Positions 1 to 64,000 of a stretch of DNA of 64,000 bases are shown here, piece by piece. The notes beneath the pieces were generated by a model. That model had not been told where the DNA came from and did no database searches. It saw only the letters and a list, made by a program, of their open reading frames with translations. Location: NCBI GenBank assembly GCA_964412775.1, contig CAYPPX010000001.1:141473-205472 (forward strand), given 5' to 3'. The position numbers and the translations under genes are program-made. The stretch's first letter is position 1. Every line of letters begins with the position of its first letter. The DNA comes from an uncultured Pseudomonadales bacterium (GTDB lineage: Bacteria; Patescibacteriota; Microgenomatia; UBA1400; PJMF01).

Positions 1-125
1 AAACTAAACAAGCTAGCTGAATTTTACATAACTCAGTTCTAGCGACCTGAAGGAGATCAAGAATGAGATTGTGGAGTTGGGCGCTATCGCTAATATCCTT
101 GCTTAAGAGTAACTCACTCAAATTT
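1..125 (-). CDS. partial ORF running off the window start (unknown product)
   Basis: Reverse-strand reading frame stays open from about nt 125 to the window edge. No recognisable motif. Confidence 0.15.
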
Positions 126-331
126 CTACCTACTGAATTAGCATGTTGACCTTGAACAGCCAGCACACAAAACAAAGAGCCAGAAGGATGAGAAATCACT
201 TGAGCCCAACCATCCACTTGAGGCAGGCCGGTAATGGGTGTCAGCTGAAATTTTGACACATTTCCCATTATAACCACATTTTTTGAATATGTCTTGAGTA
301 TATTTTTCTATATAAAAATATATTAATTTTT

Positions 332-1384
332 TCACAGTTCACTAATATCCCAGTGAGGTTTGCGATCTAGTTTTTGAGGTTGAGTTTTTTGATTGATTAC
401 TTGATAGTAACCAGTCACACCAATCATCGCTCCATTATCACCACATAACCTTTTGGTATAGGGAGTTCTAAATTTAAGTTTAAATTCTTGAGCGACTTTT
501 CTCAGTTCAGCTTTAAGTTGCGTATTGGCAGCGACTCCACCACCCAGCCAAAGTTCTTTAACTTCTAGCTGAGCCAAAAGCTTCCGAAGTTTATAAGTAA
601 TGTGTCGAAAGACGCCGTATTGAAGTCCAGCACAAAAATTAATAATAGTTTGTTTATCTAGCTGATTGTTTTGGTCTAGTTTTTCGATCATTTTTCTGGA
701 ATGAGTTTTCATGCCAGAAAAACTCATGTTGAAATCATTACTAGTGGTCATTGGTAATGGGAAATCAAAGGCTTTTGGGTCGCCTTTTTTGGCAAATAGT
801 TCGACAGTTGGTCCGGCGGGGTAGCCAAGACCTAATATTCGACCGACTTTGTCTAAGCACTCACCAGCGGCGTCATCTAAAGTTGTACCAAGTTTTTTGT
901 ATTCACCAATCTTTTTAACTAGGACGAATTCAGTATGTCCACCAGAAACAACTACTGATAAAGCAGGCAACTGTGGTTGAATTGAAGAGAATGCTTTTTT
1001 AGTTGGTTTAGCTTGAGCCAGCACAGACAAAATATGGCCTTCAATATGGTTAACTGCTAAAACTGGTTTATGGTATTTTTTACCAAGTTCAATTACCTTT
1101 TCGATACCGATCTCCAAAGCTGGTGCTAAACCAGGACCTTGGGTAACAGCCAGGTAATCAATTTGTTCAATTTTAAGTTGAGCTTTTTTTAGCGCGGCTG
1201 TGATAGTTGGTTCAATATTTTCCTGATGAGCTTGTTTAGCTACTGTTGGAAAAACGCCACCATATTGTTGATGAAGATTAATTTGTGAGGCAACGACATT
1301 GCTCAAGATTTTTTGACCTTGGTTAACCGCCACAGAGGTCTCATCACAAGAAGTATCAATCGCTAAAATATAAGGATTTTTCAT
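332..1384 (-). CDS. tsaD: tRNA N6-adenosine threonylcarbamoyltransferase TsaD (Kae1/YgjD family)
   Basis: 350 aa. N-terminus is ILAIDTSCDETSVAV, HxEGH metal motif is NHIEGHILS, and the C-terminal GVxAN region is present. Its start overlaps the upstream gene stop (ATGA). Confidence 0.9.
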   Translation of the reverse strand: MKNPYILAIDTSCDETSVAVNQGQKILSNVVASQINLHQQYGGVFPTVAKQAHQENIEPTITAALKKAQLKIEQIDYLAVTQGPGLAPALEIGIEKVIELGKKYHKPVLAVNHIEGHILSVLAQAKPTKKAFSSIQPQLPALSVVVSGGHTEFVLVKKIGEYKKLGTTLDDAAGECLDKVGRILGLGYPAGPTVELFAKKGDPKAFDFPLPMTTSNDFNMSFSGMKTHSRKMIEKLDQNNQLDKQTIINFCAGLQYGVFRHITYKLRKLLAQLEVKELWLGGGVAANTQLKAELRKVAQEFKLKFRTPYTKRLCGDNGAMIGVTGYYQVINQKTQPQKLDRKPHWDISEL

Positions 1385-2454
1385 TGTTCTGACACCTTAA
1401 TTTCTCTAGCTGAAAGGTCGTCTTCAACTTCACTGATCGAGATCTCTAAATCAATCGGTAAATCTGTCGGCCAGTAGTCTTTGACTTGTTGCCACCACTC
1501 GATAATGACAATGTTGTTGGGTTGAACTAAATTTGGGACATTTAGTAATGACCAAGCTGCTTGGCTATCGATTTTCCAGACATCCAGGTGGTGAAGTATC
1601 CCGGTTATTTGGTGTCGGTCAAATTCGTACTGATTCATGTAGGTGTAGGTTGGAGAAGTAATGGGTTGGTTAATGTTCAAAAAATTAGCCACTCCCTGAG
1701 TAAAAATAGTTTTACCGGTGCCAAGTTTGCCATTTAAGCCGATCACTAGACCTTTTTCTTTGACTTGATTCCAGTTTTTGAGCATAAGCTTACCAGCTAA
1801 ACTTTTAGTTTCTTTTGTTGATTTAGTGAGAAAGTTTTTAGTTTTTTCAGTGGAGAGACTGCCCCTAACTTCCAATGGAGTAGAAAGTGTTGTATCAACC
1901 ACAATTGATGGTTCATTGGGAGGTAGTTTGCCAGCATCAATCACTAAGTCTAGGAGATTTTTTTGTTTGTCAGAAATATGGTCAAAAATATCTTGAATAG
2001 TGTAAGGTCGTTTTTTACCAGAAGCATTGGCCGAAGTTGCTGTGACTGGTTTATTAAATTTAGCCACTAAATCAGTGATTAACGGAAAATCAGGAATTCT
2101 AATGCCCAAAGTACCAAACTCTGATTCAACAAATGGGGCAACTTGGTTTTTACCTTGAGAAACAATCGTGTATGGTCCTGGTAAAAATTTTTGGTAAAAG
2201 TTTTTAGCCTGATCAGTTAGTTCAACATATTGTTCGGCCATCGCTTGGTTTTTGACAGCTACAGATAAAGGTTTGCCCTCTCGGCGAGTTTTGTATTTCA
2301 AGAGTTTCTCGACTGCTTGAGGGTTAGTAGCATCAACTCCAATGCCGTAAACAGTCTCAGTGGGATAAATCACTAAACCACCAGCCGCCAAAACTTGGCA
2401 GGCGGTAGCGACAACTTCTGAGTGGTTATTTGCAGTTAGTTTTAGTATTTGCAC
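1381..2454 (-). CDS. tsaC/tsaE: fusion of L-threonylcarbamoyladenylate synthase (TsaC/Sua5/YrdC domain) with the t6A ATPase TsaE (YjeE domain)
   Basis: N-terminal half carries YrdC motifs (YPTETVYGIG, KxR, SANxSG). After a Lys/Thr linker the C-terminal approx 130 aa carry the TsaE P-loop GLNGKLGTGKT and the conserved SPTYT...HxD block. Confidence 0.8.
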   Translation of the reverse strand: MQILKLTANNHSEVVATACQVLAAGGLVIYPTETVYGIGVDATNPQAVEKLLKYKTRREGKPLSVAVKNQAMAEQYVELTDQAKNFYQKFLPGPYTIVSQGKNQVAPFVESEFGTLGIRIPDFPLITDLVAKFNKPVTATSANASGKKRPYTIQDIFDHISDKQKNLLDLVIDAGKLPPNEPSIVVDTTLSTPLEVRGSLSTEKTKNFLTKSTKETKSLAGKLMLKNWNQVKEKGLVIGLNGKLGTGKTIFTQGVANFLNINQPITSPTYTYMNQYEFDRHQITGILHHLDVWKIDSQAAWSLLNVPNLVQPNNIVIIEWWQQVKDYWPTDLPIDLEISISEVEDDLSAREIKVSEQ

Positions 2455-2527
2455 CAGATCTGTATTTTACCAGGTTTGTGAAGTTTTTTGCTTCCTTTAG
2501 TTGCAATCTGCAGTATAATGCCACCAC

Positions 2528-2893
2528 ATGCCAATAAAGAGAAACATTAAAGTTTTTATTGACGATCAACTAACAGAAGAAGCAGATGATCAATTATCAG
2601 CTCAAGTTAGGTTTAATTTATACCAACGCCAACAACAAATTTCGGAAATTAGAGCTATTCTTCAAGATTTATCCCAAAAAGGTCAGTCAGAACAAACCGA
2701 GTGGTTGAGAGAAAACCAAGAGTTTGTCACAGAGTTGGCTGAGGATTTTATTGATGACTCGCTCTATCAACTAGATGGAATTAAATTGGATGGTAAAACC
2801 CTTCAGCTGTCAGTTGAAGTCATGACGCAGCTCAAGGAAACTTTGAACCTTTTCCAGACTATTGTTTATGGAGAGGACAATTTAGAAGCATAA
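2528..2893 (+). CDS. hypothetical acidic helical protein
   Basis: 121-aa ORF with no recognisable motif. The protein is Gln/Glu-rich. Confidence 0.4.
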   Translation: MPIKRNIKVFIDDQLTEEADDQLSAQVRFNLYQRQQQISEIRAILQDLSQKGQSEQTEWLRENQEFVTELAEDFIDDSLYQLDGIKLDGKTLQLSVEVMTQLKETLNLFQTIVYGEDNLEA

Positions 2894-2932
2894 TATCCCA
2901 AATAATTAATTTTTAGGGTAGAATAGTATTCT

Positions 2933-3571
2933 ATGGAATTTGATAGACTAGTTGTTTCATTTTTAGTTGATGAAGTCGTAGGTGGCTTCTTTATTTCTGT
3001 GCCTCCTGGTCAGGTGGCCTGTGTTTATGACCGTGGTCGTGGTGTTTTACCCAAAGTTTGGGGACCAGGTCTTCATCTAAAGATTCCTTTTTGGCAAGTT
3101 GCTAAATTATTTAATGCTCAAGTTTTAGAGTACTCAATTGACAAGACTTTTGATTTGTCTGCCAATAAAGAGGCTTTAGGTGACACACCAATCTTGACCT
3201 CAACTAAAGATGGCAAAGATATTTCTGTCGAAGGGTCAGTCTTATTTAGAATTGATCGAGGCAATGCTCCAGAACTCTGGGAGAATATTGGTGAAAATGT
3301 TGTTTCCAAAGTAGTTCGGCCTTTTTCCAGAAGTAGAATCTCATCTTTGATGAGTCAATATACTTTAAACGAAATTAAGAATAATCGCTCTCAAGTTGAG
3401 GGGATTATTCGCGATGATTTGAGTAAGCATTTTCAAGATCGTGGTCTGAACTGTGAGGGTTTCTTGTTATCAGAGGTAAGACTCTTTACCCCAAGAGGGA
3501 AAGAAGAGACTATTATCGAAAAAGAAACCCCAGCTTTACATCAAGTAGAGCATGAAGTTGTCAAAGAATAA
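2933..3571 (+). CDS. SPFH/band-7 (prohibitin/HflKC-like) domain protein
   Basis: 212 aa. Band-7-like segments (e.g. ILTSTKDGKDISVEGSVLFRI, then a helical C-terminus). Confidence 0.55.
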   Translation: MEFDRLVVSFLVDEVVGGFFISVPPGQVACVYDRGRGVLPKVWGPGLHLKIPFWQVAKLFNAQVLEYSIDKTFDLSANKEALGDTPILTSTKDGKDISVEGSVLFRIDRGNAPELWENIGENVVSKVVRPFSRSRISSLMSQYTLNEIKNNRSQVEGIIRDDLSKHFQDRGLNCEGFLLSEVRLFTPRGKEETIIEKETPALHQVEHEVVKE

Positions 3572-3588
3572 TTTTGCCCAAAAAGTAG

Positions 3589-3626
3589 TTGACAAGTTTT
3601 TAGCAGTCTATTATTATTACTGCTAA
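3589..3626 (+). promoter_or_regulatory. sigma-70-like promoter (TTGACA-17-TATTAT) overlapped by a CIRCE-like inverted repeat (TTAGCAGT-N11-ACTGCTAA), upstream of groES
   Basis: Perfect 8-bp arms. The left arm resembles the CIRCE half-site TTAGCACTC. Further inverted repeats follow at 3633-3649 and 3681-3702. Confidence 0.6.
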
Positions 3627-3717
3627 TTAATGCTGACAATTAGTGTCAGTTTGCCCAAGTATAAAGTAAATTACTTTAGCACTTAGTTAAGTAACTAAGT
3701 AAAAAAGGAGTTTAAAT

Positions 3718-4095
3718 ATGAAAAGTCTTTCTGTCGCTCAATTAAAACCGATGGCAGGTTATGTTTTAGTAGAACCAGCCAAGAGCGAGCAAAAAACCGT
3801 CTCTGGTATTATTTTGCCAGAAAATGATAGTGAAAAACCTCAATATGGTAAGGTTTTAGCTGTTGGTGAACCAGCTTGTGGTGACTGTTGTGATAGTTGT
3901 TGCGATGACCAAAGTGCTTGTTGTGGCAGTGGTTGCTGTGGTGAGGGTTGTTGTGATGACGACAAAAACTGTGAAGTTGAACTCAAAAAGGGTGACATGG
4001 TGGTTTATAAAAAATGGGGTGGTAATGAAGTAATGATTGATGACGTGGAGTATCAATTCTTAAAATTTGAAGACATTTTGGCAGTAGTGAAATAA
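3718..4095 (+). CDS. groES: co-chaperonin GroES with a cysteine-rich insertion
   Basis: Mobile-loop and core GroES signature (YVLVEP..KTVSGIILPE..GKVLAVG...GDMVVY..ILAV). A 13-Cys insert sits at nt 3877-3972. It lies directly upstream of groEL. Confidence 0.85.
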   Translation: MKSLSVAQLKPMAGYVLVEPAKSEQKTVSGIILPENDSEKPQYGKVLAVGEPACGDCCDSCCDDQSACCGSGCCGEGCCDDDKNCEVELKKGDMVVYKKWGGNEVMIDDVEYQFLKFEDILAVVK

Positions 4096-4133
4096 AAAAA
4101 TTGTAAATTTTTGATATAAAGGAGGAAATATAT

Positions 4134-5750
4134 ATGGCAAAACAACTTTTATTTGGTGCTGATGCAAGACAAAAAATGTTGTCTGGTATTACTCAATTAG
4201 CTCAAGCAGTCACCACGACTCTAGGTCCCAAAGGGCGCAATGTGGCTTTGGATAAAGCTTGGGGTGCTCCTAATGTTATTCATGATGGGGTGTCCGTGGC
4301 CAAAGAGATTGAACTAGAGGACAAGTTTGAAAATATGGGTGCTCAGTTAGTCAAAGAAGCTGCATCCAAAACTAATGATGTGGCCGGCGATGGTACTACC
4401 ACTGCTACTTTGTTGGCTTGGAAAATGAGTGAATTGGGCATGAAATATATTACTGCTGGTTCCAATCCAATGATTATGAAACGAGGGATTGATAAAGCTG
4501 TAGACGCGGTGGTTAAAGAAATTCGTAAGGTGGCCAAACCAGTTGAAGAAAGTGATTGGGAAAAAGTCGCGACCATCTCTGCTCAAAACGAAGAGATCGG
4601 CAAGAAAATTGCTGAAGCTTTGAAGTTAGTGGGCAAAGATGGTGTGGTTGAGGTCGAAGAGGGTAAAACCATGGAGATCGAAATTCAACACAAAGAAGGT
4701 ATGGAGTTTGATAAAGGTTACGCTTCACCTTACTTTGTCACTGACTCTGAAAACATGGAAGCAGTGATTGAAGATCCATTTATTTTGGTAACTGATCAAA
4801 AAATCACTAACATCAAGGAAATTCTGCCAGTTTTGGAACAAGTGGTCAATGCTGGTAAAGGTTTAGTGATGATTGCTGATGATATTGAAGGGGAAGCTTT
4901 AACTACTTTAGTAGTGAACAAACTTCGTGGTTCTTTTAAAGCTTTACCAGTCAAGGCTCCAGGTTTTGGTGACAGGAGAAAAGCGATGTTGCAAGATATT
5001 GCTGTTTTGACCGGTGCCGATTTTATTAGCACCGAGACAGGTCGAGCTCTCAAAGATGTTACCATTGAATCTTTGGGTCGAGCAGATAGTGTCAGATGTA
5101 CCAAAGACACCACTAGAATTGTGGGTGGCAAAGGTAGTAAGAACGATATTTCAGCCAGAGTGGCTCAAATTGAAGCTGAGATTAAAAACTCTACTTCAGA
5201 ATTTGATATCGAAAAACTTAATGAACGTAAGGCTCGTCTGACTGGTGGTGTCGCTGTGATCCAAGTGGGTGCTAGCACCGAGATTGAGATGAAGAATCTT
5301 CAAGAGAGAGTCAAGGACGCCAAAGAAGCTACCAAGGCTGCAATTGAAGATGGAATTATTCCTGGTGGTGGTGTAACCCTGCTTAGAACCACCAAAGTTT
5401 TAGCTGACCTCAAAACAGCCAGTGAAGATGAAAAGGCTGGCGTTGATTTGGTTCGAGCTGTGTTGGCTGAGCCACTGAGAATGTTAGCTACCAACTCTGG
5501 TGAAGATGCTGGTTGGGTTGTAGGTCAAGTTTTGGCCAAAGACAGCAACACCTATGGTTTCAATGCTGTGACTAACAAGTTGGAAGACTTGGTGAAAGCT
5601 GGGGTAATTGAACCAGCCAAAGTAGCTATTTCTTCATTAGAAAATGCCGCCTCAGTAGCTTCAATGATTTTGACAACTGAGTGCTTAGTAACCGACATTC
5701 CAAAGGCTGAGCCAGCGATGCCAGCTGGTGGTATGCCAGGAATGATGTAG
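4134..5750 (+). CDS. groEL: chaperonin GroEL (Hsp60)
   Basis: 538 aa. Carries AAKKTNDVAGDGTTTATLLA and a GGM-type C-terminal tail (GGMPGMM). Confidence 0.97.
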   Translation: MAKQLLFGADARQKMLSGITQLAQAVTTTLGPKGRNVALDKAWGAPNVIHDGVSVAKEIELEDKFENMGAQLVKEAASKTNDVAGDGTTTATLLAWKMSELGMKYITAGSNPMIMKRGIDKAVDAVVKEIRKVAKPVEESDWEKVATISAQNEEIGKKIAEALKLVGKDGVVEVEEGKTMEIEIQHKEGMEFDKGYASPYFVTDSENMEAVIEDPFILVTDQKITNIKEILPVLEQVVNAGKGLVMIADDIEGEALTTLVVNKLRGSFKALPVKAPGFGDRRKAMLQDIAVLTGADFISTETGRALKDVTIESLGRADSVRCTKDTTRIVGGKGSKNDISARVAQIEAEIKNSTSEFDIEKLNERKARLTGGVAVIQVGASTEIEMKNLQERVKDAKEATKAAIEDGIIPGGGVTLLRTTKVLADLKTASEDEKAGVDLVRAVLAEPLRMLATNSGEDAGWVVGQVLAKDSNTYGFNAVTNKLEDLVKAGVIEPAKVAISSLENAASVASMILTTECLVTDIPKAEPAMPAGGMPGMM

Positions 5751-5773
5751 GTTTAAATTTAATGAAAAAAAGA

Positions 5774-5803
5774 AAAGCCTCCAGTAAAATGGGGGCTTTT
5801 TTT
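5774..5803 (+). terminator. rho-independent terminator after groEL
   Basis: Hairpin AAGCCTCC...GGGGGCTT followed by a T7 run. Confidence 0.7.
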
Positions 5804-5810
5804 GTTAAGT

Positions 5811-5884
5811 ACCAGGGGTGAGAGTTGAACTCACGACCTTGGGTTTATGAATCCCATGCTCTAACCAACTGAGCTACCCTGGCG
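5811..5884 (-). tRNA. tRNA-Met (anticodon CAT), elongator-type
   Basis: Reverse complement reads GCCAGGGTAGCTCAGTTGGTTAGAGC...GGGATTCATAAACCC...GGTCGTGAGTTCAACTCTCACCCCTGGT. Canonical cloverleaf with a TPsiC loop. CCA is not encoded. Confidence 0.85.
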
Positions 5885-6001
5885 TAATCGCTTTGAATTA
5901 TATCAAGGTTTGGTTTTTTTGACGAGTAAAGTTTTGCCTTTTTCTGGTCTTTGCCTTATAATACAGTTCTTCAGATATTAATCTGGTAAAAAAATTAACA
6001 T

Positions 6002-6070
6002 CGCGGGATAGTGTACGGTGCACGTGAGGCTCATAATCTCACAGGCTGGGTTCGACTCCCCGTCCCGCAA
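6002..6070 (+). tRNA. tRNA-Met (anticodon CAT), probably the initiator tRNA-fMet (C1xA72 mismatch)
   Basis: CGCGGGA...GAGGCTCATAATCTC...TTCGACT...TCCCGCAA. The first base C is unpaired against A72, as in bacterial initiators. The D-arm is unusually short. A divergent promoter lies between the two tRNAs. Confidence 0.6.
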
Positions 6071-6082
6071 CATTACAAAAAT

Positions 6083-6106
6083 AGACGTCTTCAGACGTCT
6101 TTTTTT
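6083..6106 (+). terminator. rho-independent terminator after the tRNA
   Basis: Palindrome AGACGTCT-TC-AGACGTCT followed by a T7 run. Confidence 0.7.
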
Positions 6107-6195
6107 ATAATATTGTGATTGAAGGTGATAGTGTTTTGCTTTAGTTAAATCGAATCTGACCGAGTCTTTGTCATTTTTTCATTGGTATAATATTC

Positions 6196-6642
6196 ATGTA
6201 TATGATTAAAATTTTTGGATCCAACGAAATTAACTTAATTATTGATGTCTGTCTTAGTTTTTTGGCTGGATTTATTATTGGTGCAGAGAGAGAATCTAGA
6301 GGGAAAGATGCCGGTATTAGTACTCACACAATGGTTATTATCGGGTCGATGCTATTTACATATATGTCATCTTTAGTAGATCCTGCTTCAGAGTCACGCA
6401 TTGCGGCTCAAATTGTTTCTGGAATTGGTTTTTTGGGAGCAGGTTTGATAGTTAAAGATGGAGCTAATGTTAAAAATCTTACGACAGCAGCCAGTATTTG
6501 GGTTTCAGGTGCCATTGGTATGGCATTTGGATTTAACTACCATGTTATTGGGATAATTGTGACTTTAGTTATTACTATAATTCCAAGAATTCCTCATTTG
6601 AATAAAAAAAGCCCAGAGTCATTATTAGAAGCAAAAAAATAA
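6196..6642 (+). CDS. MgtC/SapB-family membrane protein
   Basis: The N-terminal LAGFIIGAERESRGKDAGISTHTMV block is the MgtC signature. Hydrophobic throughout. Confidence 0.7.
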   Translation: MYMIKIFGSNEINLIIDVCLSFLAGFIIGAERESRGKDAGISTHTMVIIGSMLFTYMSSLVDPASESRIAAQIVSGIGFLGAGLIVKDGANVKNLTTAASIWVSGAIGMAFGFNYHVIGIIVTLVITIIPRIPHLNKKSPESLLEAKK

Positions 6643-6701
6643 ATTTTAACTTCTTTGTTATCTAGAAGTATCTATATTTATTTTTAATTAATTTTCCAGA
6701 T

Positions 6702-7694
6702 TCAAATTGGGTCGAATTTCCACTTTTTGTTAGTAGTGATTTCTCTAAATAAAGTTTCTGCGTATTGCTGATGCATTTCTTTAGATGGGTGTTTTTCTTT
6801 TTCAGATATTGGTAAATATTCCCTATTTTCGAGGTATGGATTTAATAGTAAACCGCCATTATGACTGATAATTTCATTATATTTAGCATAAACTTGCCAA
6901 AGTTTTGGCATGTCACTAATATTTATATTTTTGAAATCTTCTTCTTGAGGAACATAGCCAAAAGAAAAGTAAAATGTATCAGAGTTATCAATAAGTGAAA
7001 CTATTTTTTTAAAATAATCAATATTGGCATATTCTTCTGAGATTGAAGGAAAATAAATATTTTCTATTTGTTCTTCCCAGGTAAAAAGACTTTCATAAGG
7101 AAACGTTTTTAATTCTTTCTGACAATAGTTGAGTATTTCTGAATAAAGTTCTTTACTAAGTGGATATTGAGTTGATGATTTGTCAAATAGTAGGTCGTTA
7201 TCAACTATTCCTATTATAAATAGATCTATATCTCTATTCTCTTTGGCCTTTTTATATTTTGCGTAATTATCAAGAGCATTATCACCGGGCATGCTATAGT
7301 TTATTATTTTGGTAGGCCTTATTTTATTCAGTTTTTTTTCTAAGATATTTACCAAAGTTTGTTCTTTTTTTACTCCAGTGCCAAAAGACATAGAATCTCC
7401 AATAAAGGCAATTGTAAATTCTTCATTTTTTTGATTTAAGTTTGTTTGGTCAGATAGGTACATTAGCTGATATAGTGGTCTCAGTCTTTCTTTAATTTCA
7501 ATTTCTAGATCGTCAAAACTATTTACGTATGGAATTGGATTACCGAATGGTCCAACTAGAGAATATCCATGGGCTGGTGATTTACGATAAAAAAATTTAT
7601 CAAAAAAGAAATTTTCCCCAATAAAATAGGCTATTTTTACTGAAATTAGTAAACTAATGGCAAAAATAATAGTAGAATTTAATAATTTTTTCAT
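6702..7694 (-). CDS. secreted SGNH/GDSL-family hydrolase (lipase/esterase-like)
   Basis: Signal peptide, then the GDS block FIGDSMSFGTG, and later DxxL-type blocks. Confidence 0.6.
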   Translation of the reverse strand: MKKLLNSTIIFAISLLISVKIAYFIGENFFFDKFFYRKSPAHGYSLVGPFGNPIPYVNSFDDLEIEIKERLRPLYQLMYLSDQTNLNQKNEEFTIAFIGDSMSFGTGVKKEQTLVNILEKKLNKIRPTKIINYSMPGDNALDNYAKYKKAKENRDIDLFIIGIVDNDLLFDKSSTQYPLSKELYSEILNYCQKELKTFPYESLFTWEEQIENIYFPSISEEYANIDYFKKIVSLIDNSDTFYFSFGYVPQEEDFKNINISDMPKLWQVYAKYNEIISHNGGLLLNPYLENREYLPISEKEKHPSKEMHQQYAETLFREITTNKKWKFDPI

Positions 7695-7842
7695 TTTTAT
7701 TAGTTACTTTTGAAAAGATAGCAGATTTTCTTTTAAAAAAGAATAATTGTTAATCTTGGTATTTTTGTAAAAATAATTGATTTTATGTTTTTGATGGTGC
7801 ATAACTCATACAAGATATTTTTTTTGTTAAAAAAACCATATA

Positions 7843-8826
7843 ATGTTTAGTTATAACTATATGAATGAAAATTTAAACAATGGTCCAGAAAAATTACCAG
7901 TCGCAGATTTTGAAAAAAATCTAATTGATTTTATTTTGAAAACAAAAGAATTTATGCATCTAATTTATAATGGTAAATTTGATGTTGGAGAGGTGCAAAA
8001 AATAATTTTAGGAGAGCTAAAAACAGAACTTAGAGTTATCTTGAACCAGTATCCAGAACTTTGGCAAAACCAAGGTGAAGGAGTTACTGCTGAAACCTAT
8101 TTAACGGCGATTTATGAGCCACTAGAAGATGAGTTTACTAAAGAGAGTGTTGATGGAGCAATGAAGTTGGTTAAAGATTTAGATAGAGAGTTTAGTATTG
8201 AGCCTGATGACTTTTTAGCTAGTGAAAATATGAGAGAACGGGCATTAAAACTTTCTGCTGGCGCGTTATTAGCAGATGTTTGGTACTCTGTTTTTCATAC
8301 ACTTTCTAATCGAATGTGGCCCCCTCCTCCAGTAACTCATAAAAGGGATTCTCGTGATGACTATAACTCTTATTATGGTGAGAAAAGCGTCGGTTCTGTA
8401 GAAGAATCACTTTTTACTCCAGAACAAAAAGATCAAATGACAGACTTTTTTGCTAGTTTGAGTTCGCCAATAGATCCAATGTTTTTAGCCGACGGTTATC
8501 GGGAGGCTTATTTAGAAGTGATTGATTCAAATAAAAATTGGAGTCCCAGTGGATTCAAGATTAATTGGCAAATAGAAAAGGGAAAGAGTTTTGATCAAGC
8601 TTTTGAAGAGCTAGTTAATATATCTAAATCAACGGTAAAGATTAAAAAGTTTTTGAAGAATGATTATCCAACTGATGCAGAAGTTGAAAACTTAATAGCT
8701 CTTTATAAAGGTTATTGGCAAAAAAATCCTCATACCAAGGTTGGTTTATTTTATAAAAGAAGAATGGATTTTTATAAAAAAGTGGAAGAAAGTCGAAAAC
8801 TTTTTTCTTCGAGATTTTCTAGTTAA
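7843..8826 (+). CDS. hypothetical protein
   Basis: 327-aa ORF with a consistent frame and a poly-Pro stretch (WPPPPV). No recognisable motif. Confidence 0.45.
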   Translation: MFSYNYMNENLNNGPEKLPVADFEKNLIDFILKTKEFMHLIYNGKFDVGEVQKIILGELKTELRVILNQYPELWQNQGEGVTAETYLTAIYEPLEDEFTKESVDGAMKLVKDLDREFSIEPDDFLASENMRERALKLSAGALLADVWYSVFHTLSNRMWPPPPVTHKRDSRDDYNSYYGEKSVGSVEESLFTPEQKDQMTDFFASLSSPIDPMFLADGYREAYLEVIDSNKNWSPSGFKINWQIEKGKSFDQAFEELVNISKSTVKIKKFLKNDYPTDAEVENLIALYKGYWQKNPHTKVGLFYKRRMDFYKKVEESRKLFSSRFSS

Positions 8827-8946
8827 AGAAATTGTTGAAGTTTTGATAAGAAATGCTATTACTCAAAGTATCGGTGCGTTTGTTGAAAGTGTGAGTATTG
8901 CTGAAAAAGAGGCTACTAAAGAATAATGTGCTAAACTTACTCTAGT

Positions 8947-9480
8947 GTGAAACTTATTTCAGGTAATATTTCCTATTTACCACAATATACTGATCTTCTC
9001 CAAAAAACATACGAGTCAGCTTATGTTGATGACTCTCTTGGCTTGACTAAAGATTGTTTTTCTAGAGAAATTTTTTACAACCAAGCTACCCAAAGTTACC
9101 TCAGATCTAGGTTAGAACTCACTGATCATCTCCAAACTTGGTTGGCTTTTGACCAAGATAAATTAATTGGTTCAATTACCGTGATTTTACTTTCTGACAC
9201 TGAAGCAGAACTGACTGGTTTTTATGTTGATCCAGCTTTTCAAGGCCAAGGTATTGGTAAAAAACTTTACCAGTTAGCTTTAGGGTTTGCTGGTAAGAGA
9301 GCTTTAGTTTTAGATATCTATTTGCATAACCAAAAAACCATTGAACTTTATAAAAAATGGGGTTGGCAATTAGATACAAGTCGAGGGGATAACGGTTATT
9401 TTTATAGGCATTGGCCAGAGTGGCCAGCTGGTTTGCAGGCTAAAGCGATGTATATGAGACTAGTGAAAAAAACTAGGTAA
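8947..9480 (+). CDS. GNAT-family N-acetyltransferase
   Basis: Acetyl-CoA motif A FQGQGIGKKLYQ. GTG start. Confidence 0.75.
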   Translation: MKLISGNISYLPQYTDLLQKTYESAYVDDSLGLTKDCFSREIFYNQATQSYLRSRLELTDHLQTWLAFDQDKLIGSITVILLSDTEAELTGFYVDPAFQGQGIGKKLYQLALGFAGKRALVLDIYLHNQKTIELYKKWGWQLDTSRGDNGYFYRHWPEWPAGLQAKAMYMRLVKKTR

Positions 9481-9527
9481 TTTGTTTAGTTTAGCTAATA
9501 TTTATTATTTAGCTTTATAATTTAATT

Positions 9528-10061
9528 ATGAAAGAAACCGAACGAGTAAAAAATACTGAATCCAAGACTTTCCAGAAAATGCCTGAATTTATTAAAAAAG
9601 GGATTCAGGAATTGGCAGGTCACTTTGGGGAAATTTTTCAGTCAAATCAAGAAAGTAACTTTTTACTTGGTAAGATGCTACAAGATGAAAAAGTTAGAGT
9701 TGCTTTGTTGGCCGTAACGAGAACAGTGCTTAATATTGGTATTTCGGTAGTTGATGTTTTTCCTGGTATTGGTGAAGTAGTTTCATTGGGTGCTGATTTG
9801 GCTAAACTAACAAAGTTTGATTTAACTCCAGATGTAAACAAGGGTTGGGCCTGGGGGACTGAGATTATTGAGTTATTTACTGGTGGGGTTTTTCCTAGTC
9901 ATGCAATTGAAACCACGATGCAGTTTATTAAAGATTTCCCTAGAATAAAAGAGGGTGCAAAGCGAGCTAAAAAAATTTGGGAAGCTCACCAAGCAGTCAT
10001 TAAAACCAAAAAAGTCCAAGATGCTGCCTCAGTTTTTGCTCCAGCCCCTATGGCTGTTTAA
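9528..10061 (+). CDS. hypothetical protein
   Basis: 177-aa ORF. No motif recognised. Confidence 0.4.
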   Translation: MKETERVKNTESKTFQKMPEFIKKGIQELAGHFGEIFQSNQESNFLLGKMLQDEKVRVALLAVTRTVLNIGISVVDVFPGIGEVVSLGADLAKLTKFDLTPDVNKGWAWGTEIIELFTGGVFPSHAIETTMQFIKDFPRIKEGAKRAKKIWEAHQAVIKTKKVQDAASVFAPAPMAV

Positions 10062-10068
10062 GGAAATA

Positions 10069-10302
10069 ATGCCAACTCTCGAAGAAAAACAACAAGCTTT
10101 AGAAACCTTAATTCATCAAAGTATTTTGTTAGATGAAAGTAAAAAACCAGAATTAGTTTATAAAATTCCTCAGATGTCAGAAGCAGATATTGATAATTTA
10201 GGTCGGTTTTTAGCCATGGAAGTGCAAAATGCTGAAAAATTTTATGAGGAAAACTTGCCCAAATTAGAAAAATTTATTGAAGAATTAGATAAGGCTGGGT
10301 AG
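10069..10302 (+). CDS. hypothetical small helical protein
   Basis: 77 aa. Preceded by a good RBS (AAGGAAATAATG) 7 nt after the upstream stop. Confidence 0.4.
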   Translation: MPTLEEKQQALETLIHQSILLDESKKPELVYKIPQMSEADIDNLGRFLAMEVQNAEKFYEENLPKLEKFIEELDKAG

Positions 10303-10345
10303 TTGTTAATAACTTGAAGAATAAGAAACCTCTAAAAGCCTCAAA

Positions 10346-11329
10346 TTAACTGGTTTTTTTAAATTTAGCCACAAACATTGGATCTAAATTATCCAGATGT
10401 GGTTGGACCCTTTTGACCAATTTTTCATCAAAACCATGAACGTAGTTTTTTAACCCAGCTTGGCCAACTTTAAGGTTAAGTGGTTGGATTTTGGCATCTA
10501 AATTTTTTGCTAAAAAATCATTGACGACGTCTTCATTTTCTTCTGGAGTAACGGCACAGGTTGAGTAAACCAAGGTGCCACCTGGTTTTAAGGTTTTCCA
10601 GACGGAACTAAGCAGGTTTTTTTGACGTTTGGCTAGGGTTTTAACTCTAGTTTCACTCCATTTTTTTAATTCTTTTTCTTCATTTAAAATATGTTTTTCA
10701 CTACTACAAGGTGCATCCACCAAAATTTTGTCAAAGTAATTAGGGTATTTATAAAACAAGGTTTCGGCTTTTTGGCCCCAAACTTCAATATGCTCTTTAT
10801 GGTAATCGTTAAAGATTTGTCTCATCGTGCCACGGCGGCCACTAGACAAGTCATTAGCAATTAAATGGCCTTGTCGGTCGAGGAAGTCATCAATCAGCAT
10901 GGCTTTACCACCAGGTGCGGCACAAGCATCCAAGACTAAATCTCCAGGCCCAGCTTCTAGAGCCAAGGCTGGTAGTAACGAGGCGGCGTTCATTGGGTAA
11001 AAGAGTTTTTCTTTAAAGCCTGGTAAAACAGTTCTAGCTGGAGTTTCTTTTGGCCATAATAACGCATAAGGATACCAGGATAGAGTTTTCCAAGTTAAGC
11101 CATTATTTTGCCAAAGTTGTTGGAGTTTTTCTTGATCATGAGGATTAAAACGTAAGACTGGTAGCGAGTTAGTTTCCAACGCTTGTTTCCAGGATAGAAA
11201 CTCAGTTTCTTGGTCAAAAAACTGTTGGTAATAGTCCAAAAAGGCTGTTCGACCGGTTGGTTTTTTATTTTTCATTAAAGAGTTTTTTCCAGGCTTCAAC
11301 TGGGGTGGATGGAGGGAGTTGAAGTTCAC
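10346..11329 (-). CDS. NOL1/NOP2/Sun-family RNA m5C methyltransferase (RsmB/RsmF-like)
   Basis: SAM-binding block LDACAAPGGK, catalytic DAPCSS block, and TLVYSTCA block. Confidence 0.8.
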   Translation of the reverse strand: MNFNSLHPPQLKPGKNSLMKNKKPTGRTAFLDYYQQFFDQETEFLSWKQALETNSLPVLRFNPHDQEKLQQLWQNNGLTWKTLSWYPYALLWPKETPARTVLPGFKEKLFYPMNAASLLPALALEAGPGDLVLDACAAPGGKAMLIDDFLDRQGHLIANDLSSGRRGTMRQIFNDYHKEHIEVWGQKAETLFYKYPNYFDKILVDAPCSSEKHILNEEKELKKWSETRVKTLAKRQKNLLSSVWKTLKPGGTLVYSTCAVTPEENEDVVNDFLAKNLDAKIQPLNLKVGQAGLKNYVHGFDEKLVKRVQPHLDNLDPMFVAKFKKTS

Positions 11330-11621
11330 TACTACTATTTTGGTATTCTAAAGGAATTTGCAAGATATATTCTCCTGGTTTTTGGAGGAGGAGTTCATCT
11401 CTCATAACTTTTTCTTTTGCAAACTCTGAGGATGTGGTTTCTAGGTCTTTTTGTTCAGTGATGATTTGTTGATTAACAGCCTGGAGCTTTTGTTCTAACA
11501 ACTCAATGTTATGTTGGGAAATTAGGCTTTTTGACGCTGTTTTTCTCAGAGAGATAATAAAAAGTAGTGTTATAATAGTTGCAATTAGGATTGTAAATGG
11601 TTTTTCAAGCAGTTGTTTCAT
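11265..11621 (-). CDS. membrane-anchored coiled-coil protein, possibly an FtsB/DivIC-like septation factor
   Basis: N-terminal TM helix followed by a heptad-like helical segment. Overlaps the downstream methyltransferase start by about 65 nt. Confidence 0.35.
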   Translation of the reverse strand: MKQLLEKPFTILIATIITLLFIISLRKTASKSLISQHNIELLEQKLQAVNQQIITEQKDLETTSSEFAKEKVMRDELLLQKPGEYILQIPLEYQNSSSELQLPPSTPVEAWKKLFNEK

Positions 11622-11757
11622 AACTATTGATAAAAATCCTAAAATATGATATTATAAGACGTTAGTTATTTAAACTTAGTAAAAAATTTGATAACTGCCC
11701 CACATCATACACTGGTAGCAATTAGTTTTGCTACTAGATGTGAGGAAAGAAAAAAAT

Positions 11758-12627
11758 ATGCAACAAACTGTGTTAGTTGATGCTCACGCTAAATTTGAAA
11801 AAAGCCTCCGAGAAAAAGGTAAGGCTAATGCTACTGTAATCGCTTACAGTAAAGATATTGAGCAGTTAATTCAATTTGTTGGTGATAAGGGTAAAACCTT
11901 AGTAGCTGAAGTCTCAGTTGATGATATTGATGCTTTCAAAAGTGATTTGAAGCAAAAGCGTTACACTAGTAAATCTGTCTCCAGAAAAATTAACTCAATT
12001 AAGTCATTCTTCCGTTATTTAATTAACGAGGGAATTGTTGATACCAATCCAGCTGACTCGATTACTCATCCTAAAATTGACCAAGCTCCTCCAAGAGTTT
12101 TGGCTAGATTAGAGTACCGAGCATTGCGTGATGCTTGTCGAGGTGATGCCCGTATTTTCGCCATTGTAGAGTTATTACTCCAAACTGGGATGAGAATTAG
12201 TGAGCTAGCTTCTTTAGCCCAAGAAGATGTCGATCTTGAAAGAGGTATCTTATTAATTAAAGCTCAAAACTCTCGTGAAGAGCGAAAAGTGCCTTTGAAC
12301 AAGGCTGCTAAGAAAGCTTTAGTTGATTACCTCAAGATTCGTCCAAGAGCCAAAGAAAAAACTGTTTTCTTGACTAAAACTTGTAGACCATTCTTGGTTA
12401 GAAATATTAGAACCGCTATTGATCGTTACTTCAGATTAGCTGGGATCAAAGACTCTAAAGTTAATGACCTTAGACACACCTTTATTGTTGAACAATTGAA
12501 GGCTGGTACTCCATTAGTTTATGTTTCTCAATTAGTTGGTCATAAGAGAATTACCACTACTGAAAAATATTTAGAGCTAATTGAATCTCCAGACTTAAAT
12601 CCAAACGTTCAAATCGAAGAGTTATAA
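11758..12627 (+). CDS. xerC: tyrosine site-specific recombinase (XerC/XerD type)
   Basis: Core-binding N-domain plus a catalytic domain with RISE...HTFIV...GHKRITTTEKY (R-H-R-Y). ATG at 11758 with RBS GAGGAAAG. The ORF track starts at the TTG at 11728. Confidence 0.8.
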   Translation: MQQTVLVDAHAKFEKSLREKGKANATVIAYSKDIEQLIQFVGDKGKTLVAEVSVDDIDAFKSDLKQKRYTSKSVSRKINSIKSFFRYLINEGIVDTNPADSITHPKIDQAPPRVLARLEYRALRDACRGDARIFAIVELLLQTGMRISELASLAQEDVDLERGILLIKAQNSREERKVPLNKAAKKALVDYLKIRPRAKEKTVFLTKTCRPFLVRNIRTAIDRYFRLAGIKDSKVNDLRHTFIVEQLKAGTPLVYVSQLVGHKRITTTEKYLELIESPDLNPNVQIEEL

Positions 12628-12724
12628 GCTATAATTTAAGCATATGATCTTAACTAACAATTCCAATACCAACTTTGCTTGGTGGAGCCTCTTTGCTTAA
12701 GGGGTTTTGTTAGTCTTGTTGTGT

Positions 12725-12751
12725 AAAAAGCCCCTTTTTTAGGGGTTTTTT
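12725..12751 (+). terminator. rho-independent (bidirectional-type) terminator
   Basis: AAAAAGCCCCT-TTTTT-AGGGGTTTTTT. Confidence 0.7.
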
Positions 12752-12804
12752 AGTAAATTATCCCCTGAAAAAAAACTTTATTAATTTATAATGGGAAAGA
12801 ATTT

Positions 12805-13827
12805 ATGAAAACAAATAAACAAAGAATTTTAGCTGGCATTACACCAAGTGGTAACTCACTGCATATTGGTAACTATTTTGGGGCAGTTAAACCTCATATC
12901 GAGTTACAAAATAACCAAGAACTAGATACGCATTACTTCTTGGCTGATTTACATGCGCTGACGACTGTTCGTGACCAAAAAACTTTGGAGAACAACATCA
13001 CTGGGGTGGTTTTGGATTATTTAGCACTAGGTTTAGATCCAGAAAAATCGGTGTTTTTCCGTCAATCTCAGGTGTCGGAACATAGTCAGCTGGCTGTAGT
13101 TTTGGCTAACTATATTTCTTATGGTCAAATGCAACGAATGCATGCTTTTAAAGATAAACTACAGAAAAATACTAGTGTTGAGTCGATTAACATGGGTTTG
13201 TTTAACTATCCAATCTTGATGGCTGCCGATATTTTGTTATATAGACCAATGGGTGTGCCAGTGGGTGAAGATCAACGTCAACACATTGAGTTGACTAGAG
13301 ATATTGCTGAAAGTTTTAATCATACATATAAGCAGGAGATTTTTCCGTTGCCAGAACCAATGATTGGTAAAAAATCAGGCAAAATTGTGGGCACTGATGG
13401 CCAACGCAAGATGAGCAAATCGCTAGGCAATACCATTGGGATTTTTGAAGACGAAGCCGTGATTCGTAAGCAAATTATGAGTTGTTTTACTGATCCTAAC
13501 CGTAAAAAGGCTACTGATCCAGGTAAAGTCGAAGGTAATCCAGTCTTTATTTACCACGACTTGCTAAATGATAACTTGGCAGAAGTTGAAGAGCTCAAGG
13601 CTAGATACCAAGCTGGTACTGTTGGTGATGTGGAAGTCAAAGAAAAACTTTTTTTGGCTCACCAACGAACTTTTGCTCAGGCTCGTCAAAAGAGAGCTGA
13701 GTTGGCTGGTAATTTAACTTTAGTGAGAGATATTTTGGCTAGTGGTGCTCAAAAAGCTGGTCTAGTTGCCCAGGCAACTATGCAGGAAGTTTATCAAGTG
13801 ATTGGTATTAAAAATAAATTAAATTAG
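12805..13827 (+). CDS. trpS: tryptophan--tRNA ligase
   Basis: HIGH-type motif (GITPSG..LHIGNY) and KMSKS. Confidence 0.9.
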   Translation: MKTNKQRILAGITPSGNSLHIGNYFGAVKPHIELQNNQELDTHYFLADLHALTTVRDQKTLENNITGVVLDYLALGLDPEKSVFFRQSQVSEHSQLAVVLANYISYGQMQRMHAFKDKLQKNTSVESINMGLFNYPILMAADILLYRPMGVPVGEDQRQHIELTRDIAESFNHTYKQEIFPLPEPMIGKKSGKIVGTDGQRKMSKSLGNTIGIFEDEAVIRKQIMSCFTDPNRKKATDPGKVEGNPVFIYHDLLNDNLAEVEELKARYQAGTVGDVEVKEKLFLAHQRTFAQARQKRAELAGNLTLVRDILASGAQKAGLVAQATMQEVYQVIGIKNKLN

Positions 13828-13836
13828 AAGGCAAAA

Positions 13837-14172
13837 ATGAAACCAACTATTGAATACAGTGATTTTGAAAAACTAGATATTAGAATTGGTAAAGTAGTGG
13901 CGGCAGCTGCTCCTGAATGGAGTAAAAAACTTTTGGAGTTTACTGTTGATTTTGGTGAAGAACTCGGGACCAAGACTATTTTTTCTGGAATCAAAGAATG
14001 GTACAAGCCAGAAGATTTTATTAATAATAGTTATATGTTTATTGTCAACTTAGCAGAAAGAAAAATGGGTGAGGGCGTTAGTCAAGGCATGATGATTATG
14101 GCTGATGGTGCTGATTTGCCTGTTCCATTCGCCTTAAAGCCAGAAGTGGCTGCTGGTACGGTAGTGCGCTAA
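13837..14172 (+). CDS. stand-alone OB-fold tRNA-binding domain protein (CsaA/Trbp111/EMAP-like)
   Basis: DFxKLDIRIGKV...EFTVDFGEELG..IFSGI pattern, typical of the Myf/tRNA-binding domain. Starts 9 nt after trpS. Confidence 0.7.
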   Translation: MKPTIEYSDFEKLDIRIGKVVAAAAPEWSKKLLEFTVDFGEELGTKTIFSGIKEWYKPEDFINNSYMFIVNLAERKMGEGVSQGMMIMADGADLPVPFALKPEVAAGTVVR

Positions 14173-14267
14173 GGTTTAAATCTACTCTTGAGTTTTTGAA
14201 GTTTTTTTTGCAAAATACACCTCTAGCCATGCCCTGGTAGTATTGATTTTTAGATACAGGGGAATGT

Positions 14268-15149
14268 GTGGTTGAGCGTCGCTTACCTATAACCAAAGAA
14301 AAATTAACTTTTATAGAGCAACCAGATTTAAAATTAATGGCTGTTAGTTTGTTGGCTGGTCCTTCAGTAGCTACGGTTGAAGTTATCCCAGAATTTAAAG
14401 ATAGAGCCAAAGGTGTTTGTGAAGGTTGTGGGGAAAAACTGGCTAAAAAAGATGCCATTATTGGTCATATGGATCATACTCCTGGTGGCCCTAGGTATAA
14501 CGCTGATAGTAATCTTAGAATTCATTGTTTGGGTTGTGAAGCAACCTGGCACTTAACTCATGTTGGTAGATCCAAAGAAATAGGTTTGTCTGAAGTTGCT
14601 AATGAAAGTACGGTAATTTCTAGACTTTTAGAGTTAGTTCGAAAAAATAAAAAAAGATTTGTGAAGTTAATTGAGACTGAAAGTGGCTACTTTTCTCCAA
14701 GTTTATTTTTTAAACTTTACTTAAATGAACCAGCAAAAATTGACCAAATTTTTACTAAATATAATTTAGAGTTTCCAGTTGATTTAGATCAGGAGATAAA
14801 CAATTTTTTCAAAAAAGAAACCCCAGACTTTATTTACTACTATTTTAGGAGAAAAAAGGCCTTTGATTATTATTTCAAAAACAGAAATTTAGATTTACCA
14901 GTTAATTTAGTTGATTTATTAAATGAACTTTTTATTAATGACTTTGAAAGCTACCTAAAACTTTATTTAAGATACTCTTTAGAAGTTGGCAAAATTTTTC
15001 GGCAAAACCACCAAAAACAGCCTAAAATAAAGACGTACCTAAAAAAATTAGCTAAAACCAATCAAGCAGAGTTTGAGAATTTTGTCTTGAGCTACCCAGA
15101 AATTTTTGATTTATTGGGGCACGAGGTGGTTGAAAACCTGCTTTCTTGA
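14268..15149 (+). CDS. HNH-nuclease-domain protein with an uncharacterised C-terminal domain
   Basis: CEGCGEKL...GHMDHTPGG...NLRIHCLGCEATWH is a CxxC-H-N-H-CxxC HNH signature. GTG start. The C-terminal 180 aa show no motif. Confidence 0.55.
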   Translation: MVERRLPITKEKLTFIEQPDLKLMAVSLLAGPSVATVEVIPEFKDRAKGVCEGCGEKLAKKDAIIGHMDHTPGGPRYNADSNLRIHCLGCEATWHLTHVGRSKEIGLSEVANESTVISRLLELVRKNKKRFVKLIETESGYFSPSLFFKLYLNEPAKIDQIFTKYNLEFPVDLDQEINNFFKKETPDFIYYYFRRKKAFDYYFKNRNLDLPVNLVDLLNELFINDFESYLKLYLRYSLEVGKIFRQNHQKQPKIKTYLKKLAKTNQAEFENFVLSYPEIFDLLGHEVVENLLS

Positions 15150-15179
15150 GCTAGTTACCATGTTACAATACCTGTCACT

Positions 15180-17108
15180 ATGACTGAAAAAGCAGGTAAC
15201 AAAACCGATAAATCTCCTAACAATAAAAAAGAGCAATCACCAGACAAAAAACTCCCTAAAAACCTCAAAGTTTTTCAGGTTAACATGAACTTAAATGATC
15301 TCTTGAATAAAGGGTTTGTAGCCTTGATTTTATTGTTAATTTTTTGGCCAACTCTTAAGAGTTTGTTTGGTTTTACTCCGACTGAATATATTTCTATTAG
15401 TCAATTAGTTCGTGATGTTCGTGACGAAAAGGTTGAGAAGATTCAAGTTTCTAGTACTGAATTGAGAGGTATTTATAAAGACGAAAGTCGTAAATATGCC
15501 ATCAAAGAAGAAGGTCAACAGGCTTTGTCAGTGCTGGATTATGCTGGAATTGATCTAGCTGCAGTTGATGTTACTGTCGAAAACGTTTCTTTTAGACAAC
15601 TTTTCTGGGAACTGATTATTAATTTCTTACCAATTGGTTTGATGATTTTCTTTTTCTTATTTATGTTCCGCCAAGCTCGGGGCGCTCAAGATGGCATTAT
15701 GGGGATTGGTAAAAGTAAGGCCAAGGTTTTTATCAAAGGTAAACAAAATATTACTTTTGCTGATGTTGGTGGCATGGATGAGGCCAAAAAAGAACTCCAA
15801 GAAATTGTTGATTTTTTGAAGTTTCCTAAAAAATACATCAAAGTAGGGGCAAGAACGCCCAAAGGTGTATTGTTAGTTGGTCCATCTGGTACTGGTAAAA
15901 CTTTATTGGCTCGAGCGGTGGCTGGTGAAGCTAACGTTCAGTTTTTATCGATTGCTGGTTCTGAGTTTATGGAGATGTTAGTTGGGGTCGGTGCTTCTCG
16001 TGTCCGTGATTTATTTGACACTGCTAAAAAATTAGCTCCAGCTATTATTTTTATTGATGAAATTGATGCAATTGGTCGCATTCGTGGCCAAGGGAGCATG
16101 GGTGGTCACGATGAGCGTGAGCAGACTCTCAACCAGATTTTAGTTGAGATGGATGGTTTTGCTCGGAATGAAAACGTGATCGTGATGGCTGCTACCAACC
16201 GTGGTGATATGCTTGATCCAGCTTTAGTAAGACCTGGACGTTTTGACCGCCGAGTAACTGTGTCTTTACCAGATTTAGAAGAACGTAAATTTATCTTAAA
16301 GATCCATGCCAAAGGTAAACCACTAGACAAAGATTTGACTTGGGAAAAAATTGCTAAGCGAACCGTTGGCTTTTCTGGCGCTGATTTAGAAAACATGATG
16401 AATGAAGCAGCAATTGCCATTGCTCGTGAGAATAGAACTGAGATCAATATGGAAGACATTGAAGAAGCTTCAATGAAGGTGAAATATGGTCCAAGCAAAA
16501 AGCGCTTGCATGATGAATATGAGCGTGAAATGACCGCTTATCATGAAGCTGGCCATGCAGTTTTGGCTCATATCTTGCCATATGCTGACCCAGTTCACCG
16601 CATCTCGATTGTTTCTCGTGGACATGCTTTGGGTTACACTTTTACTCCTCCAGAAAAAGATAAAGTTCAATTGCTCAAATCTGAGATGCTTGATGATATG
16701 GTCGTGATGATGGGTGGTCGAGCTGCGGAAATGCTGGTTTATAACGAACAAACCGCTGGAGCTAGTAATGACATTGAACGAGCTACTAGAACAGCCAGGG
16801 CGATGGTGGTGGATTATGGCATGAGTGACTTGGGACCCATGAATTTTGCTCCACAATATGAAACTAATTACTCTAGATCCTGGGGTGAACCACAAAAAAT
16901 CTCAAGTAAACTTCAAGAAAAAGTTGATGCAGAGATTCAAAAATATATTGATACAGCTGCTAAAAAATCGCTTGAATTGCTCAAAAAACACCGTAAAGAG
17001 CTTGATGCTGTGACCAAAAGACTGCTTGAGGTTGAGACTTTGGATGGTGACGAATTTACCAAAGTAATGAACATGCCTAAAGCCAGAAAAGAGCTTAAAA
17101 AAGCTTAA
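15180..17108 (+). CDS. ftsH: ATP-dependent zinc metalloprotease FtsH
   Basis: TM region, Walker A GPSGTGKT, second region of homology, and HEAGHA zinc site. Confidence 0.95.
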
Positions 17109-17154
17109 AATTCTGATTGTTCTTGGCTAACTTTTTGCGTATGATATTCTCAGT

Positions 17155-17604
17155 ATGTCTGCCCAGATAGTGCGTCGATTTCCATTAGTGCGTCGGTTGA
17201 GTAGGATCATGATTGTGATCTTGAGTTTGACGATTTTTGCTGGGATGGTGATTATTCCTTTTGAGATGTATGCCAATGGGTCCAAAATCATAACCGGGAT
17301 TGATGGCTTGTGGTGGGCAATTACTACGGTTACCACCGTGGGTTATGGTGACATTGTGCCAGTGACGCCAATTGGTCGGTTGATTGGGGCGGTATTACAG
17401 ATTTCTGGGGCAGTAATGTTTGGTACCTTGGTGGGTACGATTACAGTTTATCTTAATCAGGTTCAAGAAGATTATGAGTGGCGAAGAGTCCATGAGAAAC
17501 TAGATCGTACTGAAGATGAGTTGGTTGCCATTAAACACAAACTTGATTACTTGATTAAAAATAAGGATAACAAACCAGTTCCAACTCAGCGGTGGCGAAT
17601 CTAA
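17155..17604 (+). CDS. small two-TM potassium channel (KcsA-like)
   Basis: Selectivity filter TTVGYGD between two hydrophobic helices. Confidence 0.8.
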   Translation: MSAQIVRRFPLVRRLSRIMIVILSLTIFAGMVIIPFEMYANGSKIITGIDGLWWAITTVTTVGYGDIVPVTPIGRLIGAVLQISGAVMFGTLVGTITVYLNQVQEDYEWRRVHEKLDRTEDELVAIKHKLDYLIKNKDNKPVPTQRWRI

Positions 17605-17662
17605 CTTATTCACTCTTTGTTTTGATTTCAAATTTTTACTAACCTGGTAAAATGGGTAGTTA

Positions 17663-18592
17663 ATGGCAAGAAAAACTTTTTTACTAGTTGATGGGCATGC
17701 TTTAATTTACCGATCATTTTATGGTTTCCCTAAAGAACTCACGACTAAGACTGGTCAATTGATTAATGCTGTTTATGGTTTTTCTAGAATTTTGTTGACG
17801 GTTATTCAACGCCAAGAACCAACTCATATTGCCGTTGCTTTTGATCACCCAAAACCTACCAATCGTCACAAAGAATTTGCTGATTACAAAGCGAATAGAC
17901 CAACGATGCCAGAAGAGCTTCAACATCAGGTGGGGATTATTAAAGAGGTTGTGTCAGCTTTGAACATTCCTCAGTTTGAGGTTGAGGGCTTTGAGGCGGA
18001 TGATCTGATTGGGACGATTAATCGCCAAGTGGAAAAACTAGACAAAGAGTTATTGACGGTAATTTTGACTGGTGACAAGGATATGTTTCAACTAGTCGAT
18101 AATGATACTCATGTTTATTTACCAGGTAGAGGGAAATTTCAAACCGACAAAGAGTATGACATTGAAGGGGTCAAAGAAAAGCTTGGAGTAATGCCAACCC
18201 AAGTCCCAGACCTCAAAGGGCTAATGGGTGATAGTTCTGATAATATTCCTGGGGTTAAAGGGATTGGTCCCAAGACAGCTAGTGGTCTAATTCAAGCCTT
18301 TGGTTCAGTGGAAAAAGTTTACGCAGCCCTAGAAGCTGGTGAAGATCATAAATTGTTTACTCCTTCAGTCAAAAATAAGTTATTGGCAGATAAAGCTAAT
18401 GCATTGGCTAGTAAATCACTAGCCACAATTATTACTGATTCACCAATAGATTTTGTTCTAGATGATTGTTTGGTTAACTCTTACGATAAAGAAAAGATCT
18501 CTAACCTTTTTCTAGAACTTGATTTTAAATCATTAATTAGTTTATTACCTCAAGATGAATTCGAGTCTTCAGTGCAGGAGGCATTGTTTTAA
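17663..18592 (+). CDS. stand-alone 5'-3' exonuclease (Pol I N-terminal domain/FEN family)
   Basis: LLVDGHALIYRSFY, FDxxxPTxR, GDKDMFQLV and the H3TH block GVKGIGPKTA. No polymerase domain follows. Confidence 0.85.
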   Translation: MARKTFLLVDGHALIYRSFYGFPKELTTKTGQLINAVYGFSRILLTVIQRQEPTHIAVAFDHPKPTNRHKEFADYKANRPTMPEELQHQVGIIKEVVSALNIPQFEVEGFEADDLIGTINRQVEKLDKELLTVILTGDKDMFQLVDNDTHVYLPGRGKFQTDKEYDIEGVKEKLGVMPTQVPDLKGLMGDSSDNIPGVKGIGPKTASGLIQAFGSVEKVYAALEAGEDHKLFTPSVKNKLLADKANALASKSLATIITDSPIDFVLDDCLVNSYDKEKISNLFLELDFKSLISLLPQDEFESSVQEALF

Positions 18593-19716
18593 TGACAGTA
18601 ACCACTGCTAAACAACTTAGAGTTGCTTTGGTCCATGATTACTTGAGGGAGTTTGGTGGAGCTGAAAGAGTTTTGGAAGCTTTGCATAATTTGTATCCAG
18701 AAGCACCAGTCTATACGGCTTTTTTTGACCGAGTAGCTTTGGGCGTACATGCTGACCGATTTGCTGGTTGGGAGATTAGAGAAACTTGGCTCAGCAAAAT
18801 TCCAGGTTTCAAAAAACTCCACTCACCCTTGAGGTTTTTGGCACCTTGGGCGTTTGCTAGTTTGGATTTGAGTAACTATGATTTAGTGATTTCTTCATCG
18901 AATGCTTATTTTGCTAAAGCCGTCAAAGTACCAAATGGTAAACATATTTGTTATTGTCATACACCACCCAGGGTTTTGTATGGTTATTCAGCGATGAGTG
19001 ACTGGCAAAGTAACCTGCTGATGCGAGTGGCAGGTCAGTTTCTTAATCATTTTATGAGAGTGATTGATGTTAAGGTTTCTCGGGAAAGAGTGGATCAGTT
19101 CATTGCTAATTCTCAGGAAACTGCTAGCAGAATTAAGAAGTTTTATCGCTTGGCCTCAACTGTAGTTTATCCGCCAGTTGAACTAGCTGAAGTTGACTCA
19201 GCTAAAGTTGAAAAAGGTGATTATTTTTTATATGTTAACCGGTTGGCTTTGGCCAAACATCCAGAACTAGCAGTTGAGGTTTGTAGTAAATTGCAGCTAC
19301 CACTCAAGGTAGTTGGTACCGGTAAAATGTTGGCTAGCTTGCAAGCTATGGCTGGTCCAACAGTTGAGTTTTTGGGCGCGGTTGATGACCAACAATTAGC
19401 AAAACTTTATGCTGGAGCCAAAGCTTTACTGTATCCAGTCGAACACGAAGATTTTGGGATTGTCCCAGTTGAAGCGATGCTTTATGGCACACCAGTAATT
19501 GCTCATAACTCCGGTGGTCCCAAAGAAACAGTGATTAATGGTAAATCTGGAATAGTTTTTGATGATTTGACTGTAACTGGTTTGGAAACAGCTTTAACAG
19601 CATTTGCTAAACAAAAATTTTCTGCCACTGAGATTAAAACTTGGGCCAAAACTTTTAGTAAGACAGCTTTTAATCAAGGCATTAAAAAGTTAGTTGTGGC
19701 AACTTTAACAAAGTAG
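18592..19716 (+). CDS. GT4-type glycosyltransferase (GT-B fold)
   Basis: C-terminal EDFGIVPVEAMLYGTPVIA...GGPKE block. Overlaps the previous stop (TAATG). Confidence 0.75.
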   Translation: MTVTTAKQLRVALVHDYLREFGGAERVLEALHNLYPEAPVYTAFFDRVALGVHADRFAGWEIRETWLSKIPGFKKLHSPLRFLAPWAFASLDLSNYDLVISSSNAYFAKAVKVPNGKHICYCHTPPRVLYGYSAMSDWQSNLLMRVAGQFLNHFMRVIDVKVSRERVDQFIANSQETASRIKKFYRLASTVVYPPVELAEVDSAKVEKGDYFLYVNRLALAKHPELAVEVCSKLQLPLKVVGTGKMLASLQAMAGPTVEFLGAVDDQQLAKLYAGAKALLYPVEHEDFGIVPVEAMLYGTPVIAHNSGGPKETVINGKSGIVFDDLTVTGLETALTAFAKQKFSATEIKTWAKTFSKTAFNQGIKKLVVATLTK

Positions 19717-19731
19717 TTTTTTTCGCTTGCC

Positions 19732-19767
19732 CTTGACTTCCTAGCACTCAATCAGTATTATTGCTAA
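19732..19767 (+). promoter_or_regulatory. promoter (TTGACT-17-TATTAT) with a CIRCE-like half-site TAGCACTC-N9-TATTGCTAA, immediately upstream of hrcA
   Basis: Left arm identical to the CIRCE consensus, right arm partial. No SD sequence before the hrcA ATG, so the mRNA is possibly leaderless. Confidence 0.5.
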
Positions 19768-19770
19768 TAT

Positions 19771-20496
19771 ATGATCGATCTTGTTGCCCGTCAGATTCAA
19801 ATTTTACGCGCTATTATCGAGGAATTCATCGAGACAGCTAAACCAGTTGGTTCCGATACCATCGATAAGAAGTACAATATTGGTGTTTCTCCAGCTACTA
19901 TTCGTAATGAAATGGTTTACCTGACAAAACAAGGTTACTTACAAAAGTCTCACATTTCTGCTGGTAGAATTCCGACTCCCTTAGCTTTGCGCTTATACGT
20001 TAATGAGTTAATGAAAGAGAAAGAGTTATCAGTAGCTGATGAGGTGAGTGCTAAAGAAAAAATTTGGCGTCATCGTCAACAAACTGATGCTTTGCTTTAC
20101 GAAGCAGCCAAGTTATTAGCTGACAGAGCTGGTGCTGTTGGTTTAGCCATGTCTAGTACTGATAGTAGAATTTATCACTCTGGTTACGCAAATTTACTTA
20201 ATATGCCAGAGTTTTTTGATATTAGAGTGACTAGAAATGTTTTGAACTTAATTGAAGAAGTAGACCTGATTAAAGAAGTCTTTGGTTTGGGTCAAAGTGA
20301 GAACCCAATTCATTTGGTTTATGGCAAAGACTTGGGTAACAAAAGTTTAGATCCCATCAGTGTAATTTATATGGATGTTAATGCTGGTGGAACAGTTTGT
20401 AAGCTGGGAGTGCTTGGCTCACACCGTTTCGACTATCCTTACATTATTCCAATGATGAAATACTTTAAAGCTTTAATCGAGGAAATTGCTGGTTAA
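19771..20496 (+). CDS. hrcA: heat-inducible transcription repressor HrcA (short form)
   Basis: N-terminal wHTH: LxxRQIQILRAIIEEF...GSDTI...SPATIRNEM..L...GYL...HISAGRIPT. Confidence 0.8.
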   Translation: MIDLVARQIQILRAIIEEFIETAKPVGSDTIDKKYNIGVSPATIRNEMVYLTKQGYLQKSHISAGRIPTPLALRLYVNELMKEKELSVADEVSAKEKIWRHRQQTDALLYEAAKLLADRAGAVGLAMSSTDSRIYHSGYANLLNMPEFFDIRVTRNVLNLIEEVDLIKEVFGLGQSENPIHLVYGKDLGNKSLDPISVIYMDVNAGGTVCKLGVLGSHRFDYPYIIPMMKYFKALIEEIAG

Positions 20497-20587
20497 GGCG
20501 TTTTATCATGGGAGAAATGTCAGTTTAGTATGAGATAACCCCGTTAGGGGCTGGGGCATTTTTCCTAGTCAAAAACTAGAAAAATTT

Positions 20588-21028
20588 ATGAAGAAAACTA
20601 CTCAAGATCAAAAATTAGCCGCTAAAGTTTTGGAGTTGGAGCAGCAACTTCACCAAGCTCAAGAAAAAGAAAAAAGATCCTTAGCTGATTACCAAAATTT
20701 ACTGCGTAGAACTCAAGAAGAACGTCTAAAAAGTATCAAGCTAGCCAATCAGACTTTACTAGAAGAGTTAGTTCAACCTTTGGAACATTTAGAAATGGCG
20801 GCTGGTCAGTTAAATGATCCTGGTTTGAATATGGTATTGGGTCAACTAAAAAAAGTTTTAACTGAAGCTGGTTTGGCAGAGATTGAAGTGATGGGTAAAG
20901 AGTTTGATGTTAACTTGATGGAAGTGGTGGAAAAACAAGGTGAGGGTAATAAGGTAGCCCAAGTTGTTCGTAAGGGTTATCTACTTAATGGAGTGGTAAT
21001 TCAGCACGCCAAAGTAGTGTTAGCTTGA
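20588..21028 (+). CDS. grpE: nucleotide exchange factor GrpE (short)
   Basis: DYQNLLRRTQEE helix and C-terminal beta-domain GYLLNGVVIQHAKVV. Confidence 0.75.
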   Translation: MKKTTQDQKLAAKVLELEQQLHQAQEKEKRSLADYQNLLRRTQEERLKSIKLANQTLLEELVQPLEHLEMAAGQLNDPGLNMVLGQLKKVLTEAGLAEIEVMGKEFDVNLMEVVEKQGEGNKVAQVVRKGYLLNGVVIQHAKVVLA

Positions 21029-21051
21029 TAAGCAATATCCTATATTTATTG

Positions 21052-21092
21052 CTAGCAATCTATTGACTAGTTTGCTAAAATAGAGTATATAC
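21052..21092 (+). promoter_or_regulatory. promoter (TTGACT-17-TATATA) overlapping a CIRCE-like IR CTAGCAATC-N9-GTTTGCTAA, upstream of dnaK
   Basis: 9-nt spacer as in CIRCE. Also a 12-bp perfect palindrome ATTGCTAGCAAT at 21048-21059. Confidence 0.5.
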
Positions 21093-21145
21093 TTAATTAT
21101 TAGTAATTAAAAATTTAAAAAGCATAAAAATTTTAAGGAGGTAAT

Positions 21146-23071
21146 ATGGCAAATTCTGGAAAAATCATTGGTATTGATCTTGGGACTACTAACTCAGCAA
21201 TTGCAGTAATGGAAGGTAGTTCTCCCAAAATTATTGCGACCGCTGAAGGGCGTAATACTTTTCCATCGATTGTGGCTTTTAAAGGTGATGAAGTCATTGT
21301 GGGCGATGCAGCCAAACGCCAAATGGTGATGAATCCAACTTCTACCGTGCACTCAGTAAAACGTTTCATGGGTCGTAAAGAAAAAGACGCTGCAGTTAAA
21401 AATGCCTTAAAGCATATTGCTTATGAAGTGACTGGGGGCAAAGATGGGATGGCTGTAGTCAAGGTTAATGGTAAAAACTTTACTCCACAAGAAATTTCTG
21501 CCAAGGTTTTGGCTAAAGCTAAGGCTGATGCTGAAAGTTATTTGGGTGAAGCTGTGACTAGAGCGGTGATTACTGTGCCAGCTTATTTTGATGATTCTCA
21601 AAGACAAGCTACTAAACAAGCTGGTGAGATTGCCGGTCTGACTGTGGAGCGTATCGTTAATGAACCGACCGCTGCGGCTTTGGCTTACGGTTTAGATAAA
21701 AAAGGTAGTAAGACGATTGCTGTTTATGATTTAGGTGGTGGTACTTTTGATATCTCTATTTTAGAGATTGGTGATGGTGTTTTTGAAGTGAAATCCACCA
21801 ATGGTGATACCTTCTTGGGTGGTGATGACTTTGATAATGCGATTATTGAGTATGTTTTGGCTGAGTTCAAAAAAGAGCATGGTAAAGATCTTTCCCAAGA
21901 TCCTCAAGCGATGCAGCGAATCAAAGACAGTGCTGAGAAAGCTAAGATCGAACTATCATCTGCTCAGCAATCTGAGATTAATCAACCTTTTATTGCTCAA
22001 GGTGATGCTGGTCAAGCTTTACATTTAACTATGACTTTGACTAGAGCTAAGCTAGAAGAACTGGTTGATGATTTGATCAAAAGATCCTTTGAACCAGTAC
22101 GTAAAGCTTTGAAAGATGCCAAAATAGAACCAAAAGATATTGGTGACGTGGTTTTGGTCGGTGGTCAAACTCGTATGCCTAAGGTTCAAGAAGAAGTTAA
22201 AAAATTCTTTGGCAAAGAACCTCATAAGGGAGTTAATCCAGATGAAGTGGTGGCAATTGGCGCTGCGATTCAAGCTGGGGTAATTGGTGGAGATGTGACT
22301 GACGTGGTGTTACTTGATGTTACGCCACTAACCTTGGGTCTGGAGACTTTAGGTGGCATTCGTACTCCTTTAATCGAGAGAAATACTACGATTCCAACTA
22401 GTAAATCCCAAATCTTTTCGACAGCAGCAGACAATCAAACTCAAGTCGAGATTAACGTTTTACAAGGTGAAAGAGAGATGGCAGCTGATAATAAGAGTTT
22501 AGGTCGTTTTGTTTTGGATGGGATTCCACCAGCTCAACGCGGCATGCCTCAAATTGAAGTGACTTTTGATATTGATTCAAATGGTATTTTAAATGTTTCT
22601 GCAAAAGATAAGACTTCAGGTAAGGAACAAAAGATTACTATTCAAAACAGTACTAATCTTTCTGACGATGAAGTTGAAAAAATGAAGGCCGATGCTGAAA
22701 AACATGCCGAGGAAGATAAACGCAAAAAAGAATTAATTGAGGCCAAAAATAAAGCTACCAGTGTGGCTTTTGAGATGGAAAAACAACTCAAAGACTATGG
22801 TGACAAGTTGGAAACTAAGGATAAAGAAGCTTTAGCAGAAAACATCAAGAAACTCAAAGAAATGGCTGAAAAAGCAGATGTCTCCAAAGAAGATCTGGAT
22901 AAGGCGACTGAAGAAACCTTGAACTCAGCCCAAAAATTGGGTGAAGCAATGCAAAAAGCTCAAGCGGCAGAGGCTAATCAGGCAGCTGGTAAAGATGACA
23001 AAGGTAATAAAAAACCAGACAAAGCTGATGACAAAAAAGATGCAGAGGAAGGTGAAGTAGTAAACGAGTAA
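21146..23071 (+). CDS. dnaK: molecular chaperone DnaK (Hsp70)
   Basis: [17 protein letters not shown] and the remaining Hsp70 signature blocks. 641 aa. Confidence 0.97.
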
Positions 23072-23099
23072 CCAATTTTAGTTTACGAAAACAAAATGG

Positions 23100-23128
23100 A
23101 AGGCCCCGTGACTAACGGGGCCTTTTTT
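23100..23128 (+). terminator. rho-independent terminator after dnaK
   Basis: GGCCCCGT-gactaa-ACGGGGCC followed by T6. Confidence 0.75.
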
Positions 23129-23183
23129 GGATATTTAAAATTCCCTCACAAAAAATTTAAAAAAATTGATATGCTCAAGGGCG

Positions 23184-23876
23184 ATGAAACTTTCTGTCAT
23201 TGTGCCAGTCTATAACGAAGAAGCGACTATCTCAGAGATTTTGAAAAGATTAGTGGCCGTAACAGTTGTAAAAGAAGTGATTTTAGTAAATGACGGTAGC
23301 ACTGACCAAACAGATCAAAAAATTAAGAAATTTCTTAACTCCAAACAAAAGGGTATTAAAAAAATTTCCTATTTTAAAAAAGAAAATGGTGGTAAAGGTA
23401 CTGCTATTCGCTATGGTTTGAGTAAAGTTACTGGTGATTACACTTTAATTCAAGATGCTGATTTGGAATATGATCCAGATGATATTCCCGCTTTGACAGA
23501 GCATATTGTCAAAGGTAGAGTGGATGTGGTTTATGGCTCACGTTTTATTGGGCCACATTCCAATTTACTTTTTTGGCATCGGTTGGGTAATAGTTTGTTA
23601 AATTTTTTGGTGAATATTTTGTACGATACGACTTTGACTGATATGGAAACTTGTTACAAAATTTTACCTACCAAGCTTTTTCGTGAGTTGGATATTCAAT
23701 CTAATAAATTCGATATGGAACCAGAAATTACTTGTAAACTTTTAAAACGTGGTGTGAAGATTTTTGAAGTGCCGATTACTTATGTGGGGCGTGATTTTAC
23801 TGAGGGTAAAAAAATCTCGTGGCGTGATGGCATTGATGCCTTACGAGTGATTTTTGGGCTGAGAATTTTGCCATAA
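23184..23876 (+). CDS. GT2-family polyprenol-phosphate glycosyltransferase (DPM1/GtrB/CsbB-like)
   Basis: LSVIVPVYNEE...VILVNDGSTD...QDADLEYDP (DxD) blocks. ATG at 23184 with RBS. The ORF track starts at the TTG at 23166. Confidence 0.75.
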   Translation: MKLSVIVPVYNEEATISEILKRLVAVTVVKEVILVNDGSTDQTDQKIKKFLNSKQKGIKKISYFKKENGGKGTAIRYGLSKVTGDYTLIQDADLEYDPDDIPALTEHIVKGRVDVVYGSRFIGPHSNLLFWHRLGNSLLNFLVNILYDTTLTDMETCYKILPTKLFRELDIQSNKFDMEPEITCKLLKRGVKIFEVPITYVGRDFTEGKKISWRDGIDALRVIFGLRILP

Positions 23877-23902
23877 GTTAAAACTAAATTGGGAATAAAT
23901 TT

Positions 23903-26287
23903 ATGGTTGTTGATTGGTCAAAGTTAAAGAAATTTTTTAATCAGGAAAACAAAACTTTTTGGTTATTTTTCTTAGTATTTATAGTCATCAGATTTTTACC
24001 CTTTATATTCGGTAAAACTCTAGTTTTTGGCGACAATTATTCATTAATGGTGCCTGGTAAAATTTTTACCGCTGAGTGGTTAAAACAAGGAGTTTTTCCA
24101 GCTTGGAATCCCTATGTTTTTAGTGGTATGCCGTGGGTAGCAGACATCAATCAATCAGTGTTTTATCCCAGTACATTGTTATTTATGATTTTTTCACCAA
24201 CTGTAGCTTTGAACTTACTCTTAATCAGTCACGCTTTAATTGCTTATAGTGGGATGTATTTATTAGCAAAAAAATGGTTCAAGGATCAATGGTTGGCATT
24301 ATTGGCTGGTGGTTTATGGATGTTCTCCACCCAAGTTAGTGGCAGTATGAACAACTTTTCAACGCTTCAATCGATTGTCTGGTTACCTTTGCTGTCATAT
24401 TTGGGGTTGGGTTTAGTAAGAGCAGCGAAACAACGAATTTGGTTTGCAATGGTAGTGGCTTTGCAGTTTTTGGGTGGTTACCCACAACACGTGTTGTATG
24501 GCATTGGTTTGGCAGTGTTGTTATCGGTTTTTACAGAAGTTAAAGCTAAAGGTTTTAAGTTATTTAATTGGTTTAATGCTTGGTTTAGCACGGCAATTTT
24601 AGTTTTACTAATTTCAGCTGTTGCTTGGTTGCCTTTTGTGGAGATGTTGTTGAATTCTACTAGAATGGAACAAACAGCCGAGCAAGCACTAGTTGGTTCA
24701 TTGAATCCAGCTATGTTGATCAAGTTTTTCTTAGCTTACTTTTTTGATAACCCAGCAAGTGGGATGAAGTGGGGGCCAGCTTGGAACGGGCAACCTAATG
24801 TAGGGATTTATGTGACGTGGTTGGGTTGGTTGGCGATTGGAATAACTTTTTTGCAAAGTTCATTTGAGTCAAAAAGTTGGCGCCAAAAACCTAATCGTGA
24901 AACAGTTCTATTTTTTGTTTTTACTATTGCTACTTTAGTTTTTTCATTGGGTGAATATTTACCAGGATTTAATTTTATTCAACAAGTTTTTCCATTATTT
25001 AGAATTGCTCGTTATCCCAGCATGGTAATGATTTTGACTAATGTGGTTTTAATTTTATGGACAGTGAAAGCATTGCAAAATTGGCAAATAACTAAACAGC
25101 AATTTAAAGTTTTTTTGAGTTTAGGTTTAACTAGTTTATTAGTTAGCTTGGTGGGCTTGGTGGTGTCGATTTTTGGCTTTGATTGGTTATGGAAAGCAGT
25201 AGACAGTTTCGTTTCTTTTTCGCTTTCAGCTAGTCCCTTTCACACCTTGGAACGAGACAAAATTATTGTATTCGAAATATTAAGAAATATCTTATTTAAC
25301 AGTATTTTTTTCATTGCATCTTTATTATTTTTTTACCAAAAGAAAATCCGAATAGTGGTGATGATCTTAGTCTTGGAAATTTTAGTGAATACCCAAGGAA
25401 TGTTTTATTTTGCACCCAGCCAAATCTATGACACTTTGACAGTAAACTCACAACAATTAATGGCACAAATAGACTTAAAAAAAACCACTAATGACTACCG
25501 AATTTTAACGCGTAATGTGAATCACCCTTATACCGATTATGGTTCATATTGGGAAGCGATGGTGGTGCGTCAGCCGTTCTCTGATTCTTTTGTCGATGAC
25601 CAGGAACTAAAAGAATTTAACCATGTACAAAACTTGCGCGATGGCATGACTCCTAATTGGAACATGGTCTTTGGGGTGCCGACAGTTCATGGTTACACTA
25701 CGCTGCTACCCAAAGATTACGCTCAGTTGTGGCAAACTTCAGCCAGTCCCAGAATTAACTTTATTGATCAAGTGGAACCCACTAATGAGTTGTTAGATCA
25801 CTGGGCAGTCAAATATTATTTAGTTGATCGTTGGTTTGAGGTTGATGAAGATTTAAGTGAATTTAAGCAGGTTGGGACAGTGGGAAAAGTGGAGTTTATT
25901 GGTGGCTCTGGGGAAGTTGAGAACGAGCATCGTTGGCAGATTTTAGAGCGACCAAATGCCTTACCAAGGTTGAGATTTGAAGATGATAGTAATGAGGGTA
26001 TTGAAATTGTTAAGGAAAATCCTAGGAGAGTAGATTTAAAGATTATAAATAATGGTCATGAGTACTTAGTGATGGCTGATCGTTATGATCGTGATTGGCG
26101 GGTGTTTGTTAATGGTAAAGAACAAACAATAGAAAACTTTAATGGGATGAGAAGAGTGGAGTTGGTCAGTGGTGAAAATATTGTTGTTTTTTCATACTGT
26201 CCCAGAATGTTTGTGTTAGGGTTGGTAGTTAGTGGTTTGACAGTTATTGGTGTTAGTTGGTGGTTACTCAGAAATAGATCTAAATAG
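23903..26287 (+). CDS. large polytopic membrane protein, YfhO-like GT-C glycosyltransferase candidate
   Basis: 794 aa. More than 10 TM helices in the N-terminal approx 500 aa, then a large C-terminal extracytoplasmic domain and a final TM. This architecture and the GT2 neighbour match the CsbB/YfhO pairing. Confidence 0.45.
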   Translation: MVVDWSKLKKFFNQENKTFWLFFLVFIVIRFLPFIFGKTLVFGDNYSLMVPGKIFTAEWLKQGVFPAWNPYVFSGMPWVADINQSVFYPSTLLFMIFSPTVALNLLLISHALIAYSGMYLLAKKWFKDQWLALLAGGLWMFSTQVSGSMNNFSTLQSIVWLPLLSYLGLGLVRAAKQRIWFAMVVALQFLGGYPQHVLYGIGLAVLLSVFTEVKAKGFKLFNWFNAWFSTAILVLLISAVAWLPFVEMLLNSTRMEQTAEQALVGSLNPAMLIKFFLAYFFDNPASGMKWGPAWNGQPNVGIYVTWLGWLAIGITFLQSSFESKSWRQKPNRETVLFFVFTIATLVFSLGEYLPGFNFIQQVFPLFRIARYPSMVMILTNVVLILWTVKALQNWQITKQQFKVFLSLGLTSLLVSLVGLVVSIFGFDWLWKAVDSFVSFSLSASPFHTLERDKIIVFEILRNILFNSIFFIASLLFFYQKKIRIVVMILVLEILVNTQGMFYFAPSQIYDTLTVNSQQLMAQIDLKKTTNDYRILTRNVNHPYTDYGSYWEAMVVRQPFSDSFVDDQELKEFNHVQNLRDGMTPNWNMVFGVPTVHGYTTLLPKDYAQLWQTSASPRINFIDQVEPTNELLDHWAVKYYLVDRWFEVDEDLSEFKQVGTVGKVEFIGGSGEVENEHRWQILERPNALPRLRFEDDSNEGIEIVKENPRRVDLKIINNGHEYLVMADRYDRDWRVFVNGKEQTIENFNGMRRVELVSGENIVVFSYCPRMFVLGLVVSGLTVIGVSWWLLRNRSK

Positions 26288-26342
26288 TAGTAGTTTGATT
26301 AGTTGAAACTAGGGTGGTTTTCCTGAATAATGGTTAGTCAAT

Positions 26343-28001
26343 ATGTGGAAAAAACTATTGTTGTTTTTGGTATTTTTTGTGGCTTTGACTAGTAGTGCTT
26401 GGGCATGGTCGATTAATGATACTCCTGTGTCTTATGGTGAATTTGTGACAACTAATAACTATGGGCAAGTTGTAGTTGACAGCGATGGTAATGTTTATGT
26501 GGCCACAGGTTCAGTGGGGATTAGAAAGTATGATTCGAGTGGGAGTTTGTTAACTACTTTTTCTGGTTCTAATGCTGCTTTTGGAGTCACTATCGATCCA
26601 GATGGTAATATTTTAGTAGCTGATACCAACTCCACAATAGGCTCTATCCCAGGGGTAAAAAAGTACGATTCAGCTGGCAATGCCATTGATATTTCTGGTA
26701 CTGATCTGGGTGGGACTGCTTACTTTGCCTTTGCTTATGGTATTGATACTGATAGTAGTGGCAATGTGTATGTGAGTGATATTACTAGTAATGAAGTTTA
26801 TAAATTTAACTCTAGTGGAGCTTATGTAGCGACAATTGTTGGTAACGGTGGTAGTTTTGATAGTCCACAAATGGTAGCTGTAGATAACTCAGATAATTTA
26901 TATGTTTTAGATTCTAATAATGACCGGATTCAAAAATTTACTGCTGATGGCACTTTTTCATTGGAAGTGACTAATTTGACTACTGGTAACTACCCAGAAT
27001 CATTTACGGTTGATGGAGATGGCAATATGTATGTTTCAGATAGTGACAAAATTAGAATTTTTAATGCAGCTGGTACTTGGGTTCAGGATATTGATGAAAC
27101 AGCTTTTAGTTTGGCTGATGGGGCTGCTTACTTTGTAGGGTTGGGTTTTAGTAATGATGGAATCTTATATGTTGGTGATTATAATAATAAGATTTTTAAA
27201 GCCAACTTTGATCGTACTCCGGCTACTGTTTCTACTCCGAACTTGCCTGGTAATGAAACCACAGATACTACGCCAATTTTTACTGGTACAGTGACCGATA
27301 GTTTATCGATAGTTACAGGAGTGGAGTTTTCGGTTGATGGTGGTGGCTATACTGCTTGTACTGCTGATGATGGAGCTTTTGATGAAACTTCAGAAGCTTA
27401 CACTTGTACGGTTTCAACTCCCCTCAGTGCTGGTTCTCACACGATTACAATTAGGTCTACAGATGATTATGACCATACCAACAGTGGTGACACTTTGGCG
27501 AGTTACACTTTTAGTGTGACTAGTACTACTACTGAAAATGTCGCTTCATCAGGATTTACTCCTCCTGATAAACCAGCGGCCTGCAATGATTTTAAGCCAA
27601 ATGTCGCTCCAGATTTATTTAGAATTGATATGAATGGTTCTCAGGCTACTTTATATTACTCACCTTTGAATGATAGTGATAATTATGTGATTTGGTATTC
27701 AGAAGATCCCAACATTGATCAACACAGTGTGATGACCTACCAAGGTAAATCTACCGGGGTGCTTTATTACACTATTAATGATCTCAAGCCAAATACAACT
27801 TATTACTTCAAAGTTCGTGGCCAAAATGGTTGTATGCCAGGAGACTGGAGTGAGCAATTAACGATTACGACTAAGAGTAAAAATATCAGTCTTTTTAGTA
27901 TTTTTGAAAAATATAATCCAAAGAAAGTTTTAGCCACAGTCAGACAAGTGGTCAAAGAAACCGTTAATCCAATGGTGTTGGAAACTGAAGTAACTCAATA
28001 A
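26343..28001 (+). CDS. secreted NHL-repeat beta-propeller protein with Ig-like and fibronectin-III-like C-terminal domains
   Basis: Signal peptide. Repeated blocks of the form D..GN.YV.D..N.RI.KF. A Big-like domain and an FN3-like tail (TYYFKVRGQNGCMPGDWS). Confidence 0.6.
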   Translation: MWKKLLLFLVFFVALTSSAWAWSINDTPVSYGEFVTTNNYGQVVVDSDGNVYVATGSVGIRKYDSSGSLLTTFSGSNAAFGVTIDPDGNILVADTNSTIGSIPGVKKYDSAGNAIDISGTDLGGTAYFAFAYGIDTDSSGNVYVSDITSNEVYKFNSSGAYVATIVGNGGSFDSPQMVAVDNSDNLYVLDSNNDRIQKFTADGTFSLEVTNLTTGNYPESFTVDGDGNMYVSDSDKIRIFNAAGTWVQDIDETAFSLADGAAYFVGLGFSNDGILYVGDYNNKIFKANFDRTPATVSTPNLPGNETTDTTPIFTGTVTDSLSIVTGVEFSVDGGGYTACTADDGAFDETSEAYTCTVSTPLSAGSHTITIRSTDDYDHTNSGDTLASYTFSVTSTTTENVASSGFTPPDKPAACNDFKPNVAPDLFRIDMNGSQATLYYSPLNDSDNYVIWYSEDPNIDQHSVMTYQGKSTGVLYYTINDLKPNTTYYFKVRGQNGCMPGDWSEQLTITTKSKNISLFSIFEKYNPKKVLATVRQVVKETVNPMVLETEVTQ

Positions 28002-28279
28002 AGTGAATTTGGTATACTGGCACTTAGCTAAATGATCGAAGAAGAATCATTAAATTTATTTCCAGATGAAGTGAAAAAAGCTTTAGATAGCCACGAGATG
28101 GTGGTTTTTTTGTTGGGCTTGTAACCAAGTCTTATATGAAGCCGATAAAATTGATGCTGTTACTAGCCGAGTGGCTTATGAGTCTGCTGTGGGGCATGAA
28201 GATGCTTATACGACTGAAGACCATCAGACAGATGTGTTCCGAAAAGGGGATGAGTTGGTAAATTAGGGATTAAAACGAA

Positions 28280-28307
28280 TTGAGGCGCTCCTTGCGGAGC
28301 GCCTCAA
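28280..28307. terminator. strong GC hairpin (bidirectional terminator-like) at the left edge of the GC-rich island
   Basis: TTGAGGCGCTCC-TTGC-GGAGCGCCTCAA, a perfect 12-bp stem. Confidence 0.55.
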
Positions 28308-28330
28308 AACACTTAATTAATACTTGAACC

Positions 28331-28705
28331 TTATGGGTGGGTAGGCGCCGCGGTTAACTGTTGAAAGTCAAAAATCGCTGGCACCATCCACCTCCAGCCG
28401 AAGAAACCGATTCGTCGCCCACGGGCCTGGAAGGCGATTTGGCTGTTTTCCATCATCCGGTCCCAGTGTAGGGTACCCCAGAAGACGGTATACACACGCG
28501 TGTCTGTGAACTGGACATAGTACGTGTGTGTCGTTGTACAGCCATCATCATCACAACTGGTGTTGGTTTCAACCCATTTACTGGAAATCCAACCGGTGCC
28601 ACTGGCATCAGCAGAATAGAACCAGATCATGAAAATCACCGCAACCACCAGCATTACAATGTAGACAACCGTATTGGTGTCACTACTGGAGGATCGATAA
28701 CGCAT
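28331..28705 (-). CDS. hypothetical membrane-anchored protein (foreign composition)
   Basis: 124 aa. N-terminal TM helix, then a Trp/Tyr-rich extracytoplasmic domain with a CDDDGC motif. Strong RBS GGAGGG. Its ATG lies 1 nt after the upstream stop. About 50% GC. Confidence 0.5.
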   Translation of the reverse strand: MRYRSSSSDTNTVVYIVMLVVAVIFMIWFYSADASGTGWISSKWVETNTSCDDDGCTTTHTYYVQFTDTRVYTVFWGTLHWDRMMENSQIAFQARGRRIGFFGWRWMVPAIFDFQQLTAAPTHP

Positions 28706-28706
28706 G

Positions 28707-29183
28707 TTACCCTCCAGCTTGTTGGTGATGTTTCTCGTTGGGAATGGCTGTCTTCCAGGCTAAGAAATAGCCCAAGCCGGTGACAAGGGTGCCCCAAATG
28801 AAGAACAGGGTCTTTGGGGGAACCATCAGCAAGAATGAGTTGATAGTCTGGCTGAAGGGCAGAACAACCAGTTGGGTTGCCAACACCACTTGGGTGGCGA
28901 AGGTTGTTGCCAGGACGCCCATGACGACTGAAGTCAGTAATCCAAAGCGAAGGTGGCTTTGAGAGCTCATCTCAACCTTGTATTCGTACTTGTCATCGAA
29001 GTAGTCCAAGATTAACGCCACGGCATATCCGAAGATGGCCGGGGCGGCAATCACCAGAAGGACTACCAGGATCTTGCTAGTGAAATCAACGAGCGACAGC
29101 CCCATGATGGCGAAACCGATTAGGTTTGCCAACAGTTCGAACTGGCGATTGGACAGCTTTTGTAAAAAGGTTTTGTTTTGCAT
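28707..29183 (-). CDS. hypothetical 4-TM membrane protein (foreign composition)
   Basis: 158 aa with four hydrophobic helices. RBS GGAGAAA. About 50% GC with GC-ending codons. Confidence 0.5.
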   Translation of the reverse strand: MQNKTFLQKLSNRQFELLANLIGFAIMGLSLVDFTSKILVVLLVIAAPAIFGYAVALILDYFDDKYEYKVEMSSQSHLRFGLLTSVVMGVLATTFATQVVLATQLVVLPFSQTINSFLLMVPPKTLFFIWGTLVTGLGYFLAWKTAIPNEKHHQQAGG

Positions 29184-29460
29184 TGCTTAAATTTCTCCAT
29201 TTCGGAAGGGTATAGTACCCACCTGTTGAGAAAAGCTAGTCTCTAAGGTGGGGAAATAAGTAAATTAATAATTTACTTATTGCCCCACTCAGAGATAAAA
29301 GTATGATTCAAGTATGTTAAAGTGCTAATTTCTTAGATTTGTATGGTGAGTAGCAACTACTTAGACACAAAAATAAGAGAGTTGAATTATACTATTTTTA
29401 TCCTATATTGTCAATATTATAGGACTATTTAATCACTTTACTTTAACTTTAGCTAACTTT

Positions 29461-29487
29461 TTAGCACTCAGCCTTTTTCTCTGCTTA
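29461..29487 (+). promoter_or_regulatory. CIRCE-like element upstream of dnaJ (TTAGCACTC-N9-CTCTGCTTA)
   Basis: Left arm is a perfect CIRCE half-site. Right arm is degenerate. Confidence 0.4.
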
Positions 29488-29524
29488 ATTTTTTACAATT
29501 TCCTTGTTACAATCACTACATTCT

Positions 29525-30385
29525 ATGTCAACTAAACGTGATTATTATGAGATTTTAGGGGTAAAAAAAGGGTCTTCTCAGGCAGAAATTAAATCTGCTT
29601 ATCGCAAGATGGCTCTCAAGTTCCATCCAGATAAAAATAAAGAAAAAGATGCTGAGGCCAAGTTTAAAGAAATCAACGAAGCCTACCAGATTCTATCTGA
29701 TGAAAAAAAACGTCAGGCTTATGATCAATTTGGTCATGCAGCCTTTGATCCTGCTTCTGGTGGTTTCGGGGCTGGTAACCCATTTAGTGGTTTTCAAGGT
29801 GGTGGTCCATTTACTTGGACTTATCAGACATCTAGTAGTGGTGGCACTCAAGATTTTGATTTTAATGATCCATTTGAGATTTTTGAGTCTATTTTTGGTG
29901 GAGGTTTTGGCCGAGCAGCTCGTCGTCCCAGATATGGTTTAACCATCGAGTTTATGGAAGCTGTTCATGGTGTGACTAAGGAAGTTGAGGTGGAAGGCAA
30001 GAAACAGCAGGTCAAGATTCCAGCTGGGGCTAATGATGGCACTAGAATTCGTTTTGAAAGTTTTGATGTCACTATCGAAGTTAAACCTCATGAGCGGTTC
30101 AAACGTGATGGTTATGACGTGTTTTTAACTGAAAAAATTCCTTTATCAACGGCCATTCTTGGAGGTAATATTGAGATTCCCACCTTGAGGGAAGATCATC
30201 TTAAGATGAAGATTAGACCAGGCACCCAATCAGGGAGTTTAATTCGCCTGAGAGGTGAGGGCGTGCCACATCTTAGATCACGGGGTAATGGTGATTTATA
30301 CATCAAGATTACAGTGGATATTCCAGAGAAACTCTCCAGAGAACAAAAACAGTTAGTCAAAGAGCTTCAAGATGCCGGACTCTAA
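29525..30385 (+). CDS. dnaJ: DnaJ-family co-chaperone, type II (J domain + G/F region + C-terminal domains, no zinc finger)
   Basis: DYYEILGV...HPDKN J-domain. Gly/Phe-rich linker. No CxxCxGxG repeats. Confidence 0.85.
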   Translation: MSTKRDYYEILGVKKGSSQAEIKSAYRKMALKFHPDKNKEKDAEAKFKEINEAYQILSDEKKRQAYDQFGHAAFDPASGGFGAGNPFSGFQGGGPFTWTYQTSSSGGTQDFDFNDPFEIFESIFGGGFGRAARRPRYGLTIEFMEAVHGVTKEVEVEGKKQQVKIPAGANDGTRIRFESFDVTIEVKPHERFKRDGYDVFLTEKIPLSTAILGGNIEIPTLREDHLKMKIRPGTQSGSLIRLRGEGVPHLRSRGNGDLYIKITVDIPEKLSREQKQLVKELQDAGL

Positions 30386-30734
30386 CCAACCCCAGATTAG
30401 TTATGATGATTTTACCAAAGTTGATATTCGGGTGGGGCAGATTATTGAAGTCGAACTAATTAAAAATCCCAAGCATAGTACCCATCGGTTAGTCATCGAC
30501 TTTGGTCAGGAAATTGGTCAAAAAGTTTCCTGTGCCAGATTACCTAACTATTCCTTAGAACAACTTCAAGGCAAGTATATTTTGGGAGTAGTGAATTTTC
30601 CAGCCAGACAAATTGGTCAACACTTATCGGAAACCTTGACTTTAGGTGTGCCTGATGGGGAAAACGAGTGTTGGTTGATTGTCCCTGATATGCCAGTTGG
30701 CACTAAGTTACCGCTCGGTGGCAGGTTATATTAA
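30372..30734 (+). CDS. CsaA-like OB-fold tRNA-binding/chaperone domain protein (second paralog)
   Basis: YDDFTKVDIRVGQI...LVIDFGQEIG...GVVNFP pattern, homologous to the ORF at 13837. Overlaps the dnaJ end by 14 nt. Confidence 0.65.
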   Translation: MPDSNQPQISYDDFTKVDIRVGQIIEVELIKNPKHSTHRLVIDFGQEIGQKVSCARLPNYSLEQLQGKYILGVVNFPARQIGQHLSETLTLGVPDGENECWLIVPDMPVGTKLPLGGRLY

Positions 30735-30868
30735 TTTTTCCCAAGAGTTGTGCTATAATAGCTTCTGGCGAAATACTGATGAAAGACGGACTTATTTTGG
30801 TCGCGTCTTTTTTAATAGCTTTTGCCAAGAAGAGTAACAAAACAAATAAAAATTAAAAAAGGAAGACA

Positions 30869-32143
30869 ATGCCAACAGTTTCAACCGTTGCCAGAACAGA
30901 ATTTGCTGCTGCTATCGCACAAATTGCTGCCGAAAGAAAAATTGATCCAGCTTCTATTTATGAAGCTATTAGACAAGCTTTAGTGTCTGCTTATCGAAAA
31001 CAAATGGGTTTTTTGGATGAAGAATTTCACTACTACGTAGAGCTTAATGAAGATACTGGTGAAGCCAAGATTTTGAAGGCTCCAGTTTTAGCTCGTGATG
31101 AAGAGACTTTAGAGCCAACCGAGTGGGATGAAAAGAAATCAGAGGATGTCACTCCAGCTGGTTTCGGTCGTATTGCTGCTCAAACTGCCAAGCAAGTCAT
31201 TTTGCAAAAGATTCGTCGTTCAGAAAAAGACCAAATTATCTCTGAATTTGAAGATAAGGTTGGTGAGATTATGACTGGTCAAGTCTTGAGAATGGATCGC
31301 CGCAGTGTGGTTATGGACTTGGGTCGTGGTCATGGCTGGATGCCTCCAGAAGAGCAAATGAGAGGTGAGTTTTATCGCTTAAACTCTCGTTTGGCTGTAT
31401 TTATCAAAGATATTCGTGAAACTAACAAAGGTCAGGTCGTGGTTGTTTCCAGAGCTGACAAACAATTAGTGGCTAAGCTTTTCGATCGTGAAGTGCCTGA
31501 AGTTTCTTCAGGAGCTGTCGAGATCGTGGCTGTGGCTCGTGAAGCTGGTGTTAGAACTAAACTGTCAGTTCGTTCTACTCAAGATGGCGTTGATCCAGTT
31601 GGTTCATGTGTTGGTCAAAGAGGTGTGCGTGTGCAAAAAGTAATCGAAGAATTAAATAACGAAAAAATCGATATTATTCCTTTCTTTGATGATACCGTGA
31701 TGTATCTCAAGGGTGCTTTGGCCCCAGCTGAAAATTTACTAATTGAAGTTGATGAGGCTAAAAAAGTTGTCACAGTTACCGCTCCAGATGACCAATTGTC
31801 TTTGGCTATCGGTCGTGGTGGGCAAAATGTTCGTTTGGCCGCCAAGTTGACTGGCTACAAGATCACCATCAAATCAGCTGCTGGTAAAGTGCAAACTCAA
31901 GCAACTGGTGAGGAAGAGTATGAAATCGATACTTTTGATGGTTTATCTAGTGAATCTAGAGATATTTTGGTTGAGCACAAATTGACCACCCTTAATGACT
32001 TGGTTCGTTTCCAAGACAAATGGATGGCCATGGAAGATTTAGCTACTGACCAAAAAGACTTGTTATTAAAAAGAGTTGAGGCAGACAAAAAAGCCCAAGC
32101 AGAAATTGAAGCTGCTCGAGCCCAAATGACCGCTGCTGAATAA
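30869..32143 (+). CDS. nusA: transcription termination/antitermination factor NusA
   Basis: N-terminal domain, S1 and two KH domains (IGRGGQNVRLA). Confidence 0.9.
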   Translation: MPTVSTVARTEFAAAIAQIAAERKIDPASIYEAIRQALVSAYRKQMGFLDEEFHYYVELNEDTGEAKILKAPVLARDEETLEPTEWDEKKSEDVTPAGFGRIAAQTAKQVILQKIRRSEKDQIISEFEDKVGEIMTGQVLRMDRRSVVMDLGRGHGWMPPEEQMRGEFYRLNSRLAVFIKDIRETNKGQVVVVSRADKQLVAKLFDREVPEVSSGAVEIVAVAREAGVRTKLSVRSTQDGVDPVGSCVGQRGVRVQKVIEELNNEKIDIIPFFDDTVMYLKGALAPAENLLIEVDEAKKVVTVTAPDDQLSLAIGRGGQNVRLAAKLTGYKITIKSAAGKVQTQATGEEEYEIDTFDGLSSESRDILVEHKLTTLNDLVRFQDKWMAMEDLATDQKDLLLKRVEADKKAQAEIEAARAQMTAAE

Positions 32144-32181
32144 AAGCTAACTCAAAGTTAGGAAAAAGGAAAAACTAGTTT

Positions 32182-33648
32182 ATGGCACTTACATCTCGTC
32201 CACCAATCATTACGATCTTGGGTCATGTTGACCATGGTAAGACGAGTTTACTTGACTATATTCGTAAAACCAATGTTCAAGCTAGAGAACAGGGTGGAAT
32301 TACTCAACATATTGGTGCTTACAGTATTGTCTACAACGGTAAGCCAATTACCTTTATTGATACTCCAGGTCACGCTGCTTTTAACAAAATGCGCCAACGT
32401 GGCGCTCAAATCACTGATTTAGTGATCTTGGTTGTGGCTGCTAATGATGGTGTCAAACCACAAACTATTGAATCAATCCGTTATATAAAACAAGCTAATG
32501 TTCCTTTCTTAGTCGCAATAAATAAAATTGATGTAGAGGGTATCAGACTAGATAATGTTAAAGCTCAACTAGCCGAACAGGAAGTCATTGTGCAAGATTT
32601 TGGTGGTGATATCGAAACTGTTGGAGTGTCTGCTAAAACAGGAGCAGGTGTTGATAAATTACTTGAGACTATTACTGTAATGGCTGAACTTTTAGAATTA
32701 AAAGCAGATCCAGAGCTACCTCTAGAGGCAATTGTGATTGAGTCTTCAAAGGACCCACGCAAAGGACCTTTGGCTAGTGTGATTGTGAAAAAAGGCACTT
32801 TAGCTCCAAGACAAGATATTTTTGTTGATCAAATTCAGGGTAGGGTCAAACTTCTATCAAATGAAAATGGTCAGCAACTTGAGAGCGTTTTACCGGGCTT
32901 TCCAGCAGAAATTGTTGGTTTGAGAGATGTGCCAGAAGTTGGAGCGATTATCAAAGAAGCTGGTAAAGACTATGCAACTGAACTGATTGAAGACGAAGCA
33001 ACCGAGGTTTTTGACCAATGGGCTGGACTTGATATTGATAGTGCTTTTGGTGACAAAATTAAGCTTAATTTAATTGTTAAAGCTGACGTTAAAGGTACTT
33101 TGGAGGCTATCGAACAGAATATTGATCCAGATAGTGTGAATTTAATCTCATCAGGAGTTGGGCCTGTTACTGAACAGGAACTTGAGTTAGCTCAAACTAG
33201 TAAAGCTTTAGTGGTGGCTTTTGGCATGAAAGTGCCTCGAACTACTAAAAACTTTGCCAAGACTCTTGGTGTCAAAGTCAAAGAATATGGCATTATTTAT
33301 CACTTGATTGAAGATCTTCAAAAACTAATGCTCAAAATTCTCGAGCCAACCATTGATGAAGTAGTGACTGGTGAAGCAGAGATCATGCAGATTTTTGAGA
33401 TGAAGGGTGAAAAAATTGCTGGGGTGAAAGTCAAGACAGGTGAAGTTAAAAAGTCAGATTTATTACATCTCAAGAGAAATGATGAAATTGTAGCTAATCC
33501 AGTGATTGCCAACATGAAACACGGTAAAGACGATATTTTAGTGATTAAAACCAAAAATGAAGGTGGTTTGACTTTCAAAAACAAAAAATTGGATTTTCAA
33601 GTTGGTGACGTTATTATTGCTTATAAAAAGGAAGAAGACGAAGAATAA
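32182..33648 (+). CDS. infB: translation initiation factor IF-2 (short form lacking the N-terminal extension)
   Basis: G-domain starts at residue 8 (ILGHVDHGKTSLLD, DTPGH, NKID). 488 aa. Confidence 0.9.
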   Translation: MALTSRPPIITILGHVDHGKTSLLDYIRKTNVQAREQGGITQHIGAYSIVYNGKPITFIDTPGHAAFNKMRQRGAQITDLVILVVAANDGVKPQTIESIRYIKQANVPFLVAINKIDVEGIRLDNVKAQLAEQEVIVQDFGGDIETVGVSAKTGAGVDKLLETITVMAELLELKADPELPLEAIVIESSKDPRKGPLASVIVKKGTLAPRQDIFVDQIQGRVKLLSNENGQQLESVLPGFPAEIVGLRDVPEVGAIIKEAGKDYATELIEDEATEVFDQWAGLDIDSAFGDKIKLNLIVKADVKGTLEAIEQNIDPDSVNLISSGVGPVTEQELELAQTSKALVVAFGMKVPRTTKNFAKTLGVKVKEYGIIYHLIEDLQKLMLKILEPTIDEVVTGEAEIMQIFEMKGEKIAGVKVKTGEVKKSDLLHLKRNDEIVANPVIANMKHGKDDILVIKTKNEGGLTFKNKKLDFQVGDVIIAYKKEEDEE

Positions 33649-33741
33649 AAAAAGATCGAGTGTGATATAATTCATGCTCTAGTATAAAGGTGACTTTATC
33701 AAGCAGGCTACGGCTCGCTTCATAAGGGAGGAAAAAATACC

Positions 33742-34011
33742 ATGGCATTATCAAAAGCCCAAAAAACTCAAATCGTAAAAGACTTTCAATTATTTGAAGG
33801 TGATACTGGTTCTCCAGAAGTTCAAGTTTCTTTATTGACTGCTTCTATTCAAGAACTGACCGATCACTTGAAGAAACACAAGAAAGATAATCACTCTCGC
33901 AGAGGTTTACTAAAGCAAGTTTCCAAGAGACGTCGTTTACTTAGATTTTTGCAAAGTCGTAGTGAAGAGAGATATGCCAAACTAGTTGAGAGACTTGGTT
34001 TGAGTAAATAA
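33742..34011 (+). CDS. rpsO: 30S ribosomal protein S15
   Basis: 89 aa: [31 protein letters not shown]. Confidence 0.95.
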
Positions 34012-34030
34012 TCATTTTTAAGCAAATTGA

Positions 34031-34057
34031 AAGCCCCCTTTTTTTAGGGGGCTTTTT
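34031..34057 (+). terminator. rho-independent terminator after rpsO
   Basis: AAGCCCCC-TTTTTT-AGGGGGCTTTTT. Confidence 0.8.
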
Positions 34058-34143
34058 GTTAGCTCCAAATTAGTGAATAAAACAGAAAAAACTAATTTTC
34101 CTTTGTTTTATTTTCTATTTGTTCTATGATTTAATTAACAAAT

Positions 34144-34350
34144 ATGCAAGAAACAGGACTAATTAGAAGAGTTAAAGAAATGAGAATGGATAAAGCTTTT
34201 TCAGAAGCAGTAGAGTCTGGTGATCAAAGAGCTTGGGATAGGTATACTGAAGTTGTTAGATCAGCTAATCTGGGTGGAAAAAAGAAAAAGTTTGGTGAGG
34301 GCGATCTCCCTCCACAAATTATAGGTGGTAGTCCAAGAGATCCTAAATAG
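34144..34350 (+). CDS. hypothetical small protein
   Basis: 68-aa ORF between the rpsO terminator and the pnp promoter. No motif. Confidence 0.3.
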   Translation: MQETGLIRRVKEMRMDKAFSEAVESGDQRAWDRYTEVVRSANLGGKKKKFGEGDLPPQIIGGSPRDPK

Positions 34351-34597
34351 TTTTATTTTTTAGTTCAATTGGTTAAATTCAACTCTTTCCTGTATAATGC
34401 TTGGTATCGGGAATGAAACTTCCTCGATTGGCAAGGAGTGGTTGAGCCACAGGTACTCCCTGCTTATTGAGGAACTATTATTAATTTTTGCAACATTCCC
34501 CAAATATAGTATGAATAGGTTAGCTCTCGTCCGAGCTTAATTGCCACGCAAGGAATACCTTGAACGTGGGAGTTTGGTGAACTAACAGAAAGAAAAA

Positions 34598-36883
34598 ATG
34601 GGTTACCCAAAATATCCAGATACATATAAAAAGACCTTCACTTTAGGAGGCAAAGAAGTCACAGTTGAGATTGGTAAGTTTTCTGAGCAAGTCAGTGCTG
34701 CTGTTTTGGTTACTTGTGGAGAGACAGTTGTTCACTCTACAGTAGCTTTGGGCAGAAAAGTTGATCTTGGTTATTTTCCATTATCAGTAGAATTTGCTGA
34801 AAAACTTTTTGCTTCTGGAATTATCAAAGGTTCTAGATGGATCAAACGTGATGGTCGTCCATCAGATGATGTGATTTTGAAAGCGAGAGTGATTGATCGT
34901 TCTTTAAGACCAATGTTCCCAGATGGTATTACCAATGAAGTGCAAATCATTAATACTGTGCTTTCCTATGATGAGGAAAATGACCCAGATATGCTTGGTT
35001 TATTAGGAAGCGCCATTGGTTTATCAGTTTCTGATATCCCTTTTGCTGGTCCACTGGCTGGTTTAAGAGTGGGTTATAGAAAAGAAACTAATGAATTTTT
35101 ATTTAATCCAACTAATACTGAAAGAAAAACCAGTGACTTAGATTTAATTGTTTCTGGTAATGCTAATACCATTGTGATGGTTGAGGCTGGTGCCAATGAA
35201 GTATCTGAGTCTGTTATGGTGGAAGGTTTAGTTCTAGCTCAAGAAAAACTTGGTGAGGTTTGTCAAGTTATTGATGAGATTACTGCCAAAGTTGGCAAAG
35301 AAAAATTGGAGTTAGTGACTGCAGATGATTTAGCTGCTACCAAGAAAATTGAAGATTTGGCTACTAAGATTTATGCTGATTTTTCAGCTGAAATTAGAGA
35401 GATCGTTGAAAAAAGTGGTCGGTTATTACCAACCAACGAAGCTGAAGTTAAAACAGCCATTTTTGAAAAGTTAAATGCTGGTATCGAAGATGAGTCTGAA
35501 CAAGTTACTGAAAAAACCATCAGTGAGGCTTTACACTTGTTAACCAAAAAAGAAGCCAGAAAAATGATTATTAATGAGGGTATTCGTCCTGATGGTCGTC
35601 AAACTACTGAAATTAGACCAATCTGGTGTGAAGTTGACCTATTTGCTCGTACCCATGGCTCAGCCATGTTTAAGCGTGGTGCTACTCAAGCTGTGACAAT
35701 TACAACATTAGGTGATCCAACTTTGGGTCAATTAATTGAAAGTATTGATGGTGAAGAGACTAGACACTATATTCATCACTACAACATGCCTCCATACGCC
35801 TCTGGTGAAGCTGGTAGGTTTGGTTCTCCAAAACGTCGTGAAATTGGTCATGGTGCTTTGGCTGAAAGAGCCTTATTACCAATGCTTCCAAGCCAAGAAG
35901 AGTTCCCTTATACCATTCATGTGGTTTCAGAGATTATGAGTTCTAATGGTTCTACTTCTCAGGCTTCAGTGTGTGGCTCTACCTTGTCATTAATGGCAGC
36001 TGGTGTTCCAATCAAACGTCCAGTTTCTGGTATCGCTATGGGTTTGATGAGTGATGGTGAAAAATATGTTGTCCTTTCAGATATTCAGGGTCTTGAAGAT
36101 CATGTCGGTGATATGGACTTCAAGGTAGCTGGTACTGAAGAAGGGATTACTGCTATCCAAATGGACATTAAGCTTAAAGGTGTCCCTAGAGAAGTTTTAG
36201 AGCAAGCCTTATCACAAGCTCGTGAAGGTCGAATGCATATTTTGGGTGAAATGATGAAAGCAATTTCAGCTCCAAGAACTGAGATCTCTAAATATGCTCC
36301 AAAAGTGGTTCAAATTGAGATTCCAGCTGACAAAATTGGTGAACTGATCGGCCCCGGTGGCAAGATGATTAAGTCCATCATTGAGGCAACTGGTGCAGAG
36401 GTCAATGTTGATGAAGACAAAGAAAGAGAAGTTGGTATTGTCAACATTTCTTCTTCAGAGCAAGAAAAGATTGATGCAGCTGTAGCCAAGGTGACAGGTT
36501 TAGTTAGAGTTGTAGAAGTGGGTGACGAATTTGACGGAGAGATTACTAGAGTTGAAAACTATGGCGCTTTTGTTGAATATCTTCCAGGTCGTGAAGGGTT
36601 AGTCCACGTTTCTGAAATGTCGACCGAGAGAATTGAAGACGTAACTGCTGTGGCCAAGATTGGTGACAAAGTTCATGTCAGAATTTCTGAAGTCAAAGAA
36701 GACGGTAAGATCGGTTTATCGATGTTAACCGCTGAACAGTCTGCTGCTAAGAAGCCTAGTGGAGGTGATAGAGGTGATAGAAGAGACCGTGGCAATGGTG
36801 GTGGACGTAGATTTTCTAGAGATAACAACCGTGGAGGTGATAGAAGAGGTGGTTTTAGACCAAGAAGAGATGGTTTTCGCTAA
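34598..36883 (+). CDS. pnp: polyribonucleotide nucleotidyltransferase (PNPase) with an Arg/Gly-rich C-terminal tail
   Basis: Two RNase PH domains, KH (IGPGGKMIK) and S1 domains. The last approx 45 aa read GGDRGDRRDRGNGGGRRF...RGGFRPRRDGFR. Confidence 0.95.
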   Translation: MGYPKYPDTYKKTFTLGGKEVTVEIGKFSEQVSAAVLVTCGETVVHSTVALGRKVDLGYFPLSVEFAEKLFASGIIKGSRWIKRDGRPSDDVILKARVIDRSLRPMFPDGITNEVQIINTVLSYDEENDPDMLGLLGSAIGLSVSDIPFAGPLAGLRVGYRKETNEFLFNPTNTERKTSDLDLIVSGNANTIVMVEAGANEVSESVMVEGLVLAQEKLGEVCQVIDEITAKVGKEKLELVTADDLAATKKIEDLATKIYADFSAEIREIVEKSGRLLPTNEAEVKTAIFEKLNAGIEDESEQVTEKTISEALHLLTKKEARKMIINEGIRPDGRQTTEIRPIWCEVDLFARTHGSAMFKRGATQAVTITTLGDPTLGQLIESIDGEETRHYIHHYNMPPYASGEAGRFGSPKRREIGHGALAERALLPMLPSQEEFPYTIHVVSEIMSSNGSTSQASVCGSTLSLMAAGVPIKRPVSGIAMGLMSDGEKYVVLSDIQGLEDHVGDMDFKVAGTEEGITAIQMDIKLKGVPREVLEQALSQAREGRMHILGEMMKAISAPRTEISKYAPKVVQIEIPADKIGELIGPGGKMIKSIIEATGAEVNVDEDKEREVGIVNISSSEQEKIDAAVAKVTGLVRVVEVGDEFDGEITRVENYGAFVEYLPGREGLVHVSEMSTERIEDVTAVAKIGDKVHVRISEVKEDGKIGLSMLTAEQSAAKKPSGGDRGDRRDRGNGGGRRFSRDNNRGGDRRGGFRPRRDGFR

Positions 36884-36923
36884 CTCTTATGAGTAGTAAA
36901 ACTACTTATTAAATTGCAACAGA

Positions 36924-36953
36924 AAGGCCCCACAAAAGTTGGGGCCTTTTTTT
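36924..36953 (+). terminator. rho-independent terminator after pnp
   Basis: GGCCCCAC-AAAA-GTTGGGGCC followed by T7. Confidence 0.8.
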
Positions 36954-36991
36954 ACTTTTATTCTGTATGGGAACTAGCTATACTTACACTC

Positions 36992-37837
36992 GTGAAAGTA
37001 ACTGCCCTGCAACGACAAGGTATTGGTTTATTGGCTTTAGATGAGGCTTATCAATTTGCTGAAGAGCTGGGTCTAACCATGAATGAACCGAGTAATGTTG
37101 AAAACTTCAATGCTTTGTTAGTTCGTTTTCTCATTCTTTATACCGAGTACACCACTGGAGTAGTGCTTGACCCCACTTATTCGTTACCGTTTTTAAGTTA
37201 TAAACATAAAAACTCTGGTTTAGTCATTAGACTTGAGCAGGATAGGGAGCAAGATCCTTTGGGTGTGCCTAGATTTATTCCTCAGTGGAGTATCGAAGAC
37301 GTTAGAAATAACTATGGATTGGCAAAGTTAGAGCTGTTTTATCATCCAGCAGAGGAGATGGCTAATGAAAAGAAAAAACTAGTTGCTGATCTTTATGATT
37401 TTTGTCAGTACGAGGGTATCGATTTTTTACTAAAATTGGTCATTTATCATCCACCAGGAAAAACTTTAGACACCACTGAGTTTCAAGAGACTCAGTTAGA
37501 AGCAGTCGCAGAGTTGCAACGGTTTGCCAGTATTTTGGCTCTGCAGTATCCACAGGATCCTTTGGCTACGGCAACCTTGACTAGTACTTTGGATATTCCT
37601 TGGTTAGTCAGTGCTGATGGTTTTAGTTATGATCAATTTAAAGATGTTTTAAGAGTGAGTATGGAAAATGGAGCTGAGGGCTTTTTGCTTGGCAAAACCT
37701 TATGGGAAGAACTTGGTTCGATGAGACTTGAAGATCAATCACTTGATTTTGAACAGATTGAGAGATTTTTAAAAACTACTGGTAAGGATCGAGTCATTGA
37801 GTTGATGAGAATTGTGAACGAAGCTAAAGAAGCTTAG
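36992..37837 (+). CDS. class I aldolase-like TIM-barrel protein (LacD/YihT/DeoC superfamily, putative)
   Basis: The N-terminal block QGIGLLALDEAYQ resembles the LacD/YihT AxDQR substrate-binding block. GTG at 36992 chosen because the ORF-track TTG start at 36914 lies inside the pnp terminator. Confidence 0.35.
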   Translation: MKVTALQRQGIGLLALDEAYQFAEELGLTMNEPSNVENFNALLVRFLILYTEYTTGVVLDPTYSLPFLSYKHKNSGLVIRLEQDREQDPLGVPRFIPQWSIEDVRNNYGLAKLELFYHPAEEMANEKKKLVADLYDFCQYEGIDFLLKLVIYHPPGKTLDTTEFQETQLEAVAELQRFASILALQYPQDPLATATLTSTLDIPWLVSADGFSYDQFKDVLRVSMENGAEGFLLGKTLWEELGSMRLEDQSLDFEQIERFLKTTGKDRVIELMRIVNEAKEA

Positions 37838-37927
37838 TTTTTTTTGTAAGACTGCTCACGGCAGTTTGGCCAGTTTTGGTTATAATAATTTTACACACTT
37901 AGTGTTGTTAGTTGAGAAAGGTTACTT

Positions 37928-38539
37928 ATGTCTTACATGCTTCCTAAATTAGCTTATGCTTATGACGCTTTGGAGCCAGCTATTGATGCTCAAACCATGG
38001 AGATTCACCATACTAAGCATCATCAAGCTTATGTTGATAAACTTAACGCTGCTTTGGAAGGTTTGCCAGATATGCAAGATTTGCCTATCGAAACCCTGAT
38101 GCAATCACTCAAAGAAATTGATGATCCAAAAGTGATGATGGCGGTTAGGAATAATGGTGGTGGTCATGCAAATCATTCTTTATTTTGGCAACTGCTTTCA
38201 CCTGAGAAACAAGAAATGCCCAGAGTGTTAAAGGATGACTTAGAAGAAACTTTTGGTTCTATTGAAAAGTTTAAGGAAGAATTTGCTAATGCTGCTGTTA
38301 CCAGATTTGGTTCTGGTTGGGCTTGGTTAATTGTTGATAATGGTAGATTAAAAATTACCAGTACCCCAAACCAAGATAACCCCTGGATGGACAACAAATT
38401 ACCAGTTTTAGGTCTAGATGTGTGGGAACATGCTTATTATTTGAAATACCAGAACCGTCGTCCAGAATATATTGAGGCTTTTTGGCAGGTGGTGAATTGG
38501 TCCAAAGTGGCTGAGCTTTACCAACAAGCGATGAGTTAA
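37928..38539 (+). CDS. sod: Fe/Mn superoxide dismutase
   Basis: [10 protein letters not shown] and DVWEHAYY metal-ligand blocks. Confidence 0.95.
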
Positions 38540-38627
38540 AAGTTTAGTTACTTCAACTCTTTATTTCTACTAAAAAATTCTGTAAGGTAACTGTTATTAT
38601 TTTCTTAAATAGAAATGACTGATTAAT

Positions 38628-39212
38628 ATGTTACAGGTGATTCTTGATGTTGAAACCAAAAAAACTTTTGATGAAGTTGGTGGTTACTTTCCTGATAGAT
38701 TAGGGATTTCCTTTGTCGGGGTTAATGTTAGACATAATTTTGGTGAAGAAGGTGAATATCAGTCTTACTTTGAACAAGATTTGCCTAAATTATTTCCCTT
38801 ACTAGAAAAAGCAGATGTAGTAGTTGGTTTTAATATTGATGGTTTTGATATGCCAACTTTTACCTCATATTATACTGGTGATATCAGCAAAATCCCGACT
38901 TTAGATATTATGTTGAGAATTAAAGATGTTACTGGTCACAGAATTGGTTTAGATGCGGTAGCTAAAGAAACTTTGGGGATTGGTAAAACTGGTGATGGTT
39001 TGGATGCAATTAAGTATTACCAAACTCAGCAATGGGAAAAACTAGAAAAATATTGTTTACAAGATGTGAAAGTGACTAAAGAGATTTTGGATTATGGTTA
39101 CAGTAAAGGTGAAATTAAATTTCGTAATAAATGGAATAGATTAATTACCACACCGGTTGATTTTACTTTTACCCCCCAGAAAAATGCTGGAGTTCAGATG
39201 AGTTTAATCTGA
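38628..39212 (+). CDS. DEDDy-type 3'-5' exonuclease (PolB-exo-like / DnaQ superfamily)
   Basis: Exo I motif LDVETKK, Exo II motif VGFNIDGFDMP, and Exo III motif YCLQDV. Confidence 0.6.
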   Translation: MLQVILDVETKKTFDEVGGYFPDRLGISFVGVNVRHNFGEEGEYQSYFEQDLPKLFPLLEKADVVVGFNIDGFDMPTFTSYYTGDISKIPTLDIMLRIKDVTGHRIGLDAVAKETLGIGKTGDGLDAIKYYQTQQWEKLEKYCLQDVKVTKEILDYGYSKGEIKFRNKWNRLITTPVDFTFTPQKNAGVQMSLI

Positions 39213-39232
39213 AACAATGTTACAATTCCTCT

Positions 39233-39784
39233 GTGCAAAAAGCTAAGTTACCCCCAAAGGTTTGTTTAACGGCAGCTGGTTTTTTAGTTAATGATAATAA
39301 AGTGTTATTGGTTAAACATAAAAAGCTAGGTATTTGGCTGGCTCCAGGTGGCCACATGGAGGAAGATGAGTTGCCACATCAGGCAGCAGAAAGAGAGTTT
39401 TGGGAAGAAACAGCGATTAAAGTTACTGCTCAAAGTACTTTACCGCTTTTGCCAGGAACAGCTAATTCTGCTTATTATCCCACGCCGTTTTCGGTGAATT
39501 TACATTGGATTAGTAAAGAGCTTTATCAGAAGAGATTGGCTAGTAAAACTCCAGAAAAAAGAGTGACCGATAAAACCTGGAAATTAGGTTGTGAACAGCA
39601 CTTAGTTTTTACTTATGTAGTGACCGCTATTGCTGGAGTTGAGTTTAAACAAAATGTTGAGGAAACTTTGGGGATTGGTTGGTTTAGTAAAGATGACTTA
39701 AAAGATTTAGAAACTATTCCGGAAGTTAGAGTTGAAGCCGCTTGGGTTTTGGCTCATCAGGACAAGATGAAAGGTTCACCATGA
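39233..39784 (+). CDS. NUDIX hydrolase
   Basis: Nudix box GGHMEEDELPHQAAEREFWEETAI. Confidence 0.8.
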   Translation: MQKAKLPPKVCLTAAGFLVNDNKVLLVKHKKLGIWLAPGGHMEEDELPHQAAEREFWEETAIKVTAQSTLPLLPGTANSAYYPTPFSVNLHWISKELYQKRLASKTPEKRVTDKTWKLGCEQHLVFTYVVTAIAGVEFKQNVEETLGIGWFSKDDLKDLETIPEVRVEAAWVLAHQDKMKGSP

Positions 39785-40266
39785 AAGTTGCGCATCAACT
39801 AACAGAAAATGTGAAGTTTTTACATAAGGTAGCCTTATTGCACAATGGTAAGGTTTTAGTGCTCAAAAGAGCTAATGATGCAAAAAGCAGACCTGGGGCT
39901 TGGGATTTACCCGGTGGGAATGTTGAGTGGCCAGAAGCTCTCACTGAGTCAAAAAGAAATCTCCATCAGAACGATGTGGCTCGTGAAATAATCGAGGAAA
40001 CAGGCTTAGAAGTGGCTCCAGCTACCTTTGTTTTGGAAAACATGGTCCACTTTTTTAGTTATTTTGATGCTAGAAAACAAATCTACTCGATTGTTTGTGG
40101 TTGGGTTGTAAGCAATCTAACTGACCTAGAACCAGACAAGGTCTTATTATCTGACGAACACGTTGAATACCGTTGGATCGATGAGTCGGAGCTTAATAGT
40201 TTGGATTTTGGAGAGCCTGTTGGGACTTTTGTCAAAACAATTATTGAACAAGCACTTACAAGATAA
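39781..40266 (+). CDS. NUDIX hydrolase (second, tandem)
   Basis: Nudix box GGNVEWPE...AREIIEETGL. ATGA overlap with the previous gene. Confidence 0.75.
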   Translation: MKVAHQLTENVKFLHKVALLHNGKVLVLKRANDAKSRPGAWDLPGGNVEWPEALTESKRNLHQNDVAREIIEETGLEVAPATFVLENMVHFFSYFDARKQIYSIVCGWVVSNLTDLEPDKVLLSDEHVEYRWIDESELNSLDFGEPVGTFVKTIIEQALTR

Positions 40267-40278
40267 AGAAAGTTAATT

Positions 40279-41028
40279 ATGTCGTTACTTAAAGTTACTG
40301 ATCTGGTGACCCAAATTGATGGTCAGCCGATTTTAAAAGGTTTGAACTTGGAAATTGAGGCTGGTAAATCAGTGGTGATTATGGGGCCAAATGGCTCTGG
40401 TAAGTCGACTTTATCCAAAGTTTTGGCAGGTCATCCTGATTATGAGTCGACTGGCTCGATTATTTTTAATGGCAAAGAAATTTTTGAGCTATCTCCTGAT
40501 GAACGAGCCAAAGAGGGTTTGTTTTTAGCTTTCCAATATCCAGTCGAAATTCCTGGTGTTAAAGTGTTGAATTTTTTGTGGACTATTTATACCCAAAAAA
40601 ATCCAGATCGAGAAACCAGAGAATATAAGTCAATTGTTGAGTTTAAAAACTTTTTAGAAACCAAAGCCAAAGAATTAGATATTTCCACAAAACTTCTAAC
40701 CAGAGGGTTAAATGAAGGTTTTTCTGGTGGGGAGAAAAAGCGGTTGGAGATTTTACAGATGGCAGTCCTCAAACCTAAATTAGCCATTCTTGATGAGACT
40801 GACTCTGGTTTAGATATTGATGCTATTCGAGTTGTAGCCCAAGGAGTTGAACAAATCAGACAAGAAACCGGGATGACGGTGTTGATCATTACTCATTACC
40901 AACGAATTTTACAATACATGACTTATGACCAAGTCTTGGTTGTCGCTGGTGGTCGAGTGGTGAAAGAAGGTGGACCAGAATTAGTAGATGAACTAGAACA
41001 AACCGGTTATGGCCAGATTCGCAACTAA
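40279..41028 (+). CDS. sufC: Fe-S cluster assembly ATPase SufC
   Basis: ABC ATPase with Walker A GPNGSGKST and LSGGEKKR. Confidence 0.95.
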   Translation: MSLLKVTDLVTQIDGQPILKGLNLEIEAGKSVVIMGPNGSGKSTLSKVLAGHPDYESTGSIIFNGKEIFELSPDERAKEGLFLAFQYPVEIPGVKVLNFLWTIYTQKNPDRETREYKSIVEFKNFLETKAKELDISTKLLTRGLNEGFSGGEKKRLEILQMAVLKPKLAILDETDSGLDIDAIRVVAQGVEQIRQETGMTVLIITHYQRILQYMTYDQVLVVAGGRVVKEGGPELVDELEQTGYGQIRN

Positions 41029-42436
41029 AAAAACCAAACCAGGAGATGATTTTATCCAAAACGATTATCAGCATGGATATTCTTTTGGGACCAAAGACTA
41101 TGTTTTTCAGGCTGATAAAGGCTTGACCGAGGAGTTGATTCGTCAGATTTCTGCGATGAAGCACGAGCCAGCTTGGATGCTGGAGTTGAGGTTGAAAGGC
41201 TTTGCTGAGTTTAAAGTTAAACAGAATCCTCTTTGGGGAGCTGATTTGTCTGCTATTACTTTTGATGATTTATCTTATTATTTGAAACCAACTGCAGGCC
41301 AAGCTAAGTCTTGGGATGATGTGCCACCAGAAGTAAGAGAGACTTTTGATCGGATTGGTGTGCCAGAAGCAGAAAAACAATATTTAGCTGGTATTAAAGC
41401 TCAATATGACAGTGAAGTAGTTTATGGTTCGCTCAAACAAACTTGGGAAAAAGATGGGGTGATTTTTTTGTCTATGGATGAGGGGTTAGCTAAATACCCA
41501 GATTTGGTCAAAGAACATTTTACTAAAGTAATTGCTCATAATGATAATAAATATGCTGCGTTAAATACGGCGGTGTGGTCTGGTGGGTCATTTGTTTATG
41601 TGCCACCTGGAGTGCAGGTTAAAATGCCACTCCAGACTTATTTTAGAATTAACTCCGAGGCTTTCGGTCAATTTGAGAGAACCCTAATTATTGTGGATGA
41701 AGGGGCTTCAGTTCATTATGTCGAGGGTTGTACCGCTCCTCAATTCTCATCAACGTCACTTCATTCTGCTGTGGTAGAAATTGTGGTAAAAAAAGGTGCG
41801 ACTTGTCAGTACACTACGGTTCAGAATTGGTACAAGAATATTTATAACCTAGTGACCAAGAGATCTTATGTTCATGAAGAAGGTAAGATGATTTGGACTG
41901 ATTTCAACATGGGTTCCAAGGTCACGATGAAATACCCAGGTTTTGTTTTGGCTGGCAAAGGGGCTCATGGTGAAGTTTTATCAATGGCTTTAGCTGGTCA
42001 TGGTCAGCATCAAGATACTGGTGCCAAAGCAATTCATTTAGCTCCATATACTTCTTCAACCATTATTTCTAAATCGATTAGTAAAGATGGTGGTCGAGCC
42101 AGCTACCGGGGAATGGTTCATGTTGGGCCCAAAGCTCATCACAGTAAGAATACGGTAGTGTGTGATGCGTTATTACTGGATGATAAATCTCAGTCTGACA
42201 CTTACCCGTTGGATAAGGTTTTTAATAATCAGATTGAAGTTCAGCATGAAGCGACCGTGTCCAAAATTGGTGATGATCAGCTTTTTTACTTGATGAGTCG
42301 TGGTGTTTCAGAAGAGGATGCCAGAAAAATGATCGTGAATGGTTTCATTGCTGATCTAGTGAAAAAATTACCTTTGGAATACGCAGTGGAAATGAACCGC
42401 TTAATTGACTTTGAGATGGAAGGTTCAATCGGCTAA
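41009..42436 (+). CDS. sufB: Fe-S cluster assembly scaffold SufB
   Basis: 475 aa with the SufB/D beta-helix C-terminal region. Overlaps the sufC end. Confidence 0.9.
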   Translation: MARFATKKTKPGDDFIQNDYQHGYSFGTKDYVFQADKGLTEELIRQISAMKHEPAWMLELRLKGFAEFKVKQNPLWGADLSAITFDDLSYYLKPTAGQAKSWDDVPPEVRETFDRIGVPEAEKQYLAGIKAQYDSEVVYGSLKQTWEKDGVIFLSMDEGLAKYPDLVKEHFTKVIAHNDNKYAALNTAVWSGGSFVYVPPGVQVKMPLQTYFRINSEAFGQFERTLIIVDEGASVHYVEGCTAPQFSSTSLHSAVVEIVVKKGATCQYTTVQNWYKNIYNLVTKRSYVHEEGKMIWTDFNMGSKVTMKYPGFVLAGKGAHGEVLSMALAGHGQHQDTGAKAIHLAPYTSSTIISKSISKDGGRASYRGMVHVGPKAHHSKNTVVCDALLLDDKSQSDTYPLDKVFNNQIEVQHEATVSKIGDDQLFYLMSRGVSEEDARKMIVNGFIADLVKKLPLEYAVEMNRLIDFEMEGSIG

Positions 42437-42438
42437 AG

Positions 42439-42924
42439 ATGACAACGTATCAAATCAAAGCTAACGAACACCAAGCAATTACTTTGGAAAAACCAGGTAA
42501 ATATGTGATTGAGTTGGTGGGTGAAGGTGCCAGTGTAGATATCAAAGGTATCTTTCAAACAAAGCAAAGTGAAACTTGTTTACTAGAGGTAGTAATTCAT
42601 CATCAGGCTCCCCATACCAGAGCTGAAACAGTGATGAAAGGCGCTGCCAAGGATAACTCATTTATTCAGTTCAAAGGCAAAATTGTGATTGATCAGGACT
42701 GTGGTGATACCCAATCATTTTTGACTGAAAGGGTGTTATTGTTAAGTGAAACTGCTAGAGCAGAAGCTGTCCCAGATCTAGAAATCAAGACGGATGACGT
42801 GAAATGTTCTCATGCTGCCAGTATTAGTAGCATTACTGATGAACACCTTTTTTATCTTCAATCTAGAGGGATCGAGAAAGCTGTGGCTGAACAAATGATT
42901 GTTGATGGTTTCTTAGAGGTTTAG
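42439..42924 (+). CDS. sufD: SufD-like protein (short, C-terminal SufB/D domain only)
   Basis: 161 aa. Its C-terminal helices (ITDEHLFYLQSRGIEKAVAEQMIVDGFL) parallel the SufB C-terminus. Confidence 0.7.
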   Translation: MTTYQIKANEHQAITLEKPGKYVIELVGEGASVDIKGIFQTKQSETCLLEVVIHHQAPHTRAETVMKGAAKDNSFIQFKGKIVIDQDCGDTQSFLTERVLLLSETARAEAVPDLEIKTDDVKCSHAASISSITDEHLFYLQSRGIEKAVAEQMIVDGFLEV

Positions 42925-42975
42925 ATTAAGTTACTTTTTGTTTTCTAGTCAAATTTGGGTTAAGATATTAGAGTT

Positions 42976-45186
42976 GTGAATGGTCGAAGCGAATTTATTC
43001 CAGAATCCAAATTACTTTCTTCATATGAAGATGAGGAAAGTTTGTTTACTGATAAATCACCAATAGCATATACTTTTGACCCAGAAGCAATTTTGTTAGA
43101 AGCAGAGATAGCAATAGATGATTTAACTGATTTATCAGAACAAAATGAGTTGGTTTTACCAGATAGAATCGATTGGCTGAATTTTGGTGATCAGATAGGA
43201 TTGATTTACCAAACTATTTCTCTTGGTAATGCTAGTGAAGTTGTTGAGTTACTTCCAGCCAAGATAAAAATTACCGATTATGATTTCAACTTTGAAAGGC
43301 TGCTAGAAAATTTAATTAAAGCTGGTTTTGCGGAACAGATAATATCTAAGTTGGTAAAAATTGATTCTTGTGCTGATTTAGTAGATCCCAATAAAGGTTT
43401 TATTACTAGCTTTTTTAGAATGCTGATTAGACTTGGTTATGTTGATCAATTAGTGGTTATATTGCCTGAAATTTACGGCGATATTACCCTAAATAAATGG
43501 ATAGTTGAGATTTATGCTGATTGTGCAAACTTGAGAGAAACTTATAGGGTAAAGTTGGTTGAGGAAATTTCTAACCTTATTCCTCAAGAGATATCACTGG
43601 AAGATGCTTTTCCTTGGGATTTAGCAAACTTATCTTTATTGGCCAGAATAGATATTCAATTTGTTGAAAATTTTTTAGGTAGGTTTAAAAAAGAGGTGAA
43701 TATTTTGGTTTTAAATGAAAAACAACTAGATTTTTTAAATGATTTAGTTGGATTGGGTTTTTCTAATCAGGTGGTCAAACTAATTAAACCCAGTTGTAAC
43801 AGAAAAATTAGTCGCGAAGCTTGTTATTTATTGCATCGTTTAGCAAAGAACGGTCAAGAAAATATTGCTCTTGAGTTTGTGAAAATTGCTTTGGATAAAA
43901 GTGATAGTACAACAGTTTCTGTTTGTTCCTCTTTAGTTGAAAAAGGTTTTGCTGATGAAGTAATAGCTTTGGGAATTTTACCTGACAATTTTTTAATGGG
44001 TTCCCCCGATTTAAATAAATATATTTCTTTATTTATGGCTTTAGTTAAAGTTGGTAAAGGCAGTGAAATAATAAAAAGAATAACCAGAATTAACTTGAAT
44101 AGTTTAGAACCATTAGAATATGAATTTATAGATAGGTTGATTAAATTTAATTTTTCTGGAGATTTAGCAAGACTTATTTCTGATTATATTGATTACAGTC
44201 ACTTGACTTCTAAAGCCAGAAGATTTTTAGCAAAACTTGCGCCAGTATCTCCTAAAATTAAAGAGGGTTTACTGAGTAATATTCCTGAGAAATTTGACTT
44301 ATCTATGATTAACGAACTGATTTTATATCTTGATGGTTTATTAGACGGACCACTGGCAGATGAAATATTAAGTCGTTTTACTGGTTTAAACCAGCTAACG
44401 GACTTTAAATATGACTTTTATGGCCAAGATAGTGATAGAAATCAATTGTATTTTTTGACAGAAATTGCAATTAGTGGCCATGTTGACCAATTAAATGCTT
44501 TATTTGCAGAAATTTTTAAGAAGATTGAATCAGGGTTGAGACAACCAATTGATCATGAGTCACTATCATTAACTAGAAAAGCAGGGCCACATTTACATGA
44601 ATTAATTAAAAAATTTCCAATTATTGATGGTTATGGAGAATCTTTAAGATTTGGTTGGATCAAAAGAAAAGTCAATAAAGGTGGTAGTGAAAATTTTGTC
44701 TATTTAAACTTAGGAGCTGGCAATTTAAAAGTTATTTTTCGAAGCAGTTTAATTCAACAATCTTATTTAGCTAGTTATCAAAAAGCCTTTAATTTAATTC
44801 CAGACTATGTAGTTGGTGCTAACTATCCAGAGTTACAAAATAATAAAAGTGAAAAAAAATGTCTTAGCGTTGATAGTTTGGGTAGTTATCGAGAAGTTTA
44901 TGCTGGACCAAGTTTGGATTTACTAGATCTCGATGCTTTACCGGTAACAGTAAGAGATTCCATAGAAAATCAGCGTAAATATATTTTGTTAAAGTTGGGT
45001 ATTAATGGTATTAACCATGGTCATGCTCATGAGAGAAACTTTAATGTTCGTTTCCTTTTAACTAAAGGGCAACAAAAAAAACTTTTTTTTGATGTTAATA
45101 TGGCTATTCGTTTTGCTATTGAGCAACAAATGGCTTTAACACCAATTGTGACTTTGAGAGATTGGGATGCAGCGACCAGTAGCTAG
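42976..45186 (+). CDS. large hypothetical helical-repeat protein inserted in the suf operon
   Basis: 736 aa. GTG start. At least 7 degenerate approx 35-aa repeats of the form L[IV]xxG[FY]x[DENS][QE][IV][IV]xL. A distinct C-terminal approx 200 aa includes INHGHAHERNFNV. Confidence 0.55.
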   Translation: MNGRSEFIPESKLLSSYEDEESLFTDKSPIAYTFDPEAILLEAEIAIDDLTDLSEQNELVLPDRIDWLNFGDQIGLIYQTISLGNASEVVELLPAKIKITDYDFNFERLLENLIKAGFAEQIISKLVKIDSCADLVDPNKGFITSFFRMLIRLGYVDQLVVILPEIYGDITLNKWIVEIYADCANLRETYRVKLVEEISNLIPQEISLEDAFPWDLANLSLLARIDIQFVENFLGRFKKEVNILVLNEKQLDFLNDLVGLGFSNQVVKLIKPSCNRKISREACYLLHRLAKNGQENIALEFVKIALDKSDSTTVSVCSSLVEKGFADEVIALGILPDNFLMGSPDLNKYISLFMALVKVGKGSEIIKRITRINLNSLEPLEYEFIDRLIKFNFSGDLARLISDYIDYSHLTSKARRFLAKLAPVSPKIKEGLLSNIPEKFDLSMINELILYLDGLLDGPLADEILSRFTGLNQLTDFKYDFYGQDSDRNQLYFLTEIAISGHVDQLNALFAEIFKKIESGLRQPIDHESLSLTRKAGPHLHELIKKFPIIDGYGESLRFGWIKRKVNKGGSENFVYLNLGAGNLKVIFRSSLIQQSYLASYQKAFNLIPDYVVGANYPELQNNKSEKKCLSVDSLGSYREVYAGPSLDLLDLDALPVTVRDSIENQRKYILLKLGINGINHGHAHERNFNVRFLLTKGQQKKLFFDVNMAIRFAIEQQMALTPIVTLRDWDAATSS

Positions 45187-45220
45187 TGGCAATTTCCAGA
45201 TATCTGTTACAATTTAATTT

Positions 45221-46477
45221 ATGTTTGATCCACAAAAAATTGTTCAAGATTTCCCGATTTTGCACCAAAAGGTTCATGGTGATAAAAGGCTTATTTATTT
45301 GGATAGTGGTGCTACCTCTCAAAAACCAAAACAAGTGATTGAGGCTATTAGTGAATACTATTTAAATGATAACGCCAATGTCCACCGAGGTGTTCATGTC
45401 TTATCAGATAGAAGTACCCAAGTTTGGGAGGAAAGTCGAGCTACAATTGCGAATTTTTTTGGTGCCTTTCCTGAAGAGTTAATTATTACTAGAAATACGA
45501 CTGAGGCTAGTAATGGAATTGCTTATGGTTGGGAACATAATCTCCAGTCAGGAGATGTTTTGGTTAGCACCATGATGGAGCATCACGCTAACTTGGTTGT
45601 TTGGCAAGAATTGGCCAAAAGAACTGGTGCGATTTTAAAAGTAGTTAATTTAAAAAATAAAGCAGAATTAGACCTAGACCACTTAACCGAGATCCTGAAG
45701 CAAGGTAAGGTTAAATTAGTAGCTTTTAATCATGTCTCTAACTCCCTTGGAACTGTCAATCCAGTTGCTGAAATTGTCAAGTTGGTGAAAAAACATGCTG
45801 GTGGAGCTAGAACGGTGGTGGATGCCGCCCAATCTGCCCCGCATCTGCCGATCAACTTTCACCAGTTGAAGGTAGATTTCCTGATTTTTAGTGGTCACAA
45901 AATGTTAGCGCCGATGGGAGTGGGTGGGTTATTGGTTAGAAAAGAGCTAATGGTTAATGAAGAATTTAAGCCATGGTTATTCGGTGGTGGGATGATTGAT
46001 CAGGTTCATGCTGAAACTGCTAGTTATTCTCCAGATTTAGCTGATCGATTTACTGCCGGGACACCTGATGTAGCCTCGACTAGAGGGTTGGCCGTTGCTT
46101 GTGAATATTTATCTAATTTGGATATGACTGAAGTAATGAAGCATGATTTTGAATTAGTCACATATGCTTATGATAAATTGAGCCAAATACCAGGTGTAAC
46201 TGTCGTCGGTCTTAAACCAGAACTAGTGAATGGTTTGCCAAATAGGTCTGGCTCAGTCACTTTTATTCACCAGACGGCTCATCCTCATGATCTAGCTCAG
46301 ATTTTGGATAGTGAAGGGGTAGCTGTTAGATCTGGTCATCACTGTACTATGCCATTACATCTTGCCTGTGACTGGCAGGCTACTACCAGAGCCAGTTTCA
46401 ATGTTTATTCAACTAAGAAAGACATTGATATCTTAGTAGCTGCATTTGCTAAAGTAAATAAAATTTTTGGAGTTTAA
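45221..46477 (+). CDS. sufS: cysteine desulfurase SufS (class V aminotransferase)
   Basis: PLP-lysine block FSGHKMLAPMG and catalytic-Cys region HHCTMP. Confidence 0.9.
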   Translation: MFDPQKIVQDFPILHQKVHGDKRLIYLDSGATSQKPKQVIEAISEYYLNDNANVHRGVHVLSDRSTQVWEESRATIANFFGAFPEELIITRNTTEASNGIAYGWEHNLQSGDVLVSTMMEHHANLVVWQELAKRTGAILKVVNLKNKAELDLDHLTEILKQGKVKLVAFNHVSNSLGTVNPVAEIVKLVKKHAGGARTVVDAAQSAPHLPINFHQLKVDFLIFSGHKMLAPMGVGGLLVRKELMVNEEFKPWLFGGGMIDQVHAETASYSPDLADRFTAGTPDVASTRGLAVACEYLSNLDMTEVMKHDFELVTYAYDKLSQIPGVTVVGLKPELVNGLPNRSGSVTFIHQTAHPHDLAQILDSEGVAVRSGHHCTMPLHLACDWQATTRASFNVYSTKKDIDILVAAFAKVNKIFGV

Positions 46478-46478
46478 A

Positions 46479-46862
46479 ATGAATGATTTTTATCAAGAAG
46501 AGATGATCGCTGAGTTTAAAGAACCCCAAAATAGAGGCAAATTAATTGATGCTGATTTTGAGCATGAGGGCAAGAATGCCTCTTGTGGTGATGAGCTGAA
46601 AGTTTATTTGAAATTTTCTGCTGATGGTCAAAAAATTACTGATGTTAAGTGGGAAGGTCATGGCTGTGTCGTGAGTGTGACCAGCATGAGTTTGTTGTCA
46701 GAAAAAATCAAAGGCAAGACTTTGGCGGAGCTTAAAACTTGGGACAAAAGTAATTTGTTACCTTTTTTTGGGATGGCTGAAGTTAATAAAGGTCGTGAAA
46801 AATGTTTTACTTTAGGTTTAAATGCAGTGCAACAAGCCTTAGAAATCTGGCAAGCTAAGTAA
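46479..46862 (+). CDS. sufU: SufU/IscU-like sulfur acceptor scaffold
   Basis: NPxNxG, GKNASCGDEL, GHGCVVS blocks. RBS GGAG before the ATG at 46479. Confidence 0.85.
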   Translation: MNDFYQEEMIAEFKEPQNRGKLIDADFEHEGKNASCGDELKVYLKFSADGQKITDVKWEGHGCVVSVTSMSLLSEKIKGKTLAELKTWDKSNLLPFFGMAEVNKGREKCFTLGLNAVQQALEIWQAK

Positions 46863-46863
46863 T

Positions 46864-47436
46864 ATGAAAATTTTTGTTGGTTCAGCCAATCCAGTGAAGG
46901 TTAACGCCACTCTTGCCGCTGCTATCGAGACTTGGCCTGATGTGCAGGTTAAGGGTTTTGAGGTGGCTAGTAAAGTTTCAGCTCAACCGCTCAGTGATGA
47001 GGAAACCAGACAAGGGGCAATCAATCGAGCTCAGGCCGCTTTGGTTACTGGTCTTAAAGAGGTTGGTAGTGTTGAAGAAATACTTGGTGTGGGTATGGAA
47101 GGTGGTGTGGTAGATTATGGTAATGAGATGTGGTCTACTGTTTGGGCTGCGGTAGTTGATCAACCAGGCAATGTAACTTTATCTGCTGGGGCTAGATTTA
47201 TGGTGCCCAGTTCGGTAGCTGATTTGATTAGAAAAAAAGTAGAGATGGGTCATGCAGTAGCAGAGATTATTGGTGAAGAAAATAAAAATAAAATCAAGCA
47301 AGAACAAGGTCTGATTGGGATTTTGACGGCTGGTTTTGTTGACAGAACAGAAGAGTATCAAGGTATTATTAAATTGGCTCTTGGTATTTGGTATGGTCGA
47401 GAAAAAGCCAAACAACTTTTTGGTAAAAATATTTAA
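46864..47436 (+). CDS. yjjX: inosine/xanthosine triphosphatase (YjjX family, Maf/Ham1 superfamily)
   Basis: KIFVGSANPVK...AQPLSDEETRQGAINRA matches the YjjX N-terminal signature. Confidence 0.65.
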   Translation: MKIFVGSANPVKVNATLAAAIETWPDVQVKGFEVASKVSAQPLSDEETRQGAINRAQAALVTGLKEVGSVEEILGVGMEGGVVDYGNEMWSTVWAAVVDQPGNVTLSAGARFMVPSSVADLIRKKVEMGHAVAEIIGEENKNKIKQEQGLIGILTAGFVDRTEEYQGIIKLALGIWYGREKAKQLFGKNI

Positions 47437-47445
47437 AGGGAAGAT

Positions 47446-48153
47446 ATGCCTCCACAAGTTTATAAAGTGAAATTAGCTGATAAAGAAGTGCTTAATAATA
47501 AGTTTACTAGGTTTGATTTTGAGTTAGTTGAACCTCATGAACTTGAATTTTTAGCTGGTCAATATGTGTCTTTCTTGGTTTCTGATAAGGGGGAGAGACG
47601 GTCTTACTCTATCTCTAGCTCTCCAGATATTAAACATGGTTTTAGTATCACTGTTGATGTTACTCCGGCTGGTTTGGGAGTAACTTTTTTGAATAACTTA
47701 AAGTTTGGTGATGAAGCTCAAGTTCTGGGGGCAATGGGTGAGTTTAAAATTCAACTTGAGCCAATTGAAGAAGAGTTAGTATTTATTGCCACTGGTTCTG
47801 GAATTGCCCCATTTAGATCAATGGTAATTGATCTGTTGAAGGATAAACAAGACCAGCGAAAAATTACTTTGTACTGGGGGTTACGTCATGAAGAAGACAT
47901 GATTTGGCAAGATTTATTTCAAGATTATGCTCAGACATTTAGTAATTTTAGTTTTCATCCAGTTTTATCTCAAGCTCAACAAGAATGGCCTTTATGTCGA
48001 GGCAGAGTAACTGATTGTTTAAGTATTCATGACTTGCCAGTTAAAGCTGGTTTTTATTTATGTGGCAATACAGCAATGATTGAGGATGTTAAAAAGGTTT
48101 TATTACAACGTGGGGTAGAACAAAAATTAATTCATCATGAGAAGTTTTATTAA
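47446..48153 (+). CDS. FAD/NAD(P)H-binding ferredoxin-reductase-type oxidoreductase (FNR family)
   Basis: RSYSISS (RxYS FAD motif), GTGSGIAPF, and YLCGNTAM blocks. Confidence 0.75.
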   Translation: MPPQVYKVKLADKEVLNNKFTRFDFELVEPHELEFLAGQYVSFLVSDKGERRSYSISSSPDIKHGFSITVDVTPAGLGVTFLNNLKFGDEAQVLGAMGEFKIQLEPIEEELVFIATGSGIAPFRSMVIDLLKDKQDQRKITLYWGLRHEEDMIWQDLFQDYAQTFSNFSFHPVLSQAQQEWPLCRGRVTDCLSIHDLPVKAGFYLCGNTAMIEDVKKVLLQRGVEQKLIHHEKFY

Positions 48154-49763
48154 TTTAGTAGTTCTTCATAGGTGTAATTGTAGTTGAATTGTTGCTTGTT
48201 TTTGATGATCTGGAATTTCCAAACTGTGAAATTAGCTGATTCGAATATTTTTGTATATTCTTTTTCCAAATATTCTCTGGCTTTAATAAATGGGTTTAGA
48301 CATGAAGAGTTAATTATGTTTACAGAGTTATCCATTCTATGATCACAGATAAAGTAAAAAACATCTGCATCTCTGGTTAGTTGAGCAATATTTAGTCCGT
48401 AGTTAACAGTTCTAACCAATTTTGTTTGGGTTAATTTTTCTAGCTGGTATAAAAAGCCAGTCGTTCCCCATTCATCGTATGGTAAGGTGTGATTAACTTC
48501 CAAGGCCGCTAAGACAAATTTTGGGGTTAGATGTTTTTTATCTAAGTAATAGTCCTGATAGATGACTTCAGCAATAGCTTTTTTTTGTTCATAGAAAGAT
48601 ATGTTCGGATGGGTTACTACCAAGTAGTAGGAATTTTGGTACTGATCGATAAAAATAGTTGTTAGTAGTAATAAACCAATTATTTTAGTAAATTTATTGA
48701 TTTTAAAAAGTTGATAAATTCCTATCGACATCGTAATTAGAAAAAATGGCAAGGTTGAGAGTAAGTAGGTTCTAGCTATATAGCCATTAGATAAAAACAT
48801 AAAAAAGGCTGAACCAGCTAAGATTAGAACAATTTTTGTTTTGTTTTTGAGATCTTGATCTTTTTTTATTAGTAGGCCAAGAAGAGTTAAACCAAATATT
48901 ACAATTTCTGAAAAAATAAAACTTTTACTCGGGTAGGTAGTCCAGACAATACTGTTGATGGTGTTTTTAATTTTATCAATCAAAAGCACAGGTTCTTTTT
49001 CGGTAAAGTTAATAATAAAAAATAAAATCTGATCAAATGGATAATATTTATAAGTTGAAAATATCCATAGCAAAAAGATTAGTAGAGCACTAGCCAGGGG
49101 GACAAAAATATTTTTTGGGGAAGGGTCAAGGTCTATGAGTTTGAACCAAAATTTTGCAAGTAAAAATATGCCGACTGGCATGATTAAAAATACCCCATAG
49201 TGGAAATGTAGACCAATAAATAAGAAAAATGCCGCTGCCGATAGGTAAAAGTAATGAGGTTGTTTTTTAGTTTTTAAAATCATTAATAAAAAAAGCGATG
49301 ACAAAACTGGTAGAAAAAAGGGTTGAAGTAGTTGTCTGCTTTGATAAATTAGTTCGCCATTTATGGCAAAAAATAAAGCTACGATTAACCCAAGTTTGCT
49401 ATCTTTTAGTTCTTTGCCGATTAAGTACCCGATAAGTGGAAATAGGCTAAAGAAAAAAGCCCAAACTTTCATAAAAACTACTGGATCTTTGGTGAACAGC
49501 CAAATAATTGCAACGACATAGTAGTAGAAGGGAGAGTTCATTATCCAATTAAATCCACCGGCTGCAAAAGGACCTCTTTTAATCGTTTCCCCGTAATTTA
49601 CTAGGTGTTCAGCCACTAACATGTCTCGGCTTTCGTCATTACCGATTTGTTCCCAGACCATGTTTTCTATGTTTTTAAATCTAAAAAAGAAACTTATTAC
49701 AATGGTAGCTCCAAGAATAAGATGATAAATATTTATTTTTTTTAGGATTTTTACTAATTTCAT
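48150..49763 (-). CDS. GT-C-fold membrane glycosyltransferase candidate (ArnT/PMT-like)
   Basis: 537 aa with about 12 TM helices and an acidic first-loop segment (GNDESRD). Convergent with the FNR gene, with a 4-nt overlap of stops. Confidence 0.45.
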   Translation of the reverse strand: MKLVKILKKINIYHLILGATIVISFFFRFKNIENMVWEQIGNDESRDMLVAEHLVNYGETIKRGPFAAGGFNWIMNSPFYYYVVAIIWLFTKDPVVFMKVWAFFFSLFPLIGYLIGKELKDSKLGLIVALFFAINGELIYQSRQLLQPFFLPVLSSLFLLMILKTKKQPHYFYLSAAAFFLFIGLHFHYGVFLIMPVGIFLLAKFWFKLIDLDPSPKNIFVPLASALLIFLLWIFSTYKYYPFDQILFFIINFTEKEPVLLIDKIKNTINSIVWTTYPSKSFIFSEIVIFGLTLLGLLIKKDQDLKNKTKIVLILAGSAFFMFLSNGYIARTYLLSTLPFFLITMSIGIYQLFKINKFTKIIGLLLLTTIFIDQYQNSYYLVVTHPNISFYEQKKAIAEVIYQDYYLDKKHLTPKFVLAALEVNHTLPYDEWGTTGFLYQLEKLTQTKLVRTVNYGLNIAQLTRDADVFYFICDHRMDNSVNIINSSCLNPFIKAREYLEKEYTKIFESANFTVWKFQIIKNKQQFNYNYTYEELLN

Positions 49764-49861
49764 TATTGAATTCAGCTCTAAAATACTACATGATGTCTTT
49801 AGATCATTTTAATCTAAATGATCTTTATAAAGTAGTTTAATCGAAATAATAGAAAGCGACT

Positions 49862-50137
49862 ATGACAGATGCACAGCCAGATGCCAAAGGCAATTTAACT
49901 AAAAAAGTAGGTAAATATACTGTCAAAGTGATTAGAGAAAAATGTATCAGTGCTGCTACTTGTGTGGCGATTGCTCCTGGTGTTTTTGAACTAGACGAAG
50001 AGCAAATTGCTAAAGTTATTTCTCAAGATGGTAATGACGATGACACCAAACTACTAGCAGCTCAGAGTTGTCCTACTGCTGCAGTGATAGTGACAGACAA
50101 TGAAACTGGTAAACAAGTTTGGCCCATAGTTTCCTAA
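49862..50137 (+). CDS. small single-cluster ferredoxin
   Basis: CISAATC...CP cysteine pattern in 91 aa. Confidence 0.6.
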   Translation: MTDAQPDAKGNLTKKVGKYTVKVIREKCISAATCVAIAPGVFELDEEQIAKVISQDGNDDDTKLLAAQSCPTAAVIVTDNETGKQVWPIVS

Positions 50138-50297
50138 TAAATGGTATTGACGCTAGACTTTTCTCATGGAAAATACTAATCTAGTATTTCAAAGACATCT
50201 TTTGATGCCTTTTATTATAAAAAAACCTGCCTCTCAACCGACAAATTATTGTGTTTGTTGAGCTTTAACAACAAATTTTAGCCTGGGAGGGGCTGAT

Positions 50298-50801
50298 ATG
50301 AAGAAATTTTACCCTTATGTGTTTCCTGCTGTAGCTCTGTTATTTGTTTTGTTTTTATTATTCCGTTGGTACAACCTCAAAACTCAACGTGAGGGTTTAA
50401 CTTCATTACTAAGTGATGGAGTTAAGATTGAAAACTTAGATCCAAGTGACGCTTCCAATTTACTGAAAGGTGCTAGTGACTATAAGACTGCTGACTTAGC
50501 TGGTGAAGGTACTAATATGGGTGAAATCCGTTACGAGGTTAAAGATGGCAAAATGTTGTTTACTGTGAGTGCTGTGTTACCAAAACTTGATGAAGGTTAC
50601 TACCAAGTTTGGTTGAAAGAAGTTACAAGTGAAGGTAAGAGAAAAGCTTTAGTTTTGGAATATCTTAAAGGTGGCTATGTTGGTTCAGCCTCGATTAATG
50701 CTGACACTCTACCATTTGAGGTTTTAGTCACTAAAGAGCTTACTAGTGATGATTCACTAGAGGAGATTGTTTTAAAAGGGATGGTTGAAGAGCAGGACTA
50801 A
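50298..50801 (+). CDS. hypothetical secreted/membrane-anchored protein
   Basis: N-terminal hydrophobic helix. No motif. Confidence 0.4.
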   Translation: MKKFYPYVFPAVALLFVLFLLFRWYNLKTQREGLTSLLSDGVKIENLDPSDASNLLKGASDYKTADLAGEGTNMGEIRYEVKDGKMLFTVSAVLPKLDEGYYQVWLKEVTSEGKRKALVLEYLKGGYVGSASINADTLPFEVLVTKELTSDDSLEEIVLKGMVEEQD

Positions 50802-50898
50802 AACAGAATTGCGTCTTGATAAAGACGTCAAGTATGTTAGGCTTTATTAAGTAGTTACAGACCTCGAGAGTTCTCGGGTCAAAAAAAAGGAGCAAACT

Positions 50899-51102
50899 AT
50901 GGCAAATGCCTACAGTTACACTAACTCCAAGGGTCAAACCTACTACCTCCACACTCGTGAGGTAACCTTGAAGAATGGTCGCGTTCAAAGAATTTATTTC
51001 TTTGCTCGTGATGTTCGCAGTGGTTCTTTGGATGCTGTACCAGCTGGTTACAGTGTTGTCGAAACCAAGAGAACCGGTATGCCAGTCTTGAAAAAGAACT
51101 AG
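50899..51102 (+). CDS. hypothetical small basic protein
   Basis: 67 aa. RBS AAGGAG. Followed by a strong terminator. Confidence 0.4.
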   Translation: MANAYSYTNSKGQTYYLHTREVTLKNGRVQRIYFFARDVRSGSLDAVPAGYSVVETKRTGMPVLKKN

Positions 51103-51122
51103 GCTTATACGTGGTAACTAGG

Positions 51123-51168
51123 CCTTCCCTCGTTGGGAGATATATCTCAACGAGGGAAGGTTTTTTTT
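51123..51168 (+). terminator. rho-independent terminator
   Basis: 13-bp stem CCTTCCCTCGTTG...CAACGAGGGAAGG followed by T8. Confidence 0.85.
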
Positions 51169-51223
51169 GGAGGTTTTTAAACTAGCTTGCTGGATATTTT
51201 GCTTTAACAGGTATAATTCAACT

Positions 51224-51532
51224 ATGGCTTTAACCAAAGAAAAAGTTTTAGAGGCTTTATCGACAGTTTTGGATCCTGAACTGCAGGTTGATATTGTGAG
51301 TTTGGGTTTGATTTATAAAGTTGAGTTGCCAGCAAAAGATAGGGTCAAAATTACTATGACCTTGACTACTCCAGGATGCCCACTAGCACCTATTATTGAT
51401 GATATGGTCAGACAAAGTTTATTTGGTGTATTAAAAGATGTAGAACAGGATTTAGAGGTTGTCTTAACCTTTGATCCACCTTGGGTTCCTGATATGATGT
51501 CAGAAGAAGTTAGACTGGAACTAGGACTATAA
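51224..51532 (+). CDS. DUF59/MIP18-family Fe-S assembly protein (SufT-like)
   Basis: LxxVxDPEL..DIVSLGLIY...TLTTPGCPL conserved-Cys block. -10 TATAAT sits 7 nt upstream. Confidence 0.7.
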   Translation: MALTKEKVLEALSTVLDPELQVDIVSLGLIYKVELPAKDRVKITMTLTTPGCPLAPIIDDMVRQSLFGVLKDVEQDLEVVLTFDPPWVPDMMSEEVRLELGL

Positions 51533-51538
51533 AGGAGC

Positions 51539-51994
51539 TTGATGAAGATTTTTATTGGTGCTGATCATGGTGGGTTTGCTTTAAAAGCAACTTTGATTGA
51601 TTGGTTAAGGAAACAAGATTACCAAGTGGAGGATTGTGGAGCTTTTGTTTTTGACCCTGGTGATGATTATCCAGAAATTGCTTTTACTGTGGCAGAAAAA
51701 ACTGTGGCTGATCCAGGAACGCTGGGTATTTTGCTTTGCAGATCTGGTGGAGGTGTAGCAATTGCTGCTAATAAGGTTAAAGGTGCGCGGGCGGTAGTAA
51801 CTAGTGATGAAGTTTCAGCTAGACATGCCAAAGAACATAATGATGCCCAAATTTTAGTCCTTGGCGCCGACTTTGTTTCTTCTGAGGACAAAGCCAAAAA
51901 AATTATTGAGGTGTTTTTGGCTACTGCTTTTACTCAGGAACCAAGACATCAACGTCGACTTGCTCAAATTCAAAATTACGAAGAAAGAACCTAA
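51539..51994 (+). CDS. rpiB: ribose-5-phosphate isomerase B (RpiB/LacAB family)
   Basis: KIFIGADHGGFALK and LCRSGGGVAIAANK blocks. Confidence 0.85.
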   Translation: MMKIFIGADHGGFALKATLIDWLRKQDYQVEDCGAFVFDPGDDYPEIAFTVAEKTVADPGTLGILLCRSGGGVAIAANKVKGARAVVTSDEVSARHAKEHNDAQILVLGADFVSSEDKAKKIIEVFLATAFTQEPRHQRRLAQIQNYEERT

Positions 51995-51997
51995 ATT

Positions 51998-52675
51998 ATG
52001 AAGATTTATCCATCTATATTAACTGATTCTATTGAAGAAGTTCAGCACCAAGTAGACATAGCTAAGCAATGTTCAGAAACCGAAGTTTTACAAATTGATA
52101 TTGTTGATGGTTTTTTTGCTGATAACTTAACAGTTTCTCCTCAGAATTTATTAGAAATTGATTTTGGTGGTTTAGAAATAGATTTACACTTGATGGTGGA
52201 AGAACCAATGGATATGTTAAATGAAATTGATCCTCTGCTTGATCACTTACCAATTAGAGCAGTGATTGGTCAAATTGAAAAAATGACTTACCAAGATGAC
52301 TTTATCTCAGACCTAAAAAAAATGGGTTTAAAAGCTGGTTTATCACTTGATTTGTATACTCCGGTTGATTCAATTGATAGTCGTGTTTTAGAAAAACTTG
52401 ATGTGTTGCAATTTATGGGCATTGAGGCTGGTTTTCAGGGGCAAAAATTGAATGAAAGTGTTATTGTAAAAATTAAAAACTTTGTAAATGAGTTTTCTTT
52501 GAAAAATCGAGATGGTTTACCAGTCGAAGTAATTTTCGATGGCGGAATTAATCAACAAAACATCAAGCAGTTTTTAGCTTTGGAGATTTCTTCTTTTGCT
52601 ATCGGTAGCACTTTATGGCGGGCTACTGATTTTTGTGAACAATATCAAGCTTATTTGCAGATAGGGAATTCATAA
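51998..52675 (+). CDS. rpe: ribulose-phosphate 3-epimerase (divergent)
   Basis: KIYPSILT...DIVDGFF...HLMV blocks of the Rpe TIM barrel. Confidence 0.65.
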   Translation: MKIYPSILTDSIEEVQHQVDIAKQCSETEVLQIDIVDGFFADNLTVSPQNLLEIDFGGLEIDLHLMVEEPMDMLNEIDPLLDHLPIRAVIGQIEKMTYQDDFISDLKKMGLKAGLSLDLYTPVDSIDSRVLEKLDVLQFMGIEAGFQGQKLNESVIVKIKNFVNEFSLKNRDGLPVEVIFDGGINQQNIKQFLALEISSFAIGSTLWRATDFCEQYQAYLQIGNS

Positions 52676-52696
52676 AAAGTTTGCTACCATGATTTC

Positions 52697-53323
52697 ATGT
52701 CTAAAACCGAAATCATTGTTCCAAGGATAAAAGAATTTTGTACCATTAAACGGGTAGCTATTTTTGGTAGTGCCGATGTGGATGAGAAGCATCCACTTTT
52801 CCAAGAAACTTTCAATATTGCCAGATTTCTGGCTTACAATGGTAAAGCCGTGGTCAATGGTGGTGGTCCTGGGGTAATGTTGGCAGCTACTTTAGGGGCT
52901 GAATCTGTTGGTGGTAAAACAGTGGCAGTGACTTTGAACCCCAAAGACATGCCCGAGTTTGAAGGAGTTGATGGCCAAAACAAAGTCGATAAGGAAATTA
53001 AAGCTACTAACTATATTGAGAGAATGTTTGGCTTGATGGATGAGTCAGATGCTTTTATTTGTGTGCAGGGGGGCACTGGCACCTTGAGTGAATGGGCTAC
53101 TGCCTGGTTATTAGCTCACCTTTACTATGGTAACCACAAACCGCTCATTCTTTATGGTGATTTTTGGCACGAAGTGATGAGAGTGATGGGTGAGTATTTT
53201 TTCATTGGTGAAAAAGAGCATGAAGTTTACAAGATTGCTCGTAATCAGGATGAGTTAATTGTAGCTTTGAATGAATTTGAGGCAGAACTTGCTACACGTT
53301 GTCGGTTGCCTCACAAAGATTAA
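52697..53323 (+). CDS. LOG-family nucleotide 5'-monophosphate nucleosidase (Rossmann, TIGR00730-like)
   Basis: GGGPGVM and QGGTGTLSE motifs. Confidence 0.75.
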   Translation: MSKTEIIVPRIKEFCTIKRVAIFGSADVDEKHPLFQETFNIARFLAYNGKAVVNGGGPGVMLAATLGAESVGGKTVAVTLNPKDMPEFEGVDGQNKVDKEIKATNYIERMFGLMDESDAFICVQGGTGTLSEWATAWLLAHLYYGNHKPLILYGDFWHEVMRVMGEYFFIGEKEHEVYKIARNQDELIVALNEFEAELATRCRLPHKD

Positions 53324-53341
53324 ACAGAGTAAACTAATTTT

Positions 53342-54280
53342 ATGTACGATTTTATTTCTATTGGTTCTACTTTGGTGGACATGTTTATTCATTCTGATGA
53401 GTTTTTGGTTAAAAATTTAAAAGGTGAAAATCAGTTTATTTTGCAGGGTGATAAAGTAGAAATGGATAGTTTCGTGGTCAAAGTTGGTGGTGGGGCTGCC
53501 AATACTTCAGTTGGTTTTTCTCGGTTGGGTTTTAAAACAGCAGTACTTAGTGAGATCGGTAAAGACGATTTTGCAGATGTGGTGACCCACAACTTACAAC
53601 GGGAGAATGTGGATACCCATTTACTAGTTAGAGAAAAGAGAGAAAGAACAGGTGGTTCGGTAATTTTAGTCGATAAAAATGGTCAAAGAACTGCTTTGGT
53701 TCATCGTGGGGCTGCTTCAATGCTTGATCCATTTGACATTCCGACTTTTTGGACAGCCAAAGCTAGGTGGATACATCTTTCTAGTATTGCTGGCCAACTT
53801 GAAACGCTAAAAAAGATTTTTGCATTAGTCAAAGTTAATCCTGATCTAAAATTGTCTTGGAATCCTGGTAAAAGTGAATTGGTTTTGCTTGCTAGTGGCA
53901 AACTTAAAGTCGAGGAGCTTAGTTGTTTAATCATGATTTTAAATGACCAGGAATGGGCAAGTGTGGGTGATCAACAAGCTCAATTAATTGAAGAAATTCC
54001 TCAAATTATTATTACCAAAGGGGCCGAAGGTGGTGAAGTTTACCTAGACGGTAAAAAAGCTCTCAAGTTTTTTGGGGCAACTGGTAAATCCGTCGATGAT
54101 ACTGGCGCTGGTGATGCTTTTTGTACTGGTTATGTGGCCGGTCAATTTCTTAATCTTCACCCACGAACTTCAGTGGAATGGGGGGTGAGAAATGCTGGCT
54201 CAGTAATTAGGTATTTTGGGGCTCAGACTGGGTTATTAGACCGTGATCGGATTAAAGGTCAAGATAAAGCTTTTTTTTAG
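53342..54280 (+). CDS. PfkB-family carbohydrate/nucleoside kinase
   Basis: N-terminal GG motif region and C-terminal DTGAGDAF block. Confidence 0.8.
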   Translation: MYDFISIGSTLVDMFIHSDEFLVKNLKGENQFILQGDKVEMDSFVVKVGGGAANTSVGFSRLGFKTAVLSEIGKDDFADVVTHNLQRENVDTHLLVREKRERTGGSVILVDKNGQRTALVHRGAASMLDPFDIPTFWTAKARWIHLSSIAGQLETLKKIFALVKVNPDLKLSWNPGKSELVLLASGKLKVEELSCLIMILNDQEWASVGDQQAQLIEEIPQIIITKGAEGGEVYLDGKKALKFFGATGKSVDDTGAGDAFCTGYVAGQFLNLHPRTSVEWGVRNAGSVIRYFGAQTGLLDRDRIKGQDKAFF

Positions 54281-54346
54281 GAAATTGATATACAAATGTA
54301 TGGTTGTTTTAGGTGTTTATTTTAAGTTATATTAATAAATTGAAAA

Positions 54347-54958
54347 ATGAAGTTTAAATTTAAACAATTATTGAGTATTGTTTTTATTGCTGGTTTGGTT
54401 TTTATAACCATGGCTAGCTCTGTTGTGGCGGCCACCTTACAACTAAGTACCGTTTCTGGAAAAGCTGTTGGTCAGACAGTCAATATTAATACTACTGATA
54501 CCACCCCAACCTTAGTTGGTGTTGCTTCGCCAGAAGCTACAGTGGATATTTCTCTAGACGATTTAACTGTAGCAGTTTTGGCTGATATAAATGGTGACTG
54601 GACATATACACCTATCACGGCTTTAGATGATGGCACCCATGATTTATCCTTGGCTTCTAATTTGGAAACTTTGAATTATGTCTTGGTGGTTGATACTGGT
54701 ACCAGTGAAAGTACTACTACAACTACCACTACCACCACTGTTGCTGATTTTGTTGGTGTGGGGGGTGCTACTGAAAGTAGTTCTACGACCACGACATTAC
54801 CAGTCTCTGGTGGTTTGACCAACACTTTTTTAATGATGATGGGTGGGTTGTTTTTGATTGGTTTGGGTTTAGTGACCCAACAGTTTTCGCCAGCGATCAA
54901 CGAGATAGAAGAGACCAGCTTTGAACCAGATCCAACAGATCAAGAACAAACTGGTTAG
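54347..54958 (+). CDS. cell-surface protein with Ig-like domain, poly-Thr linker and LPxTG-like (LPVSG) sorting signal
   Basis: Signal peptide and Big-like domain. T9 run encoded by an ACT/ACA/ACC repeat (54712-54741). LPVSG + hydrophobic segment + charged tail. Confidence 0.55.
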   Translation: MKFKFKQLLSIVFIAGLVFITMASSVVAATLQLSTVSGKAVGQTVNINTTDTTPTLVGVASPEATVDISLDDLTVAVLADINGDWTYTPITALDDGTHDLSLASNLETLNYVLVVDTGTSESTTTTTTTTTVADFVGVGGATESSSTTTTLPVSGGLTNTFLMMMGGLFLIGLGLVTQQFSPAINEIEETSFEPDPTDQEQTG

Positions 54959-56039
54959 ACGAGAGAAAATTAGACTGCCCATGACTGATTACAAGCAAGT
55001 TCTTCAGCAAGAAATTCAAAACCTTAGAGATAGGACTAATAAGGCCTCTCTTCCTGAAGAAATGAAGCTCAAAGTCGATAAAGAGATTGTTTCTTTGGAA
55101 CGGAGTGTAGAGCTTGGTAGTTATGATGAAAAATACGAGAAAGTTTCTCGTTATATCAATTGGATTTTGCAAATCCCTTGGACTAAAGAAACCAAAGATA
55201 ATACTGATATTCAAAAAGCCAAAGATGTTTTTAATAAACATCATTATGGTATGCAGGAGGTAAAAGACCGTTTTTTGGAGTATATCTCGGTACTTAATTT
55301 ACGTCAGGAACAGGCTCCAGAAGCAGATTTTAAAGCTCCGATTTTATTACTAGTGGGTTTGGTGGGTACCGGTAAAACAACTTTTGCTTATTCATTGGCA
55401 GAAGCTTTGGATCGCAAACTAGTTCGTATCCCTTTTGGTGGCATGGGTTCAGCTAAAGAATTGCGTGGCAATTCCAGACTTTTACTTGGTTCTGAACCTG
55501 GTAGAGTGATCAAAGGCATCTGTGAAGTAGGAGTAAGAAATCCAGTGATTTTGTTAGATGAAATTGATCGTGGTGCTGACGAGGCTAACATGGATATTAT
55601 GGGTGTCTTGGTAGAGTTATTAGACCCTGCTCAAAATCACTCTTTTACTGATACCTATGTTGATTACCCTGTTAATCTGAGTCATGCTATCTTTTTGGCT
55701 ACAGCCAACAATACCACCAAGATTGCTACAGCTGTGATGGATCGTATGGAAAAAATTACCATGCCTTCATACACCGATACCGAAAAGATCCAGATTGCTC
55801 AACGCTATATTTTGCCCAAACTTTTATCAGATGCTGGTCTCAAGGATGGTCAGTTTATTATTCGTGACGATGTCTGGCAGATGATTACTCGGCCATTGGG
55901 TTATGACATGGGTATCCGTACTTTGCAAAGAACTTTACAGGGAGCGGTGCGTAAAGCTGTCAGAATTATTGTTGAGCGAGGTTTTCAACAAGTGATCATT
56001 ACTAAAGAAAATGCTAAGATATTTATGCCTAGATATTAA
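54921..56039 (+). CDS. Lon-like AAA+ ATPase lacking N-terminal LAN domain and C-terminal S16 peptidase domain
   Basis: Collinear with LonA from the long helix through the AAA+ alpha-lid: HYGMQEVKDRFLEY, GLVGTGKTT, ILLDEIDRG, LDPAQNHSFTD, LATANN. Ends exactly where the protease domain normally begins. Alternative start ATG at 54981. Confidence 0.7.
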   Translation: MNQIQQIKNKLVRREKIRLPMTDYKQVLQQEIQNLRDRTNKASLPEEMKLKVDKEIVSLERSVELGSYDEKYEKVSRYINWILQIPWTKETKDNTDIQKAKDVFNKHHYGMQEVKDRFLEYISVLNLRQEQAPEADFKAPILLLVGLVGTGKTTFAYSLAEALDRKLVRIPFGGMGSAKELRGNSRLLLGSEPGRVIKGICEVGVRNPVILLDEIDRGADEANMDIMGVLVELLDPAQNHSFTDTYVDYPVNLSHAIFLATANNTTKIATAVMDRMEKITMPSYTDTEKIQIAQRYILPKLLSDAGLKDGQFIIRDDVWQMITRPLGYDMGIRTLQRTLQGAVRKAVRIIVERGFQQVIITKENAKIFMPRY

Positions 56040-56048
56040 AGGAAAGAT

Positions 56049-56504
56049 ATGAGAGATCCGAAACTACAACAAATATTTGATAATTTTTTTCAGGAAGTAG
56101 AAAATTACATTTCTAGTAAAACTTTTGTTAAAGAATCAACGGCTAAAACAAATCTAGATTTAAACCTTGATGACCAGCTTTTTGAGCTTGGAAAAATAAT
56201 TAACGAGGTTTCTGAGCATAAGGAAACAAAAGGAAAATCAATTGAAAACTTGATTAGTTTACTAGAAGGTTTAGGGAGTGTTTTAGAGACAAAAGAAACT
56301 GTTAACTTGGAAGAGATTCTTGCTTTAACTGATAGAGAAAGTTATGAGTCTGAGCTTGATTTATATATTGATAAGTTGAATAGCTTGCAGTCTAGTGCAA
56401 AAGTTGCTAGCATGGATACTGCAAGTAGTTCTGATGATAAGAAGGGTGGAATTGCTTACGCTCTGGATTTATTGAAAAAGTATCGAGCTAAAATTAGTAG
56501 TTAG
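56049..56504 (+). CDS. hypothetical protein
   Basis: 151 aa, acidic and helical. No motif. Confidence 0.4.
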   Translation: MRDPKLQQIFDNFFQEVENYISSKTFVKESTAKTNLDLNLDDQLFELGKIINEVSEHKETKGKSIENLISLLEGLGSVLETKETVNLEEILALTDRESYESELDLYIDKLNSLQSSAKVASMDTASSSDDKKGGIAYALDLLKKYRAKISS

Positions 56505-56525
56505 GAAAGTTAAAAAGGAAATCAT

Positions 56526-57170
56526 ATGGTAGACGGACAAAAACCATTTCTTACCAAAGATATTAAAGACCAATATGGCTCTGAGTCGGCCAAGTCTCGC
56601 ATTGATAAAGTAGCTGAGGCTAAATCAGCTGGCAAAGAAAGAAAACAAGCTCGTGATGAAAAAAGAGCTGAAAGTCGTAGAACTTGGTCTGCTCGTTGGG
56701 ATAAGGTTAAGGAGTTTGGTCAAAAAGTTTGGGATAATGTCAAGCAAGTTGGCGAATGGCCAGGACAAATTGTTGATAGTGCTGATCAGCTAAGAACCGA
56801 TGTTGAAGTTGGTTACCAACAATTTAGAGCTGATCTAAGTGAACAGGCTTTCAATATCACTAACCAGGCTGCTGAGGCAGTAGATCAAGCTGTTGGTTTC
56901 GTTGAGAGTCTGCCTGAAAGAGCTAGAGCAAAAGTAGCCGAGCTTAAACTAATGGCTATGAAAGAGGCTGCTTTAGCTGCTAAATCTTTAATTGATTCTA
57001 TTAATTCAGCTATTGAACAAGGTCAAGAAACACCAGGAGAAGCTGTTGTGACCGCCGCTGATAGAGCTAAGGCTAGTGCAGAAGATCATCGAAAAAAATC
57101 TGAAGCTGCTAGAAGTAACGCCCAAGGATTGGGTAAGCTTAGAGGTTGGTTAAGAGATTTCTCTAAATAG
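56526..57170 (+). CDS. hypothetical coiled-coil protein
   Basis: 214 aa, Ala/Lys/Glu-rich, amphipathic. RBS AAAGGAAATCAT. Confidence 0.4.
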   Translation: MVDGQKPFLTKDIKDQYGSESAKSRIDKVAEAKSAGKERKQARDEKRAESRRTWSARWDKVKEFGQKVWDNVKQVGEWPGQIVDSADQLRTDVEVGYQQFRADLSEQAFNITNQAAEAVDQAVGFVESLPERARAKVAELKLMAMKEAALAAKSLIDSINSAIEQGQETPGEAVVTAADRAKASAEDHRKKSEAARSNAQGLGKLRGWLRDFSK

Positions 57171-57209
57171 TTAGTAAGCTAAATGTTAAAAAATTAATAA
57201 AGGAAAAAT

Positions 57210-57521
57210 ATGAGCCCAACCAAAACCCAACTTTTAGAAGAATTAAAGAAACAGGTAGATGAGCAAACTTATCAAGCATTAGTAACAGAGTTTCAAAATT
57301 TACCTGAGCAACTAACAGCTGATGATTTAGCTAAGGTAGATGCTGTTTTAGCAGAATTAGAGGAGACAGAAAAGATTGCTGCTCACACTTATAACAGATT
57401 AGCAGACACTTTAGATAGGACTGCTGATAAGTTAACTGATGCTGCTGATGAGTTTATTGAAAGATCTGCTCAAGCTACTTATGATAATGCTAAGTTAGCT
57501 AAAGACTTGATGTCAGAGTAG
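57210..57521 (+). CDS. hypothetical small acidic helical protein
   Basis: 103 aa. RBS AAGGAAAAATATG. Confidence 0.4.
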   Translation: MSPTKTQLLEELKKQVDEQTYQALVTEFQNLPEQLTADDLAKVDAVLAELEETEKIAAHTYNRLADTLDRTADKLTDAADEFIERSAQATYDNAKLAKDLMSE

Positions 57522-57545
57522 TTTTTACTAAAGGTTAAATAAAAA

Positions 57546-57570
57546 AAGGGAGCCAACTGGCTCCCTTTTG
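57546..57570 (+). terminator. rho-independent terminator
   Basis: GGGAGCC-aact-GGCTCCC followed by T4. Confidence 0.75.
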
Positions 57571-57585
57571 TGTTATTATCACTAT

Positions 57586-58215
57586 ATGTCGGATAAAGCT
57601 GTTTTGCTTGGGGAATTGCGTAAAAAACTTGAAAAATCTTACCAAACTTTGCCTTTAGCGATCAAAAAAGAAGATTTAGTTCACGGTGAAGGTGATCCTG
57701 AAGCCAAGGTAATGTGTATTGGTGAAGCTCCCGGACGAGAAGAGGCAGCTCAGCGTCGACCATTTGTGGGTCGTTCTGGTCAGTTATTAAGAAAAAAGTT
57801 AACCGAAATTGGTTTGCCACCAGAAAAAGTATTTATTAGTAATATTGTCAAAGTACGGCCACCAGAGAATCGTGATCCAACCCCAACAGAAATCTCGGCT
57901 TATCGACCATTTTTAAACCAAGAAATCGAGATTATTAAACCAGAGATTATTGTTACTTTGGGTAGATTTAGTATGGCAAAGTTTTTGCCAGAAGTAAAAA
58001 TTTCGGAAGTTCATGGTCGGCTACATAAAGTTGTTTGGGAAGGCAGAGATTTATTTATTATGCCGATGTATCATCCGGCTGCAGCTTTACGGGCAACAAA
58101 AATGATGGAATCATTTACCTATGATTTTAAAAAGTTACCTAAGATTTTATCTTGGTTAGCAGAACAAACTAAAACTAATAACTTAAAAGGAAATATTAAA
58201 GACATTTTATTTTAG
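57586..58215 (+). CDS. family-4 uracil-DNA glycosylase
   Basis: GEAPG motif, RPFVGRSG block, and HPAA block. Confidence 0.8.
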   Translation: MSDKAVLLGELRKKLEKSYQTLPLAIKKEDLVHGEGDPEAKVMCIGEAPGREEAAQRRPFVGRSGQLLRKKLTEIGLPPEKVFISNIVKVRPPENRDPTPTEISAYRPFLNQEIEIIKPEIIVTLGRFSMAKFLPEVKISEVHGRLHKVVWEGRDLFIMPMYHPAAALRATKMMESFTYDFKKLPKILSWLAEQTKTNNLKGNIKDILF

Positions 58216-58232
58216 ACTTGAAAGGAAAAAAT

Positions 58233-59900
58233 ATGTCAGAACTTAGAATTGTGCCATTGGGTGGCCTAGGAAAAGTAACCCAAAATATGTATTTATACGA
58301 ATATGACAATGAAATTTTGATTGTTGATTGTGGGATTGGTTTCCCAGACGAATATATGCCTGGAGTTGATACCTTAATTCCAGATACTAGTTTCTTGCAT
58401 GAGGAACTCAAAAAAGGTAAAAAGATTGTTGGCATTGCTATTTCTCATGGTCACGAAGATCACATGGGTGCATTACCCTATGTTTTACCAGAGTTTGAAG
58501 AAATTCCACAAATTTGGGGTTCACAACTAACTGTTGGTTTTATTAATAAAAAACTTCAAGATGAAAATATCTCGACCCCACTGAATATTTTTAAAGACTT
58601 AACTCCAGTGAAGTTTGGTCAATATTTTTCGGTGATGACGATTGCCGTAACTCACTCAGTGCCAGACACTAAGCATTTAGTAATTGAAACTCCTGAGGGA
58701 ATTATTTATCACGGTTCTGACTTTAAGTTGGATGAACATCCAATTGATGGAGTGAAGACTGATCTTGAATCAATCAAAAAAGTGGCTGACCAAGGAATTA
58801 CCTTGGCCATGATTGATTGTTTAAGAGTTGAAAACTTAGAGAGAACTCCCTCTGAAGCTGAGACCGGTCCTGAATTGGAAAAACTAATGATTAATACCAA
58901 AGGCAAATACATTGTGACTTTAATGAGTTCACATATTCATCGTATTCAACAAATTGTTGATGCTGCCAAAAGACAAGGCAGAAAAGTGGCTTTTATTGGT
59001 CGCTCGGTCGAACAAAATGTGAAGATTGCGATGGAACTAAATAAACTCCATATGCCAGAGGGCGTAATGATCGATAAGCGTGATACTGATCAGTATCGAG
59101 ATAAAGAACTGTGTATTGTGATCGCTGGTAGCCAGGGTCAGGAAGGCTCATCTTTGATTAGAGCCGTATTTGGTGAACATCGCCAGGTGCAGATTTTGCC
59201 TGATGATAAAGTAGTCTTTTCAGCCAACGTTATTCCTGGTAATGAAATCCCTTACTATCGAGCAATTAATGAGTTAGCCAGTAATGGCATTAATGTAGTT
59301 TACCCTGATGTCGATGCTGATATTCATAAATCTGGTCATGCCAGTGCTGCTGAACAGCGTGATTTAGCCAAAATCCTGAAAGCCAAGTATTTAATGCCGA
59401 TTGGTGGTGAAGATCGCCATCGAGCTAAGTTTAGAGAATATGTTTCTCAATCTTTGGGTTATAAAAAAGAATTCACGGTTATTCCAGCTCACGAAGAAGT
59501 TTTGGGTATTAGTAATGGTGAGATTAAGATTGTTGATCACATCTCGATTAAACCTAGAGCGGTCGATGGTCTAGGTATTGGTGATGTTGGTCCAACAGTG
59601 TTGTCTGACCGACGTTCTTTATCTCAGGCTGGCATGATTGTGTTAATTTTACCAAAGGTTGCTGGTAGATTTGATTTGGCCAAAATGGATGTCGTTTCTC
59701 GTGGTTTTGTGTTTATGAAAGAAGCCAATGAAGTGATTGACTTCATCAAACAAGAAACTGCTAATATTCTAGATCAAGCCGATGAAAAAAATCTTAAGGA
59801 TGATGACAAGTTGGTGATGTTAGAACGAAAACTAGCAAGAAAACTTTACAAGGTAATTCGTCGTGAGCCGATGATTATTCCAGTAATTTTGGATGTATAA
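58233..59900 (+). CDS. rnj: ribonuclease J (metallo-beta-lactamase/beta-CASP)
   Basis: HGHEDH motif, beta-CASP region and C-terminal domain. ATG at 58233 with RBS AAAGGAAAAAAT. Confidence 0.85.
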   Translation: MSELRIVPLGGLGKVTQNMYLYEYDNEILIVDCGIGFPDEYMPGVDTLIPDTSFLHEELKKGKKIVGIAISHGHEDHMGALPYVLPEFEEIPQIWGSQLTVGFINKKLQDENISTPLNIFKDLTPVKFGQYFSVMTIAVTHSVPDTKHLVIETPEGIIYHGSDFKLDEHPIDGVKTDLESIKKVADQGITLAMIDCLRVENLERTPSEAETGPELEKLMINTKGKYIVTLMSSHIHRIQQIVDAAKRQGRKVAFIGRSVEQNVKIAMELNKLHMPEGVMIDKRDTDQYRDKELCIVIAGSQGQEGSSLIRAVFGEHRQVQILPDDKVVFSANVIPGNEIPYYRAINELASNGINVVYPDVDADIHKSGHASAAEQRDLAKILKAKYLMPIGGEDRHRAKFREYVSQSLGYKKEFTVIPAHEEVLGISNGEIKIVDHISIKPRAVDGLGIGDVGPTVLSDRRSLSQAGMIVLILPKVAGRFDLAKMDVVSRGFVFMKEANEVIDFIKQETANILDQADEKNLKDDDKLVMLERKLARKLYKVIRREPMIIPVILDV

Positions 59901-60025
59901 GCCTCGATCTGGCTATGCTATATTGAATGAGTTATAGACCTTGAGGTTATTGTTGTGTTTCTTACTACTTGACTTTAACTAAAAAGTATCCTATAACTTT
60001 TAATAGTGAGATATCCCTAGATGGG

Positions 60026-62191
60026 ATGTTTATGGCTAAAAAAAGACATCGAAGCAAAAGAAATCAGCTCAAAATTACCATTCCACCAGAAACTCTGAAT
60101 TCGGTGGTAGCGGTAGTGTTAATGTTATTTGGGGTGATGATCATGGTGTCTTTCTCTGGCCAAGGTTTACTGTTACAAAAAGTAAATAGCTTTTTTATTA
60201 CCAAGCTTGGTTTGGCCATGTTAGTGTTACCGTTTGTCTTTATCTCTGCTGGTTTGGCGATGCTGAGAGCTAAATGGTCTTGGTCTAAGCCACACGTATT
60301 GCTTGGCACTTTGCTAATTATGTTGTCAATTTTGGGTATGGGTAAGACAGGTGAGGTAGGAAAATCATTATTTACTAATTTAGCGGTATTACTAACACCA
60401 GTTGGTACTTTTATTTTGTTTTTGGCCACTGGTTTGATTGGTTTTTTGGTGATGACTCATTGGTCGATTGCTGAAATAGTGAAGTTTTTAGCTAAGAAAA
60501 AGACAGATAAGGAGGCAGTCAAAGAAGCTAACGATTTATTTAGTACTGATAAAAAAGGTTTCAACTTACCTAGATTGCCACTTGGTAATTTAGGAAAAAA
60601 GAGTTTTGAAATTAACGATGGCAGAAAAGATGTTTTGCCTGAAGAAGTGAAAAAAGAAGTTGCTCCTGCTTCAGTTGAACCAGCTGAAAAAAAACCAGTT
60701 GAAGGACGTAATTTACTGAAACAAACCGATATGATGCCTAAAAATACTCCAGTGCTATGGGAGTATCCTTCTTTAGAATTATTGTCCAACAAACCCGGTG
60801 GTAAAGCCCAACGTGGTGATGTTAAAGCTAATGCCCAAATTATTGAAAACACCTTAGACTCTTTTGGTATTAAAGCCAGAGTGGCAGAAGTTAATTACGG
60901 TCCAGCTGTCACTCAATATGCCTTGGAAATTACCAAAGGTACTCGGTTATCCAAGATTACTAGTTTGGCTACGGACTTAGCTTTAGCCTTGGCTGCACCC
61001 ACTGGTCAGATCCGAGTTGAGGCACCAATTGCTGGTCGTTCACTGGTGGGTATTGAAGTACCAAATCACTCTGCCGAGTTTGTCACTTTGAAAGAGATGC
61101 TGGCTTCTAAGTCAATGAAAGACCATAAATCCAAATTGGCAGTTTCGCTGGGTATTGATGTGGCGGGTAAGCCAATTGTGGCTGACATTTCCAAGATGCC
61201 TCATACCTTAATTGCTGGTGCTACTGGTTCCGGTAAATCTGTGGCGATTAATGCTTTTATGAGCTCGATTCTTTTTAGAGCCAGTCCAGATGAAGTTAAG
61301 TTTATTTTGGTTGATCCCAAACGGGTCGAGTTGACTGGTTACAACGATATTCCTCACTTATTGACCCCAGTGATTGTCGAGCCAAGTAAAGTGGTTTCTG
61401 CTTTGAAGTGGGCAGTTAAGTTAATGGAGGATCGTTACAAGCAATTAGCCGAGGTTGGGGTCAAGAATATTGATTCATATAATGAGTTGGCTGGCTTGGC
61501 GGCAATGCCAAGTGTGGTGATTGTGATCGATGAGTTGGCTGATGTGATGTTATTTGCGCCAAATGAAGTGGAAGAGTGTATTACCAGAATTGCTCAAATG
61601 GCTCGTGCGGTGGGTATTCACTTAGTGCTGGCTACTCAGCGACCTTCTGTGGATGTCATCACTGGTTTAATCAAAGCCAACATTCCTACCCGGATTGCTT
61701 TTAACGTTTCATCTCAAACAGATTCTAGAGTTATCTTGGATGGCCCTGGTGCAGAAAAGCTTCTGGGTCGTGGAGATATGCTGTATTTGCCTCCAGATAA
61801 GGCCAAACCAGTGCGTATTCAGGGTACCTACATCTCTGAGCACGAAACCAAAGCTTTGACTGATTTCTTGCGCTCACAAGGTAAAGAACCTGATTACAAA
61901 GAAGAGATTACTACCAAGTATAAGGCTGGTACAGTTAGTGGTGGTTCAGGTGGCACTGACGGTGAAGATCGTGATGATTTATTTATGGAAGCAGCCAGAT
62001 TATTTTCCAAATATGATAAGGCTTCTTCTTCACTGATTCAGCGTCGGTTGTCAGTGGGTTATGCTAGAGCGGCGAGAATTCTTGATCAGCTTTATGAAGC
62101 TGGGATGGTGGGTCCTCCAGAAGGTAGTAAACCTAGAGAGGTCTTCGTGCAAAAAATTCAAGAATATTTAAGTACTCAGACTGATGGTTAG
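60026..62191 (+). CDS. ftsK: DNA translocase FtsK/SpoIIIE
   Basis: N-terminal TM segments, Walker A GATGSGKS, the HLVLATQRP block, and a gamma-like C-terminus. First in-frame ATG at 60026. The ORF track starts at the TTG at 59969. Confidence 0.85.
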   Translation: MFMAKKRHRSKRNQLKITIPPETLNSVVAVVLMLFGVMIMVSFSGQGLLLQKVNSFFITKLGLAMLVLPFVFISAGLAMLRAKWSWSKPHVLLGTLLIMLSILGMGKTGEVGKSLFTNLAVLLTPVGTFILFLATGLIGFLVMTHWSIAEIVKFLAKKKTDKEAVKEANDLFSTDKKGFNLPRLPLGNLGKKSFEINDGRKDVLPEEVKKEVAPASVEPAEKKPVEGRNLLKQTDMMPKNTPVLWEYPSLELLSNKPGGKAQRGDVKANAQIIENTLDSFGIKARVAEVNYGPAVTQYALEITKGTRLSKITSLATDLALALAAPTGQIRVEAPIAGRSLVGIEVPNHSAEFVTLKEMLASKSMKDHKSKLAVSLGIDVAGKPIVADISKMPHTLIAGATGSGKSVAINAFMSSILFRASPDEVKFILVDPKRVELTGYNDIPHLLTPVIVEPSKVVSALKWAVKLMEDRYKQLAEVGVKNIDSYNELAGLAAMPSVVIVIDELADVMLFAPNEVEECITRIAQMARAVGIHLVLATQRPSVDVITGLIKANIPTRIAFNVSSQTDSRVILDGPGAEKLLGRGDMLYLPPDKAKPVRIQGTYISEHETKALTDFLRSQGKEPDYKEEITTKYKAGTVSGGSGGTDGEDRDDLFMEAARLFSKYDKASSSLIQRRLSVGYARAARILDQLYEAGMVGPPEGSKPREVFVQKIQEYLSTQTDG

Positions 62192-62193
62192 TA

Positions 62194-63417
62194 ATGTCTA
62201 AAAGTTATCAAAACCTAAAGTTAAAATTTTTATTTCTTTTAGCGATTTTACTTCAACTTTCTTATCTACTTTTTGCTTTATTTCAACAGCCATATTTTTA
62301 TTTTTTTCCCCATGGCAACGTCCATGAATTTCAGGGAATGGATTTTTACCAAGTACCGAATGGAGCTCATGCTTTTTTTGAGGGCGGTAGTTTAAATGGA
62401 GTTGTGCCTAAGGGGGAGCGTGGTTACTCATTTGGTAACTATAATGTTTATCATCCATTTTTTACGGTGGTAGTTGGTGGTTTATTACAGCTTTTTCAGC
62501 CAGAAACAGCTTTTTTACTGTGGAAGCTTTTTAATCCACTAGTCAAGTTATTGCTGATTTGGTTGGTTTATAAAAAAGTGATTTTGTCTAGCAACTCAAG
62601 TCAACTAAAAAAAACAGCTGTATTTGCCTTATTTATTTTTTTGGCTAATTTTGCTCAAGCTCTTGAAATGTGGAATGGTCAGTATCACTTTTTACTTGAT
62701 ACTGGAATTATTCTTTTCTTTTTATTTTATAAACATGATTTTTGGGCGGCGTTGGCTTTGGTGCTGACCTTTTTAGTCAAACCAGTTACGGTGTTATGGT
62801 TGCCTTTTTTATTGGTAGAAAAAAGATTTAGATTGGTAGCTTTGAGTGTGGCGATTTTTACCGCTGTTAGTTTACCTTTTTTACTAAATGGTAGTGGTGA
62901 GTATTACTTTACTAATCTTATTACGCGAATTGGTCAGCCAATTGGTGGGCCACCAGGAATTTTTACGCTTGATGCTTTACTTAGAACCTGGCAAGTAGGT
63001 TGGTATATTCAATATGGTTTATACCTAAAGGTCTTTATTTTGGTTGGGATTTTATTTTTACAGTGGCGAAAGCAACTTAGTTTTTGGCAAGTAGCTTTTT
63101 TGCTAACTTCTTTTTACTTGCTGTTTTATGATTTGGTTTTTGAGTATCATTACACCACTCTTGGAGCTTTGTTGGCTTTGGGCTTTTTATTTGAAAAGGC
63201 ATTTAAAGAAAAAATTATTCGACTTTTGGCTGTGAGTAGCATTTTAATGACACCTTATATTTTTATGTATATTTTGCAAGTTTGGACTGTTGGTCATTAT
63301 GTCGATAAAGTTGGTTGGAGTATTTTAGTTTTAAGTAAAATTGTGCCATTGATTTTACTTAATTTTTATTTGTTAAAAGCTAAAAGCAAAAAAACTTTAC
63401 TTAAAACTAGCAAGTAG
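62194..63417 (+). CDS. polytopic integral membrane protein (possible GT-C/DUF2029-like glycosyltransferase)
   Basis: 407 aa, about 10 TM helices, aromatic-rich loops. No catalytic motif identified. Confidence 0.35.
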   Translation: MSKSYQNLKLKFLFLLAILLQLSYLLFALFQQPYFYFFPHGNVHEFQGMDFYQVPNGAHAFFEGGSLNGVVPKGERGYSFGNYNVYHPFFTVVVGGLLQLFQPETAFLLWKLFNPLVKLLLIWLVYKKVILSSNSSQLKKTAVFALFIFLANFAQALEMWNGQYHFLLDTGIILFFLFYKHDFWAALALVLTFLVKPVTVLWLPFLLVEKRFRLVALSVAIFTAVSLPFLLNGSGEYYFTNLITRIGQPIGGPPGIFTLDALLRTWQVGWYIQYGLYLKVFILVGILFLQWRKQLSFWQVAFLLTSFYLLFYDLVFEYHYTTLGALLALGFLFEKAFKEKIIRLLAVSSILMTPYIFMYILQVWTVGHYVDKVGWSILVLSKIVPLILLNFYLLKAKSKKTLLKTSK

Positions 63418-63651
63418 TTTTAGTTTCTTTTCTTTAGTTAATTTTTTTAGTTCGGCTTCACGTTTACTCGCAGCAGATTTATCTGGATGTTTTTCTTGAT
63501 AGACTAGCTTTACTGGAGTTCTGCCACGGGTATATTTGGCACCTTTGCCAGCATTGTGGTTGGTAATTCTTTTTTCTAGATTATCAGAAATACCGGTATA
63601 AAGGGTTTGATCTGCACAGTGGATGATGTAAACAAACCAAGGGTGAGTCAT
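63397..63651 (-). CDS. GIY-YIG nuclease-family small protein (UPF0213/YhbQ-like)
   Basis: WFVYIIHCADQTLYTGISDNLEKRITNHN...YTRGR is the GIY-YIG signature. Confidence 0.75.
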   Translation of the reverse strand: MTHPWFVYIIHCADQTLYTGISDNLEKRITNHNAGKGAKYTRGRTPVKLVYQEKHPDKSAASKREAELKKLTKEKKLKLLASFK

Positions 63652-63681
63652 TTGGCCATTATATATGTAAAGTTAAAATCT

Positions 63682-63984
63682 CTAAAACTGTTCCAACTCT
63701 TCTGGCTCTCTTAGAATCACTGGGTTTTGTTGCACCGCCCAAATCTCATGATGAAACTCATCATAGTCATTAATTCTAAAGCGGTTGAACATCAAAAAAA
63801 TAAATTCCTTAACTTCGGCTTCCAAATATCCACGAGAAGTACCTCTAGCAGTTTTTAGTAGCATTTGGGCAATTTTTTCACCAATTTCTCTAGCCTTAGT
63901 TTTTCTTCTTGGGTTTAAGGTTGCTAATTCATTCATTAAGCTTTCGAAAGTGGCCTCAGTTTCTTTGTTTCTTCTAGACAGCAT
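63682..63984 (-). CDS. hypothetical protein (may extend beyond the window)
   Basis: 100-aa ORF with consistent coding composition. No motif. Confidence 0.3.
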   Translation of the reverse strand: MLSRRNKETEATFESLMNELATLNPRRKTKAREIGEKIAQMLLKTARGTSRGYLEAEVKEFIFLMFNRFRINDYDEFHHEIWAVQQNPVILREPEELEQF

Positions 63985-64000
63985 TTGAGCTCTAATTTCA

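Follow-up and report, generated by a model that had tools for sequence, protein, structure and literature searches.

A conserved Lon homologue of Patescibacteria reduced to the AAA+ module

The locus and its genes

The window, that is the whole analysed stretch of 64,000 nt, contains an open reading frame on the + strand which was first called at positions 54921–56039. With the start codon corrected as described below, it encodes a peptidase-less Lon-type AAA+ ATPase of 352 aa. The gene, its neighbours and the relevant sequence motifs are the following.

54347–54958, +, 203-aa surface protein with an LPVSG motif (Pfam Big_13), an optional upstream neighbour
54921–54980, +, spurious 20-codon N-terminal extension with TTG start, outside every homologue (95% query coverage)
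54981–56039, +, peptidase-less Lon-type AAA+ ATPase (352 aa), coding sequence including the stop codon
54981–55316, +, N-terminal helical region, counterpart of the last part of the long LonA helix and of the NTD three-helix bundle (~241–350 in E. coli by alignment)
55356–55379, +, Walker A, GLVGTGKT, with G, G, G, K and T invariant in 184/184 family sequences
55464–55502, +, degenerate pore-loop-1 segment RGNSRLLLGSEPG (canonical LonA: RGHRRTY[IV]G[SA]MPG)
55548–55568, +, Walker B, ILLDEID, D423/E424 equivalents invariant
55620–55646, +, LDPAQNHSF motif
55710–55712, +, sensor-1 Asn, and 55743–55745, +, trans-acting arginine finger (N473 and R484 equivalents, 100% conserved in the family and the wider clade)
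55917–55919, +, sensor-2 Arg in the Lon lid (R542 equivalent, 100% conserved)
56013–56036, +, C-terminal tail AKIFMPRY at the site where the peptidase domain would begin, aligned to E. coli NLHDYLGVQ
56049–56504, +, 151-aa acidic orphan (pI 4.7), no family match, putative lineage-specific cargo
56526–57170, +, 214-aa basic orphan (pI 9.0), predicted helical, putative lineage-specific cargo
57210–57521, +, 103-aa acidic orphan (pI 4.35), sub-threshold Pfam matches only, putative lineage-specific cargo
57544–57569, no strand assigned, 11-bp GC-rich hairpin, terminator-like on both strands
57586–58215, +, family-4 uracil-DNA glycosylase (UDG), TIGR00758 168.7 bits versus a cut-off of 125.3, probable ATG at 57586

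The start codon was assigned by comparison with homologues. Among the matches listed, 120 homologue clusters are nearly all 351–354 aa long, mostly exactly 352 aa, and align from query residue 21, where they begin with MTDYKQ or MSDYK. The upstream extensions of the reading frame vary from genome to genome. Consequently, ATG 54981 is the start. It lies 22 nt past the upstream stop at 54958, and the two genes do not overlap. The overlap with the LPVSG surface protein gene described in the earlier note was produced by the wrong start codon (TTG 54921). The Big_13 surface protein is encoded upstream at some loci only, with 27–63% identity.

Domain content, ATPase site and pore loop 1

The 352-aa protein matched NCBIfam TIGR00763 ('lon') with E=5.5e-92 over model positions 248–572 of 795. 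The score of 309.5 bits is about half of the 608.05 cut-off, so that the threshold of the whole-protein family is not reached. Pfam detected only AAA and Lon_lid, the latter with 26.2 bits slightly below its 27-bit cut-off, and gave no match to Lon_C (the S16 Ser-Lys peptidase, S679/K722) or to LON_substr_bdg (LAN). The best PDB sequence matches were all LonA or LONP1. An AlphaFold model of the protein (pLDDT 90) was superimposed on LonA with a TMq of 0.77–0.87 and on the E. coli AAA+ fragment 6n2i with a TMq of 0.85 and a TMt of 0.89. In the alignment the protein spans E. coli Lon from residue ~241 to ~588, where it ends at the AAA+/peptidase junction. The N-terminal region of the model contains helices at residues 2–21, 26–45, 49–64, 77–87 and 92–111, and the Y294/W297 equivalents in this region are conserved (YINW, 55152–55163). 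The C-terminal tail reads KIF[LM]PxY in the 352-aa family and DIGVYS, DQGPLS or GIGTLS in the wider clade.

Profiles for LAN, S16 and AAA were built from 70 full-length LonA sequences and run in six frames against the window together with 93 related loci, 940 kb in total. The AAA profile recovered the ATPase gene in all 94 sources. For LAN and S16 there were zero matches at E<=0.01. What remains of Lon in this protein is the AAA+ module, made up of the NTD three-helix bundle, AAA+ alpha/beta domain and Lon lid. This agrees with the earlier note, which had described a reading frame collinear with the LonA AAA+ module that carries the three motifs GLVGTGKTT, ILLDEID and LDPAQNHSF, stops at the peptidase junction, lacks the LAN domain and is not followed by a peptidase sequence in any frame.

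Residue roles, including those of sensor-1 and the arginine finger, were taken from PMC7239648. The equivalents of K362, D423, E424, N473, R484 and R542 were found in 100% of 184 family, 135 wider-clade and 70 LonA sequences. The catalytic residue set of the ATPase is complete, and the protein is predicted to be a competent AAA+ ATPase of the HCLR clade.

Pore loop 1 presented a different picture. In canonical LonA (n=70), R395, T397 and Y398 each occur in 100% of the sequences and G400 in 97%, with R or K at position 396 and V, I or L at 399. The window protein has SRLLLG where LonA has RRTY[VI]G, and the aromatic residue at the Y398 position is missing. The consensus of the 352-aa family is SRL[LIVYF]L[GE], and the Y398 position is occupied by L (47%), I (21%), V (9%), Y (9%) or F (4%). 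In the wider clade S, F, Y, E, N or L is found there. Throughout the peptidase-less clade the segment shows S or P at 395, mixed residues at 398 and mostly D or E at 400. The pore-loop-1 translocation motif is degenerate in the whole clade. An aromatic residue at 397 or 398 is still present in about two-thirds of the wider clade, and the 352-aa family is hydrophobic there; since such residues persist, some gripping of polypeptides may still occur.

Conservation and genomic context

The ATPase gene was found in at least 119 reference species with 69–88% identity, and the 352-aa clusters among the matches listed share 74–100% identity. In the alignment of the 352-aa family, conservation reaches at least 98% in 135 of 352 columns. 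At the same loci, UDG, RNase J and PfkB have median identities to the window of 58%, 56% and 47%, respectively, compared with 73% for the ATPase. In a neighbour-joining tree with 22 peptidase-less representatives, the single-module proteins cluster apart from canonical LonA with a bootstrap value of 84/100, which is moderate support in a tree based on simple distances; the 352-aa family is recovered with 100/100. All scanned clade members possess AAA without Lon_C or LAN, and Lon_lid was detected in all except P0172. The wider-clade records are named Dojkabacteria, Nomurabacteria or Patescibacteria. The clade is monophyletic and old, spans Pacebacteria/Microgenomates, Dojkabacteria and Nomurabacteria, and is not covered by any curated family. 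It represents a conserved gene family and not an accident of a single genome. Homologues are labelled 'ATP-dependent Lon protease' by JGI and just 'AAA family ATPase' by NCBI.

The gene resides in a conserved backbone with the ancestral order nusA-infB-rpsO-pnp-[ATPase]-udg-rnj-ftsK and is a strongly constrained chromosomal housekeeping gene. An anti-phage defence ATPase was considered as well and rejected: PADLOC models gave weak generic AAA matches only (<=38.6 bits), and the gene is located in this housekeeping backbone, not in a variable island. The usual immediate downstream neighbour across the clade is the UDG gene. Of 80 Pacebacteria-type loci, 58 have it next to the ATPase gene, and at 40 of these it lies within 150 nt. 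The adjacency recurs in four of five deeply divergent lineages (L090, L091, L092 and L094), whose contexts are otherwise different; in L092 and L094 the stop and start codons of the two genes overlap. The UDG gene is missing at about 17 loci with enough downstream sequence and in the fifth divergent lineage, L093, where the neighbours of the ATPase encode ThyX and dCTP deaminase, both of uracil/thymine metabolism.

Most genomes have nothing inserted between the ATPase gene and udg. In the window this slot holds the three small genes, for which the profile searches, among them Pfam, NCBIfam and PADLOC, yielded no above-threshold family match. The earlier note had called the three products acidic or coiled-coil proteins without motifs; they do exist without family matches, but the 214-aa protein is basic. 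The 151-aa protein reaches merely 25–27% identity where the ATPase has 85–88%, and it is absent elsewhere. The 214-aa protein shows 48–51% identity in L006 and L007 and has two homologues among 5.8 billion proteins; its AlphaFold model is all-helical and, at pLDDT 45, unreliable. The 103-aa protein was found in L006 and L007 only (57–60% identity). None of the small genes is present in L001–L005, at any of the more than 70 loci with an ATPase of <=80% identity or at the loci of the distant lineages. They were likewise undetected in L009 and L011 (ATPase 88% and 84% identical), where the slot instead contains genes for a 678–757-aa protein and a 67–69-aa acidic protein. Confined to two lineages, the three small genes evolve fast and represent a lineage-specific insertion in a variable slot.

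Proposed function and relation to known systems

On the basis of these sequence features, the protein is probably a ring-forming, non-proteolytic ATPase that is no longer a processive translocase and uses ATP-driven cycling for a non-degradative job. The subunits would assemble into a ring and hydrolyse ATP; ring assembly is predicted because the arginine finger acts solely between subunits. The ATPase most likely no longer threads substrates in the canonical LonA manner and would no longer feed a proteolytic chamber as a processive translocase. ATP-driven conformational cycling would instead serve a non-degradative task, of which chaperone-like remodelling or anti-aggregation, similar to the protease-independent but ATPase-dependent activity of LONP1, would be the likeliest. 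Against a remodeller stands the frequent and sometimes translationally coupled adjacency of UDG, which hints at a role related to nucleic acids that remodelling does not explain.

Several other explanations were weighed against this proposal. The JGI name, given despite the missing peptidase, and the bare NCBI name would fit an artefact, either a lon pseudogene with a frameshift or truncation or a generic AAA+ protein wrongly labelled Lon-like. However, more than 100 clusters drawn from independent assemblies, as well as at least 119 species genomes, preserve the architecture and the length of about 352 aa, the conserved columns mentioned above point the same way, and a peptidase remnant was found in no frame. 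The matches are very strongly Lon-specific (TIGR00763, LonA or LONP1 in the PDB, LonA fold). Such an artefact, which the earlier note had considered in both forms, can practically be dismissed, as can an assembly error. A split Lon, in which the ATPase ring would still drive proteolysis by docking onto an S16 or other peptidase from a separate gene, in the manner of ClpX with ClpP or HslU with HslV, would be in line with a protein that ends exactly at the AAA+/peptidase junction with a conserved C-terminal tail and has intact ATPase residues and NTD three-helix-bundle contacts. The tail recalls the docking tails of HslU and proteasomal ATPases. Split genes are usually adjacent, but S16 and LAN occur in no frame of the 94 neighbourhoods of the whole clade, none of which has a peptidase gene adjoining the ATPase gene; moreover, the motif required for feeding a peptidase is degenerate and the clade is old and monophyletic, unlike the outcome of a recent fission. 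We regard the split Lon as improbable. The unfoldase or peptidase partner suggested in the earlier note has thus become less likely, given the clade-wide degeneration of pore loop 1 and the 94 neighbourhoods without a peptidase.

The locus itself could suggest a dedicated system in which the three small helical proteins partner the ATPase, act as its adaptors or are its substrates. The gap between the ATPase stop and the 151-aa gene is just 9 nt long and has no terminator-like site, the hairpin follows the third gene, and the arrangement is identical in L006/L010 and in L007/L008/L017. The hairpin at the end of the operon-like run proposed earlier is real, but the link is lineage-specific and not conserved. 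The distribution of the genes largely refutes such a system: the cassette is absent from the more divergent relatives and the distant lineages, other proteins fill the slots of L009 and L011, the small proteins retain 25–60% identity against 85–88% for the ATPase, and just two 214-aa homologues were detectable. The proposal that they are partners or substrates is very unlikely; in the window genome they are apparently incidental co-transcribed cargo. A DNA-associated ATPase that works with the downstream UDG, for example in turnover or loading of the glycosylase, rather than as a general remodeller, has more in its favour and is nevertheless unlikely. Lon proteins bind DNA, the UDG is a genuine family-4 enzyme, the depositors named 6n2i 'DNA-binding ATP-dependent protease La', and both the recurrent adjacency with its two codon overlaps and the L093 neighbourhood would fit. 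On the other hand, about 17 loci and L093 lack UDG, so the pair is not obligate, and the adjacency may be inherited gene order since the whole pnp-...-rnj-ftsK backbone is syntenic. Three unrelated genes plus a hairpin lie between ATPase and UDG in the window, and the ATPase sequence is without any DNA-binding feature. That the ATPase is a dedicated UDG partner in a Patescibacteria-specific, AAA+-assisted base-excision-repair module, acting for instance in release of the glycosylase from its product or in its loading onto DNA, is improbable. If true, Lon would have given up proteolysis and polypeptide threading but retained its ancestral DNA binding.

According to a review, all Lons contain both ATPase and protease domains (PMC9569914), and in published classifications every Lon is a fused ATPase-protease. 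The family described here is a natural, ancient and strongly conserved protease-less Lon ATPase. It is found in much of the Patescibacteria (CPR), a group with reduced genomes that hold few dispensable genes. Since the peptidase is lost and pore loop 1 has decayed with the ATPase site preserved, the family constitutes a natural experiment on a non-degrading Lon motor. The ATPase is a candidate for a lineage-defining housekeeping factor in CPR, where proteostasis is essentially unstudied. Annotations as 'ATP-dependent Lon protease' are misleading, and the proteolytic capacity of CPR genomes inferred from them would be wrong.

Compared to LonA of E. coli, B. subtilis, T. thermophilus and human LONP1, the ATPase is collinear with E. 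coli residues ~241–588 at 33–40% identity. It shares the fold (TMq up to 0.87), Walker A and B, sensor-1, the arginine finger, sensor-2 and the Lon lid, and retains the Y294/W297 contacts of the NTD-3H. The laboratory AAA+ fragment 6n2i from E. coli is nearly co-extensive with it. In contrast to LonA, the ATPase has neither LAN nor the Ser-Lys peptidase (MEROPS S16), carries SRL[LIVYF]L[GE] in place of RRTY[VI]G, and has Ala instead of E447 in 92% of the family. ClpX and HslU are likewise HCLR-clade AAA+ proteins with a single ATPase module and no fused peptidase. Their pore loops keep conserved aromatic residues, and the peptidases onto which they dock, ClpP and HslV, are usually encoded alongside, whereas the pore loop of the ATPase is degenerate and a peptidase gene is not nearby.

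The chaperone-like work of LONP1 needs ATPase but not protease activity (PMC8368198, PMC7801493) and shows that a Lon ATPase is capable of useful non-degradative work. This activity belongs to a full-length Lon, unlike the AAA+-only ATPase. A 2026 preprint (10.64898/2026.05.06.723147) places LONP1 anti-aggregation in the N-domain, independent of the ATPase, and this domain is missing in the patescibacterial protein, a point against the remodeller role. LonC is also a natural Lon relative that has given up one of the two activities. It appears as the mirror image: LonC is reported to have kept the protease and to be missing ATP-powered unfolding, while the patescibacterial protein has an intact ATPase and no peptidase.

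Lon derivation and extent of the ATPase gene

The earlier note described an ORF of the window as a Lon protease reduced to its AAA+ module. The three sequence motifs quoted for it were all located in this ORF:

54921–56039, + strand, ATPase ORF as first listed, 372 aa counted from TTG
55356–55379, + strand, Walker A motif GLVGTGKT
55548–55568, + strand, motif ILLDEID
55620–55646, + strand, motif LDPAQNHSF

Of the 120 best homologue clusters, almost all have a length of 351–354 aa, mostly exactly 352 aa, and their coverage of the 372-aa query begins at residue 21. ORF extensions 5' of the corresponding ATG vary from genome to genome. Because the homologues begin at this residue and the extensions differ between genomes, ATG 54981 (MTDYKQ...) is assigned as the true start of the ATPase gene. 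It is located 22 nt past the upstream stop at 54958. The proposed overlap with the upstream LPVSG surface-protein gene was an artefact of picking the first in-frame TTG. The N-terminus of the upstream 203-aa protein (54347–54958) resembles a signal peptide. The protein further contains a Big_13 Ig-like domain, a poly-Thr linker, the sortase-like motif LPVSG and a hydrophobic segment. Its C-terminus is a long acidic tail, whereas sortase substrates usually end in a short basic one. Only some relatives encode this protein 5' of the ATPase gene, with 27–63% identity.

Derivation from Lon, rather than from a generic AAA+ protein, was borne out by profile and structure comparison. The NCBIfam model TIGR00763 (endopeptidase La) matched the ATPase with E=5.5e-92 at model positions 248–572 of 795 only, scoring 309 bits, half of the 608-bit cut-off. 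All 32 matches of a PDB sequence search were LonA or mitochondrial Lon, with alignments spanning the whole query. An AlphaFold model (pLDDT 90, pTM 0.85) showed the LonA fold (TMq 0.77–0.87 on LonA chains) and was nearly co-extensive with 6n2i, a laboratory-made AAA+ fragment of E. coli Lon (TMq 0.85, TMt 0.89). Pfam detected AAA and Lon_lid and no other domain, the Lon_lid score of 26.2 bits being slightly below the 27-bit cut-off. The alignment to E. coli Lon extends from approximately residue 241 to approximately residue 588, the AAA+/peptidase junction. Thus, the ORF indeed lacks the N-terminal LAN domain and stops where the S16 domain should begin.

Lon_C, LAN and AAA profiles were built from 70 full-length LonA representatives and searched against every stop-to-stop segment in all six frames of 940 kb, comprising the window and 93 related loci (E<=0.01). 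The Lon_C and LAN profiles gave zero matches, which agrees with the claim that no peptidase sequence follows in any frame, and the AAA profile recovered the ATPase gene in every source. Scanning the window for S16 motifs gave no match either. Consequently, a frameshift or split gene close by was ruled out. A 794-aa ORF (23903–26287) considered as a full Lon is a YfhO-like membrane protein. The window is ordinary chromosomal DNA of Patescibacteria with a GC content of about 38%. It also codes for GroEL, DnaK, IF-2, PNPase, SufB and FtsH (15180–17108), its other AAA+ protease.

Distribution and annotation of peptidase-less relatives

When one genome was scanned for each GTDB species, 119 loci coding for a relative were revealed, all of them in Pacebacteria, Microgenomates, Woesebacteria or 'Patescibacteria group' bins. 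The best 80 of the 119 are full-length with 69–88% identity. Conservation within these loci is highest for the ATPase, with a median identity to the window of 73%; the corresponding values are 58% (a family-4 uracil-DNA glycosylase, UDG), 56% (RNase J) and 47% (PfkB). In an alignment of 184 unique sequences of this 352-aa family, 135 of 352 columns show conservation of 98% or more.

Exhaustive searching among representatives at 50% identity yielded about 20 divergent single-module proteins of 343–669 aa. They scored 264–357 bits, and every canonical full-length LonA scored 250 bits or less. All divergent members scanned contain AAA without Lon_C or LAN; Lon_lid was found in all except P0172. 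A profile search with these members revealed at least 120 further proteins (342–462 aa) of the same architecture, bearing the names Dojkabacteria, Nomurabacteria or Patescibacteria. In a neighbour-joining tree restricted to the shared region, 22 peptidase-less representatives formed one clade (bootstrap 84/100) with canonical LonA outside; the 352-aa family was recovered with 100/100. The closest full-length Lons, from Veillonellaceae, Clostridiales (Firmicutes), Deinococcus and Desulfobacteraceae, share only about 40% identity with the ATPase, which rules out a recent truncation of a CPR Lon. Because the peptidase-less members form one clade and full-length Lons are this distant, the peptidase loss is judged to be old and was probably a single event.

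The ATPase gene is specific to Patescibacteria, yet many of the third-party metagenome bins that contain it, several dozen, have the title 'uncultured Pseudomonadales bacterium' (e.g. L009, L015, L016, L018), and one bin each is titled Limisphaerales, Methylococcaceae, Vitreimonas and 'candidate division TM6' (CP011212.1). In all of these the synteny is typical of Patescibacteria, and their taxonomic titles look wrong.

Lon is generally regarded as an AAA+ protease with a single ring. Many Lons of 900–1,700 aa contain two or three tandem Lon-type AAA+/Lon_lid modules before a single S16 domain (P0121–P0129 and others), among them P0122 from a Dependentiae bacterium (1,113 aa, three modules). 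One 3,865-aa match contained two matched stretches. Such multi-module Lons may be an undescribed architecture. They were rejected as a sign of stacking of the stand-alone ATPase on a Lon: each high score adds up two or three modules, and they lie outside the peptidase-less clade, one being from Dependentiae.

Public databases name the peptidase-less proteins 'AAA family ATPase' or 'ATP-dependent Lon protease', and no curated family covers them. The entry 100% identical to the window ATPase is called 'AAA family ATPase [Candidatus Pacebacteria bacterium]'. For this clade the label 'ATP-dependent Lon protease' is misleading. According to a classification of Lons, all contain both ATPase and protease domains (PMC9569914), and searching its text by terms brought up no reference to forms without a peptidase. 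Literature searches for Lon protease in CPR/Patescibacteria returned no paper, and phrase searches for peptidase-less Lon returned nothing relevant; coverage of both was incomplete, so this absence does not prove novelty.

Downstream neighbourhood and variable slot

Three small genes are located between the ATPase gene and the UDG gene of the window:

56049–56504, + strand, 151-aa ORF, pI 4.7
56526–57170, + strand, 214-aa ORF, pI 9.0 (basic)
57210–57521, + strand, 103-aa ORF, pI 4.35
57544–57569, hairpin after the third small gene

None of the three proteins had a significant match in Pfam, NCBIfam, PHROGs or PADLOC. Thus, their earlier description as acidic or coiled-coil proteins without motifs held for their lengths and lack of family matches, but the 214-aa protein is basic. 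For the latter, two homologues could be detected in a set of 5.8 billion proteins, and its AlphaFold model is helical yet unreliable (pLDDT 45). A phage origin was rejected in the absence of meaningful PHROG matches, and a WXG100/DUF6317-like identity of the 103-aa protein reached E=0.0022 only, under the cut-off.

Because the 151-aa gene follows the ATPase stop after a 9-nt gap with no terminator-like site between, and the hairpin follows the third gene, the small genes are probably co-transcribed with the ATPase in the window genome. The operon-like arrangement proposed before is therefore retained, but as a lineage-specific one. Among the related loci the cassette was found only in L006/L010 (one genome) and L007/L008/L017, with identities of 25–27% (151 aa), 48–51% (214 aa) and 57–60% (103 aa), compared to 85–88% for the ATPase. 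Relatives at 80% and 77% ATPase identity carry the ATPase gene directly followed by UDG, RNase J and FtsK, and the slot between ATPase and UDG is empty in most genomes. In L009 and L011 (ATPase 88% and 84% identical) it holds a 678–757-aa helical protein and a 67–69-aa acidic protein. It holds toxin-antitoxin-like genes, judged from sequence alone, in L054 (5057–6836) and a 379-aa orphan in L058 (5057–6295). The slot is a hot spot for variable cargo (window 56040–57585; L009:5057–7512; L011:5057–7893). Since the cassette occurs in two lineages only and the slot is otherwise empty or filled with other cargo, this comparison of loci identifies the small genes as cargo and largely refutes the idea of an ATPase with three small partners or substrates. 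The small genes showed weak, roughly collinear similarity to the 757-aa protein of L011 (E 1e-6 to 7e-4, without composition correction). As a lead only, the two may derive from one fast-evolving gene, split in the cassette and fused in the long protein.

The gene directly 3' of the ATPase is usually UDG, and this holds across deeply divergent Patescibacteria. UDG is located downstream in 58 of 80 Pacebacteria-type loci (L009–L088), within 150 nt in 40, and about 17 of the loci with sufficient downstream sequence lack it. The order in L090 (Dojkabacteria) and L091 (Nomurabacteria) is NusA, IF-2, S15, PNPase, ATPase, UDG, RNase J, with FtsK after in L091. L092 and L094 have rearranged surroundings, with UDG still directly 3' of the ATPase (overlaps of 1 nt and 4 nt). 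L093 is the one divergent lineage without UDG beside the ATPase gene; upstream it codes for FolD, SHMT, ThyX and dCTP deaminase of dUMP/dTMP metabolism (L093:301–5869), which may be coincidental or may form a second connection to uracil/thymine handling. With TIGR00758 scores of 169–209 bits (cut-off 125) the neighbour is a genuine family-4 enzyme. With the segment 57568–57585, the window UDG ORF as listed has a TTG start within the hairpin at 57544–57569; ATG 57586 (MSDKAVL...), which gives a gene of 57586–58215, is more plausible. Family-4 UDGs typically possess Fe-S cluster ligands. Only one cysteine was seen by eye in the region viewed of the window UDG, which may be without them.

Conserved residues and proposed function

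Residues were compared using the numbering and roles from a cryo-EM study of Yersinia pestis Lon (PMC7239648), in which R484 is the trans-acting arginine finger.

Residue conservation in the 352-aa family (n=184), the wider peptidase-less clade (n=135) and canonical LonA (n=70)
K362, D423, E424, N473, R484, R542 (ATP binding and hydrolysis): family 100%; wider clade 100%; LonA 100%
R395 (pore-loop-1 flank): family S 92%, T 8%; wider clade S or P; LonA R 100%
T397 (pore-loop-1 flank): family L 100%; wider clade A, Y, V, T, S; LonA T 100%
Y398 (pore-loop-1 aromatic): family L 47%, I 21%, V 9%, Y 9%, F 4%; wider clade S 25%, F 22%, Y 18%, E 7%, N 6%, L 6%; LonA Y 100%
G400 (pore-loop-1 glycine): family G 78%, E 21%; wider clade D 67%, E 15%, G 14%; LonA G 97%
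E447 (trans-acting bridging glutamate): family A 92%; wider clade E 75%; LonA E 70%

In the NTD three-helix bundle, Y294 is kept throughout, and W297 in the family and most of the wider clade, a spread resembling that of LonA itself. As judged from this alignment, the ATPase engine, including an inter-subunit contact meaningful only in an oligomer, is under complete constraint. Since pore-loop-1 is conserved in LonA and degenerate in the clade, the same comparison indicates that peptidase loss coincides with relaxed constraint on the substrate-threading element.

According to the best-supported reading, the ATPase would be a ring-forming, ATP-hydrolysing, non-proteolytic derivative of Lon that would no longer act as a canonical processive translocase. 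A split protease, in which the ATPase cooperates with a separately encoded peptidase, would fit the conserved extreme C-terminal tails of the clade. These read KIF[LM]PxY in the 352-aa family (window 56013–56036) and DQGPLS, GIGTLS, DIGVYS or KYYLPK in other lineages (P0312–P0430), and some are similar to the hydrophobic-Tyr-X motifs with which proteasomal ATPases dock. However, this idea is weakened by the decayed pore loop and by the lack of a peptidase gene close to the ATPase in any neighbourhood (window and 93 related loci). Judged from its adjacency, UDG might be a partner of the ATPase, but this is less likely, and inherited synteny may account for the adjacency. A defence system was rejected by the PADLOC search.

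The peptidase-less Lon derivative represents a conserved, uncharacterised CPR housekeeping ATPase. A preprint assigned the anti-aggregation activity of LONP1 to its N-domain (10.64898/2026.05.06.723147), which is missing from the window ATPase. This LONP1 activity requires the ATPase and not the protease (PMC8368198; see also PMC7801493), and because of this a chaperone-like or remodelling role would be, by analogy, the most economical guess for the ATPase.
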